Virus record (IMG/VR): IMGVR_UViG_2657244931_000007
Origin: a virus
Taxonomy: Duplodnaviria > Heunggongvirae > Uroviricota > Caudoviricetes
DNA length: 9,212 nt
Reading direction: 5' to 3' (one strand)
Part shown: in pieces, positions 1-9,212 of the stretch
Numbering within the stretch: the first letter of the stretch is position 1
Layout: every line of letters starts with the position of its first letter
Notes under the pieces: generated by a model
The model's input: only the letters and a program-made list of their open reading frames with translations
What the model was told of the DNA's origin: nothing
The model's database searches: none
Made by a program: the position numbers and the translations under genes

Positions 1-64
1 TTGATTTAATTGATTAAAATATAAACAGATAGTTCTGTATCTTATTGATTTATAAGGTTATTTT

Positions 65-144
65 TAAATAAAGGTAAATAAAAAATAAATAGCCATAAAT
101 AGCTATAAATACATCTAAATACCTATAAATACATCTAAATACCT
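65..144. repeat. Phased A-tract array: TAAATA recurring every ~10 bp (8 copies), ending in two perfect tandem 20-bp units ATAAATACATCTAAATACCT (105..124, 125..144)
   Basis: TAAATA at 65, 75, 86, 96, 106, 116, 126, 136; helical-period phasing predicts intrinsically curved DNA. Confidence 0.7.
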
Positions 145-235
145 ATATCCCTTCCCTTATGGCTAGATTGCGAGAGGTGCTTAACGCGATTTTCAGCGCC
201 CCCCGATCTGGAAAATCCAGAATCCCCAAATATCA

Positions 236-254
236 AGGAGGCATTACGCCTCCT
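236..254. other. Inverted repeat AGGAGGC-N5-GCCTCCT overlapping the recombinase stop codon
   Basis: Perfect 7-bp arms at 236..242 and 248..254; no adjacent U-tract on the minus-strand transcript, so not a classic terminator. Confidence 0.4.
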
Positions 255-783
255 CTTCTTCCTTCTTAATTCGCTGTACCGTTGAAGGAGCAACATTAAA
301 GCTCTCGGCGGTTTTACGCACTGACACGCCAGCGGAAAGGGCTTTCTTTATACCTTCTCTATCTACTGCTTTTCCATTACCACGCTTTGTAGGATTGACG
401 GCTTGCGCTTCTCGTTTACGTTCTAGCATCAGTTCACGTTCACACGTTGCAACTGCCGACAACATCGTAAGCATCATCTTTCCCATCGCGCTTGTAATGT
501 CTGCAATGATCCCTTCTTTGTGAAATCGAACAATCACACCTCGATTATTAAGTTGTTCAACTAAAGCAAGGATGTCTAAGGTGTTACGTCCTAAACGGTC
601 GAGAGAGTGCACGTGTAAGGTGTCGCCTTCTCTCAGATAGGCTAAACACGCTTGTAAGCCTGGGCGGTTAGTGTCTTTACCAGACAGCTTATCTTCAAAG
701 ACTTTATCGAGAGTTACTCCTGCAAGCTGGCGATCAGTGTTCTGATCTACAGTGCTCACACGCTTATAACCGATATTGCTCAT
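244..783 (-). CDS. Small serine recombinase (resolvase / DNA invertase family), 179 aa
   Basis: N-terminus MSNIGYKRVSTVDQ has the catalytic serine at position 10 in the conserved Y-x-R-V-S-T context; VFEDKLSGKDTNRPGL and HVHSLDRLGRN match Hin/Gin/Tn3-resolvase catalytic-domain motifs; C-terminal helix-turn-helix (VSVRKTAESFNVAPSTVQRI). SD-like AAGGGG (complement of 790..795) sits about 6 nt upstream of the ATG at 783. Confidence 0.88.
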   Translation of the reverse strand: MSNIGYKRVSTVDQNTDRQLAGVTLDKVFEDKLSGKDTNRPGLQACLAYLREGDTLHVHSLDRLGRNTLDILALVEQLNNRGVIVRFHKEGIIADITSAMGKMMLTMLSAVATCERELMLERKREAQAVNPTKRGNGKAVDREGIKKALSAGVSVRKTAESFNVAPSTVQRIKKEEEEA

Positions 784-828
784 AAAAGCCCCTTAATGTA
801 TCGATTTGGCACTACTTCAATGCAAATG

Positions 829-858
829 AGTATACCGTATTCATTTGGTCTGTTTCAA
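829..858 (-). promoter_or_regulatory. Candidate sigma70 promoter for the recombinase gene (-35 TTGAAA, 18-bp spacer, -10 TATACT on the minus strand)
   Basis: Reverse complement of 853..858 is TTGAAA and of 829..834 is TATACT; sits about 45 bp upstream of the recombinase start codon. Confidence 0.35.
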
Positions 859-910
859 GCCTTATAGGTACGGAATATTACACGATTTAGCTGTATTCAT
901 TTGGTATGCC
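835..910. repeat. Direct repeats GTATTCATTTGGT (837..849 and 893..905) just upstream of the recombinase gene; candidate recombinase site (res-like) or operator
   Basis: 13-bp identical direct repeats 56 bp apart, overlapping the predicted recombinase promoter region. Confidence 0.4.
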
Positions 911-1352
911 TAATGGATACACAGGGGGATAGATTAAATGGTGTTCTGTTTATACAGGTTTATTTGTTAGATCAACAATTTGGCATTTCTAAACAGATGT
1001 TTGAACGTTGCCAAATGTATTGACAACACAAGAAAAGGGCTTGCTATGCCACGCATTACACGAAATAAGGCTGTAAAAACAAAATAAATTTTAAAATTTG
1101 CACAAACAAGAAAACTCGTTCAGAAACAAGCAGAACAATTTTTAGCCAACAATTTCTGATGGTGCTCTGTAAGCCGCATTACACAAGGCTTTGCGAAAGT
1201 GATGTAAAAGTGAAGAAAGTTAACATTGCACTTTTAAGCTACTTTTCATTGAATTTTTAGTATGGAATTACACAGGAATAAGTTAGGGATATTCTATGAT
1301 TTACACAGGGAATATAGGGGGATTATGGCACACACATAGAAAGGCATTACAC
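877..1352 (+). repeat. Dispersed array of an ATTACAC(A/G) motif, same orientation (copies at 877, 1055, 1178, 1267, 1299(TTTACAC), 1346; partial ATACACAGG at 917)
   Basis: At least 6 copies in about 480 bp, irregular spacing, often extended to cATTACACagg; candidate protein-binding iterons. Confidence 0.55.
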
Positions 1353-1510
1353 AGAGTGCTATGTGACAAATGGATGTAACGAGAGGTTACATTCAGCTAT
1401 CTGAAATGCTCTCTGTAAGAAAGTAGGTAGTAACGGTAGGTCACTGTGAGCTACCCCCACAGAATTCTGTTACCCCTATCAAGTCTGATACCCGATAAGT
1501 ATAAATAACA

Positions 1511-1611
1511 CCTAGGAAATGATTTCCGATCTATTTAGGAAGTAACCTAGGAAGTGGTTTCCTACCTACTTAGGAAATGAGTTCCTACCTACCTAGGAAA
1601 TGAGTTCCACC
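1511..1611. repeat. Iteron cluster: four copies of a 13-bp palindromic core GGAA(A/G)TG(A/G)(T/G)TTCC with shared CCTA...TACC flanks
   Basis: Cores at 1515..1527 (perfect palindrome GGAAATGATTTCC), 1550..1562, 1573..1585, 1596..1608; the last three centres are 23 bp apart. Confidence 0.7.
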
Positions 1612-1672
1612 AATACTATAATTAAATACTATAATTAAATAATATAAATAATATTCTTTATACTATATATAT
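1612..1672. repeat. Very AT-rich tract with tandem ATACTATAATTAA x2 (1613..1625, 1626..1638); candidate DNA-unwinding element next to the iterons
   Basis: Almost pure A/T directly 3' of the iteron cluster. Confidence 0.5.
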
Positions 1673-1680
1673 GATCTTTT

Positions 1681-1860
1681 GCCTTCCGGCGTTAGCTTCA
1701 CTCTCTGGCAAGCAGCCTTACTCCGCTACCTTTCGGGCTTCGTGGCTGGCCCGTTCCGCTCACACCGAAAGCAAAGCGTTACTTTCTTCGTGTAACTATC
1801 GTTGGCGGTAACGCCCACGAAGAAATACTATTGCGCTGTGCGCAGAAGAGTAATCACCTA
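1681..1860. other. GC-rich island with nested stem-loops; candidate structured non-coding RNA or structured DNA site (strand unknown)
   Basis: Clearly GC-richer than the flanks. 9-bp stem TTCTTCGTG (1784..1792) / CACGAAGAA (1816..1824) encloses GGCG-GTAA-CGCC (1804..1815; GNRA-type tetraloop); second stem CTTTCGG (1730..1736) / CCGAAAG (1765..1771). Confidence 0.35.
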
Positions 1861-1898
1861 ACCAATCATACTGATTGCTACCAATCATACTGATTGCT
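1861..1898. repeat. Perfect tandem duplication of a 19-bp unit ACCAATCATACTGATTGCT, each with internal inverted repeat CAATCA-TAC-TGATTG; candidate operator for a dimeric DNA-binding protein
   Basis: Units at 1861..1879 and 1880..1898 are identical; 6-bp arms with 3-bp spacer inside each. Confidence 0.7.
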
Positions 1899-1923
1899 TA
1901 CGTGTTAACTCTCTCTAACTCTT

Positions 1924-2081
1924 AATTCCACTTCCTACATTTAATAACTCTCGTTATTCTCTGTAGTTGTGTAATTACTCGAAGAGAGAGCGGCTAAAGC
2001 TCAATTACACTCTGCTTTCCTCGTGTAATTTCACTAAGCCTCAATACAATTCCACTTCCTACATTCTGTAGTCGTGTAATT
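1924..2081. repeat. Duplicated module AATTCCACTTCCTACATT + CTGTAG(T/C)(T/C)GTGTAATT; copy 1 is split by a 19-bp hairpin-forming insertion
   Basis: 18-mer identical at 1924..1941 and 2048..2065; 16-mer at 1961..1976 and 2066..2081 (one mismatch); 1942..1960 TAATAACTCTCGTTATTCT is present only in copy 1 and contains AATAAC/GTTATT inverted arms. GTGTAAT (reverse complement of ATTACAC) at 1969, 2023, 2074 and 1790 (GTGTAAC); forward AATTACAC at 2003. Confidence 0.65.
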
Positions 2082-2083
2082 GT

Positions 2084-2115
2084 TTTCGGTGGAAAAGCCA
2101 GAGGCGACACCGAAA
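2084..2115. other. Hairpin TTTCGGTG-N16-CACCGAAA; its 3' arm shares the 10-mer ACACCGAAAG with the hairpin at 1730..1771
   Basis: Perfect 8-bp inverted arms at 2084..2091 and 2108..2115; ACACCGAAAG at 1762..1771 and 2107..2116. Confidence 0.5.
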
Positions 2116-2125
2116 GAGAATTCTG

Positions 2126-2210
2126 ATCTTATTAATCTTATCTATCTTAGTTAATCTTCTTACTTATCTTACTTACTTATCTTACTTTATCTACTTTATT
2201 ATTAATAATA
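2126..2210. repeat. G-depleted T-rich tract of degenerate CTTATCT / TACTTA repeats
   Basis: Only one G (2150) in 85 bp on the plus strand; strong strand asymmetry. Confidence 0.6.
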
Positions 2211-2234
2211 GCTTTATAAGCTCTCTGTAGCTCT

Positions 2235-2294
2235 CTGACGCAAGAAACAGCATTCAGGAAGGGAATCACCTTAGAAAAGTGTTCTTTGCGTCAT
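2235..2294. other. Imperfect inverted repeat CTGACGCAAGAA ... TTCTTTGCGTCA, about 38 bp apart
   Basis: Arms at 2235..2246 and 2282..2294, near-complementary with a one-base indel. Confidence 0.35.
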
Positions 2295-2610
2295 AATGTG
2301 TTTTATGAAGGATTCAGAGGTGTTTCATAACAGGAGTGTATAGAGGATATTTTAATTAATTAAAAATAAGGGGTCTAAATGCTTCTCTAACAACATTAAG
2401 CAGGGTAGGGAATGGAAACGCATTGCCTACACATATAAGCTCACTACAGAGCTTTACAGAGCGTTTTATAAAGTAACTCTCTATCTTATATCTACCATTA
2501 CCTTTTCATATACCTAACAAATACAAAATAAGCCCCTTAAATAAGCCTCTGGCGAGCTAAACAGCCATTACATAAGGGAATGTGTTGCTTTTATCAAAAC
2601 TTCGTTAGAA

Positions 2611-2631
2611 CGCGTTTTAGAGCGTTTTAGA
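2611..2631. repeat. Tandem GCGTTTTAGA x2, with a related AGAGCGTTTTA copy at 2458..2468
   Basis: 2612..2621 and 2622..2631 are identical 10-mers. Confidence 0.5.
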
Positions 2632-2691
2632 CAATAAGGAGGAATAGCACTACACAGAAGAGCACGAATTGCTAAGAAAAAATGTAAGTGC

Positions 2692-2753
2692 ATGAAAAAG
2701 ATCAGATTTTTTTATGAAAAGGTATTGACAAATGTTTCTTTATATGTAATAAT
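2692..2753 (+). promoter_or_regulatory. Early-operon promoter: -35 TTGACA (2725..2730), 17-bp spacer, extended -10 TGtAATAAT (2745..2753); direct repeats ATGAAAA(A/G)G (2692..2700, 2714..2722) upstream and AGGTATT (2720..2726, 2754..2760) bracketing the core
   Basis: Perfect -35 hexamer, 17-bp spacing, TG-extended -10, about 110 bp upstream of the first plus-strand gene. Confidence 0.55.
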
Positions 2754-2807
2754 AGGTATTAGAGGGACAGAAAACATTCTTCTCTAAATAATCAAAATCA
2801 ACGCACT

Positions 2808-2843
2808 TTGAAGCCGTCAGGCTTGCAAGGTGTTTTTTCTTTT
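2808..2843 (+). terminator. Leader hairpin plus T-run between promoter and first gene; attenuator-like
   Basis: Stem AAGCC (2811..2815) / GGCTT (2820..2824) with loop GTCA, extendable with mismatches; palindrome CTTGCAAG at 2822..2829; T-run 2833..2843, directly upstream of the RBS AAGGAG (2852..2857). Confidence 0.3.
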
Positions 2844-2862
2844 AACTGAATAAGGAGTTTTT

Positions 2863-3051
2863 ATGAAATGGTTTACATCGGAGCACGTCATTCAGGCATT
2901 TAAAAAAGGTGAGCTTACACGACATCAAGTAGTAATGAATCGTAATATGGCAAGGAGTCGAGGTTATCCAGAGCGTGAAAAATGTTTTGACGATGCACTG
3001 AAAATTATTGATGAACTGCGTAAAGCTGAGAAAGAAGCAGAGAAAAAATAA
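2863..3051 (+). CDS. Hypothetical small basic protein, 62 aa (first gene of early operon)
   Basis: RBS AAGGAG 5 nt upstream of the ATG; downstream gene follows with its own RBS. Confidence 0.7.
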   Translation: MKWFTSEHVIQAFKKGELTRHQVVMNRNMARSRGYPEREKCFDDALKIIDELRKAEKEAEKK

Positions 3052-3075
3052 TAGACAAGAGAAGGAGAAAACCAA

Positions 3076-3264
3076 ATGAATATTAATTTTGATTCTGCAA
3101 CTTATAACGCGTTGTTAAATCGCGCAAAGGCAGAAGGGAAATCAATTCCAAAACTTGTTAATGAACTACTAATTACAGTCCTTACAAAGGAGGAACTAAA
3201 TGATCAAAAATATCAAAACAATTGCCGAAGCGAAAGCCAAATGTCTAAATCAGAAAGATGGTAA
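3076..3264 (+). CDS. Ribbon-helix-helix (Arc/Mnt/CopG-like) DNA-binding protein, 62 aa; putative transcriptional repressor
   Basis: MNINFDSATYNALLNRAKAEGKSIPKLVNELLITVL fits a beta-strand / helix / helix RHH pattern; RBS AAGGAG at 3062..3067; 3' end overlaps the next gene by 65 nt. Confidence 0.65.
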   Translation: MNINFDSATYNALLNRAKAEGKSIPKLVNELLITVLTKEELNDQKYQNNCRSESQMSKSERW

Positions 3265-3931
3265 ACAAAAATATGTAGTTGTTGAGCAATGGTTGAAGAT
3301 GTTTAAAAAATGGTATTCACCATCTGGTAATGAATACACCGCTACACTGCCAGCCGTTGAAATCTATAGCTATATAGCTGGATTCAATGAACAAGGGCAA
3401 GAATGTTACGCTACTCAAAAAACATTAGCTAATATTGGAATGGTTAGTGATCGCCAGGTTCGCAATATTATAAATATGTTTGTTGATATGGGAGTTCTTT
3501 CTGTAGAGGCACGGGACGGTCAAACATCACTCTATAAAGCATTACCATTTACAGATGCACATATTACTCCCCCAGGAGAATCATCACTCTCTGATCTTTC
3601 TGAGGCAGAAGAAGCACAGGAACAACCTAAAGGCCATAAACAGCCTTCTTTTGATGTTCTTGATGATTGGGATGCGCCTTTGCCGTGGGAGACGGAAGAA
3701 ACACCTGTTTCATCAAGTGAAAAGGTAGCTAATGATAATGAGGAGGATGTGTTAGAGAATTTTGCCTCTCTTATCATCCAGGAGAAACACACACGAACAG
3801 GAGGAGCATCATTTATTGAGTTTGCAAATTCACTAGCTTGTAGATACGGGCTAAAACGACCAAATGGTATTGAGGCATATTTTTCTAAGCATTACCCAAA
3901 TGTATATGACGACTTTGATATTCCATTTTAA
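3200..3931 (+). CDS. Winged-helix-like DNA-binding protein with acidic C-terminal region, 243 aa; candidate replication initiator or regulator
   Basis: Strong RBS AAGGAGG (3187..3193), 6-nt spacing; segment YATQKTLANIGMVSDRQVRNIINMFVDMGVLSVEA resembles a wHTH; C-terminal half is acidic and low-complexity (SEAEEAQEQ ... DDWDAPLPWETEE). Confidence 0.75.
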   Translation: MIKNIKTIAEAKAKCLNQKDGKQKYVVVEQWLKMFKKWYSPSGNEYTATLPAVEIYSYIAGFNEQGQECYATQKTLANIGMVSDRQVRNIINMFVDMGVLSVEARDGQTSLYKALPFTDAHITPPGESSLSDLSEAEEAQEQPKGHKQPSFDVLDDWDAPLPWETEETPVSSSEKVANDNEEDVLENFASLIIQEKHTRTGGASFIEFANSLACRYGLKRPNGIEAYFSKHYPNVYDDFDIPF

Positions 3932-3942
3932 TAAGGAGGGTT

Positions 3943-4221
3943 ATGATTCAATATTTAGTAAAAAATCAAGTAGACAGAATTCAGTGTAATGACACAGGAA
4001 AACGCATCTACGAGACACTTGCTTACCTCTATAAAGGAAAGCCAACACCGCTAAAATATAGCGATGTGTTACATCGAGCAGGGTGCTCTGAAGCTGGTTT
4101 AAAATTCTGGCTGAAACAGCTATCAAATTTCGGTGTTATAGAGATTAAAGAATTATCTTTCTCTACATTCAATCTCAAAAGACTAGATAAAGAAATAGAA
4201 TTCATCTATTCCACTCTCTAA
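3943..4221 (+). CDS. Small wHTH-like protein, 92 aa
   Basis: RBS AAGGAGG immediately upstream; YSDVLHRAGCSEAGLKFWLKQLSNFGVIEIKE has the same helix-turn-helix / wing pattern as the preceding protein. Confidence 0.65.
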   Translation: MIQYLVKNQVDRIQCNDTGKRIYETLAYLYKGKPTPLKYSDVLHRAGCSEAGLKFWLKQLSNFGVIEIKELSFSTFNLKRLDKEIEFIYSTL

Positions 4222-4262
4222 AATCTCTCTATGTAATTAAAATATAAAAGGAAAACATTATT

Positions 4263-4379
4263 ATGATAGTAGCTATGTATTGGTTATTGTTCTTTCTCAC
4301 GTTAGAAGCATATTTCGGGGTGTTTTCCTTTAAAAGAAAAGGAAAAATAAATGGCAAAAAGAAAAAACAACGTTGTTAA
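4263..4379 (+). CDS. Possible small hydrophobic peptide, 38 aa (MIVAMYWLLFFLTLEAYFGVFSFKRKGKINGKKKKQRC); single predicted transmembrane helix plus basic tail
   Basis: Not in the ORF track (too short); SD-like AAAGGA at 4247..4252, 10 nt upstream of the ATG; overlaps the start of the 4351 gene in another frame. Confidence 0.25.
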   Translation: MIVAMYWLLFFLTLEAYFGVFSFKRKGKINGKKKKQRC

Positions 4380-4761
4380 GAAAATCGGTGATTCAGCTTC
4401 TCTTCTAAGTAAACCTAAATCTATTCTAAGACGCAAAGACTTTAAAGAGCTAGTTACGCTCACCAAGCATAATAGCGCCCCTGGCGAATGGAAAACAGAG
4501 ATCATAGAACATTCTCCCTCTGTGCCTTGTGGAGATGAATTTAACGCCTTACAAGAAATCTTATCTTCAACACCTGGCGTATTCTGGAAACCTAGAAAAA
4601 GAAAAGAGTATATTGTTGATAGCTCTGATTTACGCAAATACCAGATTTTAGGATTTGAAGACTATAACCACTACGTTGGTTATCTCGCCACCAATGGCCT
4701 AAATAATTTAGTTCCAGACTTTCAAATTTTAGATAATGCTGATCACTATGGAGACTTTTAA
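4351..4761 (+). CDS. Hypothetical protein, 136 aa, basic N-terminus
   Basis: Same-strand ORF in operon context; weak SD AAAGGA about 7 nt upstream. Confidence 0.65.
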   Translation: MAKRKNNVVKKIGDSASLLSKPKSILRRKDFKELVTLTKHNSAPGEWKTEIIEHSPSVPCGDEFNALQEILSSTPGVFWKPRKRKEYIVDSSDLRKYQILGFEDYNHYVGYLATNGLNNLVPDFQILDNADHYGDF

Positions 4762-4762
4762 T

Positions 4763-5098
4763 ATGAACAAAAACACGTATGACACAATTTACTCACTAAT
4801 TAATTATTATGAGGATGATTACCTCCTGCCTTTAAACCGCGCTGAACTTGAAGCATACAAAGAAAACACGCCAGCGGCACTAAATGAGGCGTTTAAACAC
4901 TGGGATTTAGCTGTGAATGCCTTTGAGCACCTCTCTAAGCGTGTAGAGATGCTCTGTAAGCGTGAGAACGCATACCTGACCTGCTGTCAGATATGGGAGC
5001 TATCAAATTGGATAGAAGGTATTGAATCGGACGTTCGCTATGTAGGAGACGGACTTGTTGAACTAGCTCAACGCTTAGGCGCTATCACAGAAGAATAA
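4763..5098 (+). CDS. Hypothetical protein, 111 aa (start chosen at the ATG at 4763 rather than the ORF-track start at 4736)
   Basis: GGAG at 4749..4752 gives proper spacing to the ATG at 4763 and removes the overlap with the upstream gene; the ATGs at 4736 and 4748 have no SD. Confidence 0.65.
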   Translation: MNKNTYDTIYSLINYYEDDYLLPLNRAELEAYKENTPAALNEAFKHWDLAVNAFEHLSKRVEMLCKRENAYLTCCQIWELSNWIEGIESDVRYVGDGLVELAQRLGAITEE

Positions 5099-5103
5099 AA
5101 AAA

Positions 5104-5120
5104 GCAACAAAAAAGTTGTA
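5104..5120. promoter_or_regulatory. 17-bp element GCAACAAAAAAGTTGTA (CAAC-N6-GTTG inverted repeat), copy 1, 7 bp upstream of the late -35
   Basis: 15/17 identical to the copy at 5390..5406. Confidence 0.5.
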
Positions 5121-5127
5121 AAATATC

Positions 5128-5156
5128 TTGACATTTCATATATTGTATGTTAATAT
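5128..5156 (+). promoter_or_regulatory. Late-operon promoter: -35 TTGACA (5128..5133), 17-bp spacer, TG-extended -10 TAATAT (5151..5156)
   Basis: Same architecture as the early promoter at 2725. Confidence 0.55.
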
Positions 5157-5162
5157 AATTAT

Positions 5163-5380
5163 ATAGGGGTGATTATTTTTCCTTTATTGGTTCGATATTA
5201 AAAATTCTTCTTGTCGTTAAAGGGGAGTAAAATCTCCGCTCCCCGCTTCTCCTCCTCCTTAAGTGTCATTATTACCTCTTTTTTCCTTTGTTATGCATAC
5301 ATCTTGGAGTATGCATAACATAGGGTAATTACATAGGTACAAGTTAATAAAAGGCGGCTTTAAATGCTGCCTTTTATTTT
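5163..5380 (+). ncRNA. Candidate ~215-nt leader or small RNA from the late promoter to the intrinsic terminator
   Basis: Contains hairpin GGGGAG/CTCCCC (5222..5244), CU-rich anti-SD-like tract CTTCTCCTCCTCCTT (5246..5260), perfect 11-bp inverted repeat GTTATGCATAC-N8-GTATGCATAAC (5290..5319), and ends at the terminator 5352..5380; no convincing ORF inside. Confidence 0.35.
5352..5380 (+). terminator. Rho-independent terminator (stem AGGCGGC / GCUGCCU with one G-U pair, loop UUUAAAU, then UUUUAUUUU)
   Basis: 7-bp stem at 5352..5358 / 5366..5372, followed by the T-run 5373..5380. Confidence 0.55.
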
Positions 5381-5389
5381 GCCCGTTAT

Positions 5390-5406
5390 GCAACTTAAAA
5401 GTTGTA
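5390..5406. promoter_or_regulatory. 17-bp element GCAACTTAAAAGTTGTA, copy 2, just past the leader terminator and 37 bp upstream of the 5443 gene
   Basis: 15/17 identical to the copy at 5104..5120. Confidence 0.5.
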
Positions 5407-5442
5407 TTTCTTACTTTAAACAAGGTAACAAGGTTTATATAA

Positions 5443-5655
5443 ATGTTGTTCTTAAATGATAAAGAGCAAATCATCAAGTATAAAGATGAAATGCTGAAAA
5501 TTAATCCACAAATTACCGAAATGGTAGCTAAATACGCTGGGTGTTCTGTCGAGGAAGTAGAAAGATGTGTTGAAAAATATTTTTCTCCTTCTTCTCCGTC
5601 TACACCTTCCCTTAATGAATTAATCAAATTAAAAGCTAAGGAGATTACTAAATGA
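5443..5655 (+). CDS. Hypothetical protein, 70 aa, first gene of the structural operon
   Basis: ATGA start/stop overlap with the next gene suggests translational coupling; weak SD AAGG upstream. Confidence 0.6.
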   Translation: MLFLNDKEQIIKYKDEMLKINPQITEMVAKYAGCSVEEVERCVEKYFSPSSPSTPSLNELIKLKAKEITK

Positions 5656-6023
5656 TTATTGATTTAGACACTCTTTTTCCAAGTCGAAAGACGTTTACAG
5701 ATCTGGTGGCTTATTGTACTGATCCGTTTGCCTCTGTAGAAAACAAGGTTTTTGCTTCTCTTCCTGCTGATGTTGAATGCGGAGACTTGATCACCAGCAC
5801 TGGCGCTAAATATGAATCAGGAGATGATATCTATGTTGTTATGAGTGAATTTGTAACTGCTGATTCAAATAAAACAGTTAACGTGCTTCGTGCTAATGCC
5901 GGACTCGTTTGCATCAAAGCTGATGCCCTGAATGCCGAAGGCGCTGTAAAAGAAGCTGCTATTGCAGCTCTCGCTGCTAAAGGCTTCCAGCTTGAAGGCT
6001 TTAATACGGTTTTCACTTCTTAA
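5652..6023 (+). CDS. Hypothetical protein, 123 aa; decoration-protein-like by position and size only
   Basis: RBS AAGGAG at 5638..5643; immediately upstream of the capsid-like gene; no sequence resemblance to a known decoration protein was recognised. Confidence 0.7.
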   Translation: MIIDLDTLFPSRKTFTDLVAYCTDPFASVENKVFASLPADVECGDLITSTGAKYESGDDIYVVMSEFVTADSNKTVNVLRANAGLVCIKADALNAEGAVKEAAIAALAAKGFQLEGFNTVFTS

Positions 6024-6041
6024 TAAAAGGAATAATAATAA

Positions 6042-7070
6042 ATGATTCTAGGTAATGATTACGTTGATTTAGCTCCTCTGTTCTCTGCGCATAGCACTAG
6101 AAATTATCTGCTTTCTACTCTTGATTTTACGGATTCTGTAGGGGTTACATCTCATAAAGTAGCTGTTTCCCAGCTTGTCGAAAGCAACGAATCTCTCTTT
6201 AACAAAGAGACAAGCCGTTTTAGTTCTGAACACAATGTTACTAAGCGAGAACAAGGTAAAGAATGGCTGATCGAAATCCCTTACTTCCTGCGTGAGGATG
6301 TTATCCGTCCCTCTGATGTTCAAGGCAAACGTAAGTCTGGCACTGATTTTCAGGAAACACTCACTGATATTTATGCGGAATATATCGCTAAACACCACGT
6401 AGCGTATCAGCGCACTAAAGAGAGCGTGCTGGCGGCTTCTTTGTTCTCTGGCAAAACTTACACGCCTAAAACTGATGATGTGTTAATTGAGTGGGGCAAG
6501 CTGTTTAACGTATCAGCTATGAAAGCCACTGTGAACGCCTCCAGCACTGACACCACGAAGATTTTTAAAGAATTTGATCAGATTGCTACTGACATTATCG
6601 AAAAAGCACAAAGCCAGGCGGCTGCTGTAGAGCGTATTGTTGTTTTCTGTAAGCCGGAAGCCTTCTCTGCAATTCGATTCTCTGCTGGTATGGCAAACGC
6701 ATTCCAGTACGTAAGCCCACTGGAAGAAGGGAACGTTGTGTATCAGCGTCGTGACCTGCTACCAGGAGTGACAGCGTTCACTATTCCAGGAACTAACATT
6801 GATGTTGTTAAACTGGTAGATCCGCTACACCTGGCACATATGACCGCAGACGCTGTAGCTGTGCCTAAATTCGCTAAAGGCTCTAACGTATATCAGAACA
6901 TCTACGGGGCTGCTTCCAGCACCTTTGAACTGATCAATGCCGATCCTACTGAGGTGTACAGCTATAGCTATGAATCTTCTCGTGGTGATGCTGTGAACGT
7001 TGTTACAGAGAATAGCCAGATGGTTGTAAACCACGGTGTAGGCTTCTCCGTTCAAATCACTGTTAAATAA
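6042..7070 (+). CDS. Putative phage major capsid protein, 342 aa (possibly lambda gpE-like; tentative)
   Basis: Size, beta-rich composition, and a strong intrinsic terminator directly downstream, as often seen after major capsid genes. Short segments (LAASLFSGKTYTPK, DLLPGVTAFTIPG) loosely recall lambda gpE from memory; not verified. Confidence 0.45.
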   Translation: MILGNDYVDLAPLFSAHSTRNYLLSTLDFTDSVGVTSHKVAVSQLVESNESLFNKETSRFSSEHNVTKREQGKEWLIEIPYFLREDVIRPSDVQGKRKSGTDFQETLTDIYAEYIAKHHVAYQRTKESVLAASLFSGKTYTPKTDDVLIEWGKLFNVSAMKATVNASSTDTTKIFKEFDQIATDIIEKAQSQAAAVERIVVFCKPEAFSAIRFSAGMANAFQYVSPLEEGNVVYQRRDLLPGVTAFTIPGTNIDVVKLVDPLHLAHMTADAVAVPKFAKGSNVYQNIYGAASSTFELINADPTEVYSYSYESSRGDAVNVVTENSQMVVNHGVGFSVQITVK

Positions 7071-7089
7071 TATTTTAACGTGTAATAGA

Positions 7090-7123
7090 GGCGTGGCGTG
7101 TATTCACGCTTCGCCTTTTTTTT
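7090..7123 (+). terminator. Strong rho-independent terminator after the capsid-like gene
   Basis: GC-rich stem GGCGTGGCGTG / CACGCTTCGCC (7090..7115) with TATT loop, followed by 8 Ts (7116..7123) and more T-rich sequence. Confidence 0.75.
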
Positions 7124-7156
7124 ATTTATTTTTAAATTTTGAGAGGTGATTAAAAT

Positions 7157-7360
7157 ATGGAAGTGATTTTGAAATCAAAAAATGGTGTACACGTACATTT
7201 AGATGCTAATGATTCTAGAGGCTTGTTAAATCTGAAATATCTATGTTCTCTCTTAGATGTTCCATATGAAGGCGTAAAAGCCCGTATGTTCAGACTAAAC
7301 GAGAGTATTGATCAGGCTCTACACCATTTCTTAAGCAAAGAAGGTGATAAAAATGATTAA
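7157..7360 (+). CDS. Hypothetical protein, 67 aa
   Basis: RBS GAGAGGTGA at 7141..7149; only about 34 bp after the terminator, so likely expressed by read-through. Confidence 0.6.
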   Translation: MEVILKSKNGVHVHLDANDSRGLLNLKYLCSLLDVPYEGVKARMFRLNESIDQALHHFLSKEGDKND

Positions 7361-7374
7361 TAAGGGGATTTTAA

Positions 7375-9204
7375 ATGTTAGAAATTAACACTTCTAAAAT
7401 TAAGAACACAGTAACATTTAGTGTAGATAAAGACAGCTTGAAAAAAGCGAAAGACTCTATTACAGGCTTAAAGGAATTCGCAGAAAACATCAAGCCAGCT
7501 AAATTAAGATTTGATAATGTCACTAAAGGCTATAAGAAAGCACAAAGTGAAGTAGATAAGATTGCTCAACAGAAAGCCAAAACAGAAAAGCAGAATCAAA
7601 GAGCACAAGCTGCCGCAGCAAGAGCACAGGCAAGGCAACAGGCACAAATAGCAGCACGTAAAGAGAAAGCAGAATTAAAACTGTTAGACGTTGGATCAAG
7701 CATTAGTGCAATGCACCGTCTCTCTGTAGCGGAACAATACAAAGCTATTGCACAGGCTAGAGAGATAGCAAAACAATACGAACAAGGCGCTATCAGCTTG
7801 GCGCGTATGAATAGCCAGATGAAACGCCTACAACAACAACAACGTAAGATTAATGGCAACCGAAAAGCACAATTTGCCCCCGTTAAAGGAGGATCAGGGA
7901 ATTCCGCCACTATGGGCGCTCTGTTATTTGGAGGCGCTACGGCTGCTGCTGGCGTGATGGCTGTTAGTAAAACCTCTGAATTTATGGCTAATAGCTTTGC
8001 GAATGCTGAAACACAAGGAGAATTAATCCAACGTGCAAGGCTTGGCGGTGTAGACGTTAACCAGATGTACAACATTACAGAATGGGCGTATAAAAACGGC
8101 GTTGATTCTATGATGGGTGATCAAGGGGCTAGGAAATACCTGGATCAGATGAAAGATGTTAGGGAACGTGCCGCAAAATCCTACAGTGAAGCTGAATTGG
8201 TGAAAGACAAGAAAGGAAAATCTGAATGGAAAGGCGGTGATAACGCTATTAATGAACTTCTAAACATCGGTGTTATTAACAAAAGCGACCTTAAAAAATT
8301 TGCTGATAATCCGGCTGGATTAATTTCTAAGGCTGTTAATGGAATGATGAAAAAAGGGTTTTCAGACTCCCAAATTGGACAACGTTTAGAAGACCTGGGC
8401 GATGATTTGATGCTTACATCAAAATATTGGCAACGTTCCGTTAAAGATGTACAAGAAAGTATTAATCAGCAAAAAGCCTCTGGAAAATGGCTAACAGAAA
8501 CACAGCAAGACTCTATTGTTAAATTCAGAGAACTAAACAGACAGCTTTCACAGCTTTCTGATGCAAGACAAGTAGCATTCGTAGACGGGTTTATGAAATC
8601 TCTTGATCCAAAAGTAACGGAAGAGTTTATGAAAAACCTTTCTAATCTCACTCCGTATTTTACGAAGCTTGGCGAAGCGTCTGGAAGTCTTTTTGAAGCT
8701 ATTATGAAGGTTGTAAACTGGTTTAATCGTAATGATGATAAGACAGATGCTATTCAGAAAAATATGGGAGATGCACCGCCATTAAGCAATGAAGGGATGA
8801 AACAGAATCTTTCTAATCTCGTTCCTGATCAATATAAAGGCGCTGGCACTGCAACAACTACACCTGATAATAGTCATTCTCTCTTTAACACGATTAAGGG
8901 ATGGCTTTTCGATGATAATGCTTCTTCTGTGTCAGATGTAAAAATGTCAGTCAGCGAAGCACCGATAACCAATCTCAAACAGGGTGCTTTAAATAATCTT
9001 GCAATGACAACTCCGGCTTATAATTTATCTCCTGTGTTTAATCTGAATCCTACATTTGAAGTGGTAACAGAAGTGCCTCTTACTATTAATTCTGACACGT
9101 CAAGATTAAGCGATTATGTGGATTTTACAGCGAGAGCAAGTCGGGATAGCTTCTTGAAATCATTAACATTAACCAGCTTATCAGGACAATCTAACGGCGG
9201 GTAA
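7375..9204 (+). CDS. Large virion-associated-type protein, 609 aa: coiled-coil Ala/Gln-rich N-terminus and a Gly/Ala-rich hydrophobic segment; tape-measure-like or internal/ejection protein (function uncertain)
   Basis: RBS AAGGGGA at 7361..7367; AQAAAARAQARQQAQIAARKEKAELK coiled-coil region; hydrophobic TMGALLFGGATAAAGVMAVS at about residues 180..200; ORF reaches the end of the window. Confidence 0.8.
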   Translation: MLEINTSKIKNTVTFSVDKDSLKKAKDSITGLKEFAENIKPAKLRFDNVTKGYKKAQSEVDKIAQQKAKTEKQNQRAQAAAARAQARQQAQIAARKEKAELKLLDVGSSISAMHRLSVAEQYKAIAQAREIAKQYEQGAISLARMNSQMKRLQQQQRKINGNRKAQFAPVKGGSGNSATMGALLFGGATAAAGVMAVSKTSEFMANSFANAETQGELIQRARLGGVDVNQMYNITEWAYKNGVDSMMGDQGARKYLDQMKDVRERAAKSYSEAELVKDKKGKSEWKGGDNAINELLNIGVINKSDLKKFADNPAGLISKAVNGMMKKGFSDSQIGQRLEDLGDDLMLTSKYWQRSVKDVQESINQQKASGKWLTETQQDSIVKFRELNRQLSQLSDARQVAFVDGFMKSLDPKVTEEFMKNLSNLTPYFTKLGEASGSLFEAIMKVVNWFNRNDDKTDAIQKNMGDAPPLSNEGMKQNLSNLVPDQYKGAGTATTTPDNSHSLFNTIKGWLFDDNASSVSDVKMSVSEAPITNLKQGALNNLAMTTPAYNLSPVFNLNPTFEVVTEVPLTINSDTSRLSDYVDFTARASRDSFLKSLTLTSLSGQSNGG

Positions 9205-9212
9205 TTCCCGCC
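9196..9212 (+). other. GC-rich inverted repeat GGCGGG-TAATT-CCCGCC overlapping the stop codon, cut off by the window end; possible terminator stem
   Basis: 6-bp arms at 9196..9201 and 9207..9212. Confidence 0.3.

Follow-up and report, generated by a model that had tools for sequence, protein, structure and literature searches.

In bacteriophage lambda, the replication origin is located within the O gene and consists of several palindromic initiator-binding repeats, followed by an AT-rich tract and then by a palindrome-rich segment, while the O protein has an N-terminal winged helix, a flexible linker and a C-terminal domain. Among lambdoid phages, iteron and initiator specificities swap jointly between relatives. 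SaPI/PICI elements and the PLE of Vibrio cholerae are integrative satellites with their own initiator and a non-coding origin of iterons and AT-rich DNA; these initiator–origin pairs are allele-specific, and the SaPI and PLE initiators bear helicase or other enzymatic domains. Finally, promoter-proximal terminators of early or late operons are known from lambda (PR'-tR') and from the P4 PLE leader.

A gene-free gap in an E. coli island

The DNA considered here (the window; 9,212 nucleotides of IMGVR_UViG_2657244931_000007) is the left part of an island of ~12.5 kb at tRNA-Thr (thrW), which is flanked by this tRNA gene on one side and by a tyrosine integrase on the other, and whose family is present in 753 of 5,426 complete E. 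coli genomes. Among the island's genes are a capsid gene and two others that are tape-measure-like and baseplate-like, respectively; its tail-type genes are akin to those of ~148-kb myophages and not to those of T5, and no terminase or portal genes are annotated in it. It is a chromosomal, integrative, phage-satellite-like element of E. coli, and the phrase "compact mobile element", used in an earlier sequence-only reading, proved apt for this chromosomal satellite-like island at thrW.

That reading had singled out 784..2862 as lacking any ORF of at least 60 aa, and an ORF listing confirmed this, the longest complete ORF being 46 aa. Since 1000 shuffles gave a mean longest ORF of 73 aa, with 2% as short as 46 aa and 21.5% also without an ORF of at least 60 aa, the absence of ORFs alone is only mildly unusual. 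The real anomaly is the length of the gap more than its missing ORFs (i.e., 2079 nt vs. 11–344 nt for the other intergenic gaps in the window). In none of the E. coli genomes that were inspected did PGAP annotate a feature within the gap, and no tRNA or tmRNA was found in the window. A conserved small ORF was not found in the gap either, as ORFs were disrupted in relatives or showed a non-coding pattern of substitutions (e.g., counts of 53/111/77 for the ORF at 2568-2693(-), not concentrated at third positions, vs. 78/25/138 for a control gene), and none of the small ORFs had a Pfam or PHROG match. On both grounds, small-protein genes and type I toxin loci were rejected.

About 95 loci were compared, and the gap was divided into modules. 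The region had been described as highly organised, and every feature then listed is present: direct repeats at 1924 and 2048 (124 nt apart), palindromic iterons (GGAARTGRnTYCC at 1515, 1550, 1573 and 1596), tandem palindrome-containing units of 19 nt at 1861-1898 (100% identical), a GC-rich structured island at 1680-1860 (GC 0.54 vs. 0.36 for the region), a G-depleted tract at 2110-2215 (6 G in 106 nt) and many copies of the short motif ATTACAC (11 in the window vs. 1.34 expected, a count reached by 0 of 200 shuffles; nine of the 11 copies lie inside 877..2080). This layout is beyond chance and is kept in relatives from the 753 genomes.

Were the gap a former coding region in decay, or neutral filler separating the modules, its repeats having arisen through slippage and recombination, this would account for the presence of 931-1107 and 1861-2534 in only 36–50% of loci, for the varying repeat copy numbers and the cassettes that move between hairpins, and for the low-complexity tract at 2110-2215. 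Such an origin of the gap is nevertheless very improbable. Module order is fixed, a gene-free gap of 1.4–2.1 kb persists in every relative and variant examined, and no gene remnants are detectable, since the small ORFs lack family matches. Moreover, two universal blocks, 1151-1250 and 2551-2862, recur in 98% of 55 distinct loci; with 81–92% identity they are better conserved than the adjacent first gene (77–84%), a difference that was counted as selection on the gap.

Iterons, AT-rich tract and predicted initiator

The cognate iteron array (1510..1608) comprises four palindromic units of the form TAGGAARTGRnTYCCTA at a spacing of 23–35 bp. Single copies of four non-cognate palindromes are situated at 1376..1490, i.e., type C (GTAACGAGAGGTTAC, 1376), type D (GGTCACTGTGAGC, 1438), type B (ACAGAATTCTGT, 1459) and type E (TATCAAGTCTGATA, 1476), each of which occurs in 3–5 copies in loci with another initiator allele. 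Past the array, an AT-rich tract (1609..1680, GC 0.11) with three 13-nt repeats at 1612-1651 is a candidate DNA-unwinding element. The lowest-GC 60-nt interval of the gap starts a median of 23 nt past the start of the last iteron (55 of 66 loci), and the order of iterons, lowest-GC tract and core of the GC-rich island is likewise kept in 55 of 66 loci. The region has no DnaA or IHF consensus sites. A CRISPR array was rejected, since the 17-nt palindromic units, at a period of 23–35 nt, abut or overlap and no cas gene is present.

The gene at 3200..3931 (plus strand), previously pointed out as a winged helix-turn-helix gene, specifies a winged helix, an acidic linker and a C-terminal helical domain (PF13730, E 1.5e-5; model pattern H46-60, H73-80, H84-97, E100-105, E109-114). 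It matches phage replication-initiator families (phrog_270/186/391/8102/428; replication initiation, O-like or DnaD-like; E 4e-8 to 1e-3), and all five initiator alleles of the family match these same PHROGs, nearly all of the matches being annotated as replication initiation, O-like or DnaD-like. The five alleles co-vary with the five iteron types beside the AT-rich tract: R1 is paired with A in 22 of 23 loci, R2 with B in 18 of 19, R4 with E in 10 of 10, R5 with C in 7 of 7, and R3 with D (at least two copies) in 5 of 7, the exceptions to the rule being L080, L040, L047 and L094. The locus has at least three repeats, an adjoining AT-rich tract and a specificity-matched initiator on the same element, as in iteron-type origins. 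Co-variation supports 1376-1680 as the likely origin of replication, with a specificity that fits the initiator encoded by the island, in line with the origin proposed earlier. The product of the initiator gene 1.6 kb downstream, an O-like winged-helix protein, would bind the four iterons at 1510-1608, and iteron binding would open the adjoining 11%-GC tract at 1609-1680, upon which replication would start. The island has no recognisable helicase, primase or helicase loader.

Any specific DNA-binding protein would co-vary with its own site, and dimeric repressors typically have palindromic sites. The protein encoded at 3200..3931 might alternatively be a winged-helix repressor or a partition adaptor, and the arrays, instead of an origin, would then be its operators or a centromere-like site, with allele-specific repeats that set immunity or incompatibility groups. 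A structure search returned TubR (a plasmid centromere-binding protein) and MarR-type repressors as the closest structures, although E was never under 0.006 and the low-confidence model supports a generic winged helix only; moreover, the PGAP name of one allele is "LexA family transcriptional regulator". We regard this role as improbable. The five alleles share PHROG families that are nearly all replication initiation, O-like or DnaD-like, the arrays abut the 11%-GC tract with its 13-mer repeats in 55 of 66 loci, and the protein resembles lambda O in its acidic linker and its separate C-terminal domain. The arrays are also poorly placed as operators, since they lie 1.1 kb from the sole strong promoter, and searches of nine window proteins in Pfam and of ten in PHROGs, which covered the 609-aa protein through PHROGs alone and the 67-aa ORF at 7157..7360 through neither, revealed no ParA/TubZ-type NTPase in the island. 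The operators proposed earlier were not supported in general: no regulator–site pairing was found, promoter type does not go with gene-2 type, and the long-range inverted repeat does not persist in relatives.

The preferred reading as a replication origin is close to lambda in several respects, as the island has palindromic repeats beside an AT-rich tract and then a palindrome-rich segment, its initiator combines a winged helix, a linker and a C-terminal domain, and both specificities swap together. In contrast to lambda, the island origin lies 1.6 kb upstream of the initiator gene, in non-coding DNA on the far side of the promoter, a P-like helicase loader is not recognisable, and each origin also retains the four remaining iteron types, one copy apiece. 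Like SaPI/PICI and PLE, the island is integrative, encodes an initiator of its own, has a probable origin of iterons and AT-rich DNA in a non-coding stretch, and shows allele-specific pairs of initiator and origin. Unlike the SaPI and PLE initiators, its ~190–245-aa initiator resembles a pure DNA-binding and adaptor protein; its gap is much longer, with a res-like site and further conserved blocks, and it has capsid and tail-type genes without a terminase.

Res-like site and conserved blocks

The gene at 244..783 (minus strand) encodes a small serine recombinase of 179 aa (PF00239 Resolvase, E 7.5e-34; phrog_125 "DNA invertase", E 7.7e-55), one of the family's two allelic types, the other having 183/185 aa. 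Directly upstream, at 784..930, a res-like site with about three putative subsites overlaps the likely recombinase promoter and is built of inverted 13-bp half-sites TGTATYSATTTGG at 797(+), 823(-), 837(+), 892(+) and 910(-). These half-sites, which span 797-924, were read as the inverted pairs 797/823, 837/about 862 (with a weak right arm) and 892/910, with subsite boundaries set by judgement. The promoter-like site, TTGAAA-18-TATACT, spans 858-829 on the minus strand, ahead of the gene start at 783. Loci with the other recombinase type have different inverted half-sites (GTGTRGTGAT) in the same place and in an analogous layout. The recombinase site proposed earlier is thereby supported, in that each type has its own inverted half-sites directly upstream of its gene, a covariation tested with two recombinase types only. 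With half-sites that change along with the recombinase type, the recombinase is probably the trans-acting partner of the res-like site.

The same recombinase could in principle make the gap an invertible or rearranging switch by flipping a promoter-bearing segment. Its top PHROG match is an invertase, it weakly matches the Mpi master-invertase family, inverted repeats are situated at 118-139 and 2739-2760, and an 11-nt hairpin loop in Block A occurs both ways round (inverted in L038, L087 and L091 in an alignment of 46 distinct sequences). When four reference regions (the window, L004, L009 and L006) were aligned with about 95 loci, however, 0 of 940 segments were on the opposite strand. Moreover, the 118-139/2739-2760 repeat is not conserved in relatives and is no better than in shuffles, and the flipped loop is far below the size of an invertase substrate, its short flanking arms favouring hairpin-mediated flipping. 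An inversion switch is extremely improbable on these data, and an invertible DNA switch of the Hin/Gin/Pin type was rejected, as none of these 940 alignment segments was inverted and the candidate flanking repeat is not conserved.

The resolvase-type reading finds its closest parallel in the res sites of Tn3 and gamma-delta: the island site likewise lies directly upstream of the recombinase gene, overlaps its promoter and has what were read as several subsites of inverted ~12–13-bp half-sites, apparently at unequal spacings, with half-site sequence following recombinase type. Unlike these transposons, the island has no transposase partner, its subsite number and crossover point are predictions, and the top profile matches of its protein are invertase-type. 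The recombinase would bind about three inverted-repeat subsites upstream of its own gene in res style, may thereby repress its own promoter, and might resolve multimers of an excised, replicating island circle.

The following module (931..1139), present in only 36–40% of loci, is tied to the 179-aa recombinase type and includes the inverted repeat ATTTGGCA..TGCCAAAT at about 979-1018 and an ATTACAC copy at 1055, with another further left at 877. Next to it lies Block A (1140..1290), a universal conserved non-coding block (98% of 55 loci, 90–92% identical). ATTACAC occurs in it twice, in the loop of a hairpin at 1171-1191 and at 1267, and 27 nt (1193-1219) are invariant. The ORF at 1159..1260 within the block is intact in only 5 of 38 homologues, and no matches to Block A were found in phages.

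The upstream part of Block C (2535..2724) is also universal (98% of loci, 81–90% identical). It contains three direct 10-bp-phased repeats (TTAGAACGCG-TTTTAGAGCG-TTTTAGAC, 2605-2632) in common with lytic phages, such as Klebsiella phage KPN4 (42/47, E 2e-5) and phage SuperGirl (47/59). At E<=0.05, 118 phage records match, mostly in the terminal-repeat or injection-stop region of T5-like phages, and the 28-bp repeat motif is also found in ~148-kb myophages. The untranslated injection-stop region of T5-like phages has been described in the Davison preprint, where the T5 iss is defined by paired DnaA boxes within IRD'-spacer-IRC' repeats (10.1101/866236). The island gap resembles the T5-like Untranslated Repeat Region 3/iss in being repeat-dense and gene-free over about 1–2 kb and in sharing the motif TTAGAAYGCG-TTTTAGAGCG-TTTTAGA (with SuperGirl also the adjoining CACTACACAGAA). 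In contrast, it lacks the paired DnaA boxes, the similarity is confined to about 30–60 nt, and the island's tail-type genes are closer to those of ~148-kb myophages than of T5-like phages. A T5-type iss region was rejected, since TTWTNCACA is absent from either strand of the window and only the flanking motif of 30–60 nt is common. Block A and the upstream half of Block C may represent sites that every variant needs, and are candidates for a packaging signal or for binding sites of helper or host factors.

Hairpins, promoter and leader

The modules at 1680-2450 are hairpin-rich and variable across the family. The GC-rich hairpin island (1680..1860) has a universal core, CGCTCACA (1757-1764), and a hairpin, GCGCTGTGCGC (1833-1843), 68–78 nt apart in nearly all loci, and its core lies a median of 158 nt past the AT-rich tract. 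Two sequence types of the island exist, with hairpins at equivalent places, and its place beside the AT-rich tract is fixed. Speculatively, this element might be an accessory part of the origin, e.g., a priming or loading site on unwound DNA. It is followed by the two tandem 19-nt units ACCAATCATACTGATTGCT (1861..1898), each palindromic and in single copy in some relatives, and by four successive long hairpins or inverted repeats (1909..2115), which are found in the window-type variant only and have ATTACAC-like arms at 1924+, 1969-, 2004+, 2023-, 2048+ and 2074-. In 25 distinct sequences of this stretch, the GTGTAATT arms are invariant while the opposing arms vary without compensation, and an apex cassette shifts between hairpins 1 and 3. 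The G-depleted tract at 2110..2215 is rich in CTTA/ATCTTA and has low-period tandem repeats, whereas the spacer at 2216..2534 is variant-specific, with more inverted repeats (e.g., GACGCAAGAAACAG..GTGTTCTTTGCGTC at 2238-2293); each is present in about 49% of loci.

Most likely from the minus strand, part or all of 1680-2450 could yield one or several long structured non-coding RNAs, which might serve in immunity, copy-number control or helper interference, like the CI RNA of satellite P4 or plasmid antisense RNAs, and which could coexist with an origin. Folding is strong at 1900-2115 (z of -6.95 on the minus and -4.79 on the plus strand) (z in the GC-rich island being -1.7 on the plus and -2.9 on the minus strand in the window and -3.5/-3.7 in L004), the minus strand folds 15 kcal/mol better than the plus strand, and both island types place their hairpins equivalently despite differing sequence, with conserved loop motifs. 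Nevertheless, a search with all Rfam 15 families, among them C4/CI antisense RNAs, GOLLD, ROOL and riboswitches, returned nothing in 784..2862 even at E<=1 (the two chance-level matches in the window both lie beyond it), and the hairpin region is not bracketed by a promoter/terminator pair. One arm per hairpin is invariant while the other varies uncompensated, the stems are nearly pure Watson-Crick (0–2 G-U among 66 pairs), the GNRA-type loop in GGCG-GTAA-CGCC becomes ATAA in some relatives, the CTTTCGG/CCGAAAG stem is one base short in many of them, and 1900-2450 is missing from about half of the family. Such RNAs are hence unlikely, and the free-standing non-coding RNAs suggested earlier found no backing in the Rfam search, the uncompensated arms or the flanking signals.

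The only RNA element with real support from the sequence comparison is the terminator of the operon leader, which was absent from the earlier list. The main sigma-70 promoter (2725..2753, plus strand; TTGACA, 17 nt with TG, AATAAT) conforms to 11 of 12 consensus positions, and TTGACAAA is invariant in alignments and present in all loci tested except L080. The leader transcript would begin with a 5' stem-loop (2763..2785, plus strand), where several pairs show changes on both sides in a gappy part of the alignment, and would end in an intrinsic terminator (2803..2845, plus strand), i.e., a 13-pair hairpin at 2803-2833 followed by TTTTTTCTTTT, with its T-run at 2834-2844 and the start of gene 1 at 2863. 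In the terminator alignment, pairing holds in 94% of cells, and at two pairs a change on one side is compensated on the other, an outcome attained by 6 of 500 shuffles. Two invariant G-U pairs are possible on the plus strand only. L029, for instance, has both G-C to A-U and U-A to C-G, while L012 and L063 have a paired deletion. Lying past the promoter and ahead of gene 1, this element has the G+C-rich hairpin, the compensated stem and the U-run of an intrinsic terminator, and both promoter and terminator are well supported by sequence and covariation.

This arrangement resembles lambda PR'-tR' and the P4 PLE leader, in that an intrinsic terminator stands ahead of the first gene, within about 100 nt of a strong promoter of constitutive appearance. 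Unlike in those systems, no Q-, N- or CI-RNA-like partner was identified in the island (the all-family Rfam search being empty, no C4/CI-like antisense RNA was detected), and the leader is much shorter than that of P4. The near-consensus sigma-70 promoter would drive the operon via a ~100-nt leader, and since its terminator precedes gene 1, the initiator and structural genes would stay low until termination is overcome, presumably upon helper-phage infection.

Of the composite cis-acting locus proposed in the sequence-only reading, the origin and the recombinase site stand on comparative evidence, while the operators and free-standing non-coding RNAs do not. Judged from these comparisons, the gap is probably a cis-acting control region of the ~12.5-kb satellite-like island, made up of separable DNA modules and not of a gene or one large RNA. 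The ~12-kb island that it would control is common in E. coli and has apparently been undescribed so far.

Coding content and modularity of the gap

The gap between the serine recombinase gene and the plus-strand operon (784..2862) contained no complete ORF longer than 46 aa; among 1,000 shuffles, 2% were as short in this respect and 21.5% lacked any ORF of at least 60 aa, and the remaining intergenic gaps of the window spanned 11–344 nt. The sequence-only reading of a gene-free stretch furnished with numerous repeats was borne out, all of its listed features being found in place. The small ORFs of the gap displayed neither conservation as coding sequence nor family matches, and a 41-aa hydrophobic ORF (2568–2693, minus strand) looked toxin-like but showed a non-coding substitution pattern; in the relative L004, early stops were seen in the equivalent frames (sequence read by eye). 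Neither tRNA nor tmRNA was found in the window, and a search of the window and four phage loci against Rfam (E ≤ 1) returned nothing relevant. The whole gap gave no blastn match in phages (E ≤ 1e-5), and among plasmids matched two records only (i.e., one mislabelled chromosome and one E. coli plasmid).

The window was compared with 13 complete-genome loci and 80 metagenome loci, and a coverage profile of the gap was computed from 55 distinct loci. Two blocks were universal, i.e., 1151–1250 (98% coverage, 90–92% identity) and 2551–2862 (98% coverage, 81–91% identity), with the first operon gene below both (77–84% identity). The rest of the gap was present in 22–66% of the loci, being swapped as cassettes, and gap length varied from ~1.4 to 2.1 kb across relatives.

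Elsewhere in the window, its second-largest gap (5099–5442, 344 nt, between genes of 120 aa and 70 aa) has a pyrimidine-rich plus strand, and a terminator-like hairpin (GAGGCGTGGCGTGTATTCACGCTTCGCCTTTTTTT) is situated 3′ of the capsid gene (7082–7159), the match of this region to the caiA RNA of Rfam being at chance level (E 0.15, well under the gathering score).

Proposed replication origin, putative recombinase site and hairpin island

The 243-aa product of 3200..3931 matched PHROG families of replication initiation, O-like and DnaD-like proteins (E 4e-8 to 1e-3). Its gene occurs as five alleles (R1–R5) that diverge in the N-terminal part, all five matching the same PHROG families, and each allele is paired with its own amplified palindromic repeat (iteron) upstream of an AT-rich tract. 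More specifically, R1 goes with type A (GGAARTGRnTYCC, array in 22 of 23 loci), R2 with type B (ACAGAAnnYTGT, 18 of 19), R4 with type E (TATYAnnnnTGATA, 10 of 10), and R5 with type C (GTAACGnnnGTTAC, 7 of 7). R3 goes with type D (GGTCAnnGTGARC), found at two or more copies in five of seven loci; the same held for one of the 59 other typed loci and for L013, a relative in which the initiator gene is split by IS1. At the level of sequence, this co-variation shows a pairing of initiator and iteron specificity.

The window carries allele R1 and four A units (1515–1596), as well as one non-cognate site each for C (1376), D (1438), B (1459), and E (1476), the order of which is fixed; relatives amplify their own iteron type at the corresponding position. 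The A array adjoins a 72-nt tract of 11% GC with three 13-nt repeats. Among 66 loci, 55 had the gap's lowest-GC window after the iterons, beginning a median of 23 nt past the start of the last one, with the conserved hairpin island a median of 158 nt further on. We interpret 1376–1680 as an origin of the iteron type, served by an initiator resembling lambda O, and infer that the initiator would bind the iterons and that the origin would fire. The AlphaFold model of the initiator, of low overall confidence, places a winged helix at residues 46–114 and a helical domain at the C-terminus, with an acidic, disordered linker in between; its fold search returned generic winged-helix proteins only, and a sequence search against solved structures gave no match.

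Two recombinase types (179 aa vs. 183/185 aa) exist in the island family, each with its own upstream sequence. In the window, the half-site TGTATYSATTTGG was found on the plus strand at 797, 837, and 892, with inverted copies at 823 and 910, which we read as two clear inverted pairs and a weaker one that overlap a promoter-like site of the recombinase gene (858–829). At the equivalent position, the second type carries GTGTRGTGAT half-sites in inverted arrangement. As judged from sequence, the organisation resembles that of a resolvase res site. The best profile matches of the recombinase are invertase-type, yet an invertible switch is not supported, since none of 940 alignment segments (four reference regions vs. 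~95 loci) was on the opposite strand. Just 3′ of the recombinase gene, approximately six tandem 10-nt units (ATAAATAGCC / ATAAATACAT / CTAAATACCT) occupy 85–147 and include a stretch that seems to match the promoter spacer in inverted orientation; as a paired operator, this inverted repeat (118–139 / 2739–2760) was rejected, being unconserved in relatives and no better than shuffles.

Beyond the origin, a core (CGCTCACA) and a hairpin (GCGCTGTGCGC), 68–78 nt apart, form an island (within 1680–1860) present in nearly all loci, which occurs as two sequence types with hairpins at equivalent positions. The core reads GAGCGG on the minus strand, resembling AAGCGG, a putative consensus of PriA-type primosome sites. 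Further downstream, four long hairpins at 1900–2115 yielded folding z-scores of –6.95 (minus strand) and –4.79 (plus strand), and the segment 1900–2450 is missing from about half of the family. Transcription of the middle region (1680–2450) as a functional, free non-coding RNA would be a rival explanation for such structure. However, the GTGTAATT arms do not vary among 25 distinct sequences while the opposite arms do so without compensation, the stems are nearly devoid of G-U pairs, a GNRA-type loop and one stem are lost in relatives, Rfam holds no match, and no promoter/terminator pair brackets the region. Because of these observations, DNA-level elements are favoured, i.e., inverted ATTACAC copies and hairpins beside the putative unwinding tract, a transcript being considered less likely. 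ATTACAC occurs 11 times (vs. 1.3 expected), mostly on the plus strand to the left of the origin and mostly on the minus strand to its right, and an apex cassette shifts between hairpins 1 and 3. Taken together, the earlier view of the gap as a composite cis-acting locus was largely right as to the origin and the recombinase site, with the operators and free non-coding RNAs that it also proposed being unproven.

Predicted operon promoter and leader terminator, and Block A

Block C (2535–2862), which contains the second universal stretch, carries a promoter at 2725–2753 (TTGACA, a 17-nt spacer including TG, and AATAAT) that agrees with 11 of 12 consensus positions and whose –35 element is present in all loci tested except one. 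It is followed by a leader with a 5′ stem-loop (2763–2785) and a terminator hairpin (2803–2833) of 13 pairs and then TTTTTTCTTTT, this terminator having been missed by the sequence-only reading. Over 13 diverse sequences, 94% of the cells in the terminator stem were paired and two pairs showed compensatory double changes (6 of 500 shuffles attained as much), with two invariant G-U pairs on the plus strand only. In one variant, G-C had become A-U and U-A had become C-G; in others, one pair was dropped on both sides. The operon, including the initiator gene, thus sits behind a predicted intrinsic terminator. The protein of its first gene scored 17 bits against the NCBIfam "RNA-binding regulator" model, far under the cut-off of 100, found no tblastn match in phages, and yielded an uninformative fold match. 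In a search for operators, no association emerged between the promoter-spacer type and the type of the second, RHH-like gene.

Block A (1140–1290), around the other universal stretch, is the best conserved part of the island's left half. It comprises a hairpin (1171–1191) with a 5-bp stem and ATTACAC in its loop, and 27 invariant nucleotides (1193–1219). In 3 of 46 distinct sequences (L038, L087, and L091), on different backgrounds, the 11-nt loop (GCATTACACAA) was swapped for its reverse complement. The occurrence of the loop in both orientations implies a small hairpin-mediated inversion and therefore that the hairpin probably forms in vivo. An ORF overlapping the block was intact in only 5 of 38 homologues, and Block A matched neither phages nor Rfam. 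In scans of viral contigs, Block A and island-core patterns occurred together on most contigs, and those contigs that were inspected in preceding scans belong to the island family. As candidate roles, Block A could be a signal for packaging or be bound by a factor that all variants share.

Phage links and chromosomal setting of the island

Upstream of the operon promoter, three direct repeats with a 10-bp period (TTAGAACGCG-TTTTAGAGCG-TTTTAGAC, 2605–2632) match untranslated DNA of T5-like phages (42/47 in Klebsiella phage KPN4, E 2e-5; 47/59 in phage SuperGirl). At E ≤ 0.05, 118 phage records matched the motif, mostly in terminal repeats, and one of them annotates the spot as "similar to DNA injection stop signal". 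According to Davison (10.1101/866236), the T5-like region is untranslated and conserved, is dense in repeats, and contains paired DnaA boxes. In contrast to this injection-stop region (iss), no DnaA consensus site was found in the island region, nor any IHF or LexA site, and the island region is ruled out as an iss because it lacks a DnaA box.

The TTAGA repeat motif also lies within a ~165-nt conserved intergenic element of ~145–150-kb myophages, including Klebsiella phage phi1_175008, in which the tape measure is similar to the 609-aa protein of the island. This element, for which neither annotation nor an Rfam match was found, recurs in conserved form in PVP-SE1-like, Klebsiella, Cronobacter, and Pectobacterium phages, frequently as two copies per genome (e.g., 1425–1625 of the locus from Klebsiella phage KP2025, L119, and 1440–1600 of that from Cronobacter phage EspYZU14, L120).

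The window matched an E. coli chromosomal island with up to 97.7% identity. In strain Res13-Lact-PEA14-20 (NZ_CP062871), this island measures ~12.5 kb and is flanked by tRNA-Thr (thrW) and a tyrosine integrase, and insertion sites among the relatives are thrW, a tRNA-Gly, and a position beside thiM. In the orientation of the window, a left end of ~1.2 kb with one tiny ORF is followed by the serine recombinase gene (179 aa, PF00239; 244..783, minus strand), the gap, and the plus-strand operon. The latter starts with genes for two proteins of 62 aa, the second of them RHH-like, and for the 243-aa HTH_36 protein, and continues with small unknown genes, a lambda-E-type major capsid protein (PF03864) and then a 609-aa tape-measure-like protein (phrog_16051); a "baseplate" gene lies just past the window end. 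No terminase or portal genes are annotated in the island. Capsid- and tail-type genes fall within 5652–9204 of the window and 29230–31302 of locus L002, and a small gene 5′ of the capsid gene takes the position of lambda's decoration gene, a likeness by position only.

The 609-aa protein shares 30–36% identity with the tape measures of ~148-kb Phapecoctavirus/Justusliebigvirus myophages; the "baseplate" gene is 61% identical to the tape-measure neighbour gene of phi92-like Justusliebigvirus phages. Together with the repeat motif, these tail-gene similarities suggest a tie between the island and large virulent phages. By its looks, the island is a phage satellite of a kind not yet described, and its short tape measure could alter tail length. 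Damage or cargo was noted in relatives (L003, 8412–9983; L005, 14301–14998; L013, 3109–3806); a GmrSD-type restriction gene adjoins the integrase in one relative at the thiM site, and others carry IS1 in or near the initiator gene. A scan of genome contigs for gene 1 retrieved Escherichia-type loci only, next to two false positives (high-GC MAGs).

Every recognised module of the gap belongs to a known kind. New are the five-way specificity swap with retention of non-cognate sites, the two conserved blocks without explanation, and, apparently, the satellite-like setting, as no description of the island was found in the searchable literature. Tentatively, and as a reading that we consider rather unlikely, the family might constitute an undescribed E. 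coli satellite that parasitises large virulent phages, with the gap serving as a platform to sense and hijack the helper. Acting via blocks A and C, the latter including the 3 × 10-bp repeat common to the T5 injection-stop region and the ~148-kb myophages, a factor of the helper phage or of the host would then activate the terminator-gated operon or mark the DNA for packaging. Lineages would be able to change their initiator specificity through amplification of one of the single sites already present in the retained five-iteron "palette".

Among 5,426 complete E. coli genomes, 753 contained a match to the gap, so that about one in seven carries the island family, and PGAP places no annotation inside the gap in the E. 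coli genomes examined. In the five-fold initiator/iteron swap, with its single non-cognate sites in unvarying order, nature has in effect run a clean experiment on how origin specificity changes, and it yields direct and inexpensive predictions for cognate vs. non-cognate binding and replication. The strong promoter with its terminator gate provides an entry point to the induction of the island. Moreover, the motif in the T5 injection-stop region and large myophages links a chromosomal island to conserved non-coding phage elements. If the island is a satellite of virulent coliphages kept in therapy collections, its control region would matter for the outcome of phage–host encounters.

Follow-up and report, generated by a model that had tools for sequence, protein, structure and literature searches.

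A candidate res site overlapping the putative promoter of a small serine recombinase gene in a phage-related island of Escherichia coli

The crossover sites of serine recombinases classically take the form of an imperfect dyad with a central AT dinucleotide. In Tn3, the subsites of the resolution site (res) are 28, 34, and 25 bp long, and the centers of sites I and II are 53 bp apart. ParA/res of the plasmids RK2/RP4 is a stand-alone serine-resolvase system that functions in plasmid multimer resolution.

The res sites of Tn3-type elements contain three sites, each for a resolvase dimer; site III is located beside the resolvase gene, tnpR, and crossover takes place at the AT dinucleotide in site I (PMC9943657, PMC7157771). 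The promoters of these systems lie inside res and are repressed by resolvase (PMC9943657, PMC7157771). The spacers of sites I and II are 3 and 9 bp longer, respectively, than that of site III, and site II of Tn3-like res carries a conserved A-tract (PMC9943657). The res site of Sin is organized differently, with two dimer sites, the second of which has half-sites arranged as direct repeats, plus a site for HU/IHF (PMC9943657). Xer sites (dif, cer, and psi) also have a role in dimer resolution. Their chemistry, that of the host tyrosine recombinases XerC/XerD, is unrelated to that of serine resolvases, and an element that uses them supplies no dedicated recombinase.

Here, we analyzed a 9,212-nucleotide stretch of DNA from a tailed-phage record (hereafter, the window), which encodes a small serine recombinase on the minus strand. 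A first-pass annotation had proposed that the region directly upstream of this gene contains a recombination site that overlaps the recombinase promoter. Sequence comparison supports this proposal: a conserved block travels with the gene and keeps a strict spacing. Specialists would expect a small serine resolvase gene to be preceded by a res site that contains a promoter, and the arrangement represents a known kind of system. What is gained is a putative res site, its likely crossover point, and a candidate promoter for an uncharacterized clade of small serine resolvases, which is frequently found on enterobacterial plasmids of very small size and is present in approximately 155 complete E. 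coli genomes. We find the polymorphism of the slot that holds this cassette, and the nature of the island around it, more interesting than the res site itself.

The recombinase gene and the repeats in its promoter region

The 179-amino acid product of the gene belongs to the small serine recombinases (resolvase/invertase family). Its N-terminal part matches the resolvase catalytic domain (PF00239, E 7.5e-34 in Pfam), with the nucleophile Ser10 located within a YKRVS motif; Tyr6, Arg8, and Ser10, as well as a DRLGR motif, align with gamma-delta resolvase. A C-terminal helix-turn-helix (HTH) region, residues 141-174, matches HTH_38 and HTH_7 below the Pfam cut-offs and aligns with the DNA-binding domain of gamma-delta resolvase. 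The best relatives of solved structure are gamma-delta and Tn3 resolvases, which align over the full length (E ~1e-28). Gin follows with an E value of 4e-26, and Sin matches in the catalytic domain only (E 1e-16). Searches of Pfam, NCBIfam, and PHROGs returned no family name finer than "resolvase", and some sources name relatives of this protein "DNA invertase Pin-like".

The locus resembles Tn3/gamma-delta in the size of the protein (~180 amino acids), its Ser10 and C-terminal HTH, and the position of res directly upstream of the gene. Unlike in Tn3, the Arg2 residue of the regulatory "R" interface is replaced by Ser. The protein belongs to a cluster of 340 members at 97% identity, and the gene is intact in most of the ~155 genomes that carry it. 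A frameshifted copy occurs in one recombinase-positive island, and Trp replaces Ser10 in one relative. The features of the locus are listed in Table 1.

Table 1. Features of the recombinase cassette and its candidate res site, in window coordinates
Feature	Position	Strand	Description
Swappable cassette	236..913		Hairpin, recombinase gene, promoter, and res; right boundary approximate (911-914)
Terminator-like hairpin	236-254		Within cassette, at its left end
Serine recombinase gene	244..783	-	179 amino acids; PF00239 match and alignment with gamma-delta/Tn3 resolvase
Shine-Dalgarno-like sequence	789..794	-	AAGGGG, 5 nt upstream of ATG (783-781); read from sequence
Candidate res site III	798..835		Proximal half GTATCGATTTGGC, 798-810, plus strand; distal half GTATACTCATTTGC, 822-835, minus strand
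Sigma-70-type promoter-like site of recombinase gene	829..858	-	-35 TTGAAA (858-853), 18-nt spacer, -10 TATACT (834-829)
Candidate res site II	837..872		Proximal half is 13-mer copy 1 (837-849); distal half GTACCTATAAGGC, 860-872, minus strand
Candidate res site I (crossover)	893..920		28-bp imperfect dyad, halves GTATTCATTTGGTA and TGCCTAATGGATAC; central AT at 906/907

The first-pass annotation had pointed to two identical 13-bp direct repeats in the upstream region, and these are indeed present: GTATTCATTTGGT occurs in two exact copies on the plus strand, at 837-849 and 893-905. In dinucleotide-shuffled windows, exact 13-mer repeats within 100 bp arise on average 0.03 times per window, and 2% of the shuffles contain at least one; the repeat is therefore not attributable to chance. 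Degenerate copies of the 13-mer are present nearby, at 798-810 on the plus strand (GTATCGATTTGGC, 3 mismatches) and at 908-920 on the minus strand (GTATCCATTAGGC). When up to three mismatches are allowed, 4 of the 9 matches in the whole window are found within 123 bp. The left 2.2 kb of the window also holds several other repeat families, and repeats per se are not unusual there.

The minus-strand promoter noticed earlier was recovered independently by a consensus scan, in which it matches 10 of 12 consensus positions. It had been described as embedded between the two repeats, and this part of the description does not hold: copy 1 of the 13-mer occupies the promoter spacer itself. At the same place, four related loci (L084, L085, L087, and L089) have TTGnnn, a spacer of 17-18 nt, and a -10-like hexamer. 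In three more (L091, L100, and L102), a -35-like hexamer occupies the center of the corresponding site, and the -10 element is weaker or ambiguous. The promoter hexamers hold their position across every lineage examined. The consensus scan detected no plus-strand promoter-like site near site I.

Candidate subsites and their conservation across recombinase lineages

Positions 798-920 very probably represent, in some form, the cognate site of the recombinase. Six half-site blocks with fixed spacing are conserved in this region, and we assign them to three putative subsites (Table 1). Toward the gene, site I is followed by a 20-bp spacer and then by sites II and III, with successive centers 52.5 and 37.5 bp apart. 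By their sequence and arrangement, the two 13-mers are best described as equivalent gene-proximal half-sites of two separate inverted-repeat dimer sites, I and II. The putative half-site consensus is (T)GTATyCATTwGG.

Site I has the classical form of a crossover site. Its gene-proximal half is 13-mer copy 2, its other half is the inverted degenerate copy at 908-920, and the arms match at 10 of 12 positions. It is also the most gene-distal conserved block, and homology to L084 and L085 stops at its outer edge. In site II, both halves are conserved in the alignments, and the inner spacer is variable except for TTG; this long central spacer contains the -35 hexamer. In the L087 lineage, the arms of site II match at 9 of 12 positions in the same place.

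Site III is the least certain subsite, one of its halves being one base out of register. Its distal half contains the -10 hexamer and requires a 1-nt register shift. Twelve of the 14 columns of this half (822-835) are invariant across four lineages, a strong conservation that could stem from the -10 element alone. In the window, dyad symmetry is weak in these two subsites, with ungapped outer arms matching at 7/12 (site II) and 5/12 (site III) positions. Clearer dyads of 33-38 bp occur at the site III position in L101 and L102 (arms 11/12 and 9/12, respectively). Across such regions in general, about two dyads with arms of at least 9/12 are expected by chance per 230 bp of AT-rich DNA when all lengths are tried. 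We give somewhat better than even odds to the exact limits of sites II and III, as well as to autoregulation of the gene.

The proposed extent of the site, 784-960, proved too wide, as the conserved unit ends at approximately 920/921. Positions ~914-960 belong to the backbone of the island in which the gene resides and are also present in islands that lack the recombinase. We also weighed whether an inverted repeat farther out, TTTGGCA-N23-TGCCAAA at 976-1015, could be a fourth subsite, but it proved to be backbone sequence. It is retained at ~96% identity in recombinase-less islands, is absent beside related recombinases elsewhere, and scores below the threshold of the half-site matrix.

The arrangement resembles that of Tn3/gamma-delta in several respects: candidate site III is gene-proximal; candidate site I is distal, 28 bp long, and has a central AT; the centers of sites I and II are 52.5 bp apart; and the promoter-like elements lie within res. 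It also differs from it. At 36 and 38 bp, candidate sites II and III exceed their Tn3 counterparts (34 and 25 bp), and site III is longer than site I. With subsite lengths of 28, 36, and 38 bp, the geometry of the synapse need not match that of Tn3. Unlike Tn3-like res, site II here has no A-tract. The half-site sequence, (T)GTATyCATTwGG, differs from that of Tn3/gamma-delta res, and there is only one promoter-like site, which reads toward the gene.

Comparison with related loci supports these subsites. For recombinases that are 82%, 83%, and 69% identical to the one studied here, gap-free alignment of the upstream regions extends from the ATG as far as the outer edge of site I, and beyond this point the loci show no similarity to the window. 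These loci were found by exact-protein look-ups, on short contigs that otherwise have no gene in common with the window. Invariant columns make up 54% of the six half-site blocks, versus 27% of spacers, 5' UTR, and flank (Fisher p = 0.0025).

More distant recombinases, 54-65% identical, have a comparable layout built from different half-sites (outer motifs GTGTTC, TGTAGC, and CGTAGTG). They include those of a 1,985-bp plasmid with nothing else annotated and of a 5,657-bp Klebsiella plasmid. In these loci, the center of a 28-32 bp dyad lies 113-125 bp ahead of the ATG; nearer the gene is a second site, the middle of which is occupied by a -35-like hexamer. The distance between the centers of sites I and II is 50-53 bp in 8 of 9 loci and 60 bp in the ninth, the 1,985-bp plasmid (L101). 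In 4 of the 5 loci of the 54-65% group, a third dyad or half-site pair adjoins the gene. A dyad at the position of site I (arms at least 8/12) was found in 4 of 6 sequence-independent lineages, with P ~4e-4 under shuffling, a value that is somewhat optimistic because the position window was chosen after the data had been seen. The putative recognition helix of the HTH also varies between lineages. Variation of both the helix and the half-sites is as expected if protein and site co-evolve.

A scan of contigs with the recombinase protein yielded mostly relatives of 41-55% identity, which are too distant for direct alignment of upstream regions. In one relative (P0014), the upstream region has been lost to a neighboring gene. 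The nearest relatives of known replicon context, 54-56% identical, are encoded by plasmids of 1,952-5,789 bp. We found no experimental characterization of the close relatives on enterobacterial plasmids of 2-6 kb.

An exchangeable cassette in a phage-related island

Along its entire length, the window shares 97.7% identity with an island of approximately 12 kb located at tRNA-Thr in E. coli, and related islands are found at tRNA-Gly and tRNA-Leu. Roughly 730 genomes bear the island. The island encodes a Rep-like HTH protein (phrog_270), a lambda-E-type major capsid protein, tape-measure-like and baseplate proteins, and a tyrosine integrase. The presence of Rep-like and tyrosine integrase genes makes a circular, replicating form of the island plausible. 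Neither the window nor the whole island contains a TnpA transposase gene or terminal inverted repeats. Thus, unlike in a Tn3-family transposon, the cassette stands alone within an integrated phage-related island. With plasmid resolvase systems it shares the combination of a gene and an upstream multi-subsite res, and presumably the conversion of replicon dimers to monomers. It differs from them in its host replicon, a tRNA-integrated island with capsid, tape-measure-like, and integrase genes.

Comparison of islands defined the limits of the cassette. In recombinase-less islands, window positions 236-910/913 are replaced by an unrelated module of ~385 bp, and the flanks are 89-96% identical. 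This module contains the sequence AGTGCATATTACGATTATTATGTTAAAT, which agrees with the dif site of E. coli, GGTGCGCATAATGTATATTATGTTAAAT (PMC2731167), in 21 of 28 positions, including 11 of 11 in the XerD arm; a 21/28 match was never reached when the module was shuffled 5,000 times. No dif-like site of at least 19/28 was found in the recombinase-positive islands examined, and blastn of the dif-like module against the plasmid collection gave no match. The dif-like allele is present in 332 E. coli genomes and the cassette studied here in ~155. In still other genomes, the slot is occupied, in the same orientation, by a recombinase of 63% identity that has a different res of its own.

The cassette thus shares a likely role in dimer resolution with Xer sites, and sister islands hold a dif-like site in the very slot that it occupies. 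The occurrence of three unrelated devices in one slot is the strongest indirect evidence for a role of the cassette in dimer resolution. The alternation of resolvase/res with a dif-like Xer site also constitutes natural, if indirect, evidence for a circular, replicating state of the island that needs dimer resolution.

We also considered whether the right boundary of the cassette could be the crossover point, as in resolvase-mediated capture. This possibility was rejected because the point at which recombinase-less islands again become homologous, a short GGAT(T)ACAC microhomology, lies 5-8 bp rightward of the central AT.

Proposed mechanism and competing explanations

We propose, with a probability of about 0.7, that positions 798-920 and the adjacent gene form a stand-alone Tn3-like cassette for dimer or multimer resolution, with a mechanism that we infer from what is known of the family. 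The substrate would be two directly repeated copies of res on one supercoiled circle, i.e., a dimer of the excised, replicating island. Recombinase dimers would bind sites I (893-920), II (837-872), and III (798-835), each through two inverted half-sites. Accessory sites II and III would then wrap together, thereby bringing the two copies of site I into contact. Ser10 would cut both strands around the central AT, and rotation of one pair of half-sites by 180 degrees, followed by religation, would yield monomers. The promoter would be controlled by the same complex: its -35 element lies in the center of site II, its spacer over the proximal half of site II, and its -10 element in the distal half of site III. 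Occupied res should block RNA polymerase, and the recombinase would therefore repress its own synthesis, in the manner of TnpR of Tn3/gamma-delta. Replication of the island as a circle is a part of this scheme that we infer from its gene content. The locus shows the features of the replicon multimer-resolution class: a single res, Rep-like and integrase genes, alternative devices in the slot, and relatives on small plasmids.

Among other explanations, the one that survives best is that the gene and res are the tnpR and res remnant of a decayed Tn3-family transposon, with no present function in the island. The Tn3-like layout of res would fit such an origin, as would the gamma-delta and Tn3 resolvases being the closest solved relatives. 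The one frameshifted gene and the one relative with Trp for Ser10 would fit decay. However, the cassette is flanked by neither a transposase gene nor terminal repeats, whether in the window or in the island as a whole, and relatives occur as stand-alone cassettes on plasmids of 2-6 kb. The gene is also intact in most of the genomes that carry it, with a cluster of 340 members at 97% identity, and other dimer-resolution devices occupy the slot in sister islands. We consider a transposon remnant unlikely.

The first-pass annotation had related the direct repeats to accessory subsites of the Sin/beta type. Res would then be a site in which the 13-mers are direct accessory half-sites, acting with HU/IHF and without a third dimer site. 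The two best copies of the 13-mer are indeed in direct orientation, and the half-sites of Sin site II are direct repeats (PMC9943657). The locus also resembles Sin/beta in having a serine resolvase and an accessory site beside the crossover site, and in its occurrence on replicons rather than transposons. However, at 56 bp, the distance from one 13-mer to the other is too large for a single dimer, and both copies pair with an inverted degenerate block (908-920 for 893-905, and 860-872 for 837-849). Unlike in Sin/beta, the region contains six inverted half-site blocks, the direct 13-mers fall in different subsites, and a third conserved pair of blocks adjoins the gene. The protein itself points the same way, with Sin aligning in the catalytic domain only (E 1e-16), compared with full-length alignment to the gamma-delta and Tn3 resolvases (1e-28). 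These observations make a Sin/beta-type site very unlikely.

The idea that the enzyme is a DNA invertase, with a second copy of its site elsewhere, fares no better. The match to Gin is nearly as good as that to gamma-delta resolvase, some relatives carry the "DNA invertase Pin-like" label, and an exact inverted 12-mer, ACCAAATGAATA, is present at 3071-3082, where with the 893-920 dyad it would bracket a 2-kb region free of ORFs. We rejected this 12-mer as a partner site, since it stands alone, with no second half to complete a dyad, and coincides in part with the start codon of a small ORF. It also belongs to a variable ORF module, and two recombinase-positive islands (L096 and L097) lack it. 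A scan of the whole 12.7-kb island with the half-site matrix found no second dyad, and beyond the four copies in res, isolated hits occurred at the rate expected by chance. In addition, 135 genomes are colinear with window positions 1-3000, with no inverted arrangement seen. To our knowledge, the crossover sites of invertases are not accompanied by adjoining accessory dimer sites; here, by contrast, the dyad is followed by four more conserved half-site blocks. An invertase is thus highly improbable, and because the island has no second res, its recombinase is most likely a resolvase.

It is equally improbable that the repeats are operators or iterons of another island protein (Rep-like or HTH), or part of an origin-like region, linked to the recombinase only through the promoter: the adjacent 2 kb are full of repeat families and the island encodes several HTH proteins, but the blocks are missing where the island backbone is kept and the recombinase is lacking, occur beside related recombinases on contigs and plasmids that otherwise have nothing in common with the island, and shift in half-site sequence by lineage along with the recombinase and its putative recognition helix.

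If the region does function as a resolution cassette, its new half-site specificity could serve orthogonal resolvase tools. The alternation in the slot, in turn, offers a handle on the biology of a widespread, undescribed phage-related element. Tentatively, and with odds a little below even, we suggest that the island keeps a dimer-resolution slot just inside its left end, which, depending on the strain, is filled by functionally equivalent, though non-homologous, devices. If this reading is true, the island has a plasmid-like circular replicating phase in which dimer resolution is under selection, and it is possibly a satellite of phi92-like myoviruses. We found no description of the island in the literature under CP-933H, Sp1, or thrW. 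Rfam and tRNA scans of the window gave two sub-threshold chance hits and no tRNA. To the left of the cassette, at 162-236, lies a conserved non-coding element of 46-70 bp that the island shares with phi92-like phages.

The island and its distribution

The island carries genes for a tyrosine integrase, a Rep-like protein, a lambda-E-type capsid protein, a tape-measure-like protein and a baseplate protein, and no portal or terminase was recognisable in its ~12 kb (the whole window and L001 19030-31300). Of 5,426 complete E. coli genomes, about 730 harbour the island, its sites being tRNA-Thr, tRNA-Gly and tRNA-Leu; it looks like a family of satellite or defective phages. No description of it was found in the literature searched, under CP-933H/Sp1/thrW.

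Features of the island and of related loci. L001, L002 and L003 are islands, the latter two without the recombinase; L098 and L099 are phi92-like phage loci; L093, L100 and L101 carry more distant recombinase relatives. Identities refer to the recombinase of the window.
Feature	Location	Strand	Remarks
Island	whole window; L001 19030-31300		~12 kb
TAAATA(N4) array	window 86-145		period 10 bp, about six units
phi92-like element	window 162-236; L002 7540-7617; L098 1501-1546; L099 1501-1570		non-coding; sequence match
ORF-free repeat region	window 921-2860		~2 kb
ATTACACAGG-type motifs	window 1052, 1175, 1266, 1343, 2642
ACCTAGGAAATGAGTTCC	window 1510-1610		3-4 copies
Tandem ACCAATCATACTGATTGCT	window 1861-1898
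AATTCCACTTCCTACATT	window 1924 and 2048
CTTATCTTA array	window 2128-2197
Inverted repeat CAATTTGGCA-N23-TGCCAAATG	window 976-1015		island backbone
Inverted exact half-site copy ACCAAATGAATA	window 3071-3082	-	12 nt; overlaps ATG of ORF 3076-3264
dif-like Xer site	L002 7834-7861; L003 7830-7857	-	in slot equivalent to window 236-913
Third slot allele	L100 3001-3549 (NZ_CP134663); L093 6001-6546		serine recombinase, 63% identical
~2-kb circular "plasmids"	L101 = NZ_CP116175 (1,985 bp); NZ_AP027492 (1,952 bp); NZ_CP130129 (2,000 bp)

Non-coding elements around the recombinase cassette

Directly outside the cassette, on its left, the non-coding island backbone is similar to phi92-like lytic myoviruses (Stephanstirmvirinae/Justusliebigvirus). 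This element, whose core is TTGCGAGAGGTGCTTAACGCGATTTTCAG..CCCCC..CAAATATCA, matches E. coli phages over 46 bp at 94-96% identity and a Klebsiella phage over 70 bp at 83% identity. In the phages it is nearly always present in one copy, in the intergenic region preceding Phi92_gp001, where the genome sequence conventionally begins. Through this element, acting as a packaging, origin or regulatory signal, the island could be linked to a helper phage. Directly to its left lies the TAAATA(N4) array, which is kept in islands lacking the recombinase.

To the right of the cassette, the repeat region is devoid of ORFs of at least 50 aa, is dense with repeat families and gave no Rfam match; it may represent an iteron-type origin used by the Rep-like protein whose gene lies at 3200-3931. 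One inverted repeat within it is similar to the inner portion of the res half-sites, and was rejected as part of res because it is conserved in recombinase-less islands. Farther to the right, the exact inverted half-site copy is found in islands L001, L094 and L095 and is missing from the recombinase-positive islands L096 and L097 and from L002 and L003. It is probably a chance occurrence; in principle, weak cross-regulation could arise from a lone resolvase half-site placed over a start codon.

Other occupants of the slot and related recombinases

In recombinase-less islands, the slot is filled by a 383-bp module that 332 complete E. coli genomes carry; it contains a dif-like Xer site matching E. 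coli dif at 21 of 28 positions, including all 11 of the XerD arm. On the XerC side, ~110-125 bp from this site, TGAAATATAATTAA resembles an ARG box by eye.

The recombinase of the third allele has upstream dyads of its own, GTGTAGTGATAAAGCAGGCTAAATCACCACAC among them. In one genome, the copy designated P0024 (L093) has Trp in place of the catalytic Ser10 and, judged from this replacement, is presumably inactive. In the three ~2-kb circles, the sole annotated gene codes for a serine recombinase with 56% identity, preceded by a three-dyad res; these circles are unusually minimal replicons.

Follow-up and report, generated by a model that had tools for sequence, protein, structure and literature searches.

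Judged from its counts and its conservation in sequence, the word ATTACAC is a real, conserved control signal that points toward a replication origin from both sides. It was studied in a window of 9,212 nt (the whole stretch of viral DNA analysed here), which lies in a satellite-like island of ~12 kb at tRNA-Thr that is present in 728 of 5426 complete E. coli genomes (~13%). The parts of the window that surround the motif are as follows.

244..783, - strand: gene for a small serine recombinase of 179 aa, reading outward from the non-coding region (PF00239 Resolvase, E 7.5e-34; phrog_125, DNA invertase)
877..1352, + strand: left array of eight TTRCAC copies, all reading toward the origin (core starts 878, 1056, 1098, 1179, 1226, 1268, 1301 and 1347), from counts against shuffles
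1143..1250, + strand: nearly invariant block among 14 aligned Escherichia loci, from the conservation track
1435..1490, + strand: single-copy remnants of other iteron types, namely D (1435-1458), C (1454-1473) and B (1471-1490)
1510..1610, + strand: type A iterons CCTAGGAAATGAGTTCC, four to five units, predicted binding sites of the wHTH Rep
1612..1672, no strand: AT-rich DNA-unwinding element (A or T at 56 of 60 bases)
1676..2130, - strand: conserved, strongly structured module of ~450 nt, adjoining the unwinding element and containing all right-hand motif copies (fold z-score)
2725..2753, + strand: sigma-70-like promoter TTGACA-17-AATAAT with an upstream TG, for the rightward operon
3200..3931, + strand: gene for a wHTH replication-initiator-like protein (Rep) of 243 aa (PF13730 HTH_36; phrog_270, phrog_186, phrog_391)

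The motif and its polarity around the origin

The motif, which an earlier note had singled out, is well above chance: the window holds 11 exact copies of ATTACAC against 1.34 expected (sd 1.18), a number reached by none of 200 shuffles. Nine of the 11 fall within 877-2080 (877, 1055, 1178, 1267, 1346 and 2004 on the + strand; 1969, 2023 and 2074 on the - strand), the other two being at 3984 and 7080. The core of this short, asymmetric word is 5'-(A)TTRCAC(R)-3', a purine being tolerated at position 4, and the sequence more than two bases to either side of the copies carries little information. Counted by strand, the TTRCAC core occurs eight times on the + strand and never on the - strand of the left flank (784-1510; 0.72 and 0.58 expected), and four times on the - strand and once on the + strand of the right flank (1681-2540; 0.26 and 0.50 expected), a strand-specific enrichment of about tenfold per flank that was matched on the enriched strand by none of 2000 shuffles on either side. 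The copies are irregularly spaced and unphased, at distances of 33-179 bp.

Eight + copies on the left and four - copies on the right bear out the earlier description of two opposed groups with the iteron and AT-rich core between them. The figures of at least six left and four right copies that went with it hold if one mismatch or indel is allowed and fail as exact counts; copy 1300 reads ATTTACAC and copy 1790 reads GTGTAAC, neither being an exact ATTACAC. The right group had been described as four copies of the reverse complement, a picture that missed the + copy at 2004 and the degenerate + partners AATTCCAC at 1924 and 2048; because of these, the right group is better described as a set of inverted-repeat (hairpin) pairs.

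Across 27 Escherichia loci the left flank carries 185 + and 9 - copies and the right flank 26 + and 105 - copies, with the polarity flipping at the unwinding element. The layout is kept in Escherichia variants whose right flank is non-homologous, and also in a metagenomic relative that has a capsid identity of 52% and a different iteron type. Among the 14 aligned Escherichia loci single copies turn over while their number and orientation are kept: copies 1178, 1267 and 1346 are retained in 11-14 of the 14, and copy 1226 is mutated in 6 of the 14. Conservation of copy number and orientation among related elements thus extends over homologous and even non-homologous flanks and, together with the non-random frequency of the motif, argues for a functional cis-element organised around the origin. 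An extended form, TTRCACGA(T/A), is common to E. coli, Citrobacter and the metagenomic relative. The arrays are weak or absent in relatives from Klebsiella, Enterobacter, Serratia, Dryocola and Cronobacter, where the structured module is retained. On the left, the nearly invariant block contains a hairpin, AAGCC-GCATTACACA-AGGCTT, with copy 1178 in its loop, and the Citrobacter counterpart keeps the stem and changes the loop; the left array as a whole (877..1352) has no significant secondary structure (fold z -1.5 and -2.4).

The motif is independent of the types of Rep and recombinase encoded around it. At least four unrelated iteron types occur, and the type co-varies with the N-terminal type of Rep (remnants D, C and B in the window were recognised by comparison with loci where those units are multi-copy iterons). 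TTRCAC accompanies all iteron types, is independent of Rep type and is unrelated in sequence to any iteron. Relatives replace the serine recombinase with tyrosine-family enzymes of 183-205 aa (six loci in five genera) or 291 aa (locus L042), or have none, and the arrays persist in loci whose serine recombinase is a different one, in those with a tyrosine enzyme (Citrobacter and L042) and in those lacking a recombinase (L006 and L019). To the right of the origin, the three relatives scanned (Citrobacter L037, Enterobacter L034 and E. coli L003) each have, in the corresponding position, a + strand promoter-like site matching that at 2725..2753, and the promoter-region words TATTGACA/TTGACAAA recur in further genera.

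The structured module on the right

The right-hand module is homologous across Escherichia, Citrobacter, Klebsiella, Enterobacter, Cronobacter and Dryocola, and folds strongly on the - strand, with a z-score of -8.6 over 1676..2130 and, in a separate run, of -10.4 as against -4.8 on the + strand. Its elements are listed below.

1783..1825, - strand: hairpin S2, outer stem TTTCTTCGTG/CACGAAGAAA, inner stem GGCG-GTAA-CGCC; motif copy 1790 overlaps the 5' arm
1833..1843, no strand: palindrome GCGCTGTGCGC, a conserved landmark
1861..1898, + strand: operator-like tandem pair of 19-bp units ACCAATCATACTGATTGCT, both containing a palindrome (repeat family D9)
1924..1976, - strand: hairpin with arms AATTCCAC (1924) and GTGTAATT (1969) and inner hairpin TAATAACTCTCGTTATT
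1992..2040, - strand: hairpin S4, outer stem GGCT/AGCC, inner stem AATTACAC (2003) and GTGTAATT (2023)
2048..2081, - strand: hairpin that repeats the 1924-1976 unit, its arms being AATTCCAC (2048) and GTGTAATT (2074) (repeat families D11 and D13)

The right motif copies are therefore the arms of three to four hairpins, and the spacers of the inverted pairs vary (12, 18 and 37 bp). The - strand is the more stable one for the whole module in four of six genera and for hairpins S2 and S4 in all six, which is an argument from energy only, and G-U pairs are commoner on the - strand in both hairpins. The inner stem of S4 covaries across genera. The outer stem of S2 is replaced by TGTGCC/GGCACA in Citrobacter and by TTGTGCA(A)/T(T)GCACAA in Klebsiella and Enterobacter, and locus L042 has an inverted pair, GTGCAA (2817, + strand) and TTGCAC (2845), that could by its sequence form an S2-equivalent stem. 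The palindrome core GCTGTGCGC is common to five module types or genera, including the otherwise non-homologous L003 type, and the longer form CGCTGTGCGC to four. The L003-type module is itself structured, with z-scores of -5.4 and -4.3, and pairing occurs among its motif copies. Global RNAalifold runs on MAFFT alignments of the right module gave a weak consensus because the variable stems are misaligned, and local folds per genus were used instead. A search of Rfam 15 gave no match at the gathering score and only two chance-level matches at E <= 5.

Possible functions of the motif

Our preferred, though tentative, interpretation is that the copies are strand-polar accessory origin signals of the single-strand-initiation kind. 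The motif always reads toward the unwinding element, and it therefore lies, on each side, on the strand that would be displaced by a replicative helicase moving outward 5'->3', that is, on the leading-strand template. Rep would bind the iterons and open the AT-rich element, and the polar flanking signals would then act on unwound DNA, by single-strand initiation or primosome loading, to start two leading strands; bidirectional replication from the origin is an assumption of this model. Host factors might be recruited through the C-terminus of Rep (...DDFDIPF), which resembles the acidic tip of SSB, whose partners include DnaG, PriA and chi, or the replisome of the helper might be used. Consistent with this are the enrichment of the motif, the polarity flip in 27 loci, the independence from Rep and recombinase, the pairing of copies in hairpins and the covariation of S4, to which can be added the lack of a conserved promoter over the module, of a DnaA box and of a helicase or primase domain, the last by Pfam and PHROG in the ten window ORFs (seven without a Pfam match; 5443-5655 and 7157-7360 excluded). 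Stable hairpins beside the unwinding element, by which single-strand initiation signals are judged, are found in the right module (z -8.6) and are lacking from the left array. It also counts against the interpretation that left copies lie outside hairpins, that right copies lie in stems rather than in single-stranded loops, that the far-left copy is near the recombinase -35 and that the arrays are weak or absent in genera that keep the module. No known primase or primosome recognises the ATTACAC word, which likewise counts against this reading. The hexamer AAGCGG, a possible primosome assembly word, plays no part in the argument.

Several known origins offer partial parallels. In plasmid R1 the G-site lies ~400 bp downstream of oriR, and oriV of RSF1010 contains ssiA and ssiB. 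As in these, a hairpin-rich segment here lies beside iterons and an AT-rich element, on the strand that the helicase would leave single-stranded, and the two RSF1010 signals are on opposite strands, as in the two flanks here. Unlike them, the island reuses a 7-8-nt word in several stems and adds an unstructured same-strand array on the other side; the likeness is one of layout, and the island signals are candidates only. In satellite P4, ori and crr consist of clustered octamers, TGTTCACC, to which the alpha primase-helicase binds; there too a short word forms two clusters apart from each other in a phage satellite, and in P4 both are required in cis for replication. The island differs in having no alpha-like primase-helicase among the ten ORFs scanned, a different word, and separate true iterons that co-vary with Rep. 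SaPI and PICI origins likewise belong to satellites and have an AT-rich unwinding region between two sets of short repeats, which are iterons to which the Rep helicase binds. Those of SaPIs are closely packed and belong to the initiator itself, whereas the copies here are sparse (33-179 bp), strand-polar and initiator-independent.

A duplex regulator site is nearly as likely as a single-strand-initiation signal. On this view all copies would be operator-like and bound by a single sequence-specific protein, probably a monomer, encoded by the host, helper or island; the protein would regulate divergent promoters, organise the origin or do both, with its orientation set relative to the origin complex. 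A short asymmetric word with a purine tolerated at position 4 and many redundant copies fits such a site, as does the occurrence of the extended form in E. coli, in Citrobacter and in the metagenomic relative. The far-left copy lies 5-20 bp upstream of the recombinase promoter -35 in E. coli and Citrobacter, and a copy in Klebsiella appears to be similarly placed; this placement looks like that of a transcription-factor site. Against a duplex regulator, none of the three island proteins compared tracks the motif, be it the Rep N-terminal domain, whose types change while the motif is constant, the small wHTH-like protein after Rep (22% identity between two motif-sharing variants) or the first small protein (26% identity in L042). 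The spacing is irregular and unphased, the variable spacers of the right inverted pairs (12, 18 and 37 bp) suit hairpins better than dimers, and no clustering is seen in the presumed helper phage muut, the one phage examined, whose genome has 30 copies of ATTACAC against 30.8 expected and at most three copies of ATTRCAC, or five of TTRCAC, per kb per strand.

It is unlikely, in our estimation, that the right module is a structured RNA of ~450 nt, transcribed leftward to the origin and serving as a primer or regulator like RNA II of ColE1. The motif would then act at the RNA level: its right copies would be arms of stems, and the left part of the same transcript would contain complementary GUGUAAU words. 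The - strand z-scores of -8.6 to -10.4, the greater stability of that strand in four genera, its additional G-U pairs in S2 and S4, the A/G variation of the motif, which fits pairing with U, and the covariation of stems all suit an RNA, but G-T wobble in single-stranded DNA would give an identical strand asymmetry. Moreover, the E. coli, Citrobacter and Enterobacter loci scanned have no conserved - strand sigma-70 promoter right of the module, no Rfam family matches and the left region has no significant fold.

The earlier note had compared the arrays with plasmid partition centromeres, handcuffing iterons and nucleoprotein recombination complexes, in which the copies would be accessory sites. 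In favour of such readings, two opposed groups of short repeats adjoin an iteron origin and a site-specific recombinase gene. These proposals are largely refuted, and we consider them very unlikely. A centromere is opposed by the lack of any ParA, ParB or ParM/R-type protein in the ten ORFs of the window (seven without a Pfam match; two short ORFs excluded), annotated relatives likewise having no par genes. The motif is not a handcuffing or copy-control iteron like those of P1 incA and F incC because it is not an iteron and does not co-vary with Rep type, and it is not part of a res site or recombination complex of the neighbouring enzyme because it persists with a serine, a tyrosine or a missing recombinase. 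Nor does the irregular spacing of 33-179 bp suggest polymerisation of a protein on the array.

Least probable of all, and highly so, is that the copies are low-affinity DnaA boxes in an oriC-like arrangement: E. coli oriC does contain two oppositely oriented arrays of low-affinity DnaA sites, and the right six bases of the motif (T-R-C-A-C-R) match the TNCACA of the DnaA box TTATNCACA, but the copies differ from the box at three to four of its eight specified positions, no site with <=1 mismatch occurs in 784-2862 (nine elsewhere in the window against 11.4 expected), the spacing is much looser than in oriC, where the sites are tightly arrayed, and the two arrays here flank the unwinding element, which in oriC is outside them.

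Other candidates were tried and rejected. As a helper-phage promoter word, ATTACAC is at chance and unclustered in the whole muut genome, and the T4-type late promoter word TATAAATA gave no informative pattern. By inspection, the copies have no -10 or -35 partner at a fixed spacing, as sigma-70 promoter elements would. The Tus-Ter consensus consists of the core GTTGTAAC and a conserved G-C(6) pair; by inspection, even the copy that fits best, 1790 (CGTGTAACTA), departs from the core at two positions and is without G-C(6), and the others have a 2-nt insertion relative to the core. Compared by eye with their consensus sequences, the marbox (AYnGCAC), LacI/GalR half-sites, the CsrA GGA and the sigma-54 -12 element fit a few copies at most. 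An invertible segment was rejected in view of the lack of a strong flanking inverted repeat and the identical gene orientation in every locus.

The satellite-like island and the meaning of its origin

A 'distant' blastn of the region against phages gave no match, and megablast against plasmids gave only partial copies (9-21% of the query) at ~90-93% identity in two E. coli records. A wider reading, which we put forward as doubtful when taken as a whole, is that the island belongs to an undescribed Enterobacterales satellite family that parasitises large lytic Stephanstirmvirinae, and that the TTRCAC arrays with the hairpin module are a new strand-polar initiation signal. None of the papers searched describes a satellite of Stephanstirmvirinae phages. 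Members would carry capsid, tape-measure-like and Dit/baseplate genes and lack terminase, portal, helicase and primase. Their origin would be a battleground in which iteron and Rep modules of at least five types replace one another, and certain phages would possess an Odn-like putative nuclease made of two satellite Rep DNA-binding domains (types B and A) and a T5orf172 domain. The half of the origin that stays the same whatever the Rep would consist of the TTRCAC arrays and the hairpin module, and it would be read by replication proteins of the host or helper that the SSB-like tail of Rep brings in.

There is a precedent in Vibrio cholerae, where the nuclease Odn of phage ICP1 joins a copy of the Rep DNA-binding domain of the satellite PLE to a T5orf172 nuclease (PMC8263062). 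The likeness is in context, not in motif, and consists of exchangeable ori and Rep modules and a phage protein that combines a Rep domain with a putative T5orf172 nuclease; the differences are an HTH_36 wHTH Rep as opposed to RepA_N, another host and phage group, and two Rep-like domains.

The island has a second repeat system around an iteron origin that is initiator-independent, strand-polar and placed, for half of it, in conserved hairpins. Initiator-and-iteron origins are familiar; in this element the TTRCAC system stays constant while the iteron and Rep half has been exchanged repeatedly. The element is a common one, being carried by ~13% of complete E. coli genomes. If the copies are priming sites, they would show how a satellite without its own helicase or primase starts replication in a cell infected by a lytic phage, and would identify the origin segment that is not open to swapping as a means of evading phage nucleases.

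TTRCAC copies on either side of the AT-rich element

Exact ATTACAC occurs 11 times in the whole 9,212-base window against 1.34 expected (sd 1.18; shuffle maximum 6), and 9 of the 11 copies fall within 877-2080.

Exact motif copies and origin elements
877, 1055, 1178, 1267, 1346 and 2004, + strand: ATTACAC
1969, 2023 and 2074, - strand: ATTACAC
1510-1610: type A iterons, four to five units of CCTAGGAAATGAGTTCC, left of the AT-rich stretch
1612-1672: AT-rich stretch by base composition, 60 bp, 93% A+T

An earlier note had described two opposed groups of ATTACAC facing a core. Two of the copies that it listed are not exact, the one near 1300 reading ATTTACAC and that at 1790 GTGTAAC. All copies share the core TTRCAC; across instances from many loci the consensus is (A)TTRCAC(R), beyond which the flanks add little information. 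To the left of the AT-rich element (784-1510) TTRCAC was found 8 times on the + strand and never on the - strand (0.72 and 0.58 expected), and to its right (1681-2540) 4 times on the - strand and once on the + strand (0.26 and 0.50 expected). Because the strand counts exceed expectation on both flanks, with none of 2000 shuffles reaching the count on the enriched strand, the pattern is real, and the opposed groups described earlier were borne out.

TTRCAC was mapped in 16 loci spanning the identity range and then in 12 further loci from viral-contig records, and each map has + copies left of the AT-rich element and mostly - copies right of it. Summed over 27 Escherichia loci, which share ancestry, the left flanks hold 185 + and 9 - copies and the right flanks 26 + and 105 -. 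Because of that shared ancestry these totals weigh less than three other observations. In variants with a different right module (L003-type), the right flank cannot be aligned to the window from 1674 to about 2406-2450, save for a 57-nt piece, and this non-homologous flank nonetheless carries 3-4 - copies in the form TTGCAC. A metagenomic relative (L042), with 52% capsid identity and another iteron type, has 5 + copies on the left and 3 - and 1 + on the right. Finally, copies turn over: in an alignment of 14 loci, 6 have a mutated site at 1226, 3 at 1178 and 1 at 1267, and some loci carry TTRCAC where the window has none. Taken as a set, these observations suggest that selection acts on the number and orientation of the copies and not on particular positions; motif columns are only slightly better kept than their surroundings (identity to the window 0.94 versus 0.86). 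Conservation of copy number and orientation in relatives, a check proposed in the earlier note, thus holds across the 27 Escherichia loci and L042, even where the right flank is non-homologous. Citrobacter and K. aerogenes have a left array (TTTGCACGAT twice, TTACACGAT once) and no right array, and K. pneumoniae, Enterobacter, Serratia, Dryocola and Cronobacter have weak arrays or none.

Hairpins of the right module

The right-hand - copies lie in a structured segment (1676-2130), and + partners for them were sought allowing one mismatch to AATTACAC.

Pairing of right-hand copies
1924 (+), AATTCCAC: pairs with the copy at 1969 (-)
2003 (+), AATTACAC: pairs with the copy at 2023 (-)
2048 (+), AATTCCAC: pairs with the copy at 2074 (-)
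1790: copy overlapping the 5' arm of the stem TTTCTTCGTG/CACGAAGAAA

The predicted fold of the segment gave z -8.6 (100 shuffles) and -10.4 (24 shuffles) for the - strand and -4.8 for the + strand, and for the left array region the fold was not significant (z -1.5 and -2.4). Structure is also found in the non-homologous L003-type module (z -5.4 and -4.3), with TTGCACAA at 4568 pairing with TTGTGCAA at 4810. Six genera share a homologous window-type module, with the kept landmarks GCGCTGTGCGC, GGCTAAAGCTCA...TTCACTAAGCC and GCCAGAGG. Within it the hairpin S4 (1992-2040) is constant in location and varies in its inner stem, and the stem of a second hairpin, S2 (1783-1825), changes across genera in the same manner. 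The - strand is the more stable for S2 and S4 in all six genera, and for the whole module in four of the six.

Inner stem of S4, - strand
E. coli: AUUACAC/GUGUAAU
Enterobacter: CUUGCAC/GUGUAAG
Cronobacter: CUGG/CCAG
Citrobacter: ACCG/CGGU

Several further features were seen in this region. At 1861-1898 lie two perfect tandem 19-bp units ACCAATCATACTGATTGCT, each containing the palindrome CAATCA-TAC-TGATTG, an operator-like arrangement that would suit a dimeric protein, for instance an RHH protein; two loci (L012 and L013) have a single copy of the unit. The word CCGCTCAC (1756-1764; L003 4661; L037, from Citrobacter, 5684) is common to both E. coli modules and Citrobacter, and apart from it the window-type and L003-type modules are essentially non-homologous. 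The interval 2120-2215, which separates the structured module from the promoter region, consists of pyrimidine-rich short tandem units (CTTATCT, TTACTTATCTTAC) with 28% G+C and strong negative GC skew.

A modular origin on a putative phage satellite

The origin is modular: iterons at one position are of at least five or six unrelated types, each with its own N-terminal domain of Rep, the 243-aa wHTH replication-initiator-like protein (3200-3931, +). Units found there in other loci include TACCCCTATCAAnnnTGATA, CCCTAACAGAAnnCTGTTA and GGTAGGTCACTGTGAGCTAGGGG, that of Klebsiella is ACATACATCAAAATGATGTA and that of the metagenomic relative CATGTGGCAATATTTGCC. The N-terminal wHTH type of Rep switches together with the unit, identity being 90-99% in E. 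coli within an iteron type (about 60% to the Citrobacter protein that goes with an identical unit) and 21-38% between types, and the exchangeable units would therefore be the initiator's sites. Types D, C and B survive in the window as single-copy remnants, in series at 1435-1490 just left of the type A iterons, and two loci (L011 and L015) each hold two complete iteron-plus-AT-rich units, A and D. The Rep C-terminus (3902-3931) ends in ...NVYDDFDIPF and is similar to the acidic tip (...DFDDDIPF) with which E. coli SSB engages its partners, DnaG, PriA and the chi subunit among them. An ending of the form [DEQ]-x-[ILV]-P-F recurs in most other Rep types of the family. The C-terminal halves are of at least three kinds, and they recombine without regard to the N-terminal domain.

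An E. coli chromosome carries, beside tRNA-Thr and downstream of proA, a ~12-kb island (L001 13155-25503), part of which matches the window at 99% identity.

Order of the island
small serine recombinase; 2-kb geneless stretch; small genes with the wHTH replication-initiator-like protein
capsid-E-family protein; tape-measure-like protein; baseplate/Dit-like protein; tyrosine integrase

Of 5426 complete E. coli genomes, 728 contain the non-coding stretch, nearly always on the chromosome and unannotated, and relatives of the capsid protein (38-64% identity) occur in equal gene order in Citrobacter, Klebsiella, Enterobacter, Cronobacter, Dryocola and Serratia. Because short stretches (162-207, 3062-3228 and 3295-3555) are 95-99% identical to Stephanstirmvirinae phages of ~146-151 kb, and because no terminase, portal, helicase or primase is recognisable on the island, it is likely to be a satellite of these phages. 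Among the papers searched, none links a satellite to Stephanstirmvirinae phages and none describes the island.

The recombinase gene beside the non-coding stretch (244-783) is serine-type in E. coli, with two types, tyrosine-family (183-205 aa) in Klebsiella, Enterobacter, Serratia, Citrobacter, Dryocola and Cronobacter, tyrosine-family (291 aa) in L042, and missing in two loci (L006 and L019). This functional replacement hints at a task like resolving multimers or inverting DNA. Downstream of this gene lies the 46-nt stretch 162-207. Of the 58 phage records that match it, most do so at 93-100% identity; all are Stephanstirmvirinae-like and about 146-151 kb, and in several the match lies near the record end. 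The stretch could be a shared cis-site, e.g. a packaging or regulatory signal. An RHH-like 62-aa ORF (3076-3264) is unannotated in a 99%-identical RefSeq record, and other variants have annotated equivalents of ~55 aa; phages PaulScherrer and VEcB match 3062-3228 at 99% identity. The left window end (85-144) holds six or so 10-bp-periodic units (ATAAATAGCC / ATAAATACAT / CTAAATACCT), including two TATAAATA words.

Possible roles of the motif and a phage counterpart of Rep

The motif is a short asymmetric word, independent of the initiator, that reads toward the unwinding element from both sides and on the right forms part of conserved hairpins directly adjoining it. Were a 5'->3' helicase to load at the AT-rich element and travel outward, it would displace the bottom strand to the right of the element and the top strand to its left. 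The strand so displaced carries 5'-ATTRCAC-3' on both sides, and on the right it is also the better-folding strand. The two groups would then be strand-polar accessory signals on unwound DNA, starting two leading strands. The R1 G-site and RSF1010 ssiA/ssiB are single-strand initiation (ssi) signals beside plasmid origins, and since the polar word lies on the displaced strand in a layout resembling theirs, we put this forward as a tentative reading, possible and short of probable. Three inputs to it are that no helicase or primase was recognised on the island (ten window ORFs scanned), that the DnaA box TTATNCACA (at most one mismatch) has no match anywhere in the 2-kb non-coding stretch, and that Rep has the SSB-like tail. 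Its weaknesses are that the left copies have no hairpins and that the right copies sit in stems rather than loops.

Almost as likely is a regulator that recognises the copies as duplex DNA, for the far-left copy lies just upstream of the recombinase promoter -35 in E. coli and Citrobacter (a copy is similarly placed in Klebsiella), as fits a transcription-factor site. A leftward structured RNA made from the right module is a possibility that would account for the strand asymmetry, but it has neither a conserved promoter nor an Rfam match.

The readings offered in the earlier note fared less well. Handcuffing by control iterons fails because TTRCAC accompanies every iteron type and differs from the iteron units, and is thus neither an iteron nor a control copy of one. 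No ParA/ParB-type gene was found in Pfam and PHROG scans of ten window ORFs (seven without a Pfam match), which speaks against a partition centromere, and a recombination complex was rejected since the arrays occur with a serine recombinase, with a tyrosine-family one and without any. Identities beyond those in the note were set aside as well. The copies are not a recognisable sigma-70 promoter element, no partner hexamer lying at a fixed distance from them on inspection, and they are not DnaA boxes, given the lack of matches to TTATNCACA. Nor is the motif a word of the likely helper, the one phage genome examined (muut, L008) having 30 ATTACAC against 30.8 expected and no cluster. Among the island proteins that could be compared, none tracks the motif.

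None of the family definitions that could be applied describes the TTRCAC arrangement. In placement beside the origin it resembles the ssi signals, and in working it would be most like these or the P4 ori and crr clusters. It is best placed among origin-accessory repeats as a new form, on a satellite family that has apparently not been described.

The product of the phage gene muut_154 (L008 31258-32256) has two HTH_36 domains and, after them, a MUG113/T5orf172 (GIY-YIG-type) domain. Residues 1-107 share 66% identity with Rep of an Enterobacter island that has type B iterons, and residues 123-214 share 91% identity with the window's Rep, which goes with type A iterons (related window stretch 3295-3555). 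ICP1 Odn has the same architecture, a Rep-like DNA-binding part joined to a nuclease-type domain; its DNA-binding domain is a copy of that in the initiator of the PLE satellite, whose origin it cuts, and it has been proposed to favour replicon exchange in PLE (PMC8263062). Because of this match muut_154 may be an anti-satellite nuclease, perhaps one of dual specificity. If it acts like Odn, this would explain the frequent swaps of iterons and Rep while the half of the origin with TTRCAC and hairpins persists.

Follow-up and report, generated by a model that had tools for sequence, protein, structure and literature searches.

The stretch of DNA analyzed here (IMG/VR record IMGVR_UViG_2657244931_000007; 9,212 nucleotides in full, hereafter the window) carries a row of phased palindromic repeats that leads straight into an AT-rich tract, which raises the question of whether this locus is a replication origin and, if so, of what kind and for what element. 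A preliminary description of the window had proposed an iteron-type origin with an adjoining unwinding element, as in theta-type plasmids and some phages. Our comparison with related loci suggests, with a probability that we put at roughly 0.78, that positions 1510-1672, probably together with a conserved core extending to ~1763, are the vegetative origin of a 12.4-kb integrated satellite, with lambda- or PLE-style iterons and a matched initiator.

The repeats themselves are as first described, with four 13-bp palindromic cores, three of them at exact 23-bp spacing. Copy 1 (GGAAATGATTTCC, 1515-1527) is a perfect palindrome, and copies 2 (GGAAGTGGTTTCC, 1550-1562), 3, and 4 (both GGAAATGAGTTCC, 1573-1585 and 1596-1608) show 1-2 deviations from dyad symmetry. 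The start-to-start distances are 35, 23, and 23 bp, and the 35-bp gap contains a truncated copy (GGAAGTAACC, 1538-1547) placed exactly 23 bp after copy 1. Tandem Repeats Finder reports the 23-bp period (2.8 copies, 87% matches, 1545-1608) and a further 35-bp period at 1510-1576, and a second, separate repeat search returned the same 23-bp family. Allowing up to 3 mismatches on both strands, 16 core matches were found, eight of which are the four clustered sites, against 3.2 +/- 1.95 in shuffled sequences, none of 200 shuffles having 16. The AT tract reported to follow the iterons directly, with its tandem 13-bp repeat, is equally real: positions 1613-1672 are 93% A+T, the highest A+T content of any 60-nt segment among the 9,212 bases, and their nearest-neighbor free energy of -51.7 kcal/mol, ~4 sd from the mean (-75.5, sd 5.8), makes them the least stable in the window. 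The 13-bp repeat (AATACTATAATTA) occupies 1612-1651 (3.1 copies, 92% matches), and a GATC stands at the right edge of the tract (1673-1676). Among related loci, this duplication occurs in 7 of 12 that encode a type-A protein (see below) and in none of the other types; the AT tract itself is conserved. The locus hence holds two features of the iteron class, namely at least three direct repeats of ~17-24 bp at regular, near-helical-phase spacing (four full copies and one truncated, at 23 bp) and an easily melted AT-rich tract that adjoins the repeats in the same place across initiator types.

The preliminary description had also pointed to DnaA boxes, IHF sites, and GC skew as informative for an origin. 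Neither DnaA boxes nor IHF consensus sites were found near 1510-1672, the nearest DnaA-box-like match (up to 1 mismatch) being at 2964, and the cumulative GC-skew minimum falls at ~2200 and not at 1600, which counts against the origin, although the signal is weak for so small an element. A search for sigma-70-like promoters returned none in 1500-1700 on either strand. Scanning the whole window against Rfam (E <= 1) yielded two sub-threshold chance matches, both outside this region, and a tRNA/tmRNA scan found none. A blastn search of 1400-1900 against phages gave no match, indicating that the origin region is not common to known phages. The features of the region are collected in Table 1.

Table 1. 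Features of the window around the proposed origin, and repeat cassettes found in the same slot of related loci
Feature	Position	Strand	Description
Serine recombinase	244-783	minus	First in the island gene order; 730 bp from the repeats
Short mechanical ORFs	901-1023, 1671-1811, 2568-2693		40-46 aa
Site e	1376-1390	.	Single copy, GTAACGAGAGGTTAC; palindromic core arrayed in relatives with another initiator allele
Site c	1439-1449	.	Single copy, GGTCACTGTGA; palindromic core arrayed in relatives with another initiator allele
Site d	1459-1470	.	Single copy, ACAGAATTCTGT; palindromic core arrayed in relatives with another initiator allele
Site b	1472-1482	.	Single copy, ACCCCTATCAA; palindromic core arrayed in relatives with another initiator allele
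Type a iteron array	1510-1608	.	Four 13-bp near-palindromic cores and one truncated copy; 23-bp unit ACCTAGGAAATGAGTTCCTACCT
AT-rich tract, proposed DNA-unwinding element	1612-1672	.	93% A+T; least stable 60-mer; kept in all Rep types
58-nt core	1706-1763	.	TGGCAAGCAGCCTTACTCCGCTACCTTTCGGGCTTCGTGGCTGGCCCGTTCCGCTCAC; nearly invariant; directly right of the AT tract; conserved in relatives with diverged flanks
Predicted sigma-70-like promoter	2725-2753	+	Best of the region; TTGACA-17-AATAAT with TG, 11/12; consensus match only
Isolated a-type site	3137-3149	.	GGAAATCAATTCC; precedes the ATG of the 243-aa gene by 51 nt; fifth full site
243-aa initiator candidate	3200-3931	+	Winged helix ~aa 30-125, acidic linker 128-179, helical C-domain
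Cassette a			Core GGAAATGAnTTCC
Cassette b			Core ACCCCTATCAA
Cassette c			Core GGTCAyWGTGA
Cassette d			Core ACAGAATTCTGT
Cassette e			Core GTAACGAnAnGTTAC
Cassette f			Core TGTGACGnnnCGTCACA
Cassette h			Core AGGTGTCAATTTGGCACCT
Further cassette type			Seen with type-I protein

The element that this locus would serve is an integrated phage satellite and not a plasmid. The window aligns at 97.7% identity with part of the chromosome of E. coli Res13-Lact-PEA14-20, and similar DNA was found in 760 of 5,426 complete E. coli genomes, 265 of which cover at least 80% of it. It is part of a 12.4-kb island at the tRNA-Thr gene thrW, which is flanked by a 20-bp direct repeat of the tRNA 3' end and carries a tyrosine integrase at its far end. 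Behind the serine recombinase gene, ~2 kb (784-2860) contain no ORF of at least 40 aa apart from the three short mechanical ones; then come small ORFs, the HTH_36 protein gene (3200-3931), several proteins with no assigned function, a Phage_cap_E major capsid protein, a 609-aa tape-measure homolog, and, outside the window, a baseplate protein. The tape-measure homolog is 30-36% identical to those of 145-150-kb E. coli myoviruses (Justusliebigvirus, Phapecoctavirus, and rV5-like phages). Genes for a helicase, primase, or polymerase are missing from the island, and it is this lack, together with the phage-like structural genes and the tape-measure kinship, that gives it the look of a phage satellite. 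No NTPase or primase domain and no ParA, ParB, ParR-type, or terminase family was detected in the window proteins, those downstream of the 243-aa gene had no family matches, and an NCBIfam search gave none either. Searching the genome contigs with the capsid protein returned one locus only.

Relatives of the locus were gathered from E. coli genomes, IMG/VR, and metagenomes by means of a common 20-nt anchor directly right of the AT tract. All 77 loci share one layout: direct repeats 21-24 bp long, each built on a palindromic core, lead into an AT tract, beyond which lies a conserved GC-rich core. The slot for the repeats contains cassettes of at least eight unrelated sequence types. The protein encoded ~1.5 kb to the right of the slot occurs in nine N-terminal types, A to I, which share a hinge, an acidic linker, and a C-terminal domain, i.e. 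a variable DNA-binding N-terminus is joined to a conserved C-terminus across alleles. Over 45 non-redundant loci, the b cassette accompanies the B allele in 10 of 10 cases as against 8 of the 35 others (Fisher p = 1.4e-5), c accompanies C in 9 of 10 (p = 1e-4), d accompanies D in 4 of 6 as against 0 of 39 (p = 1e-4), and f accompanies F in all four as against none of 41 (p = 7e-6), these p-values being indicative only because the loci are related and the tests overstate their independence. Every locus with an A allele has a or a-like sites, and in composite loci, which line up b, a, and c cassettes, it is the cassette closest to the final AT tract and core that fits the resident protein. Exceptions are a C protein with a b cassette (locus L038), a D protein with two c sites (L024), and a D protein with a single d site (L009). 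The isolated site in front of the 243-aa gene follows the same rule, occurring in 13 of 13 type-A loci as against none of 44 others, and we propose that it serves autoregulation or looping. In the window, the single copies of sites e, c, d, and b all lie directly left of the a array.

By these comparisons, linkage alone does not account for the pairing of cassette and allele, because the DNA in between does not covary. The intervening 1,150 nt are 96.0% identical in same-type pairs of loci and 95.7% in different-type pairs, identity between types reaches 99.7%, and the nearest neighbor of a locus is often of another type. One type-B and one type-C locus have identical small ORFs upstream of the 243-aa gene; as these ORFs do not covary with the cassette, they were rejected as repeat-binding partners. 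The serine recombinase does not covary either (98.1% versus 98.2% identity), and identical recombinase proteins occur across types. This bears on one alternative, namely that the repeats are res- or hix-like sites at which this recombinase resolves or inverts a noncoding segment. Serine recombinases do bind inverted-repeat sites, the gene is close by, and a 12-nt motif present at 838-849 and 894-905 recurs in inverted orientation at 3071-3082. However, the recombinase gene is absent or disrupted in many loci with full arrays, and 13-bp palindromes are shorter than the dimer sites generally known for resolvases and invertases. The inverted 12-mer is restricted to type-A loci and is probably due to chance, ~2.5 such occurrences being expected in 9.2 kb by our estimate; an invertible segment between 838/894 and 3071 was rejected accordingly, and we consider recombination sites at the array very improbable indeed. 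What does vary in step with the repeats is the N-terminus of the 243-aa protein, which is indirect evidence that its DNA-binding specificity matches them.

The 243-aa protein, which had been put forward as the only obvious candidate initiator, gains support in this role from its covariation with the cassettes, the site in front of its own gene, its PHROG matches, and its fusions in phages. It matches Pfam HTH_36. For eight of the nine allele types, the functionally annotated PHROG matches at E <= 1e-3 are all to replication initiation proteins, O-like or DnaD-like helicase loader families, and none of these matches is to a regulator family. In the AlphaFold model, aa 30-125 form a winged helix predicted with confidence, 128-179 form a disordered acidic linker, and the C-domain is small and helical. 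No match was obtained in a sequence search of the PDB, and there is no Rep_3 family match for this protein. Within 3200-3931, the only tandem repeat found is a 9-bp, 2.2-copy one at the start codon (3198-3218). The protein ends in DDFDIPF (nt 3908-3928); an (I/L)PF tail is found in 54 of 57 proteins and DFD(I/L)PF in 48 of 57, and some allele types have an internal DFDDLPF in addition. E. coli SSB ends in an essential tip, DDDIPF, which contacts DnaG and many other replication proteins (PMC5872125). A mimic of this tip on an origin-binding protein could plausibly recruit parts of the replisome, the likeness being one of a six-residue motif, which counts against the origin.

The main alternative is that the palindromes are an operator array, with the winged-helix protein acting as a repressor or activator of a promoter in the AT tract whose transcript would run through the conserved core from 1673. 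Palindromes suit dimeric regulators, TATAAT-like hexamers lie within the AT tract, and the block to its right is highly conserved, whereas the promoter scan of 1500-1700 was negative on both strands and 1673-1850 folds weakly (z = -1.95 and -2.29 for the two strands, only marginally better than shuffles) and has no Rfam match; a noncoding RNA at 1673-1850 was rejected on these grounds, and the conserved core varies too little to offer covariation support for one. A coding function does not explain the conservation either, because single-base indels in relatives exclude coding for 1706-1763 and led us to reject the ORF at 1671-1811 as a gene; the core may instead be the right-hand part of the origin. 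A site in front of the own gene is typical of autoregulated repressors, several specificities are known from phage immunity systems too, and a fold search with the 243-aa protein is dominated by MarR/ArsR regulators. Database entries name it "transcriptional regulator" or "hypothetical" (565 matches), which counts against an initiator, though it does not discriminate. On the other side, the annotated PHROG matches are to initiators, four to six equally phased sites beside a 93% AT tract and 1.5 kb from the gene are the layout of an origin, and an acidic linker with an SSB-tip-like tail has no obvious role in a repressor. Taken together, we hold a purely regulatory array to be improbable; moreover, Rep proteins often act as repressors too, and the operator and origin functions are compatible.

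Further evidence for the origin comes from phages. Justusliebigvirus phages share two short stretches with the window at 97-99% identity, and the match in muut lies in gene muut_154 (332 aa, annotated as "hypothetical"), which encodes a type-B winged helix, a type-A winged helix with 91% amino acid identity to the window protein, and a C-terminal endonuclease domain (phrog_681, E 2e-18, and Pfam MUG113). We take MUG113 to fall within the GIY-YIG clan, alongside T5orf172. In BI-EHEC, an unannotated 321-aa ORF joins a type-D and a type-A winged helix to the same nuclease, and an inny protein joins a type-A winged helix to it, i.e. one or two satellite winged-helix domains are fused to a nuclease in Justusliebigvirus and Phapecoctavirus phages. 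In PaulScherrer (Bas60), this genomic position is occupied instead by a copy of the 62-aa ORF of the satellite (3076-3264). From these similarities, phi92-like phages are likely to be helpers or enemies of the island. A parallel is found in the Vibrio phage ICP1, whose Odn protein combines the DNA-binding domain of PLE RepA with a T5orf172 nuclease and cuts the PLE origin at the iterons, and which PLEs evade by swapping RepA-N/ori modules (PMC8263062). The parallel supports the view that the winged-helix domains are sequence-specific targeting modules and that their targets are a cis element indispensable to the satellite.

A nuclease directed against any essential cis site would look alike, which counts against the origin, and in particular a phage nuclease cutting a pac site would likewise stop the satellite. 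The repeats could then be a pac-like or centromere-like site for which the winged-helix protein is the specificity factor, an alternative already named in the preliminary description, repeated binding sites being typical of pac/cosB and of parC/parS. We regard this as highly unlikely. The window proteins include no terminase and no ParA, ParB, or ParR-type family, and the 243-aa protein matches initiator families. A packaging signal for a shared helper terminase should be conserved and not come in at least eight specificities on ~96% identical backbones, and an integrated island needs no partition system.

If 1510-1672 is the origin, the following sequence of events can be envisaged. After induction, the 243-aa protein would be produced from an operon starting near 2725, which the predicted promoter at this position likely drives. 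Its N-terminal winged helix would bind the four phased cores, probably as dimers, and the resulting nucleoprotein array, comparable with the lambda O-some, would strain and open the adjoining 60-bp tract. The conserved C-terminal part with its SSB-tip-like tail would then recruit replisome parts such as helicase and primase from the host or a helper phage, and through the extra site at 3137-3149, the protein would regulate its own gene. Specificity would be modular, islands differing in the winged-helix allele and the matching cassette in the same slot, and helper-type phages would attack this pairing through nucleases with captured winged-helix copies. One further motif of the region, the T4-late-like TATAAATA, is found five times, each time on the + strand, and two of these copies flank or lie inside the element; it is not conserved in relatives and was dropped as a functional candidate.

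With regard to known systems, the proposal of an iteron-type origin with an unwinding element is supported by comparison, the closest systems being lambda O/ori-lambda and PLE RepA/ori and not the classical Rep_3 origins of theta plasmids. Theta-plasmid iterons are asymmetric and monomer-bound, with a separate inverted repeat for dimers, and DnaA boxes and IHF sites are usual. The plasmids of this group (Rep_3/RepA; pPS10, R6K, P1, and F) share with the island direct repeats of about two helical turns beside an AT-rich unwinding element, a winged-helix initiator, and a site at the rep gene for autoregulation; the island, on the other hand, is integrated, its sites are palindromic, DnaA boxes and IHF sites are missing nearby, and its initiator candidate has no match to Rep_3. 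SaPIs and other PICIs, as the present satellite appears to do, encode initiators matched by allele to origins that have iterons and an AT-rich region. The SaPI Rep, however, works as a helicase and has a primase beside it, whereas no NTPase, helicase, or primase domain is present in the 243-aa protein.

The resemblance to lambda is closer. In the lambda origin, O dimers bind four iterons, each a 19-bp inverted repeat, and unwinding requires the AT-rich region alongside (PMC7466680). As in lambda and the lambdoid and Stx phages, four imperfect inverted-repeat iterons lie beside an AT-rich region here, where dimer binding would be by analogy, the origin has no DnaA boxes, and the initiator candidate would combine an N-terminal DNA-binding part with a C-terminal recruitment part. 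O-like families are among its PHROG matches, although the sequence likeness, at E 1e-4 to 1e-10 against the PHROG profiles, is marginal. Unlike in lambda, where the origin lies inside gene O, the proposed origin is in noncoding DNA 1.5 kb upstream of the initiator gene, a distance that counts against it; there is no P-like helicase loader gene, and the C-terminus bears the SSB-tip-like motif in place of a P-binding domain.

The PLE/ICP1 pair (PMC8263062) is the closest precedent, and systems that pair an iteron origin with a cognate initiator are already known. Both elements are satellites of lytic myoviruses with semi-palindromic iterons in a large noncoding region; in both, the N-terminal DNA-binding domain of the initiator covaries with the origin, the C-terminus is conserved, and replicon modules are exchanged between elements; and in both, phages carry a chimera of this DNA-binding domain and a GIY-YIG-superfamily nuclease, known in our case from sequences alone. 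The two systems differ in their initiators (HTH_36/O-like here, RepA_N in PLE), in their repeats (four 13-bp cores at 23 bp as against three ~30-bp repeats), and in the number of specificities (at least nine as against two). Furthermore, the host is E. coli and not Vibrio cholerae, the nuclease matches MUG113 and not T5orf172, and, unlike Odn, it can carry two captured domains in tandem (B+A or D+A).

A more far-reaching reading, which we offer tentatively and would not expect to hold in all its parts, takes 1370-1672 as a specificity-switching origin. The slot would store single sites for at least four other alleles (e, c, d, and b) beside the active a array; on acquisition of a new N-terminal winged helix by recombination, the matching single site would be re-amplified into an array, and the satellite would thereby escape phage nucleases, some of them two-headed. 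Such an origin would be fired with no dedicated loader, the DDFDIPF mimic drawing in SSB-interacting replisome proteins of host or phage. This would amount to a second arms race over origin-directed nucleases, one that arose independently, is far more diversified, and is genetically tractable in E. coli with BASEL-type phages.

No published description of the island or of the phage nucleases was found in the searchable literature, the coverage of which is incomplete. Four aspects are new compared with the systems above: the protein family is HTH_36, with a tail like the SSB tip and without a loader; one slot takes so many interchangeable specificities; sites for other specificities are lined up as single copies at 1376-1482; and there are phage nucleases with two captured domains. 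The tail of the initiator candidate raises a testable mechanism of recruitment. If the reading as an origin is confirmed, the name "transcriptional regulator" would be corrected for several hundred database proteins, and about nine natural orthogonal pairs of winged helix and DNA site would become available for work on the evolution of specificity and for synthetic biology. About one in seven complete E. coli genomes carries the island, and, if confirmed, it would be, as far as we could establish, the first satellite with a mapped origin among those of large lytic E. coli myoviruses (phi92/rV5-like). Origin-directed nucleases would then be a general phage countermeasure that evolved independently of the ICP1/PLE system of Vibrio.

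Lytic coliphages of the Stephanstirmvirinae carry ORFs that join one or two winged-helix domains of the satellite initiator to a GIY-YIG-type (MUG113/phrog_681) endonuclease domain, and in the phages muut, BI-EHEC, and inny these chimeras are either annotated as hypothetical or absent from the annotation. Judged from their sequences, they look like analogues of ICP1 Odn, a phage nuclease that carries the DNA-binding domain of PLE RepA and cuts the PLE origin (PMC8263062). The slot that holds the chimeric nuclease gene in muut is occupied in PaulScherrer/Bas60 by bas60_0101, which shares 99% DNA identity with the 62-aa ORF of the satellite, and in L009, a type-D satellite, the small ORF is identical to muut_153. 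This phage slot appears to be a hotspot that captures satellite DNA. The 62-aa ORF itself has only two weak PHROG family matches and, by eye, looks ribbon-helix-helix-like.

In a type-A subgroup of the compared loci (L007, L049, L074, L075, and L077), the winged helix is nearly identical to that of type A, the C-terminal domain is different, and the slot left of the AT tract contains three diverged sites (GGAAGTGGTTGCC, GGAAGTGGTCTCC, and GGTAATGAGTTCC) spaced by 21 and 24 bp. By analogy with the PLE1 iteron mutant, of which they are a possible counterpart, these sites could represent escape from the type-A phage nucleases. Immediately left of the active array, the window also has the palindromic e, c, d, and b cores lined up in one copy each, these being the units that form arrays with other initiator alleles in relatives; the single sites (1376-1482) could be relics of earlier specificities or a reservoir for switching. 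Three loci are exceptions to the pairing of protein and cassette, possibly through recent recombination or because their origins are defective: L038 pairs a C-type protein with a b cassette, and of the two loci with a D-type protein, L024 has two c sites and L009 only one d site.

Directly right of the AT tract lies a 58-nt core, the first 20 nt of which served as the anchor for retrieving the loci, that is nearly invariant in all of them, even where its flanks have strongly diverged. Because its sole variation consists of single-base indels, the core is noncoding; it has no Rfam match and no phage match, and it might belong to the origin, act as a signal for the primosome or for packaging, or be an RNA. 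Two hairpins follow the core, and at this position distant relatives have other sequences that also appear to form hairpins. Farther right, a 19-mer (ACCAATCATACTGATTGCT) occurs as a perfect tandem duplicate with the palindrome CAATCA-TAC-TGATTG inside, and relatives have a single copy with a variable center (CAATC-N3-5-GATTG); the palindrome is probably bound by another, conserved protein.

The 243-aa candidate initiator ends in DDFDIPF, which is close to the C-terminal tip of SSB, given as DDDIPF in PMC5872125, and 54 of 57 homologues end in (I/L)PF. Its linker contains a second acidic aromatic motif, DWDAPLPW (aa 156-163), the equivalent in other types being DFDDLPF.

Features of the satellite and related phages (window coordinates unless a compared locus, L, is named)
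Feature	Coordinates	Description
muut_154, phage muut	L078:2130-3128	winged helices B and A, endonuclease domain
Chimeric ORF, phage BI-EHEC	L080:1114-2079	unannotated; winged helices D and A, endonuclease domain
Chimeric protein, phage inny		winged helix A alone, endonuclease domain
62-aa ORF	3076-3264	
bas60_0101	L079:1515-1700	
e core	1376-1390	single copy
c core	1439-1449	single copy
d core	1459-1470	single copy
b core	1472-1482	single copy
58-nt core	1706-1763	
Strong hairpin	1784-1824	arms TTCTTCGTG...CACGAAGAA, inner GGCG-GTAA-CGCC
Small hairpin	1833-1843	GCGC-TGT-GCGC
Tandem 19-mer	1861-1898	
DDFDIPF end	3908-3928	
Phased repeats	85-147	
TTGCGAGAGGTGCTTAACGCGATTTTCAGCGCCCCCCGAT motif	167-207; L081:1507-1546	second copy in phage Antha
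TATTCATTTGGT motif	838-849; 894-905; 3071-3082	third copy inverted
Capsid protein	6042-7070	
609-aa protein	7375-9204	
thrW att repeats	L001:11011-11030; L001:23445-23464	20 bp each

Downstream of the recombinase gene are about six helically phased copies of a 10-bp unit (ATAAATAC/CTAAATAC), a stretch that contains TATAAATA twice and is likely to be intrinsically bent DNA. Upstream, the 12-nt motif TATTCATTTGGT occurs twice, with an inverted copy at the start codon of the 62-aa ORF; a segment invertible between these copies was considered, but the arrangement is probably due to chance because the inverted copy is restricted to type-A loci.

The island spans 12.4 kb between its thrW att repeats; a relative adjoins a tRNA-Leu gene (L005), and another copy, with an IS3 insertion in its noncoding region, resides on a conjugative IncF plasmid (L082). 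The motif TTGCGAGAGGTGCTTAACGCGATTTTCAGCGCCCCCCGAT, of about 40 nt, recurs identically in many E. coli myoviruses of 145-150 kb, namely Antha and, besides it, more than 40 rV5-like phages, where tiny ORFs surround it. A tRNA was not detected at the motif, which may be a common regulatory or cis-acting signal connecting the satellite to these phages. The phi92/rV5-like myoviruses have tape measure proteins homologous to the 609-aa protein (30-36% identity), and the capsid protein is unrelated to the capsids of these phages, its closest phage relatives being Pseudomonas KIL-like (~24% identity). This combination of a shared tape measure and an unrelated capsid suggests that the satellite builds its own capsid and uses or modifies the tails of its helper.

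Follow-up and report, generated by a model that had tools for sequence, protein, structure and literature searches.

What is a GC-rich patch with nested hairpins doing in the non-coding DNA of an otherwise AT-rich viral sequence? The question is posed by IMG/VR record IMGVR_UViG_2657244931_000007 (Caudoviricetes), whose 9,212-nt stretch, analysed here in full, is called the window. An initial annotation, made from the sequence alone, had marked positions 1681–1860 as a GC-rich island and proposed a structured RNA, for example an antisense copy-number-control RNA, or else an oriT-like or nick site. The enrichment itself is confirmed: GC content is 0.539 in this segment against 0.383 for the whole window, the highest value among all 180-nt windows of the 9.2 kb. 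The patch is, however, not a separate 180-nt island but the opening quarter of a module that is about 800 nt long. We describe this module as an origin-associated folded non-coding element, with a real chance that it represents a new class.

The window matches part of a ~12.5 kb island in Escherichia coli Res13-Lact-PEA14-20 at 97.7% identity, bounded by a tRNA-Thr gene (beside proA) on one side and a tyrosine integrase on the other. The gene-free stretch that contains the module is followed by small ORFs and then by a Rep-like protein (Table 1). The island also encodes a major capsid protein of the lambda gpE type and a protein resembling a tail tape measure, and a gene for a baseplate protein lies just beyond the window edge. 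By gene content the island looks like an uncharacterised phage satellite, and short stretches at 96–99% identity tie it to phi92/rV5-like virulent phages. Of 5,426 complete E. coli genomes, about 760 contain some part of it, and roughly one E. coli genome in ten appears to bear such a satellite-like island; the GC-rich patch occurs in 438 of the 5,426, nearly always at 95% identity or more, with no annotation under it. Our literature search found no description of the island family or its non-coding region, and a tRNA/tmRNA search of the sequence found none. Positions 7082–7159, past the capsid gene and ahead of the following ORF, gave a weak, sub-threshold Rfam match to the caiA RNA (28.9 bits, E = 0.15). 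There a GC hairpin with a T-run precedes a ribosome-binding site and an ATG, in all likelihood no more than a normal terminator and the start of translation.

Table 1. Features of the window in and around the non-coding module (helix and hairpin names as used in the text).
Feature	Position	Strand	Remarks
Serine recombinase, 179 aa	244–783	−	
Gene-free stretch, about 2 kb	784–2862		GC content 0.363
Iterons, ACCTAGGAAATGAxTTCC-type	1510–1610	none	Direct-repeat family D1
AT-rich stretch, presumed DNA unwinding element	1611–1680	none	(TA)n; GATC at 1673–1676
Whole hairpin-dense non-coding module	1681–2480	+	About 800 nt here, about 560 nt in other lineages
Hairpin H1, GCC-TTCC-GGC	1681–1690	+	GGCG-N5-6-CGCC at the same place in other lineages
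Nearly invariant core of 64 nt, CACTCTCTGGCAAGCAGCC...CGTTCCGCTCA	1699–1762	+	88–100% identical in lineages A–E
7-bp stem of the initial annotation, CTTTCGG/CCGAAAG	1730–1771	+	Lineage-specific
T-shaped three-way hairpin	1784–1824	+	P1 1784–1792/1816–1824, P2 1794–1803, P3 1804–1815
Hairpin P5, GCGC-TGT-GCGC	1833–1843	+	Kept in nearly all lineages; loop TAT in some
Hairpin P6, CAATCA-TAC-TGATTG	1861–1898	+	Repeat D5; tandem pair in the window
Long hairpin P8, GGCT-AA-AG ... CT-A-AGCC	1992–2040	+	Inner helix AATTACAC/GTGTAATT
Second stem-enclosed module, TTTCGGTG ... CACCGAAA around GCC-AGA-GGC	2084–2115	+	Repeat D3
Sigma-70 operon promoter, TTGACA-17-AATAAT with TG	2725–2753	+	11/12 matches; right-hand limit of the module
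Rep-like initiator, 243 aa, wHTH of HTH_36 type	3200–3931	+	Resembles lambda O and DnaD-like initiators/loaders

To the left of the module lie three or four iterons of about 18 nt each with internal dyad symmetry, followed by a 70-nt AT-rich stretch (GC content 0.305 for 1501–1700) that stops exactly at the start of the conserved module. The junction, TATGATC/TTTTGCC, is identical in all type-A islands regardless of their iterons. Among twelve E. coli islands the iteron block is exchanged for at least five unrelated repeat types, and five iteron types match five classes of the Rep N-terminal wHTH domain one-to-one. These domains are 18–49% identical between classes and at least 90% identical within a class, and the C-terminal half of Rep is common to islands of differing iteron class. 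Because iteron type and wHTH class change together, we take positions 1510–1680 to be the replication origin of the island, of the iteron (theta) type.

The iteron block and the Rep N-terminal domain swap as a specificity pair of at least five classes (1510–1610 and 3200–3600 in the window; loci L002–L012), and the approximately 1.5 kb between iterons and rep, comprising the hairpin module, the promoter and small ORFs, stays constant despite the swaps. Short repeats also flank the origin: the 7–9-nt motif (C/A)ATTACACA has five copies to the left (1052–1354, + strand), and its complement GTGTAA(T)T has four to the right (1788–2081, + strand), some of them helix arms. Lineage B has TATGCAC as a repeated motif at the matching place (6370–6590 in locus L013). 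Repeats of this type may be operator or weak DnaA-box-like sites.

Relatives of the module were gathered with BLAST and with scans for exact patterns in genome, viral and metagenome collections, giving approximately 70 loci in about ten lineages, labelled A–E. Scans for distant relatives in genome contigs, metagenomes and viral sequences returned about ten lineages only, all with the same core, and the remaining matches (e.g., L027 and L071–L082) were rejected as coincidences in coding sequence. One relative (L025) comes from Enterobacter nematophilus, and relatives of the L013 type are E. coli islands that occupy other tRNA genes and have, at the position of the serine recombinase, a small tyrosine recombinase (186 aa, 5429–5989 in L013) instead. 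Capsid identity is as low as 19% among islands with a near-identical core (window 6042–7070 against L013 11346–12386), and a locus search based on the capsid protein was dropped for this reason. Since the same core stands beside capsids this diverged and beside different recombinases, the non-coding module would be either horizontally exchanged or far more constrained than the island genes. The near-invariance of the core while the capsids are 19% identical also argues, whichever reading is taken, for a conserved partner encoded outside the island.

The order of elements is the same in every lineage: iterons, AT-rich stretch with GATC, small hairpin, core, hairpins, GCGC-TGT-GCGC, more hairpins, strong TTGACA promoter and first gene. 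In each, the module begins at the end of the AT-rich stretch with its orientation unchanged, and its conserved blocks and helices are shared, in order, between the window and lineages B–E. Among E. coli islands with unrelated iterons the module is 97–99% identical to about position 2300 and beyond.

Both stems that the initial annotation had drawn are present in the window. The 7-bp stem (CTTTCGG at 1730–1736 with CCGAAAG at 1765–1771) is not conserved, as its 3′ arm is missing in lineages B–E and a C of its 5′ arm is deleted in 4 of 12 close homologues. The 9-bp stem, formed by TTCTTCGTG (1784–1792) and CACGAAGAA (1816–1824) around GGCG-GTAA-CGCC at 1804–1815, is kept by compensatory change in relatives. 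The region had also been called non-coding, with which the homologues agree: the sole ORF over the patch (1671–1811, 46 aa) is rejected as a gene because its frame is broken by several 1-nt indels in close homologues. The excess of folding over chance depends on scale. The full 180 nt fold only marginally better than shuffled sequences (z = −1.5 for the + strand and −2.3 for the − strand), whereas the 41-nt stem-enclosed segment alone is clear, with z = −3.3 under RNA parameters and −4.8 under DNA parameters.

The 9-bp stem is the outer helix, P1, of a three-way hairpin in which P1 encloses P2 and P3 in every lineage, usually without unpaired junction bases. In lineage A, P1 has the arms given above, P2 is AAC-TATC-GTT and P3 is GGCG-GTAA-CGCC, as in the window. 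The corresponding helices are GTGCAA/TTGCAC, TGGC-TTT-GCCA and CCGT-GAA(A)-ACGG in lineage B; TCGTGC/GCACGA, TAAC-TTC-GTTA (AAAC/GTTT in L028) and CTGAC-GAGA-GTCAG in lineage C; and TTGTGCC/GGCACAA, AGGC-TTTG-GCCT and TGAC-GTGA-GTCA in lineage D. Lineage E shares P1 and P2 with lineage D and has TCGT-GAA-ACGA as P3. With DNA parameters the minimum-energy fold is the identical T shape in all five lineages (z = −3.4 to −4.8); with RNA parameters the folds are less uniform (z = −1.7 to −3.8).

The 32 distinct helix versions contain 182 pairs, of which 176 are Watson–Crick, two G·T, three A·C and one of another kind, and shuffling the 3′ arms gave 84 ± 6 canonical pairs. Covariation in homologues, which the initial annotation had named as a check on its stems, was counted in nine non-A sequences (type-A rows were left out) registered by hand to the structure via N-padding, because MAFFT alignments of the three-way hairpin were structurally incorrect and MAFFT alone did not recover the structure. 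In this hand-registered alignment 95.9% of cells are paired, whereas shuffles give 73.7%, with none of 500 reaching the observed value, and both sides have changed in 17 of 33 pairs. Sliding the partners by one to three columns left 24–37% of cells paired, and the covariation score is 0.513 against 0.172 for the control. One-sided changes of the G·U type number 0 in 246 cells of the covarying helices, with helix ends fixed by Watson–Crick complementarity so that terminal G·U pairs are under-counted. It seems safe to say, from these comparisons of sequence, that a folded single strand is under selection. Choosing the strand through G·U versus A·C counts was tried and abandoned, as RNAalifold is biased to the folded strand and the curated helices show no asymmetry.

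Similar behaviour is seen in the rest of the module. Helix P4 occurs as TTCGCC/GGCGAA, TTATGCC/GGCATAA, TTTGCC/GGCAAA or TTACGCC/GGCGTAA. Hairpin P6 is single-copy in every relative examined, its 19-nt tandem doubling being seen in the window alone; it covaries (AU/UA 5:3 and CG/UA), and its stem survives loop indels. The outer pairs of P8 covary as GG/CC versus AG/CT, and its inner helix is ACTG/CAGT, ACCGT/ACGGT or CGT/ACG in other lineages. The second stem-enclosed module is a paralogue of 1788–1815, and its block GCCAGAGG is kept in all lineages. The window's copy further contains an internal duplication of approximately 105–124 nt (1924–1941 equals 2048–2065; 1960–1976 resembles 2065–2081) and a CTTAYCTTA-type microsatellite (2125–2215) whose length differs between strains.

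Promoters equivalent to the operon promoter at the right-hand limit (11–12 of 12 matches) are found in loci L013, L014 and L025. In the leader between this promoter and the first gene (2863) lies an intrinsic terminator (2804–2843) with the 12-bp stem CACTTTGAAGCC-GTCA-GGCTTGCAAGGTG followed by T6CT4, and a strong intrinsic leader terminator occupies the same interval in all lineages (about 7760–7800 in L014). The leader terminator suggests that the island operon may be controlled by antitermination. A pairing of the core with the operon leader of the P4 CI-like kind was rejected, the match of 6–7 nt being at chance level.

What form the folded strand takes is a matter of two main readings. 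Our slight preference goes to single-stranded DNA over a large structured RNA because of the uniform folds under DNA parameters and the fixed position and orientation of the module relative to the unwinding element. Tentatively, then, and as the most plausible account while still short of probable, the module is an origin-flanking folded single-stranded DNA initiation region, ssi/sso-like and unusually large. In this reading the origin assignment, the conservation and the compensatory changes are shown, and we infer the DNA form and the priming role. The module flanks an iteron-type origin on its right and would function in folded, single-stranded form rather than as an array of protein sites in duplex DNA. 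Rep bound to the iterons would open the neighbouring AT-rich stretch, after which a helicase would unwind the DNA rightwards. The + strand would thereby be exposed as single-stranded DNA and fold into hairpins kept free of SSB, and the 64-nt core, mostly unpaired and pyrimidine-rich, would be offered to a conserved host or helper replication enzyme. Candidates for this enzyme are primase, a PriA-type primosome or RNA polymerase, any of which might lay the first primer.

Several observations are consistent with single-stranded DNA. The iterons and AT-rich stretch directly adjoin the module at 1510–1680, and + strand loops are T/C-rich or of the G..A type. Absence of G·U together with double-sided changes is the usual hint of a motif working as DNA or on both strands; here changes are double-sided only, and two G·T against three A·C pairs indicate neither strand asymmetry nor tolerance of wobble. 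A search for sigma-70 promoters with at least 9 of 12 matches that could serve the element found none conserved on either strand in four lineages. Candidates for a sigma-54 promoter or DnaA boxes in the core, judged by eye, were partial matches only and were discarded. Against a DNA form, the ssi and sso signals described so far measure about 100–300 nt, a length that the module exceeds several-fold, and it has no sequence likeness to G4-type or plasmid ssi signals. In a blastn search of a phage collection expected to include G4 and phiX174 there was no meaningful match; a hit of minus-strand positions 1706–1743 to the 3′ end of T7 gene 10B (24113–24148; 84% over 38 nt, E = 3) was judged to be chance. 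The counted helix alignment, moreover, was fitted by hand to the structure, and the conserved unpaired blocks and the AA/A internal loop lie far from the origin, more in the manner of a large RNA.

These last features lead to the second reading, a serious possibility though again less than probable, which takes the module for a large, structured and so far undescribed non-coding RNA, some 0.56–0.8 kb long and transcribed from the + strand between the AT-rich origin region and a stem with a U-rich run. The 9-bp stem would belong to a three-way-junction domain and the core would be the binding site of a conserved factor from host or helper; alternatively, the transcript might be a pre-primer or origin-activating RNA acting on replication in cis. 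The many covarying helices with a three-way junction and the conserved internal loop and unpaired blocks over more than 500 nt suit an RNA, as does a size near that of the ROOL, GOLLD and OLE RNAs, which are also found in phage-related DNA. The P3 loops on the + strand are G..A-closed and in four lineages of the GNRA type (GTAA, GAAA, GAGA, GTGA), a typical RNA motif that speaks for this reading and against DNA. The same holds for a terminator-like feature of the + strand, a weak stem and then a GTTTT run (GTTTTG at the 3′ end), which 8 of 10 lineages have ahead of the operon promoter, and TATAAT/TATAAG boxes recur in the upstream AT-rich stretch.

Other properties fit an RNA poorly. The covarying helices are nearly without G·U, G·T and A·C being equally rare, and the sole strong promoter lies downstream and points away. 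Base counts of the module's + strand (A 224, C 175, G 141, T 260) make it C/T-rich and G-poor, which is unusual for a structured RNA, and the purine-rich − strand has no GNRA loops. The Rfam scan proposed with the initial annotation returned no match to Rfam 15 covariance models within 1500–2700 at E-values up to 10, nor in the L014 homologue, at three sensitivities; the families not matched by the module include ctRNA, C4, ROOL and GOLLD. What survives of the suggested structured RNA is a functional folded nucleic acid, not a chance rise in GC, with helices kept through double substitutions; the wobble pairs expected on the transcribed strand of an RNA are not seen.

A third account, which we consider unlikely, has the module unfolded in vivo, its inverted repeats being duplex sites or cruciforms for dimeric island or host DNA-binding proteins that might organise the origin or repress the operon. 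It would accommodate the almost entirely Watson–Crick, strand-symmetric pairs and the lineage-specific short repeats that flank the origin (ATTACACA/GTGTAAT in the window, TATGCAC in L013). It would also demand about ten distinct proteins for about ten distinct palindromes, and the hairpins are nested in an outer stem without unpaired junction bases, unlike operators. Stem sequences are free while island proteins are highly diverged, and the stems always survive loop indels, both of which speak against such sites.

An antisense copy-control RNA is expected to overlap the rep mRNA or its leader. A small RNA of this kind, or an oriT/nick site, would account for a GC-rich stable stem in AT-rich non-coding DNA beside a replicon but is very improbable, given that the patch lies about 0.9 kb upstream of an operon promoter (2725–2753) that points away from it towards rep at 3200, that the search for a promoter and terminator pair bracketing a small RNA at the patch found none and no ctRNA family matches, that there is no relaxase among the window's ten largest proteins and the sequence is absent from the 72,556 plasmids of PLSDB, and that conservation extends over a unit of about 800 nt instead of 180.

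In phage muut, a virulent, phi92-like Justusliebigvirus, the gene muut_154 specifies a protein of 332 aa with two tandem wHTH domains (4630–5628 in locus L083). Of these, the second shares 91% identity with the DNA-binding domain of the island Rep (window 3287–3565, Rep residues 30–122), the first has the Rep N-terminal sequence of another iteron class (L002/L003/L004/L007), and the shared C-terminal half of Rep is missing. No iterons of the window type were found within the 60 kb of phage muut examined. From its sequence, muut_154 might serve the phage as a decoy or a trigger, binding satellite iterons of two specificities.

Beyond the preferred single-stranded DNA form, the module may belong to an undescribed class of large folded nucleic acid, either an RNA of about 0.6 kb or an outsized single-stranded DNA origin organiser, specific to a satellite family of the Enterobacteriaceae that apparently parasitises phi92/rV5-like phages. 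Its 64-nt core would be the contact point for a conserved enzyme of host or helper, and satellite replication or exploitation of the helper would be impossible without it. We regard this extended proposal as possible, if on the doubtful side. The module is widespread in E. coli, yet unannotated and unmatched in Rfam and in the phage and plasmid collections. As an RNA it would add a class of large structured RNAs in E. coli, an organism in which experiments come easily. As single-stranded DNA it would be the largest known fold linked to an origin, and would show a satellite whose Rep/iteron cassettes are swappable keeping its interface to the replication machinery of host or helper constant. 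In either case it opens a way into an unstudied satellite family, one that trades DNA-binding domains with phi92/rV5-like phages.

Among known systems, ssi and sso signals lie near origins as folded single-stranded DNA that is orientation-specific, with free stems and short invariant parts that are read by host enzymes. The module resembles ssi signals (G4-type primase sites, phiX174-type PriA sites, ssiA and ssiB of RSF1010) in having hairpins kept as structure, and its place immediately past the unwinding element is a fitting one. It differs in size, known ssi signals measuring about 40–150 nt against 560–800 nt with a 64-nt invariant core, and in lacking sequence similarity to the phages and plasmids searched, so that the homology test for ssi failed. 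The ssoA, ssoU, ssoT and ssoW regions are non-coding, 150–300 nt long, with several hairpins, conservation of structure above sequence and short invariant motifs, and are read as single-stranded DNA by host RNA polymerase. Hairpins with short invariant motifs are what the module shares with the sso of rolling-circle plasmids and the minus-strand origin of filamentous phages, but those replicons use an HUH Rep and rolling-circle replication, whereas the island relies on an initiator of the iteron/wHTH kind and was not found to encode an HUH protein.

Parvovirus ITRs and the fold-back telomeres of Streptomyces have an outer palindrome, two small hairpins and G..A-closed loops, and prime on single-stranded DNA. 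Their T shape matches P1/P2/P3, a resemblance that is architectural only, as those structures are at the ends of linear genomes and the T-hairpin of the module is internal to an integrated island. The ctRNA, RNA I and CopA antisense RNAs likewise have stable stem-loops in the non-coding control region of a replicon, but the module is much larger, is not antisense to rep mRNA, is unbracketed and matches no family. The ROOL and GOLLD RNAs and ColE1 RNA II are, like the module, multi-hairpin non-coding elements of 0.5–0.8 kb in mobile or phage-related DNA, and RNA II is in addition a structured transcript linked to an origin. In contrast to these, the module has no Rfam match, almost no G·U and no identified promoter, and ColE1-type origins have neither the Rep protein nor the iterons of the island. 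Because the homology test for ssi failed, and because the wobble pairs expected of an RNA are nearly absent and no conserved promoter was identified, the module can be filed under neither class, and the ssi/sso regions and the large phage-associated RNAs are the known systems that it is most like.

Follow-up and report, generated by a model that had tools for sequence, protein, structure and literature searches.

Why a small capsid-gene island should carry two nearly identical palindromes, one on each side of a self-contained transcription unit, is the question raised by this locus. In the window, by which we mean the whole 9212-bp stretch of DNA analysed here, the two 17-mers enclose a promoter, a predicted RNA and a terminator directly before a capsid operon (Table 1). 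An earlier note on this DNA had read them either as paired operators of one regulator or as the scar of an inserted or recombined cassette of roughly 270 bp. In this study, we propose that they are paired 14-bp operators (4-N6-4 dyads) of one dimeric regulator, flanking a poised late transcription unit, a reading to which we give an even chance.

Results

The island and its relatives

The window belongs to an island of ~12 kb at the tRNA-Thr gene thrW that hundreds of E. coli genomes carry, among them those of strains APEC O1, NC101 and Res13-Lact-PEA14-20. Of 5426 complete E. coli genomes, 760 show some match to the window; 308 E. coli genomes match the segment 5000-5500, 302 of them holding at least 80% of it. 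No description of the island family or of its RNA was found in the literature, and the family is apparently undescribed and phage-satellite-like. Among viral contigs, the same 17-mers were found only in the island itself and in a handful of unrelated matches, with no helper phage carrying these sites. Near-identical gene fragments occur in lytic rV5-like and phi92-like phages, which are candidate helpers.

Anatomy of the repeat pair and of the unit between the repeats

Reading of the sequence bore out the description given in the earlier note, both for the repeats and for what lies between them. The two 17-mers are identical at 15 of 17 positions, with the mismatches confined to the 6-bp spacer and the CAAC/GTTG arms perfect in both copies; they are direct repeats on the transcribed strand, and the promoter, leader and terminator all lie between them. 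A pattern search found perfect GCAAC-N6-GTTGTA sites exactly twice in the 9212 bp, at these two places, and no third copy or complement of the 17-mer with up to three mismatches occurs anywhere in the window (0.06 expected). When the window was shuffled 2000 times with dinucleotides preserved, a comparable pair, defined as two 4-N6-4 dyad 17-mers at least 15/17 identical and within 400 bp, arose in 0.25% of the shuffles. One further qualifying pair is present in the window and is ascribed to iteron-like repeats at 1561/1584.

Table 1. Features at and downstream of the repeat pair (positions in the window)
Feature	Position	Strand	Description or basis
Upstream 17-mer GCAACAAAAAAGTTGTA	5104-5120	.	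CAAC-N6-GTTG dyad; centre about -51.5 from predicted start
Sigma-70 promoter TTGACA-17-TAATAT with extended -10 TG	5128-5156	+	10/12 match plus TG; sequence match only
Predicted ~220-nt non-coding RNA (terminated leader or sRNA)	5163-5384	+	folding, indels
Unpaired CU-rich stretch CGCTTCTCCTCCTCCTTAAG	5245-5264	+	sequence and predicted fold; contains CCTCCTTA (5254-5261)
Intrinsic terminator	5346-5382	+	13-bp stem AATAAAAGGCGGC / GCTGCCTTTTATT, then U-run
Downstream 17-mer GCAACTTAAAAGTTGTA	5390-5406	.	CAAC-N6-GTTG dyad; centre 45 nt before ATG of first late gene
70-aa gene (p70)	5443-5655	+	first late gene
123-aa gene (p123)	5652-6023	+	second operon gene
Lambda gpE-type major capsid gene	6042-7070	+	Pfam PF03864, E = 2.4e-14

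The promoter is near-consensus and its motif is kept in all relatives. The start of transcription is predicted at ~5163-5166, inside a conserved TATAGGG, and TA(A)GGG at this place is conserved in all lineages. Between the end of the upstream dyad and the -35 hexamer there are 9 bp, both here and in the class-B relatives (TAAC-N6-GTTA).

The predicted RNA is unusually stable, with a minimum free energy of -66.1 kcal/mol (z = -5.2) that none of 200 shuffles equalled, and contains hairpins at 5222-5244 and 5289-5320, the latter of 12 perfect pairs. A coding role is excluded because variants differ by indels of 1, 3, 9 and 17 nt. No Rfam 15 family was found for the window, for the cassette alone or for the leaders of three relatives, the best score within 5090-5450 being that of STnc250 (18 bits, against a gathering score of 42). 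The unpaired stretch includes an octamer identical to the 3' end of 16S rRNA, i.e. the anti-Shine-Dalgarno sequence; the number of CCT units in the stretch differs among strains, and CCUCC motifs recur in the RNAs of relatives. The terminator stem has its arms at 5346-5358 and 5366-5378 and is followed by TTTTATTTTG; a simple terminator scan overlooked this stem, a G-T pair being the probable reason. Terminators are also present at the corresponding position in relatives, and their stems show compensatory changes (GGGGC/GCCCC, GGCGAC/GTCGCC, GGCTAC/GTAGCC). Elements resembling those of Hfq-dependent sRNAs can be recognised in the letters of the RNA, namely the terminator with UUUUAUUUU and an A/U-rich region at 5321-5345.

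A promoter scan found no promoter-like site on the + strand between 5157 and 6009. Lacking a promoter of its own, the capsid operon is therefore predicted to be expressed only when transcription passes the terminator. The next terminator beyond the operon lies at 7088-7122. A role of the downstream dyad as the activator site of a second promoter was considered and rejected, since no promoter-like site follows the terminator and since the distance from dyad centre to ATG (27-56 nt across relatives) does not always leave room for both a promoter and a ribosome-binding site.

The layout is common to all lineages examined

The order promoter, RNA, terminator is common to every lineage examined, including relatives in other Enterobacteriaceae, while the RNA is ~220 nt here and 400-1000 nt in Klebsiella, Citrobacter, Kluyvera, Buttiauxella and other E. 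coli relatives. For the 29 long leaders the alignment was too mosaic for a global consensus structure, and several local helices covary.

This comparison bears on the second suggestion of the earlier note, that of a scar. Stated more specifically, the repeats would mark a target-site duplication or recombination joint of a mobile regulatory cassette of ~270 bp, or would be res/hix-like sites at which the serine recombinase encoded at 244-783 could excise the cassette. Such a history would agree with direct repeats flanking a self-contained unit, with the DNA invertase/resolvase gene in the window and with RNA lengths that range from about 220 to 1000 nt among lineages. However, the position of the unit is the same in all lineages, also in those that have a tyrosine recombinase gene but no annotated invertase at their left end, and dyads are still present in such relatives. 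The spacers of the two copies differ and both palindromic arms are kept, the opposite of how a neutral duplication decays; among about 60 window-type loci, neither a cassette-free locus with one 17-mer nor an excised variant was found; and where a lineage lacks the upstream dyad, flanking-repeat similarity does not exceed that of shuffles. The flanking repeats that visual inspection had suggested for the L013 and L014 lineages were no better than shuffles. The 17-mers, being 17 bp long and direct rather than inverted, are also unlike the 26-bp hix/gix sites. We therefore reject the scar as a very improbable origin of the pair.

Conservation and placement of the dyads

The dyads were surveyed in 65 non-redundant loci (516 kb), comprising 37 window-type loci (276 kb) and 28 of the L015 class (240 kb). 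Perfect YAAC-N6-GTTR dyads in the window-type loci number 34 upstream, 36 downstream, 15 at one spot in the capsid gene and one elsewhere; those in the L015 class number 26 downstream, 21 upstream, five at -1550/-1600 and one elsewhere. Both sites are kept, as CAAC/GTTG, in 36 of 39 non-redundant window-type loci. Among 32 L015-class loci, both sites are TAAC/GTTA in 12, and 19 have the downstream dyad only, the upstream position holding a different dyad, TGMAT-N4-ATKCA. The motif is absent from both positions in the L013, L014 and Klebsiella lineages, except for two L014-class loci with a downstream dyad, and the L021 locus has unlike half-sites at its two positions.

Core dyad pairs were intact in 79 of 80 cells of the comparison, with arms YARC/GYTR and an outer pair that is T-A (14) or C-G (6), and the family-wide consensus is GTAAC-N6-GTTAWT. 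The spacers vary (AAAAAA, TTAAAA, AAATAA, AGAAAA, GCTTTC), and the 10-bp spacing of the arms, equal to one helical turn, is kept. Judged from sequence, the half-sites change together so that the dyad is preserved, CAAC/GTTG here and TAAC/GTTA in relatives, a pattern that comes from only two independent lineages. Diversity is 0.8% in segment 5385-5442, the lowest of the region, 2.1% in 5099-5162 and 2.9% in the RNA, compared with 5.1%, 6.0% and 2.7% in the genes p120, p123 and p70; the low diversity of the segments holding the dyads reflects purifying selection. The distance between the two sites took 13 values from 271 to 294 bp, and helical phase is therefore not kept, which argues against a rigid DNA loop.

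Could the resemblance be without specific function, with A-tract promoter context upstream, an unrelated AT-rich palindrome downstream, and a conservation of both that is only that of the whole intergenic region? The upstream 17-mer is indeed A-rich and spans -60 to -44, the usual location of an UP element, and the window is rich in dyads (70 of the 4-N6-4 type, against a shuffle mean of 45.7). Moreover, the whole intergenic region is ~96% conserved within E. coli, and conservation of the 17-mers there is therefore not specific. On the other hand, the rarity of such a pair in shuffles, the nearly exclusive occurrence of the motif at two positions in 516 kb of related loci, the symmetric change of both half-sites between lineages and the minimum of diversity at the downstream segment all speak against this explanation, which we consider improbable.

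DNA sites or RNA hairpins

The same palindromes may instead act as RNA hairpins, either as binding sites of an RNA-binding antiterminator, as nut/boxB is for N, or as processing or stability elements of the late mRNA; early-operon transcripts would then have the upstream copy at their 3' end, and read-through transcripts would have the downstream copy in their 5' UTR. We hold this to be possible, though not likely. Both copies are on the transcribed strand, and no terminator was found between the early operon and the upstream 17-mer. Folded as RNA, the two copies in the window reach -4.3 and -7.6 kcal/mol, a G-to-A variant at 5390 changes a G-U pair to A-U, and in L021, L022, L106 and L024 the dyad tops a stem of 10-11 bp (-12 to -16 kcal/mol) in which G-U pairs are tolerated. 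In Klebsiella relatives the corresponding position holds an unrelated inverted repeat of 9 bp, and a hairpin after the terminator may therefore be a general feature.

Nevertheless, fold stability across relatives ranges from -0.6 to -16.4 kcal/mol and is thus not conserved: most relatives have only four A/U-rich pairs (-0.6 to -1.8 kcal/mol), no better than shuffles, and most sequences show no pairing outside the 4-bp core. Deviations in the arms produce A-C as often as G-U (L107 and L022 against L071 and L021). No boxA-like element (CGCTCTTA) was found within 5080-5450, and no small arginine-rich N-like protein was recognised. Finally, the constant 9-bp gap between the upstream copy and the -35 hexamer suggests a tie to the promoter at the level of DNA.

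Candidate binding proteins

The 92-aa product of the early operon, encoded at 3943-4221 and modelled as a winged-helix fold (pLDDT 82) with CodY-, ArsR- and MarR-type matches, is a candidate DNA-binding protein. As the binder of the dyads it was rejected, being present also in lineages that lack the upstream dyad or have no dyad at all. The 70-aa protein was set aside as well, its HTH-like stretch being acidic and its sequence unchanged with dyad type, as was a 62-aa RHH-like protein that has an 85%-identical copy in a dyad-free lineage. Neither presence nor sequence of these three proteins tracks dyad presence or type, and none could be linked to the sites. No Cro/CI, HTH_3 or Q family member was found among the ten ORFs tested between 244 and 7070 (Pfam, PHROGs). 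A conserved 136-aa protein, encoded at 4351-4761, has no family matches, and its structure model (pLDDT 57) is too low in confidence for folds to be compared. The 120-aa protein (4736-5098) is a further candidate, and the 62-aa proteins are encoded at 2863-3051 and 3076-3264. With respect to host regulators, the CytR octamers, AATGCAAC / GTTGCATT, resemble the downstream 17-mer of the window at 7/8 plus 7/8 positions. None of the CytR, IHF, Fis and TyrR sites fits the family-wide consensus.

Discussion

Paired operators for one regulator, the first proposal of the earlier note, are the reading best supported by the comparative data, with both sites in 36 of 39 window-type loci, dyads at the same positions in distant relatives, and arms that change in concert around drifting spacers. 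The proposal stands less well as to the pairing itself, many relatives having the downstream site only, and as to the single regulator, with no binder linked. The sequences show the anatomy, conservation, positional specificity and concerted half-site change of the dyads; we infer that they act as DNA, that one protein binds both and in which direction control is exerted. The strong promoter would produce a structured RNA of ~220 nt that is halted at the terminator, and the capsid operon would be transcribed only when the terminator is passed, as in the lambda pR'-6S RNA-tR' arrangement. The upstream site, lying over A-tracts at the UP element location, may tune the promoter and meet transcription coming from the early operon. 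Transcription that has passed the terminator may be blocked or licensed at the downstream site, which lies after the terminator and before the ribosome-binding site.

A further step, speculative and doubtful in our view, would be that the RNA and the dyad-binding factor together form a switch that senses the helper phage and decides between stopping at the terminator and entering the capsid operon, that the cassette represents, in its short form, a new satellite-borne family of structured RNAs, and that the exposed anti-Shine-Dalgarno-like CCUCCUUA might also act in trans on helper or host translation.

If the operator reading holds, the apparently undescribed small capsid-gene islands of Enterobacteriaceae have a testable control point directly before the capsid operon, in which two short operators are combined with a strong promoter, a terminator and a structured RNA of no catalogued family. 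It would extend the "poised late promoter" logic of lambda pR'/tR' to satellite-like elements, add a new RNA family to the catalogue and offer a handle on how the islands sense their helper phage.

Comparison with known systems

As DNA sites, the dyads resemble 434-type operators (ACAA-N6-TTGT) and other 14-17-bp dyads of dimeric HTH repressors in their 4-bp arms, 6-bp gap and half-site centres one helical turn apart, and also in that the arms are conserved and the mostly A/T-rich spacer is variable. Unlike 434-type operators, they are two isolated sites (about -51.5 and +234), 271-294 bp apart, neither of which overlaps the -35 or -10, and in place of a Cro/CI-type gene, none of which was found, the candidates are the winged-helix 92-aa protein and small RHH-like or HTH proteins. 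The gal operators OE and OI are similarly placed as like sites upstream and downstream of a promoter region with the core promoter left uncovered; however, the spacing here is about 2.5 times longer with its phase not conserved, the downstream site lies past a terminator and the upstream partner is absent in many relatives.

Satellite P4 immunity (CI RNA, seqA/seqC) is alike in the satellite-type element, the constitutively transcribed small RNA region, the premature termination guarding downstream genes and the direct repeats on either side of the RNA. While the P4 repeats are complementary to sequence inside the RNA, the upstream repeat here lies outside the transcript of this promoter, and a search of the window for a P4-type complement of the 17-mer with up to three mismatches returned only the two palindromic sites themselves. 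With lambda N/nut the locus shares small hairpins with A-rich loops on the transcribed strand; one of them precedes a terminator in early-operon transcripts, and the other precedes the next terminator (7088-7122). The loop, however, is of 6 nt instead of a GNRA-like pentaloop and the stems of most relatives are too weak.

The lambdoid region pR'-6S/StxS-tR'-Q differs in several respects. The Q-binding element of lambda lies between -35 and -10, whereas the candidate sites here are upstream of the -35 and after the terminator; no Q-family protein was found among the window ORFs tested; and the element is a capsid-gene-only island whose relatives have structured leaders of 400-1000 nt. On the other hand, both have a strong promoter, always active in the lambdoid phages, directly before late or structural genes, and both have a short transcript of ~200 nt and an intrinsic terminator, with downstream genes reached by read-through only, as is predicted here. 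In the StxS case, the terminated by-product transcript has been shown to be a regulatory sRNA (PMC7547250).

The 17-mers and the cassette

As the earlier note had described, the two 17-mers are near-identical direct repeats (15 of 17 positions identical), and promoter, leader and terminator all lie between them. Both mismatches are inside the 6-bp spacer. A pattern search identified just these two perfect GCAAC-N6-GTTGTA sites in the window, where no third copy or complement with up to three mismatches was found (0.06 expected by chance). A comparable pair, defined as two 17-mers with 4-N6-4 dyads, at least 15/17 identical and no more than 400 bp apart, was present in 0.25% of 2000 dinucleotide-preserving shuffles of the window; the pair is clearly non-random. 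Among viral contigs, both 17-mers were found only in the island itself, a few unrelated matches aside. Perfect 4-N6-4 dyads show a general excess in the window (70, mean 45.7 in dinucleotide-preserving shuffles).

Features of the window, with the evidence for each where given
Feature	Position	Remark
Serine invertase gene	244-783	minus strand
Long non-coding region	800-2860	holds iteron-like repeats, 1510-1599
Early operon	2863-5098	small proteins and replication-initiator-like HTH_36 protein
Upstream 17-mer, GCAACAAAAAAGTTGTA	5104-5120	perfect CAAC/GTTG arms; sequence reading of 4800-5800
Sigma-70 promoter, near-consensus TTGACA-17-TAATAT with extended TG	5128-5156	sequence match
RNA hairpin	5222-5244	fold prediction
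RNA hairpin, perfect 12 bp	5289-5320	fold prediction
Terminator hairpin, 13 bp, then TTTTATTTTG	5346-5378	
Downstream 17-mer, GCAACTTAAAAGTTGTA	5390-5406	perfect CAAC/GTTG arms; sequence reading of 4800-5800
70-aa gene, 123-aa gene, lambda gpE-type major capsid gene	after the cassette	capsid gene: PF03864, E = 2.4e-14
67-aa gene, then 609-aa gene	after the capsid gene	

Read from its sequence, the cassette is a strong promoter followed by a structured transcript of about 220 nt and a strong terminator. Folding of 5163-5392 gave an MFE of -66.1 kcal/mol (z = -5.2), far more stable than shuffles. Behind the terminator, the capsid operon showed no promoter-like site of its own, and neither the RNA of the window nor the leader RNAs of its relatives matched Rfam. 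A CU-rich stretch of the RNA that is predicted to be unpaired (5245-5264) contains CCUCCUUA (CCTCCTTA at 5254-5261), which is identical to the anti-Shine-Dalgarno 3' end of 16S rRNA; the number of CCT units within this stretch differs from strain to strain, and the RNAs of the relatives have CCUCC motifs as well. A trans-acting anti-Shine-Dalgarno role for the cassette RNA is possible. The sequence GTTATGCA is present in two places, in the 5' arm of the perfect hairpin (5290-5297) and directly before the second 17-mer (5385-5392), and the 3' arm of the hairpin (5309-5319) could pair with either copy in read-through transcripts.

Conservation of the cassette

Copies of the region 5000-5500 that are 90-100% identical were found in 308 genomes of E. 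coli. Eleven diverse copies showed 96% column identity, and their indels of 1, 3, 9 and 17 nt in the cassette RNA rule out a coding role. Over 39 non-redundant window-type loci, those close to the island of the window, nucleotide diversity was 5.1% in the upstream 120-aa gene, 2.1% in 5099-5162 (first 17-mer and promoter), 2.9% in the cassette RNA, 0.8% in 5385-5442 (second 17-mer up to the ATG), 2.7% in the 70-aa gene and 6.0% in the 123-aa gene.

More distant relatives were gathered by capsid protein (61-77% capsid identity; other E. coli lineages, Buttiauxella, Kluyvera, Citrobacter, Scandinavium, Enterobacter and metagenomes), and those of Klebsiella and Enterobacter by the 136-aa protein. 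Every lineage has a common layout, in which the stop codon of the last early gene is followed by a strong promoter, a TA(A)GGG start region, a hairpin-rich non-coding stretch of 400-1000 nt, an intrinsic terminator whose stems covary among relatives, 30-90 nt and the 70-aa gene; the window thus represents a short form of a family-wide unit. A nhmmer comparison of the window promoter and 5' RNA with the relatives gave marginal matches (E = 0.1-0.4) at the orthologous place. Long leaders were located in the related loci L013 (5800-6640), L014 (5690-6610), L015 (5510-6110), L019 (2770-3330) and the Klebsiella locus L121 (5090-5450); those of L013 (about 6337-6400) and L014 (about 6322-6385) have a covarying core in common, and the 29 RNAs of the L015 class are mosaics of common modules with an invariant AACGCGAAGGAA ahead of the start codon. 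In the Klebsiella relatives (L121 4975-5025), AGGAATGTTCC repeats resembling the iteron-like repeats of the window are found directly upstream of the cassette promoter.

The alternative that the repeats are recombinase sites, or the scar of an inserted or recombined cassette of about 270 bp, was rejected, since the promoter-RNA-terminator unit is present in the same layout in every lineage and dyads recur at the two flanking positions in window-type and L015-class loci; in lineages lacking the upstream dyad, the sequences on either side of the unit resemble each other no more than shuffles do. Judged by these comparisons, the cassette is an old, conserved feature rather than an insertion. In the E. 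coli locus L006 (NZ_CP148423, 1501-1627), the island runs only to the stop codon of its 120-aa gene, where a truncated ecpC adjoins; cassette and late genes are deleted, and the deletion does not correspond to precise excision from one 17-mer to the other.

DNA operators or RNA hairpins

Outside the two cassette-flanking positions, perfect YAAC-N6-GTTR dyads are scarce. The 37 window-type loci (276 kb) have 34 of them upstream and 36 downstream; a further 15 share one place within the capsid gene, and a single dyad lies elsewhere. The 28 L015-class loci (240 kb) have 21 upstream, 26 downstream, 5 at -1550/-1600 and again a single one elsewhere. From the end of the upstream dyad to the -35 element the distance is 9 bp in every case, the junction being GTTG, TAAAATATC and TTGACA in the window and GTTA, CAAAATGTC and TTGACA in the class-B relatives, which carry TAAC-N6-GTTA. 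In class B, the preceding gene's stop codon overlaps the upstream dyad. CAAC/GTTG is found at both sites in 36/39 window-type loci, and TAAC/GTTA at both in 12/32 L015-class loci; within a lineage the half-site type matches between both positions, except in L021, whose upstream site is TAAC/GTTA and whose downstream site is CAGC/GTTG. When 20 distinct downstream sites were aligned, the four core pairs were intact in 79/80 cells, with the outer pair changing between T-A (14) and C-G (6), a free spacer, and pairs outside the core unpaired in most sites.

These dyads might alternatively act as RNA hairpins, a reading still alive because a few lineages have long G-U-tolerant stems, the dyad topping an 11-bp stem in the relatives L021 (-16.4 kcal/mol) and L024 (-12.4 kcal/mol), and because Klebsiella has a hairpin at the same place, where a 9-bp inverted repeat of unrelated sequence follows the terminator. 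However, stability is not what is kept: the window dyads reach -4.3 and -7.6 kcal/mol as RNA, and class-B dyads just -0.6 to -1.8 kcal/mol, not better than shuffles. As hairpin energies vary, what stays invariant is the sequence of the 4-bp arms and their spacing of 10 bp from arm to arm, and together with the fixed distance of the upstream dyad from -35 this favours DNA recognition by a dimer. Deviations in the arms are G-T and A-C in equal share and favour neither reading. The site-to-site distance takes 13 values (271-294 bp) in window-type loci, thus a phase-dependent DNA loop is unlikely.

The proposal that the 17-mers are paired operators for one regulator is the best supported, still unproven, reading of these sequences. 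Positions, arms and 9-bp spacing of the dyads are kept, but many relatives have the downstream site only and no candidate protein could be linked to the dyads. The downstream dyad stands alone in 19/32 L015-class loci, with a different dyad, TGMAT-N4-ATKCA, upstream, and the motif is absent at both positions in the L013, L014 and Klebsiella lineages save for two L014-class loci with a downstream dyad.

Among candidate binders, the 70-aa protein does not change with dyad type, a lineage without dyads has an 85%-identical copy of the 62-aa RHH-like protein, and the 92-aa early protein (3943-4221) also occurs in lineages lacking the dyads; all three were rejected. For the 92-aa protein a winged-helix DNA-binding fold is predicted with good confidence (pLDDT 82), resembling CodY (C-terminal), ArsR, TubR, IclR and MarR domains (TM about 0.6). 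The 136-aa protein is conserved family-wide, Klebsiella included, with no family match and an unreliable structure model (pLDDT 57). The ORFs tested yielded no recognisable Q, Cro/CI or N-like protein.

A putative phage satellite

Some match to the window was found in 760/5426 complete E. coli genomes, 265 of them covering at least 80% of it. The best match (L001, 3030-15302) is an island of about 12 kb, from tRNA-Thr adjoining proA to a tyrosine integrase gene, and carries, outside the window, a gene annotated as baseplate protein; island copies in E. coli often carry IS insertions. Portal, terminase and protease families were not detected in the ten ORFs tested between 244 and 7070, upstream of the 67-aa and 609-aa genes. 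Short pieces of the window are 96-99% identical in DNA to strictly lytic rV5-like and phi92-like E. coli phages: 162-207; 3062-3228, the 62-aa RHH-like gene (99% with Justusliebigvirus phages such as PaulScherrer, where the ORF is 61 aa); and 3295-3555, the N-terminal part of the replication-initiator-like gene (96-97% with rV5-like muut, inny and Mt1B1_P17). Such matches point to a recent exchange of genes between the island and candidate helper phages. We infer that the island is a putative phage satellite. No published description of it was found in the searchable literature.

The iteron-like repeats are three in number, about 32 nt long, with TAGGAA-N4/5-TTCC dyads. An 18-nt inverted repeat (5-22/2347-2364, 94% complementary) encloses the serine invertase gene and about 1.5 kb of non-coding DNA, a segment that may be invertible. 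A second strong intrinsic terminator (7088-7122) lies between the capsid gene and the 67-aa/609-aa genes, with a sub-threshold match to Rfam caiA (28.9 bits against 55.5).

Comparison with known systems

In the proposed mechanism, a single dimeric regulator would bind both dyads as its operators. The upstream dyad overlies A-tracts at the UP-element position and marks where the early operon ends; the downstream dyad is placed between terminator and ribosome-binding site. When bound, the protein could weaken the promoter and keep transcription from entering or leaving the cassette, or alternatively load an antitermination factor. Other roles for the 17-mers were rejected: a P4-type seqA/seqC pairing (their complement is absent from the RNA), a lambda nut (no boxA found) and an activator site for a second promoter (the dyad centre lies 27-56 nt from the ATG, and no promoter-like site was found there).

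The cassette would be poised in the manner of lambda pR'-tR', a unit with a constantly active promoter whose late genes depend on antitermination. In lambda-type systems the terminated by-product can double as a regulatory sRNA, as for StxS (PMC7547250). If the RNA family proved to be a helper-sensing switch, the finding would be of greater interest. Dyad operators combined with a poised late promoter whose small RNA is terminated represent a known kind of logic. New are the arrangement, with one putative operator before the promoter and another after the terminator, and the setting, a satellite-like island family that is apparently undescribed and has an RNA absent from Rfam.

Follow-up and report, generated by a model that had tools for sequence, protein, structure and literature searches.

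The segment at positions 5,128 to 5,442 of the window, the 9,212-nt stretch of DNA analysed here, is a real and strongly conserved unit of promoter, RNA and terminator situated directly before capsid and tail genes (Table 1). This cassette was interpreted as a gated late-operon leader in a probable phage satellite, with a short RNA as its default product, an explanation to which we would give an even chance. A separate function of the short terminated RNA is conceivable in addition.

The promoter combines a -35 element TTGACA (5128-5133), a 17-nt spacer, the TG of an extended -10 (5148-5149) and the -10 hexamer TAATAT (5151-5156), and thereby matches 10 of 12 consensus positions in addition to the extended -10 motif. 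Promoter-like matches across the whole window were not more frequent than expected by chance (19 found, 25.6 expected), so a single match proves little. Conservation is the stronger argument: a promoter close to the consensus, TTGACA-17-TGnTAnnAT, occupied the equivalent position in almost all of 85 distinct upstream regions. Sequences of the form TTGACA-N17-TGtTAnAnT, which were read as promoters, also occur in the intergenic regions of the structural block of phage phi92. The cassette promoter is alike and, on this resemblance, would fit the transcription style of the helper phage proposed below.

Transcription from this promoter would start near position 5163 and yield an RNA that is unusually well folded on the + strand, with a predicted energy of -63.5 kcal/mol against -41.1 ± 3.9 for shuffled sequences (z = -5.8), whereas the - strand folded less well (-53.3, z = -4.4). 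No reading frame was conserved on either strand among the variants of the cassette, because these carry indels of 1, 3, 10 and 17 nt. In the manner of stable small RNAs, its 5' end is buried in a stem and its 3' end is closed by a hairpin and U-tail. In the first of the internal hairpins GGGGAG (5222-5227) pairs with CTCCCC (5239-5244). It is followed by a CU tract that contains CUCCUCCUCC at 5249-5258 and stayed mostly single-stranded in the folds; variants differ in how many CTC units the tract contains, and a 10-nt insertion adjoins it. The arms of the long hairpin (5285-5300 and 5309-5324) are 94% complementary, enclose an 8-nt loop containing GGA and include a perfect 11-bp core (5290-5300/5309-5319). 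This hairpin was kept in all variants, and the sole substitution in its stem, A to G, preserves a G-U pair. The C/G ratio over 5183-5320, considered with a Rho site in mind, was moderate (2-2.4), with higher values elsewhere in the window. None of the Rfam 15 covariance models matched positions 5128-5442 at E <= 1, and the equivalent regions of six relatives were likewise without a match; weak matches to snR56 and caiA lay outside the cassette region and look like chance. A tRNA/tmRNA scan gave no match, and a comparison of the cassette DNA with phages gave no meaningful one.

The RNA ends in an intrinsic terminator, T1, with a core of GGCGGC (5353-5358) and GCTGCC (5366-5371) followed by TTTTATTTT at 5372-5380. 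With the flanking A/U pairs the arms extend over 5346-5361 and 5363-5378, and ViennaRNA predicted a 13-bp stem. A simple terminator scan did not list T1, probably because the A/U extension consumes the T-run. T1 is the only clear + strand terminator met both from the promoter at 5128 and from an early promoter at 2725. A further terminator, T2, follows the capsid gene and is succeeded by tail genes without a promoter, an arrangement common to all cassette types examined. The promoter scan detected no sigma-70-like promoter on the + strand between 5157 and 6010 and none between T2 and the tail genes, and in the representatives of other cassette types the stretch from the capsid-gene terminator to the tail genes was without a strong promoter. 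The late genes would thus be fed only by the cassette promoter and, further back, by the promoter at 2725. A preliminary description of this DNA had proposed a strong promoter, a structured leader of about 215 nt with a GGGGAG/CTCCCC hairpin next to the CUCCUCCUCC tract and a perfect 11-bp inverted repeat (5290..5319), an intrinsic terminator and capsid-type genes downstream. All of these elements were recovered: the promoter is near-consensus and conserved in relatives, the length of the leader agrees with a start at 5163 and an end at about 5380, the inverted repeat and T1 were found by the repeat finder and T1 also in the fold, and the gene at 6042-7070 encodes a major capsid protein. That description had mentioned neither T2 nor the two operator-like palindromes listed in Table 1.

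Table 1 Features of the cassette and of the neighbouring genes in the window
Feature	Position	Strand	Basis or remark
Serine recombinase gene	244-783		profile matches
Gene directly 5' of the cassette, 111-120 aa, last of the early operon	4763..5098	+	not recognisably Q-like
Palindrome 1, GCAACAAAAAAGTTGTA	5104..5120	.	candidate protein-binding site; ends 8 bp upstream of the -35
Extended -10 promoter of the sigma-70 type (TTGACA, 17 nt, TG-n-TAATAT)	5128..5156	+	promoter scan
Non-coding RNA, ~215 nt	5163..5380	+	putative start; end at the U-run of the terminator
GGGGAG(U)...CUCCCC hairpin	5222..5244	+	MFE, centroid and consensus fold of 25 distinct variants
CU tract CUUCUCCUCCUCCUU, like the 16S rRNA 3' end (CCUCCUUA)	5246..5260	+	
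Long hairpin, 16-nt arms	5285..5324	+	repeat finder
Intrinsic terminator T1 (GC core, A/U extension, U-run)	5344..5380	+	repeat finder, ViennaRNA fold
Spacer from T1 to the first late ORF	5381..5442	+	lowest diversity of the locus
Palindrome 2, GCAACTTAAAAGTTGTA	5390-5406		in the post-T1 spacer
Tandem AACAAGGT, two copies	5419-5434		in the post-T1 spacer
First late ORF, 70 aa	5443..5655	+	no family match (Pfam, PHROG, NCBIfam)
123-aa ORF	5652..6023	+	conserved synteny; slot of the head-decoration gene in phi92
Major capsid protein, lambda gpE-type family	6042..7070	+	Pfam PF03864, E = 2.4e-14
Intrinsic terminator T2 after the capsid gene	7088..7112	+	terminator scan; tail genes follow directly
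67-aa ORF before the tape-measure gene	7157-7360	+	
Tape-measure-like protein, 609 aa	7375..9204	+	phrog_16051, E = 3.9e-54

The 346 bp around the cassette were present with 90-100% identity in 307 of 5,426 complete E. coli genomes (~6%). Across 31 distinct loci, nucleotide diversity was 0.031 in the RNA (5163-5380) and 0.007 in the 62 nt after the terminator, where 3 of 62 sites varied; in the flanking genes, third codon positions had a diversity of 0.04-0.17. Since the RNA and the post-terminator spacer are less diverse than third codon positions and the variation avoids helices, the cassette is under purifying selection. Variable columns comprised 5 of the 86 paired and 52 of the 142 unpaired positions (Fisher p = 4e-8), a count that is raised by indels spanning several columns. 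When 25 distinct variants were folded to a consensus, 43 base pairs were kept at 99.9% pairing, with four one-sided changes and no compensatory ones, so that covariation cannot confirm the fold in the cassette's own type.

Homologues of the capsid protein were found in Citrobacter, Klebsiella, Enterobacter, Cronobacter, Dryocola and Serratia, and about 120 loci were collected. An ORF of 64-86 aa, an ORF of ~120 aa and the capsid gene were kept in nearly all relatives. The non-coding stretch before this trio, 300-980 nt in length, fell into at least five sequence types without mutual BLAST similarity; in nearly every locus its end was marked by a hairpin and U-run, 50-115 nt ahead of the first late ORF, and the cassette was always co-oriented with the late genes. 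The layout was retained even in a Serratia locus with 38% and a metagenome locus with 52% capsid identity. In type B, 29 of 46 predicted pairs showed compensatory changes at 95.6% pairing, as opposed to 5-12 pairs and ~50% pairing in slid-partner controls, and type D had three compensatory pairs among seven sequences. On account of this covariation the slot can be taken to hold real structured RNAs, conserved in position and replaced in sequence. Common to the types is a G-run at the 5' end which is folded into the terminal stem. Across nine unrelated cassette types, CCUCC occurred 14 times against 3.1 expected (4.5-fold) and CUCC 46 times against 15 expected; GGAGG was absent from all nine.

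The two palindromes that bracket the cassette are direct repeats of each other with 88% identity, each copy itself being palindromic. AAC-N6-GTT sites were observed 33 times against 5.6 expected and occupied fixed positions in types A, B, E and F. In types A, B and E and in the 52% relative, the first site is found 22 nt upstream of the -35 or within the promoter spacer, with which it overlaps in types B and E, and the second 33-62 nt ahead of the first late start codon. A position within a 17-bp promoter spacer is typical of a repressor site. Because of this location, and because the distance of the second site is too variable for a fixed activator geometry, the sites point to one DNA-binding regulator, more likely a repressor, that would act at both ends of the cassette. 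The type of palindrome did not correlate with any one early protein. The idea of an invertase site was discarded, as no inverted or deleted forms existed among the 307 genomes. The post-T1 spacer shared 9-11-mers with phi92 intergenic regions only at chance level. A T4-type late promoter, with TATAAAT overlapping the start codon at 5438-5445, was also rejected, because phi92 has a single TATAAATA in 50 kb of its structural genes and because in types A and C the start would fall after the ATG.

The window corresponds to a chromosomal island in E. coli, and at least 80% of it was present in 265 complete genomes. In strain Res13-Lact-PEA14-20 (NZ_CP062871) the island measures ~12 kb and lies between tRNA-Thr (adjoining proA) and a tyrosine integrase. 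It begins with the serine recombinase, followed by a gene-free stretch of 2 kb, a strong promoter (2725-2753), small ORFs, a replication-initiator-like protein (HTH_36), three ORFs without assignment and the cassette. The 70-aa and 123-aa ORFs, the capsid protein, the terminator and the 67-aa ORF come next, and the 609-aa tape-measure-like protein, a 237-aa Dit-like protein and the integrase form the end. The ORF at 2863-3051 matched the NCBIfam entry 'RNA-binding regulator' with 17 bits against a cut-off of 100, which makes it only a lead; no literature was found on it.

The late proteins relate the island to phi92. The capsid protein is 22% identical to gp124 (E = 2e-7), the tape-measure-like protein 32-53% identical to gp134, with further matches in phAPEC8 and rV5-type myoviruses, and the Dit-like protein 61% identical to gp135. 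The order of the late genes mirrors that of phi92, the 123-aa ORF being a positional analogue of gp123 without sequence similarity to it, and some short stretches of the island match phages of the phi92 group with 97-99% identity. Neither the annotation nor Pfam or PHROG revealed terminase, portal, sheath or tube genes in the island. An integrase with a tRNA site, a small size, an incomplete set of virion genes and helper-related genes, as they characterise satellites, were all found. Judging from the tRNA-Thr site and integrase, the absence of terminase and portal, the phi92-related late proteins and the near-identical phage patches, the island is probably a satellite of phi92-type virulent myoviruses. 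A literature search found no paper describing such an island.

The comparisons show directly the sequence elements, their conservation, the lack of sigma-70-like promoters downstream and the kinship with phi92-type proteins; the start site, read-through, repression and helper dependence in the mechanism proposed here are inferred. In it, the sigma-70 polymerase of the host would start at the extended -10 promoter and produce a stable, highly folded non-coding RNA of ~215 nt, stopping by default at T1. The 70-aa and 123-aa ORFs and the capsid gene and, behind T2, the genes of the tape-measure and Dit-like proteins would owe their expression solely to polymerases reading past T1 and T2, whether by regulated antitermination or by calibrated leakage; the dependence on read-through is deduced from the lack of a sigma-70-type promoter behind T1. 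The palindromes beside the promoter and just after T1 would be the probable operators of a DNA-binding regulator which would keep the cassette quiet until the helper phage infects. The short terminated RNA would be the default product and is possibly functional itself.

Several observations speak against a gated leader. No antiterminator was found in the island, and no conserved promoter-proximal pause element was seen. The promoter looks constitutive, and tight silencing would need either the proposed repressor or a very efficient T1. The RNAs of the relatives are far longer (up to ~950 nt) and more structured than a simple leader needs. A classical antiterminator alternative may be hypothesised from the modelled nascent fold, where 6 of 10 nt of the CU tract are paired with the 5' arm of T1, but this pairing was not consistent in the other cassette types. 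Finally, the 62 nt after T1, the best-conserved part of the locus, could hold a helper-dependent promoter invisible to a sigma-70 scan, in which case the RNA would be an independent gene.

Such an independent gene would encode a regulatory RNA that acts in trans, for example as an immunity or specificity determinant of the satellite or through its anti-SD-like CU motifs against helper messages, and the late genes would be transcribed from the separate helper-dependent promoter. The cassette is indeed self-contained, having a strong promoter and a terminator to itself, and the RNA has the Rho-independent terminator hairpin and U-tail expected at the 3' end of a trans-acting small RNA as well as a stem-buried 5' end. 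Conservation within a type and lack of relationship between types is the pattern expected of a specificity determinant. The preliminary description had considered that the CU tract could pair with SD-like sequences; the enrichment of CCUCC and the absence of GGAGG in the nine unrelated cassettes would agree with such a function, as would the strong AGGAG/GGAGG ribosome-binding sites seen in the annotation of phi92 genes, and the highly conserved post-terminator spacer carries a palindrome of its own. However, duplex scans with the whole RNA and with the CU tract revealed no target better than shuffled queries, either in the window or in the 50 kb of phi92 between 45 and 95 kb. The CU tract itself varies in length and is adjoined by the 10-nt insertion, no promoter is recognisable after T1, the 33-62 nt between palindrome 2 and the start codon do not represent a fixed promoter geometry, and the orientation is always that of the late genes. 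A stand-alone gene, which the preliminary description had offered as an equal alternative, is a possible but less likely explanation.

The RNA might also act in cis without any protein. The put RNAs of phage HK022 mediate such antitermination; they measure about 70 nt and form two defined stem-loops. An RNA of this kind would modify its own polymerase, so that only transcripts started at 5128 pass T1 and T2, and regulation would take place at the promoter via the palindromes, which would make it a special case of the gated leader, though an improbable one. As in HK022, a structured RNA begins right after the promoter and precedes terminators and the genes to be expressed; two terminators without promoters between them lie downstream, no protein antiterminator was found, and operator-like palindromes are located at the promoter and overlap its spacer in types B and E. 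In contrast, the RNAs of the at least five types share only the 5' G-run and CCUCC motifs and no common structure, and with 215-950 nt they are unlike put RNAs in size and fold. The likeness is one of position. Still less probable is an element that functions as DNA, be it a packaging site, an origin of replication or a recombination cassette, in which promoter and terminator would be incidental. A segment of 286 bp lies between the two palindromic 17-bp repeats, the island has a serine recombinase gene, and the slot is filled by unrelated sequences in different types, as if cassettes had been exchanged. Yet the better folding of the + strand, the G-U-preserving substitution in the long hairpin, the covariation in the positional homologues and the near-consensus promoter and terminator conserved in every type all speak against such an element, and inverted or deleted versions did not appear among the 307 genomes. 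The palindromes are moreover shorter than sites of the Hin/Gin type.

The preliminary description had likened the cassette to the late promoter of lambdoid phages. This parallel held for the layout, that is, a sigma-70 promoter, an intrinsic terminator within ~200 nt giving a short terminated RNA, and structural genes without a promoter downstream, but not for the genomic context or for Q. Like the lambdoid system of PR', 6S RNA, tR' and Q, the cassette has a constitutive-looking sigma-70 promoter, a default terminated transcript of ~200 nt and structural genes that would depend on read-through; different are the bracketing palindromes and the context, which is that of a probable phage satellite rather than a lambdoid prophage, and neither a Q-family gene nor a conserved pause or Q-binding element was seen. 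No protein of the island matched Q, N or other known antiterminators, and in Pfam, PHROG and NCBIfam none matched the Q family. The gene directly upstream of the cassette had no family match in these three databases. AlphaFold predicted its 111-aa product as an antiparallel three-helix bundle (pLDDT 88.6) which had no fold match in the PDB at E <= 0.001, the top matches being designed bundles and allergens; according to this model, the protein is not recognisably Q-like. The model of the other conserved upstream protein, with 136 aa, was too poor for use (pLDDT 53). When inspected by eye, the start of the RNA offered, within the first ~15 bases, only a 4/6 match to a sigma-dependent pause element (GATTAT, 5171-5176), and no -10-like pause element was seen to be conserved across the cassette types, which share only the G-run at the start. 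The layout is thus lambda-like, and membership in a Q system is not supported.

Other systems offer partial parallels. In Shiga-toxin phages the terminated short transcript of the always-active late promoter is the regulatory small RNA StxS (PMC7547250), a precedent for one transcript being a 'leader' and a 'small RNA' at once. The cassette RNA differs from StxS in having no sequence or Rfam relationship to it and in belonging to a different element with a different helper. In the satellite P4, immunity depends on the CI RNA, which derives from the leader of a constitutive promoter and causes premature termination; the genes controlled are those of replication, not of the capsid. By analogy the cassette would share with P4 the satellite context, a constitutive-looking promoter, transcripts that end early in the resident state and a type-specific control by RNA. 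Target boxes like seqA and seqC of P4 were not found; besides the hairpin arms only short arms of 74-85% complementarity were present. Rfam includes the C4/CI antisense family, and unlike the CI RNA of P4 the cassette RNA matches no Rfam model. Vibrio PLE (PMC10002752) and capsid-forming PICIs, satellites that remodel the virions of virulent phages, resemble the island as small integrated elements with a partial virion set and with morphogenesis genes that are related to those of a helper or act on them. The island differs from them in encoding its own capsid, tape-measure and Dit-like proteins, and its gene content is unlike that of any satellite family named in the literature compared.

The family of satellites with its variable RNA slot is a more unusual finding than the control of the cassette itself. 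The RNA lies outside all Rfam families, the cassette is present in ~6% of complete E. coli genomes, and relatives occur in several enterobacterial genera. Conservation within types as opposed to replacement between types suggests, at the level of sequence comparison, an RNA-based specificity system. The cassette would be one allele of a fast-evolving 'RNA slot' in an undescribed satellite family of phi92/rV5-type myoviruses and its RNA a switch or specificity determinant, a wider interpretation that we put forward as unlikely. Each lineage may carry a different, highly expressed, structured and CCUCC-rich RNA of 215-950 nt. If so, the RNA could sense infection by the helper and open its own terminator, which would let the satellite produce a capsid and a tape-measure protein of its own, or else it might reduce the translation of late helper messages with their strong SD sequences. 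Little is known of the timing of late genes in satellites of virulent phages, and a whole capsid and tail block behind one unit of promoter, RNA and terminator represents a compact control point. If the island truly builds its own small capsid and sets its own tail length, this would also matter for phage therapy with phi92/rV5-type phages.

The non-coding RNA cassette that precedes the capsid and tail genes varies among relatives of the island in both size and sequence type. At the position of the cassette, three loci (L016, L015 and L081) carry non-coding regions of 660-980 nt, which are far larger than the cassette itself and found no match in Rfam. The positional homologues of types C and E contain two terminators, and a block common to these two types displays apparent compensatory changes (CGGTTAGCCACCG vs CGATTAGCCGTCG). 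In E. coli NZ_CP116925.1, the match to the cassette begins only at window position 5167, so the promoter appears to be replaced or disrupted there and this copy may represent a natural promoter-less variant. Within the RNA, the copy number of CTC in the CU-rich tract (window 5249-5258) differs among otherwise near-identical islands, similar to a small microsatellite.

The cassette is bracketed by paired AAC-N6-GTT palindromes, one on each side (window 5104-5120 and 5390-5406), and the pair occupies fixed positions in four cassette types. In types C and D, other palindromes resembling GGAA..TTCC are found in their place.

Coordinates of the island and of features in and around it (window positions unless a locus is named; L-numbers denote collected loci of the island and its relatives)
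Feature	Position	Remarks
Island	1-9212; L001 7030-19302	about 12 kb, at tRNA-Thr
Second near-consensus promoter	2725-2753	11/12 + TG; head of the early operon
First early-operon ORF	2863-3051	62 aa
Region of the strong terminator	7071-7156	directly 3' of the capsid gene
Positional homologues of the cassette	L016 5646-6639; L015 5788-6667; L081 about 5740-6400	
Equivalents of the palindrome pair	L081, L097, L015, L099, L104, L122	

The early operon upstream of the cassette starts with its own promoter and a short ORF, whose match to an NCBIfam 'RNA-binding regulator' is far below threshold (17 bits vs a cut-off of 100) and serves as a lead only. The 2 kb adjoining the recombinase gene (window 784-2860) contain no ORF of note. 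Blocks 1108-1862 and 2489-3072 retain 80-93% identity in otherwise divergent relatives, and the gene-poor stretch may be the site of an origin, a packaging site or further RNAs. Downstream of the capsid-gene terminator, the tail genes follow without a promoter; the same arrangement was present in every relative examined as well as behind the capsid gene of phi92 itself. A weak Rfam caiA match in this region (28.9 bits vs a threshold of 55.5) is probably merely the terminator hairpin.

The island encodes an integrase, a serine recombinase and a replication initiator, together with capsid, tape-measure and Dit-like proteins of its own that are related to those of phi92/rV5-type virulent myoviruses, its presumed helpers. 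Genes for terminase, portal, sheath and tube are absent from the island. Three patches (window 3062-3228, 3295-3555 and 162-236) share 96-99% identity with Stephanstirmvirinae-type E. coli phages (muut, inny, Mt1B1_P17, PaulScherrer and VEcB), where they fall under genes for hypothetical proteins. Such identity implies that the island and its presumed helper phages have exchanged DNA recently. The island appears to belong to a so far undescribed family of phage satellites, and its relatives are distributed over at least seven enterobacterial genera.

Follow-up and report, generated by a model that had tools for sequence, protein, structure and literature searches.

Phage satellites that resemble the locus described here in one respect or another are known from several bacterial groups. 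PLE, a chromosomal island of Vibrio cholerae, parasitises the large virulent myophage ICP1, encodes a Rep protein of its own, possesses an iteron origin and remodels the ICP1 coat protein with a scaffold (TcaP, T=4). ICP1 in turn encodes Odn, a chimeric nuclease built of a copied Rep DNA-binding domain and a T5orf172/GIY-YIG nuclease, which cuts the origin of PLE (PMC8263062). A large serine recombinase integrates PLE, which is not known to encode a tube initiator or a capsid, cement or tape measure protein. In Enterobacteriaceae, the capsid-forming PICIs (cf-PICIs) are integrative islands with their own HK97-fold capsid protein that use a helper for the remaining virion. Alqurainy et al. 2023 are said to have found that cf-PICIs carry the full set of head and packaging genes (portal, protease, connectors, small terminase), and that they take only tails from temperate helpers. 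P4, a satellite of P2 with a genome of 11.6 kb, has the decoration-type protein Psu, and in SaPI1, a satellite of 80alpha, the small scaffold-like protein CpmB, which has a C-terminus in common with the scaffold of the helper, redirects capsid size; both use the capsid protein of their helpers, which are temperate. The Streptomyces phage satellites MiniFlayer and MulchRoom are described as having virulent or lytic-type helpers and encoding part of the encapsidation machinery themselves (PMC10690885).

The window analysed here, a stretch of 9,212 nucleotides from the IMG/VR record IMGVR_UViG_2657244931_000007, makes up about three quarters of an integrative element of 12,434 bp (12.4 kb) at the E. 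coli tRNA-Thr gene thrW. The element is bounded by a 28-nt direct att repeat, formed by the 3′ end of the tRNA-Thr gene and a second copy 12,434 bp downstream that adjoins the integrase. Its downstream end is seen in a copy on NZ_CP062871 (97.7% identical to the window), where the island ends 2.3 kb beyond the window with genes for a Dit-like tube initiator and a tyrosine integrase. Besides this integrase, the island encodes a Rep-like protein beside iterons and a single late operon in the order 70-aa scaffold-tail-like protein, cement protein, capsid protein, 67-aa protein, tape measure protein and, outside the window, tube initiator (Table 1). Terminase, portal and protease genes, whose absence the preliminary description had pointed out for the window, were found neither there nor elsewhere in the 12.4-kb element, and connector, sheath, tube and baseplate genes were likewise not detected in the element. 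No standard head-gene cluster stands beside the window, so the earlier reading survived the inspection of the flanks; the other option raised at that time, a non-canonical gene order with its remainder outside the window, is excluded because the flanks are the ends of an integrative element.

Table 1. Features identified in the window, with positions counted from its first nucleotide
Feature	Position	Strand	Evidence or remark
40-bp copy of the phi92 terminal repeat/unique sequence junction	168..207	-	100% identical to phi92 318-357
Small serine recombinase (resolvase/invertase type)	244..783	-	Pfam Resolvase E 7.5e-34; phrog_125 DNA invertase E 7.7e-55
Gene-poor region with 9 ATTACAC copies	877..2080	.	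repeat count
Four 17-nt iterons CCTAGGAARTGRKTTCC, then AT-rich stretch	1511..1670	+	repeat family D1
Sigma70-like promoter match 5′ of early/regulatory genes	2725..2753	+	TTGACA-17-AATAAT, 11/12 positions, with TG; consensus match only
62-aa protein	2863..3051	+	68-83% identical in L006, L007 and L008 (kept across island variants)
62-aa small regulator-like protein	3076..3264	+	weak match to phrog_11622 (transcriptional regulator family); without RefSeq annotation
243-aa Rep-like winged-helix protein	3200..3931	+	Pfam HTH_36; PHROG replication-initiation families
Three genes (92, 136 and 120 aa)	3943..5098	+	92- and 136-aa genes kept in all variants
Sigma70-like promoter match of the structural operon	5128..5156	+	TTGACA-17-TAATAT, 10/12 positions, extended TG
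Leader with two hairpins, between promoter match and first structural gene	5284..5378	+	folding energies
70-aa protein	5443..5655	+	resembles C-terminal ~67 residues of helper scaffold protein
123-aa cement/decoration protein, gpD-like fold, phi92 gp123 homologue	5652..6023	+	AF2, Foldseek, hhalign
342-aa HK97-fold major capsid protein, Phage_cap_E family	6042..7070	+	Pfam, PHROG and PDB profile matches
Intrinsic terminator 3′ of capsid gene	7088..7112	+	hairpin then T-run; -20.6 kcal/mol, z -4.8
67-aa conserved small protein	7157..7360	+	~65-aa gene at same position in all variants examined
609-aa tape measure protein, phi92 gp134 (659 aa) homologue	7375..9204	+	phrog_16051 E 3.9e-54

All five open reading frames of the structural module lie where they had been placed before. 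The formerly tentative capsid assignment of the 342-aa protein was borne out by a full-length match to Pfam Phage_cap_E (E 2.4e-14, 53.6 bits with a cutoff of 22.9) and by matches to solved capsid proteins (9zbi_A, E 1.2e-11; phi92 gp124, 21uy_N, E 4.8e-6 over residues 5-334). For the 123-aa protein a comparison with decoration folds had been proposed, and profile comparison together with a confident structure prediction (AF2 model with pLDDT 83.9 and pTM 0.75) did identify it as a decoration or cement protein. Its top Foldseek matches in the PDB were the decoration proteins of phages Sf14, Bas63, YSD1 and P21, hhalign aligned it with the gp123 family across 99 columns (E 0.0018), a transitive link leads to phrog_2680, and a C-terminal FTS motif is common to the island protein and its phi92 counterpart. 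The 609-aa open reading frame is real but more than the coiled-coil protein it had been called, since its matches to phrog_16051 and to phi92 gp134 (PDB 21vq_V, E 2.2e-38) mark it as a tape measure protein; tblastn gave matches in 134 phage records, nearly all of them phi92-like, and the first 87 nt of the gene are 86% identical to the phi92 gene.

The two smallest products of the operon are less clear. Residues 7-70 of the 70-aa protein were aligned by Smith-Waterman with residues 302-368 of the 371 residues of phi92 gp122, with a shuffle p of about 0.001 for one variant and of 0.05-0.8 for the other variants, and hhalign of the last 15 columns yielded an E of 0.031. The motif S-x-x-(D/E)-L-I-x-x-K-A-x-x-I-K is common to three variants and occurs in a looser form in two more. 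These sequence resemblances are suggestive only, and make the protein a candidate for a small internal scaffold or capsid-size factor. The 67-aa protein is 25-52% identical across the variants where it was detected, shows no similarity to phi92 gp133 and gave hints of a helix-turn-helix that were all sub-threshold; it is possibly a DNA-binding protein of this type, with packaging specificity, excision or regulation as candidate roles.

The phi92-like phages (Stephanstirmvirinae) are virulent myophages of about 148 kb without integrase, and the structural genes of the island are diverged homologues of their genes in the same order as in phi92. Identity is 22% over the full length for the capsid protein (gp124), about 32-53% for the tape measure protein (gp134) and 61% (E 3e-79) for the tube initiator (gp135), whose nearest phage relatives belong to Justusliebigvirus (61%) and Phapecoctavirus (57%), whereas identity is no higher than 28% in rV5-like phages. 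Cryo-EM has established the functions of the phi92 proteins, with 775 copies of the capsid protein, a trimeric tape measure protein and a hexameric tube initiator (PMC13450770). Decoration, capsid and terminator, followed by tape measure and tube initiator, correspond between the island and phi92 (gp122-gp124 and gp134-gp135). However, the ten phi92 genes between the two blocks (neck, sheath, tube, chaperones) are missing in the island, the scaffold is cut down to about 70 aa, and the genes are set in a 12.4-kb integrative replicon. The island furthermore carries an exact 40-bp copy of a phi92 sequence within which the annotated left terminal repeat of the phage ends (at 343). The core of this site is kept in phage Antha and in Klebsiella phage phi1_175008 (record positions 290-359), and the site is present in 14 thrW-type island loci; the exact 40 bp are absent from the more divergent variants L007, L008 and L027. 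Judged from the sequence, the site is a candidate for recognition or cleavage by the terminase, but in phi92 it could serve regulation or replication instead of packaging.

Signals in front of the structural operon point to its regulation. Promoter-like matches were no commoner in the window than in shuffles (19 found, 25.6 expected), and because of this the match upstream of the operon is regarded as a mere consensus match. The leader behind it folds into hairpins of -21.3 kcal/mol (z -6.4) and -18.3 kcal/mol (z -3.5), the second of which is terminator-like with a 13-bp stem followed by UUUUAUUUU. L006, L007, L008 and L027 likewise have a terminator-like hairpin directly 5′ of their first structural gene, which suggests that the structural genes are controlled by antitermination. 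The strong terminator reported earlier behind the capsid gene was recovered, and an equivalent hairpin follows this gene in all island variants examined and in phages phi92 and DrSchubert; a putative role in setting stoichiometry is plausible. The leader hairpin, the identity of the tape measure protein and the phi92-like lineage of the genes had no place in the preliminary description.

The left part of the island presumably includes a regulatory or replication region, the gene-poor stretch in which most ATTACAC copies lie (11 matches in the window against 1.34 expected, a count reached by 0 of 200 shuffles). The four iteron matches, with 0 expected in the window, and the AT-rich stretch beside them form a candidate origin of replication, to which the Rep-like protein may bind as a candidate initiator. 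The serine recombinase gene is absent from L028-type islands and is therefore considered accessory. Searches of Pfam, PHROGs, PADLOC and NCBIfam assigned no family to the 92-, 136- and 120-aa genes, whose dN/dS values are 0.05-0.44.

Genes of the left part have counterparts in some of the phi92-like, helper-type phages. In gene 154 of phage muut, two Rep-type DNA-binding domains are fused to a domain of the endonuclease kind (phrog_681, E 2.2e-18). One Rep-type domain shows 89% identity to the Rep of a different island and the other 93% identity to the Rep of the window; gene 153 of muut has a counterpart of 100% identity in an island. In phage PaulScherrer, bas60_0101 is 98% identical to the regulator-like 62-aa product (3076..3264). 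The architecture of muut gene 154 matches that of ICP1 Odn, with two copied domains instead of one, and we read these sequences as evidence of an arms race with the island.

Compared with the systems outlined above, the island appears to share with PLE the parasitism of a large virulent myophage, and has its own Rep protein with a candidate iteron origin, but it differs in host and integrase, it encodes the capsid, cement, tape measure and tube initiator proteins that are not known from PLE, and no sequence similarity between the two was found. Unlike cf-PICIs, it is without the head and packaging genes, possesses two tail-core genes and has its relatives among virulent myophages. Its size matches that of P4 and the resemblance of the 70-aa protein to gp122 is of the CpmB type, but in contrast to P4 and SaPI1 the island brings its own capsid protein, and Pfam and PHROG searches revealed no homology of island proteins to Sid, Psu or CpmAB. 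MiniFlayer and MulchRoom are similar in the type of their helpers and in encoding some encapsidation machinery, and belong to an unrelated host phylum.

These differences bear on the question of whether the island is an unannotated member or close variant of a described family, be it cf-PICI, classical PICI, P4-like or PLE. An integrative island beside a tRNA gene with integrase, Rep-like and capsid genes is reminiscent of capsid-forming PICIs, and our literature search covered open-access papers and bioRxiv. However, none of the cf-PICI hallmarks (portal, prohead protease, head-tail connectors, small terminase) occurs anywhere in the 12.4 kb, there were no matches to P4 Sid, Psu, Delta or alpha-primase or to the PICI primase, TerS and Rpp families, and to our knowledge a tape measure protein and a tube initiator lie outside the definitions of all four families, which makes such membership improbable. 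The presence of chromosomal phage structural genes unaccompanied by packaging genes might also be explained by a decaying prophage, a phi92-like remnant or the interior of an ordinary cluster of head genes. This is hardly credible, as att repeats bound the element, phi92-like phages are large, virulent and without integrase, and the architecture is kept in divergent copies from two tRNA sites and four genera: it was found also at a tRNA-Gly site, and Citrobacter, Kluyvera and Scandinavium have the module as well, with close relatives of the 123-aa gene in Klebsiella. Within E. coli, part of the window was matched in 760 of 5,426 complete genomes and at least 80% of it in 265. The structural open reading frames are intact and under strong purifying selection (dN/dS: capsid gene, 0.07-0.14; tape measure gene, 0.07-0.21; cement gene, 0.19-0.34, save one low-divergence allele at 0.57). 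Flanks and dN/dS effectively refute a remnant or ordinary head cluster, and the low identity of the capsid protein to that of phi92 (only 22%) marks the island as an old lineage of its own rather than recent debris.

A further explanation is a non-transducing anti-phage island that spreads by other means and whose diverged structural copies act as dominant-negative decoys poisoning phi92-like assembly. It would account for an element without portal or terminase whose products are homologous to oligomerising helper parts (capsid, tape measure, tube initiator), and for the apparent counter-measure borne by phages. Packaged forms were not found either: all island-size metagenomic and assembly contigs inspected represent the integrated form, none begins at the phage-like site, and no record in phage collections contains the island. 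We nevertheless consider this explanation unlikely, because a mini-scaffold-like, a cement and a capsid protein kept together across genera form a coherent kit for building a shell, not one lone poison subunit, and a pure decoy would have no obvious use for an exact copy of the terminal-repeat junction. Integrase, several tRNA sites, mosaic alleles and recent exchange of DNA with phages point to mobility and replication in infected cells, and PADLOC found no known defence system in the island. Interference and spread as a satellite can go together.

The satellite-like nature put forward in the preliminary description is thus the reading favoured by the evidence. Own phi92-type virion genes and a copy of the genome-end junction in an element without packaging genes most likely indicate an undescribed satellite that parasitises phi92-like phages, and we assign a probability of roughly two thirds to a phage satellite with virulent phi92-like myophages (Stephanstirmvirinae: Justusliebigvirus, Phapecoctavirus) as helpers. 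No satellites of Stephanstirmvirinae or Vequintavirinae were found in open-access papers or bioRxiv full text, and the island is best read as a new family of phage satellite, for which we infer induction, packaging and transfer. Infection by the helper would relieve the terminator in the operon leader, upon which the island would excise and replicate from its iteron origin. Its capsid, cement and mini-scaffold proteins may then assemble a shell on the helper portal, probably a small one (T=3 or 4) fit for 12.4 kb rather than 148 kb, as proposed because of the genome size and by analogy with P4 and PLE only. The helper terminase would recognise the copied junction and package the island DNA, while the island tape measure protein and tube initiator would seed a tail from tube, sheath and baseplate parts of the helper, shorter by about 2 of 24 rings if its length scales with that of the tape measure protein. 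Diverting or poisoning helper assembly is likely to be part of the effect of the island's own tail core.

Our analysis recovered the five structural ORFs at exactly the positions claimed in the preliminary description, and in agreement with it no ORF in the window matched a terminase, portal or protease family in Pfam or PHROGs. The proposal that the remainder of the gene order might lie outside the window had to be given up, since the flanks contained no head-gene cluster and the element as a whole is without packaging genes. The window is 97.7% identical to a chromosomal stretch of E. coli NZ_CP062871, where its counterpart lies between the tRNA-Thr gene thrW and the pao genes. A 28-nt imperfect direct repeat occurs at the 3′ end of the tRNA gene and again 12,434 bp downstream, and these repeats bound the element. 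Past the window the element has just two further genes, one for a 237-aa Dit-like protein and, on the opposite strand, one for a tyrosine integrase. Genes for portal, protease, terminase, connector, sheath, tube or baseplate wedge were not detected anywhere in the 12.4 kb with Pfam and PHROGs. At the sequence level, the island would provide for its own integration (att repeats and tyrosine integrase) and its own replication (a Rep-like HTH_36 protein, four iterons and an AT-rich stretch), and it is without essential virion genes, which it would have to take from a helper. The satellite-like nature suggested in the preliminary description is favoured by this combination of missing packaging genes, own integration and replication genes, and structural genes with homologues in phi92-like phages, and the most economical reading is that the island would be a satellite of these phages.

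The tentative capsid assignment of the 342-aa protein was strengthened by profile matches to Phage_cap_E (PF03864; E 2.4e-14, 53.6 bits versus a curated cutoff of 22.9, with residues 18-341 aligned to positions 13-329 of the 329-position profile), to phrog_29 (major head protein) and to the PDB capsid proteins 9zbi_A and phi92 gp124, the latter match covering residues 5-334. Identity to gp124 is 22% over the full length. The protein is accordingly annotated here, by profile similarity, as a predicted HK97-fold major capsid protein. For the 123-aa protein the HMM of its family reaches two proteins, P0107 and P0108, which both match phrog_2680 ('head decoration'), the PHROG of the phi92 cement protein gp123. 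Alignment of the 123-aa and gp123 families with hhalign gave an E value of 0.0018 over 99 collinear columns, and an FTS motif ends both families. These similarities argue for a relationship in sequence to gp123/phrog_2680, and a distant one, because pairwise BLASTP of the 123-aa protein against gp123 finds nothing. Structure prediction of this protein, which the preliminary description had proposed as a check, led to a decoration-protein fold in Foldseek searches of the PDB. The AF2 model built on a deeper alignment with distant relatives from a representative search reached a pLDDT of 83.9 and a pTM of 0.75, compared with a pLDDT of only 38.5 for an earlier model from a shallow 21-sequence alignment. 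Its top seven PDB matches were all phage capsid decoration proteins, among them those of Sf14 (9c2d), Bas63 (9ncf_J) and YSD1 (6xgq_a) and P21 SHP (1td3), the best of them reaching a full-length TM of about 0.6. By its predicted fold, the 123-aa protein is a gpD-like (beta-tulip) cement or decoration protein.

Judged by homology searches, each structural gene of the island is homologous to a virion gene of phi92-like virulent myophages. The 609-aa protein matches phrog_16051 (E 3.9e-54) and phi92 gp134 (PDB chain 21vq_V, E 2.2e-38), and tblastn searches with it matched 134 phage records, almost all of them phi92-like. In the island copy of NZ_CP062871 (L001) the gene directly downstream encodes the 237-aa protein, a gp135 homologue with 61% identity to the phi92 protein and a match to PDB chain 21vq_N (E 3e-79). 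Cryo-EM has identified gp135 as the hexameric tail-tube initiator (PMC13450770). Homology and the position upstream of the tube-initiator gene together identify the 609-aa protein as a predicted tail tape measure protein. The closest phage relatives of the island tube initiator are found in Justusliebigvirus (61%) and Phapecoctavirus (57%), with 28% in rV5-like phages. The island order of decoration gene, capsid gene, terminator, tape measure gene and tube-initiator gene equals that of phi92 without the ten genes for neck, sheath, tube and chaperones that lie in between.

Some public annotations of these genes and phages deserve a separate remark. RefSeq labels the island tape measure protein as 'flotillin family protein' in some genomes and calls gp135 a 'tail fiber protein' in the phi92 record NC_023693, as against the tube initiator seen by cryo-EM (PMC13450770). 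In the same genome gp121, labelled 'DNA methyltransferase', occupies the place of the DrSchubert prohead protease. The 'Campylobacter phages' A150, C3, A145 and A142 are near-identical to phi92-like or rV5-like phages of E. coli, and their host labels look doubtful.

Of the two remaining small proteins of the structural module, the 70-aa protein can be aligned over its whole length to the C-terminal ~67 residues of gp122, the phi92 scaffold (Smith-Waterman score 55, shuffle p about 0.001, hhalign E only 0.03), with weaker similarity to the scaffold for its counterparts in other variants (p 0.05-0.8). A C-terminal motif, S-x-x-(D/E)-L-I-x-x-K-A-x-x-I-K, is clear in three island variants and looser in two others, and also fits the scaffold C-termini of phi92 and ESCO5. 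That the 70-aa protein might be a truncated scaffold is a lead, not a result. In SaPI1, CpmB has a C-terminus in common with the helper scaffold, which the 70-aa protein would recall if this reading is true. A gene of the 67-aa type occupies the same position in every variant examined, with 25-52% identity where similarity is detectable, and its product gave only helix-turn-helix hints, all sub-threshold. Pairwise BLASTP showed no similarity to phi92 gp133, and since this comparison stays negative the 67-aa protein was rejected as a homologue of the chaperone frameshift product.

The strong terminator reported after the capsid gene is indeed present as a hairpin with T-run and a good intrinsic terminator, and phi92 and DrSchubert also have one at this place. 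The claim of an own promoter holds in so far as a sigma70-like match precedes the structural genes, but the window overall is not enriched in promoter-like matches. Two hairpins follow this match, and in L006, L007, L008 and L027, four other island variants, a terminator-like hairpin likewise lies just upstream of the ~70-aa gene, conserved in position and not in sequence. This arrangement suggests a late operon that may be opened by antitermination. A CTCCTAAG motif upstream of the structural genes was dropped, as the regions compared showed no enrichment of it around phi92 late genes. The three copies of the TTACAGAGCGTTTTA/GAGCGTTTTAGA motif may serve a single regulator as operator at either end of the transcribed block. 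Further upstream, a 2-kb region of the window with no convincing ORF contains nine copies of ATTACAC, out of 11 in the whole window against 1.3 expected, and is probably the origin plus regulatory sites. It matches no Rfam family, and Rfam and tRNA scans of the window and the phage locus gave nothing above noise, so that the 46-bp shared element is not a known RNA.

Coordinates of features in the window, in the NZ_CP062871 island copy (L001), in phages phi92 (L002, NC_023693), muut (L004) and PaulScherrer (L005), and in a variant island (L007)
Feature	Sequence	Position	Remarks
40-bp site	window	168-207	near attL, in non-coding DNA
Region without convincing ORF	window	877-2080	
Four 17-nt iterons and AT-rich stretch	window	1511-1670	upstream of Rep-like gene
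Tandem 19-mer	window	1849-1886	
TTACAGAGCGTTTTA/GAGCGTTTTAGA motif, two copies	window	2439-2464, 2600-2625	upstream of early genes
TTACAGAGCGTTTTA/GAGCGTTTTAGA motif, third copy	L001	24947-24988	inverted; between last structural gene (tube initiator) and integrase
62-aa ORF	window	3076-3264	unannotated in RefSeq copy; overlaps start of Rep-like ORF by 65 nt
Rep-like gene	window	3200-3931	3295-3555 to be compared with muut_154
Sigma70-like match	window	5128-5156	TTGACA-17-TAATAT, with TG
Strong hairpin	window	5284-5325	between promoter-like site and first structural gene; z -6.4
Terminator-like hairpin with U-run	window	5346-5378	between promoter-like site and first structural gene; z -3.5
70-aa ORF	window	5443-5655	
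123-aa ORF	window	5652-6023	
342-aa ORF	window	6042-7070	
Terminator	window	7088-7112	after capsid gene
67-aa ORF	window	7157-7360	
609-aa ORF	window	7375-9204	
gp121	L002	15193-15672	
gp135	L002	25700-26410	
muut_153	L004	1911-2078	
muut_154	L004	2130-3128	
bas60_0101	L005	2515-2700	
O104:H4 FWSEC0009 island	L007	8026-9455	

The 40-bp site is 100% identical to phi92 positions 318-357 and was found in 14 island loci of the thrW type. In the annotation of phi92 the left direct terminal repeat extends to 343, which places the 40 bp across the boundary of repeat and unique sequence. The core of the site is kept in phage Antha and in Klebsiella phage phi1_175008 (record positions 290-359), and within the island the site points away from any island gene. 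Because a terminase producing exact terminal repeats must act at such a junction, we read the site as a candidate copied packaging or cleavage signal. Searches of the island for a copy of the other phi92 terminal-repeat boundary gave chance-level matches only.

Of 5,426 complete E. coli genomes, 760 have some part of the window and 265 at least 80% of it. The architecture is kept in divergent copies, both at thrW and at a tRNA-Gly site, the core module also occurs in Citrobacter, Kluyvera and Scandinavium, and close homologues of the 123-aa protein are present in Klebsiella, Leclercia and Enterobacter. The modules are mosaic. Two variants have a capsid protein 74-76% identical to that of the window, against 19% in the O104:H4 FWSEC0009 island, which has the same backbone (Rep N-terminal region 96%, tape measure protein 63% identical) with a decoration gene only 25% identical to that of the window and a capsid gene product that RefSeq calls 'hypothetical'. 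From these comparisons, at least two capsid lineages circulate within one island family. For the tape measure protein, identity is 63% in some variants and only 25-28% in L008, L027, L033, L034 and L036; no tube-initiator gene was detected in these five loci, and the phi92-type 40-bp site is absent from L008 and L027. These five may be adapted to another helper lineage. ORFs were intact in nearly all 20 sampled loci, and pairwise dN/dS lay at 0.07-0.14 (capsid gene), 0.07-0.21 (tape measure gene) and 0.19-0.34 (cement gene), except for one low-divergence allele at 0.57. Taken together, these findings mark the island as a maintained, mobile family and not as debris.

Some Justusliebigvirus genomes were found to contain island DNA. 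Phage muut carries an 863-bp stretch that is a mosaic of three island alleles with 99.2%, 85.7% and 97.3% identity. The stretch encodes muut_153, to which the product of the gene preceding Rep is 100% identical in 10 island loci, and muut_154, a protein of 332 aa with two Rep-type winged-helix domains and a C-terminal endonuclease domain. Residues 1-133 of the latter are 89% identical to the Rep of the island locus L031, residues 125-214 are 93% identical to the Rep of the window, and residues 234-330 match the phrog_681 endonuclease (E 2.2e-18), Pfam MUG113 (1.8e-4) and T5orf172 (0.03). Odn of phage ICP1 joins a T5orf172 nuclease to a copied N-domain of PLE RepA and cuts the PLE origin at its iterons (PMC8263062). 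By its sequence muut_154 is built likewise, from copied satellite Rep DNA-binding domains fused to a nuclease of the GIY-YIG/T5orf172 type, with two copied domains, and it resembles an Odn with two heads that would be directed against two types of island replicon. In phage PaulScherrer, bas60_0101 is 98% identical to the 62-aa ORF of the window, and phages may use stolen satellite regulators. An exchange between the serine recombinase and the phi92 invertase gp053 is not supported, as the two show generic family similarity only (32% over 81 aa).

The main rival to the satellite reading is a defence island that does not transduce and uses its structural proteins as decoy subunits, and interference and spread may well coexist. 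It retains some probability, because no packaged or circular form of the island was found in the public contigs and collections searched. IMG/VR gave only prophage calls from isolate genomes, and the 12-13-kb contigs of Logan and metagenomes, which were rejected as free forms, all had tRNA or chromosomal flanks or were broken at the att core, none having terminal overlap or starting at the phage-like site, and they weigh neither for nor against excision or packaging. A plasmid collection yielded two matches, an IS-disrupted fragment and a chromosome that had been filed as a plasmid. A decoy island would, however, explain the coherent shell kit and the copied terminal-repeat junction less well than a satellite would. 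The ten non-virion island proteins had zero matches in PADLOC-DB at E <= 0.01, and NCBIfam was uninformative.

Both the flanks and the selection seen in dN/dS exclude a decayed prophage. Three known types of satellites differ from the island in their defining genes. No island ORF matched the portal, prohead protease, head-tail connectors or small terminase of a cf-PICI in Pfam, PHROGs or NCBIfam, and no island protein had a PHROG or Pfam match to the Sid, Psu, Delta, Eps/AlpA or alpha primase-helicase of a P4-like satellite. Classical PICI/SaPI elements, with a primase-replicase and TerS, Ppi or Rpp, were rejected for lack of a primase or TerS match; they have no capsid gene of their own, whereas the island encodes its own capsid protein. 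In full-text searches of open-access papers and bioRxiv, no description of this island or of any satellite of Stephanstirmvirinae or Vequintavirinae was found. Satellites are a known kind of element, and what would be new here is the gene complement, the helpers and an Odn-like counter-measure in E. coli phages.

Taken as a satellite, the island would supply the shell (capsid protein, cement protein and perhaps a truncated mini-scaffold) together with the core that sets tail length and nucleates the tube (tape measure protein and tube initiator), while the helper would supply portal, terminase, neck, tube, sheath and baseplate. Island DNA would be packaged through the exact copy of the helper terminal-repeat junction, and helpers would counter with a two-headed nuclease directed at the origin and with copied satellite regulator genes. 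For helper-dependent induction, packaging and transfer, the copied junction and the phage genes assembled out of island DNA give indirect support only. We assign a probability of roughly one half to this scheme as a whole, in which an undescribed family of Enterobacteriaceae satellites parasitises virulent phi92-like myophages of ~148 kb via chimeric virions. P4 packs its 11.6 kb in a T=4 shell. For the island a small capsid is argued from its size, as by T^1.5 scaling a T=3 shell would hold about 16 kb and a T=4 shell about 25 kb; phi92 has 148.6 kb in a T=13 head (PMC13450770). With a tape measure protein of 609 aa versus 659 aa, the 24-ring tail would be shorter by about two rings if scaling is linear.

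No satellite is known to bring both a capsid shell and a tail core of its own and yet be without portal and terminase. If true, the scheme would widen the range of satellite strategies between those that steal everything (P4, SaPI, PLE) and those that steal only tails (cf-PICI), and would constitute a second, independent arms race of the ICP1-PLE type, in E. coli. A chimeric nuclease borne by phages suggests that counter-defence of the Odn type may be a general solution and no peculiarity of ICP1. The system would also offer genetically tractable access, in E. coli, to the determination of capsid size and tail length and to terminal-repeat packaging. Phi92-like and related phages are common on E. 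coli and Klebsiella and are candidates for therapy. A satellite that about 5-14% of complete E. coli genomes carry and that diverts or blocks helper assembly would affect both host range and the outcome of therapy.
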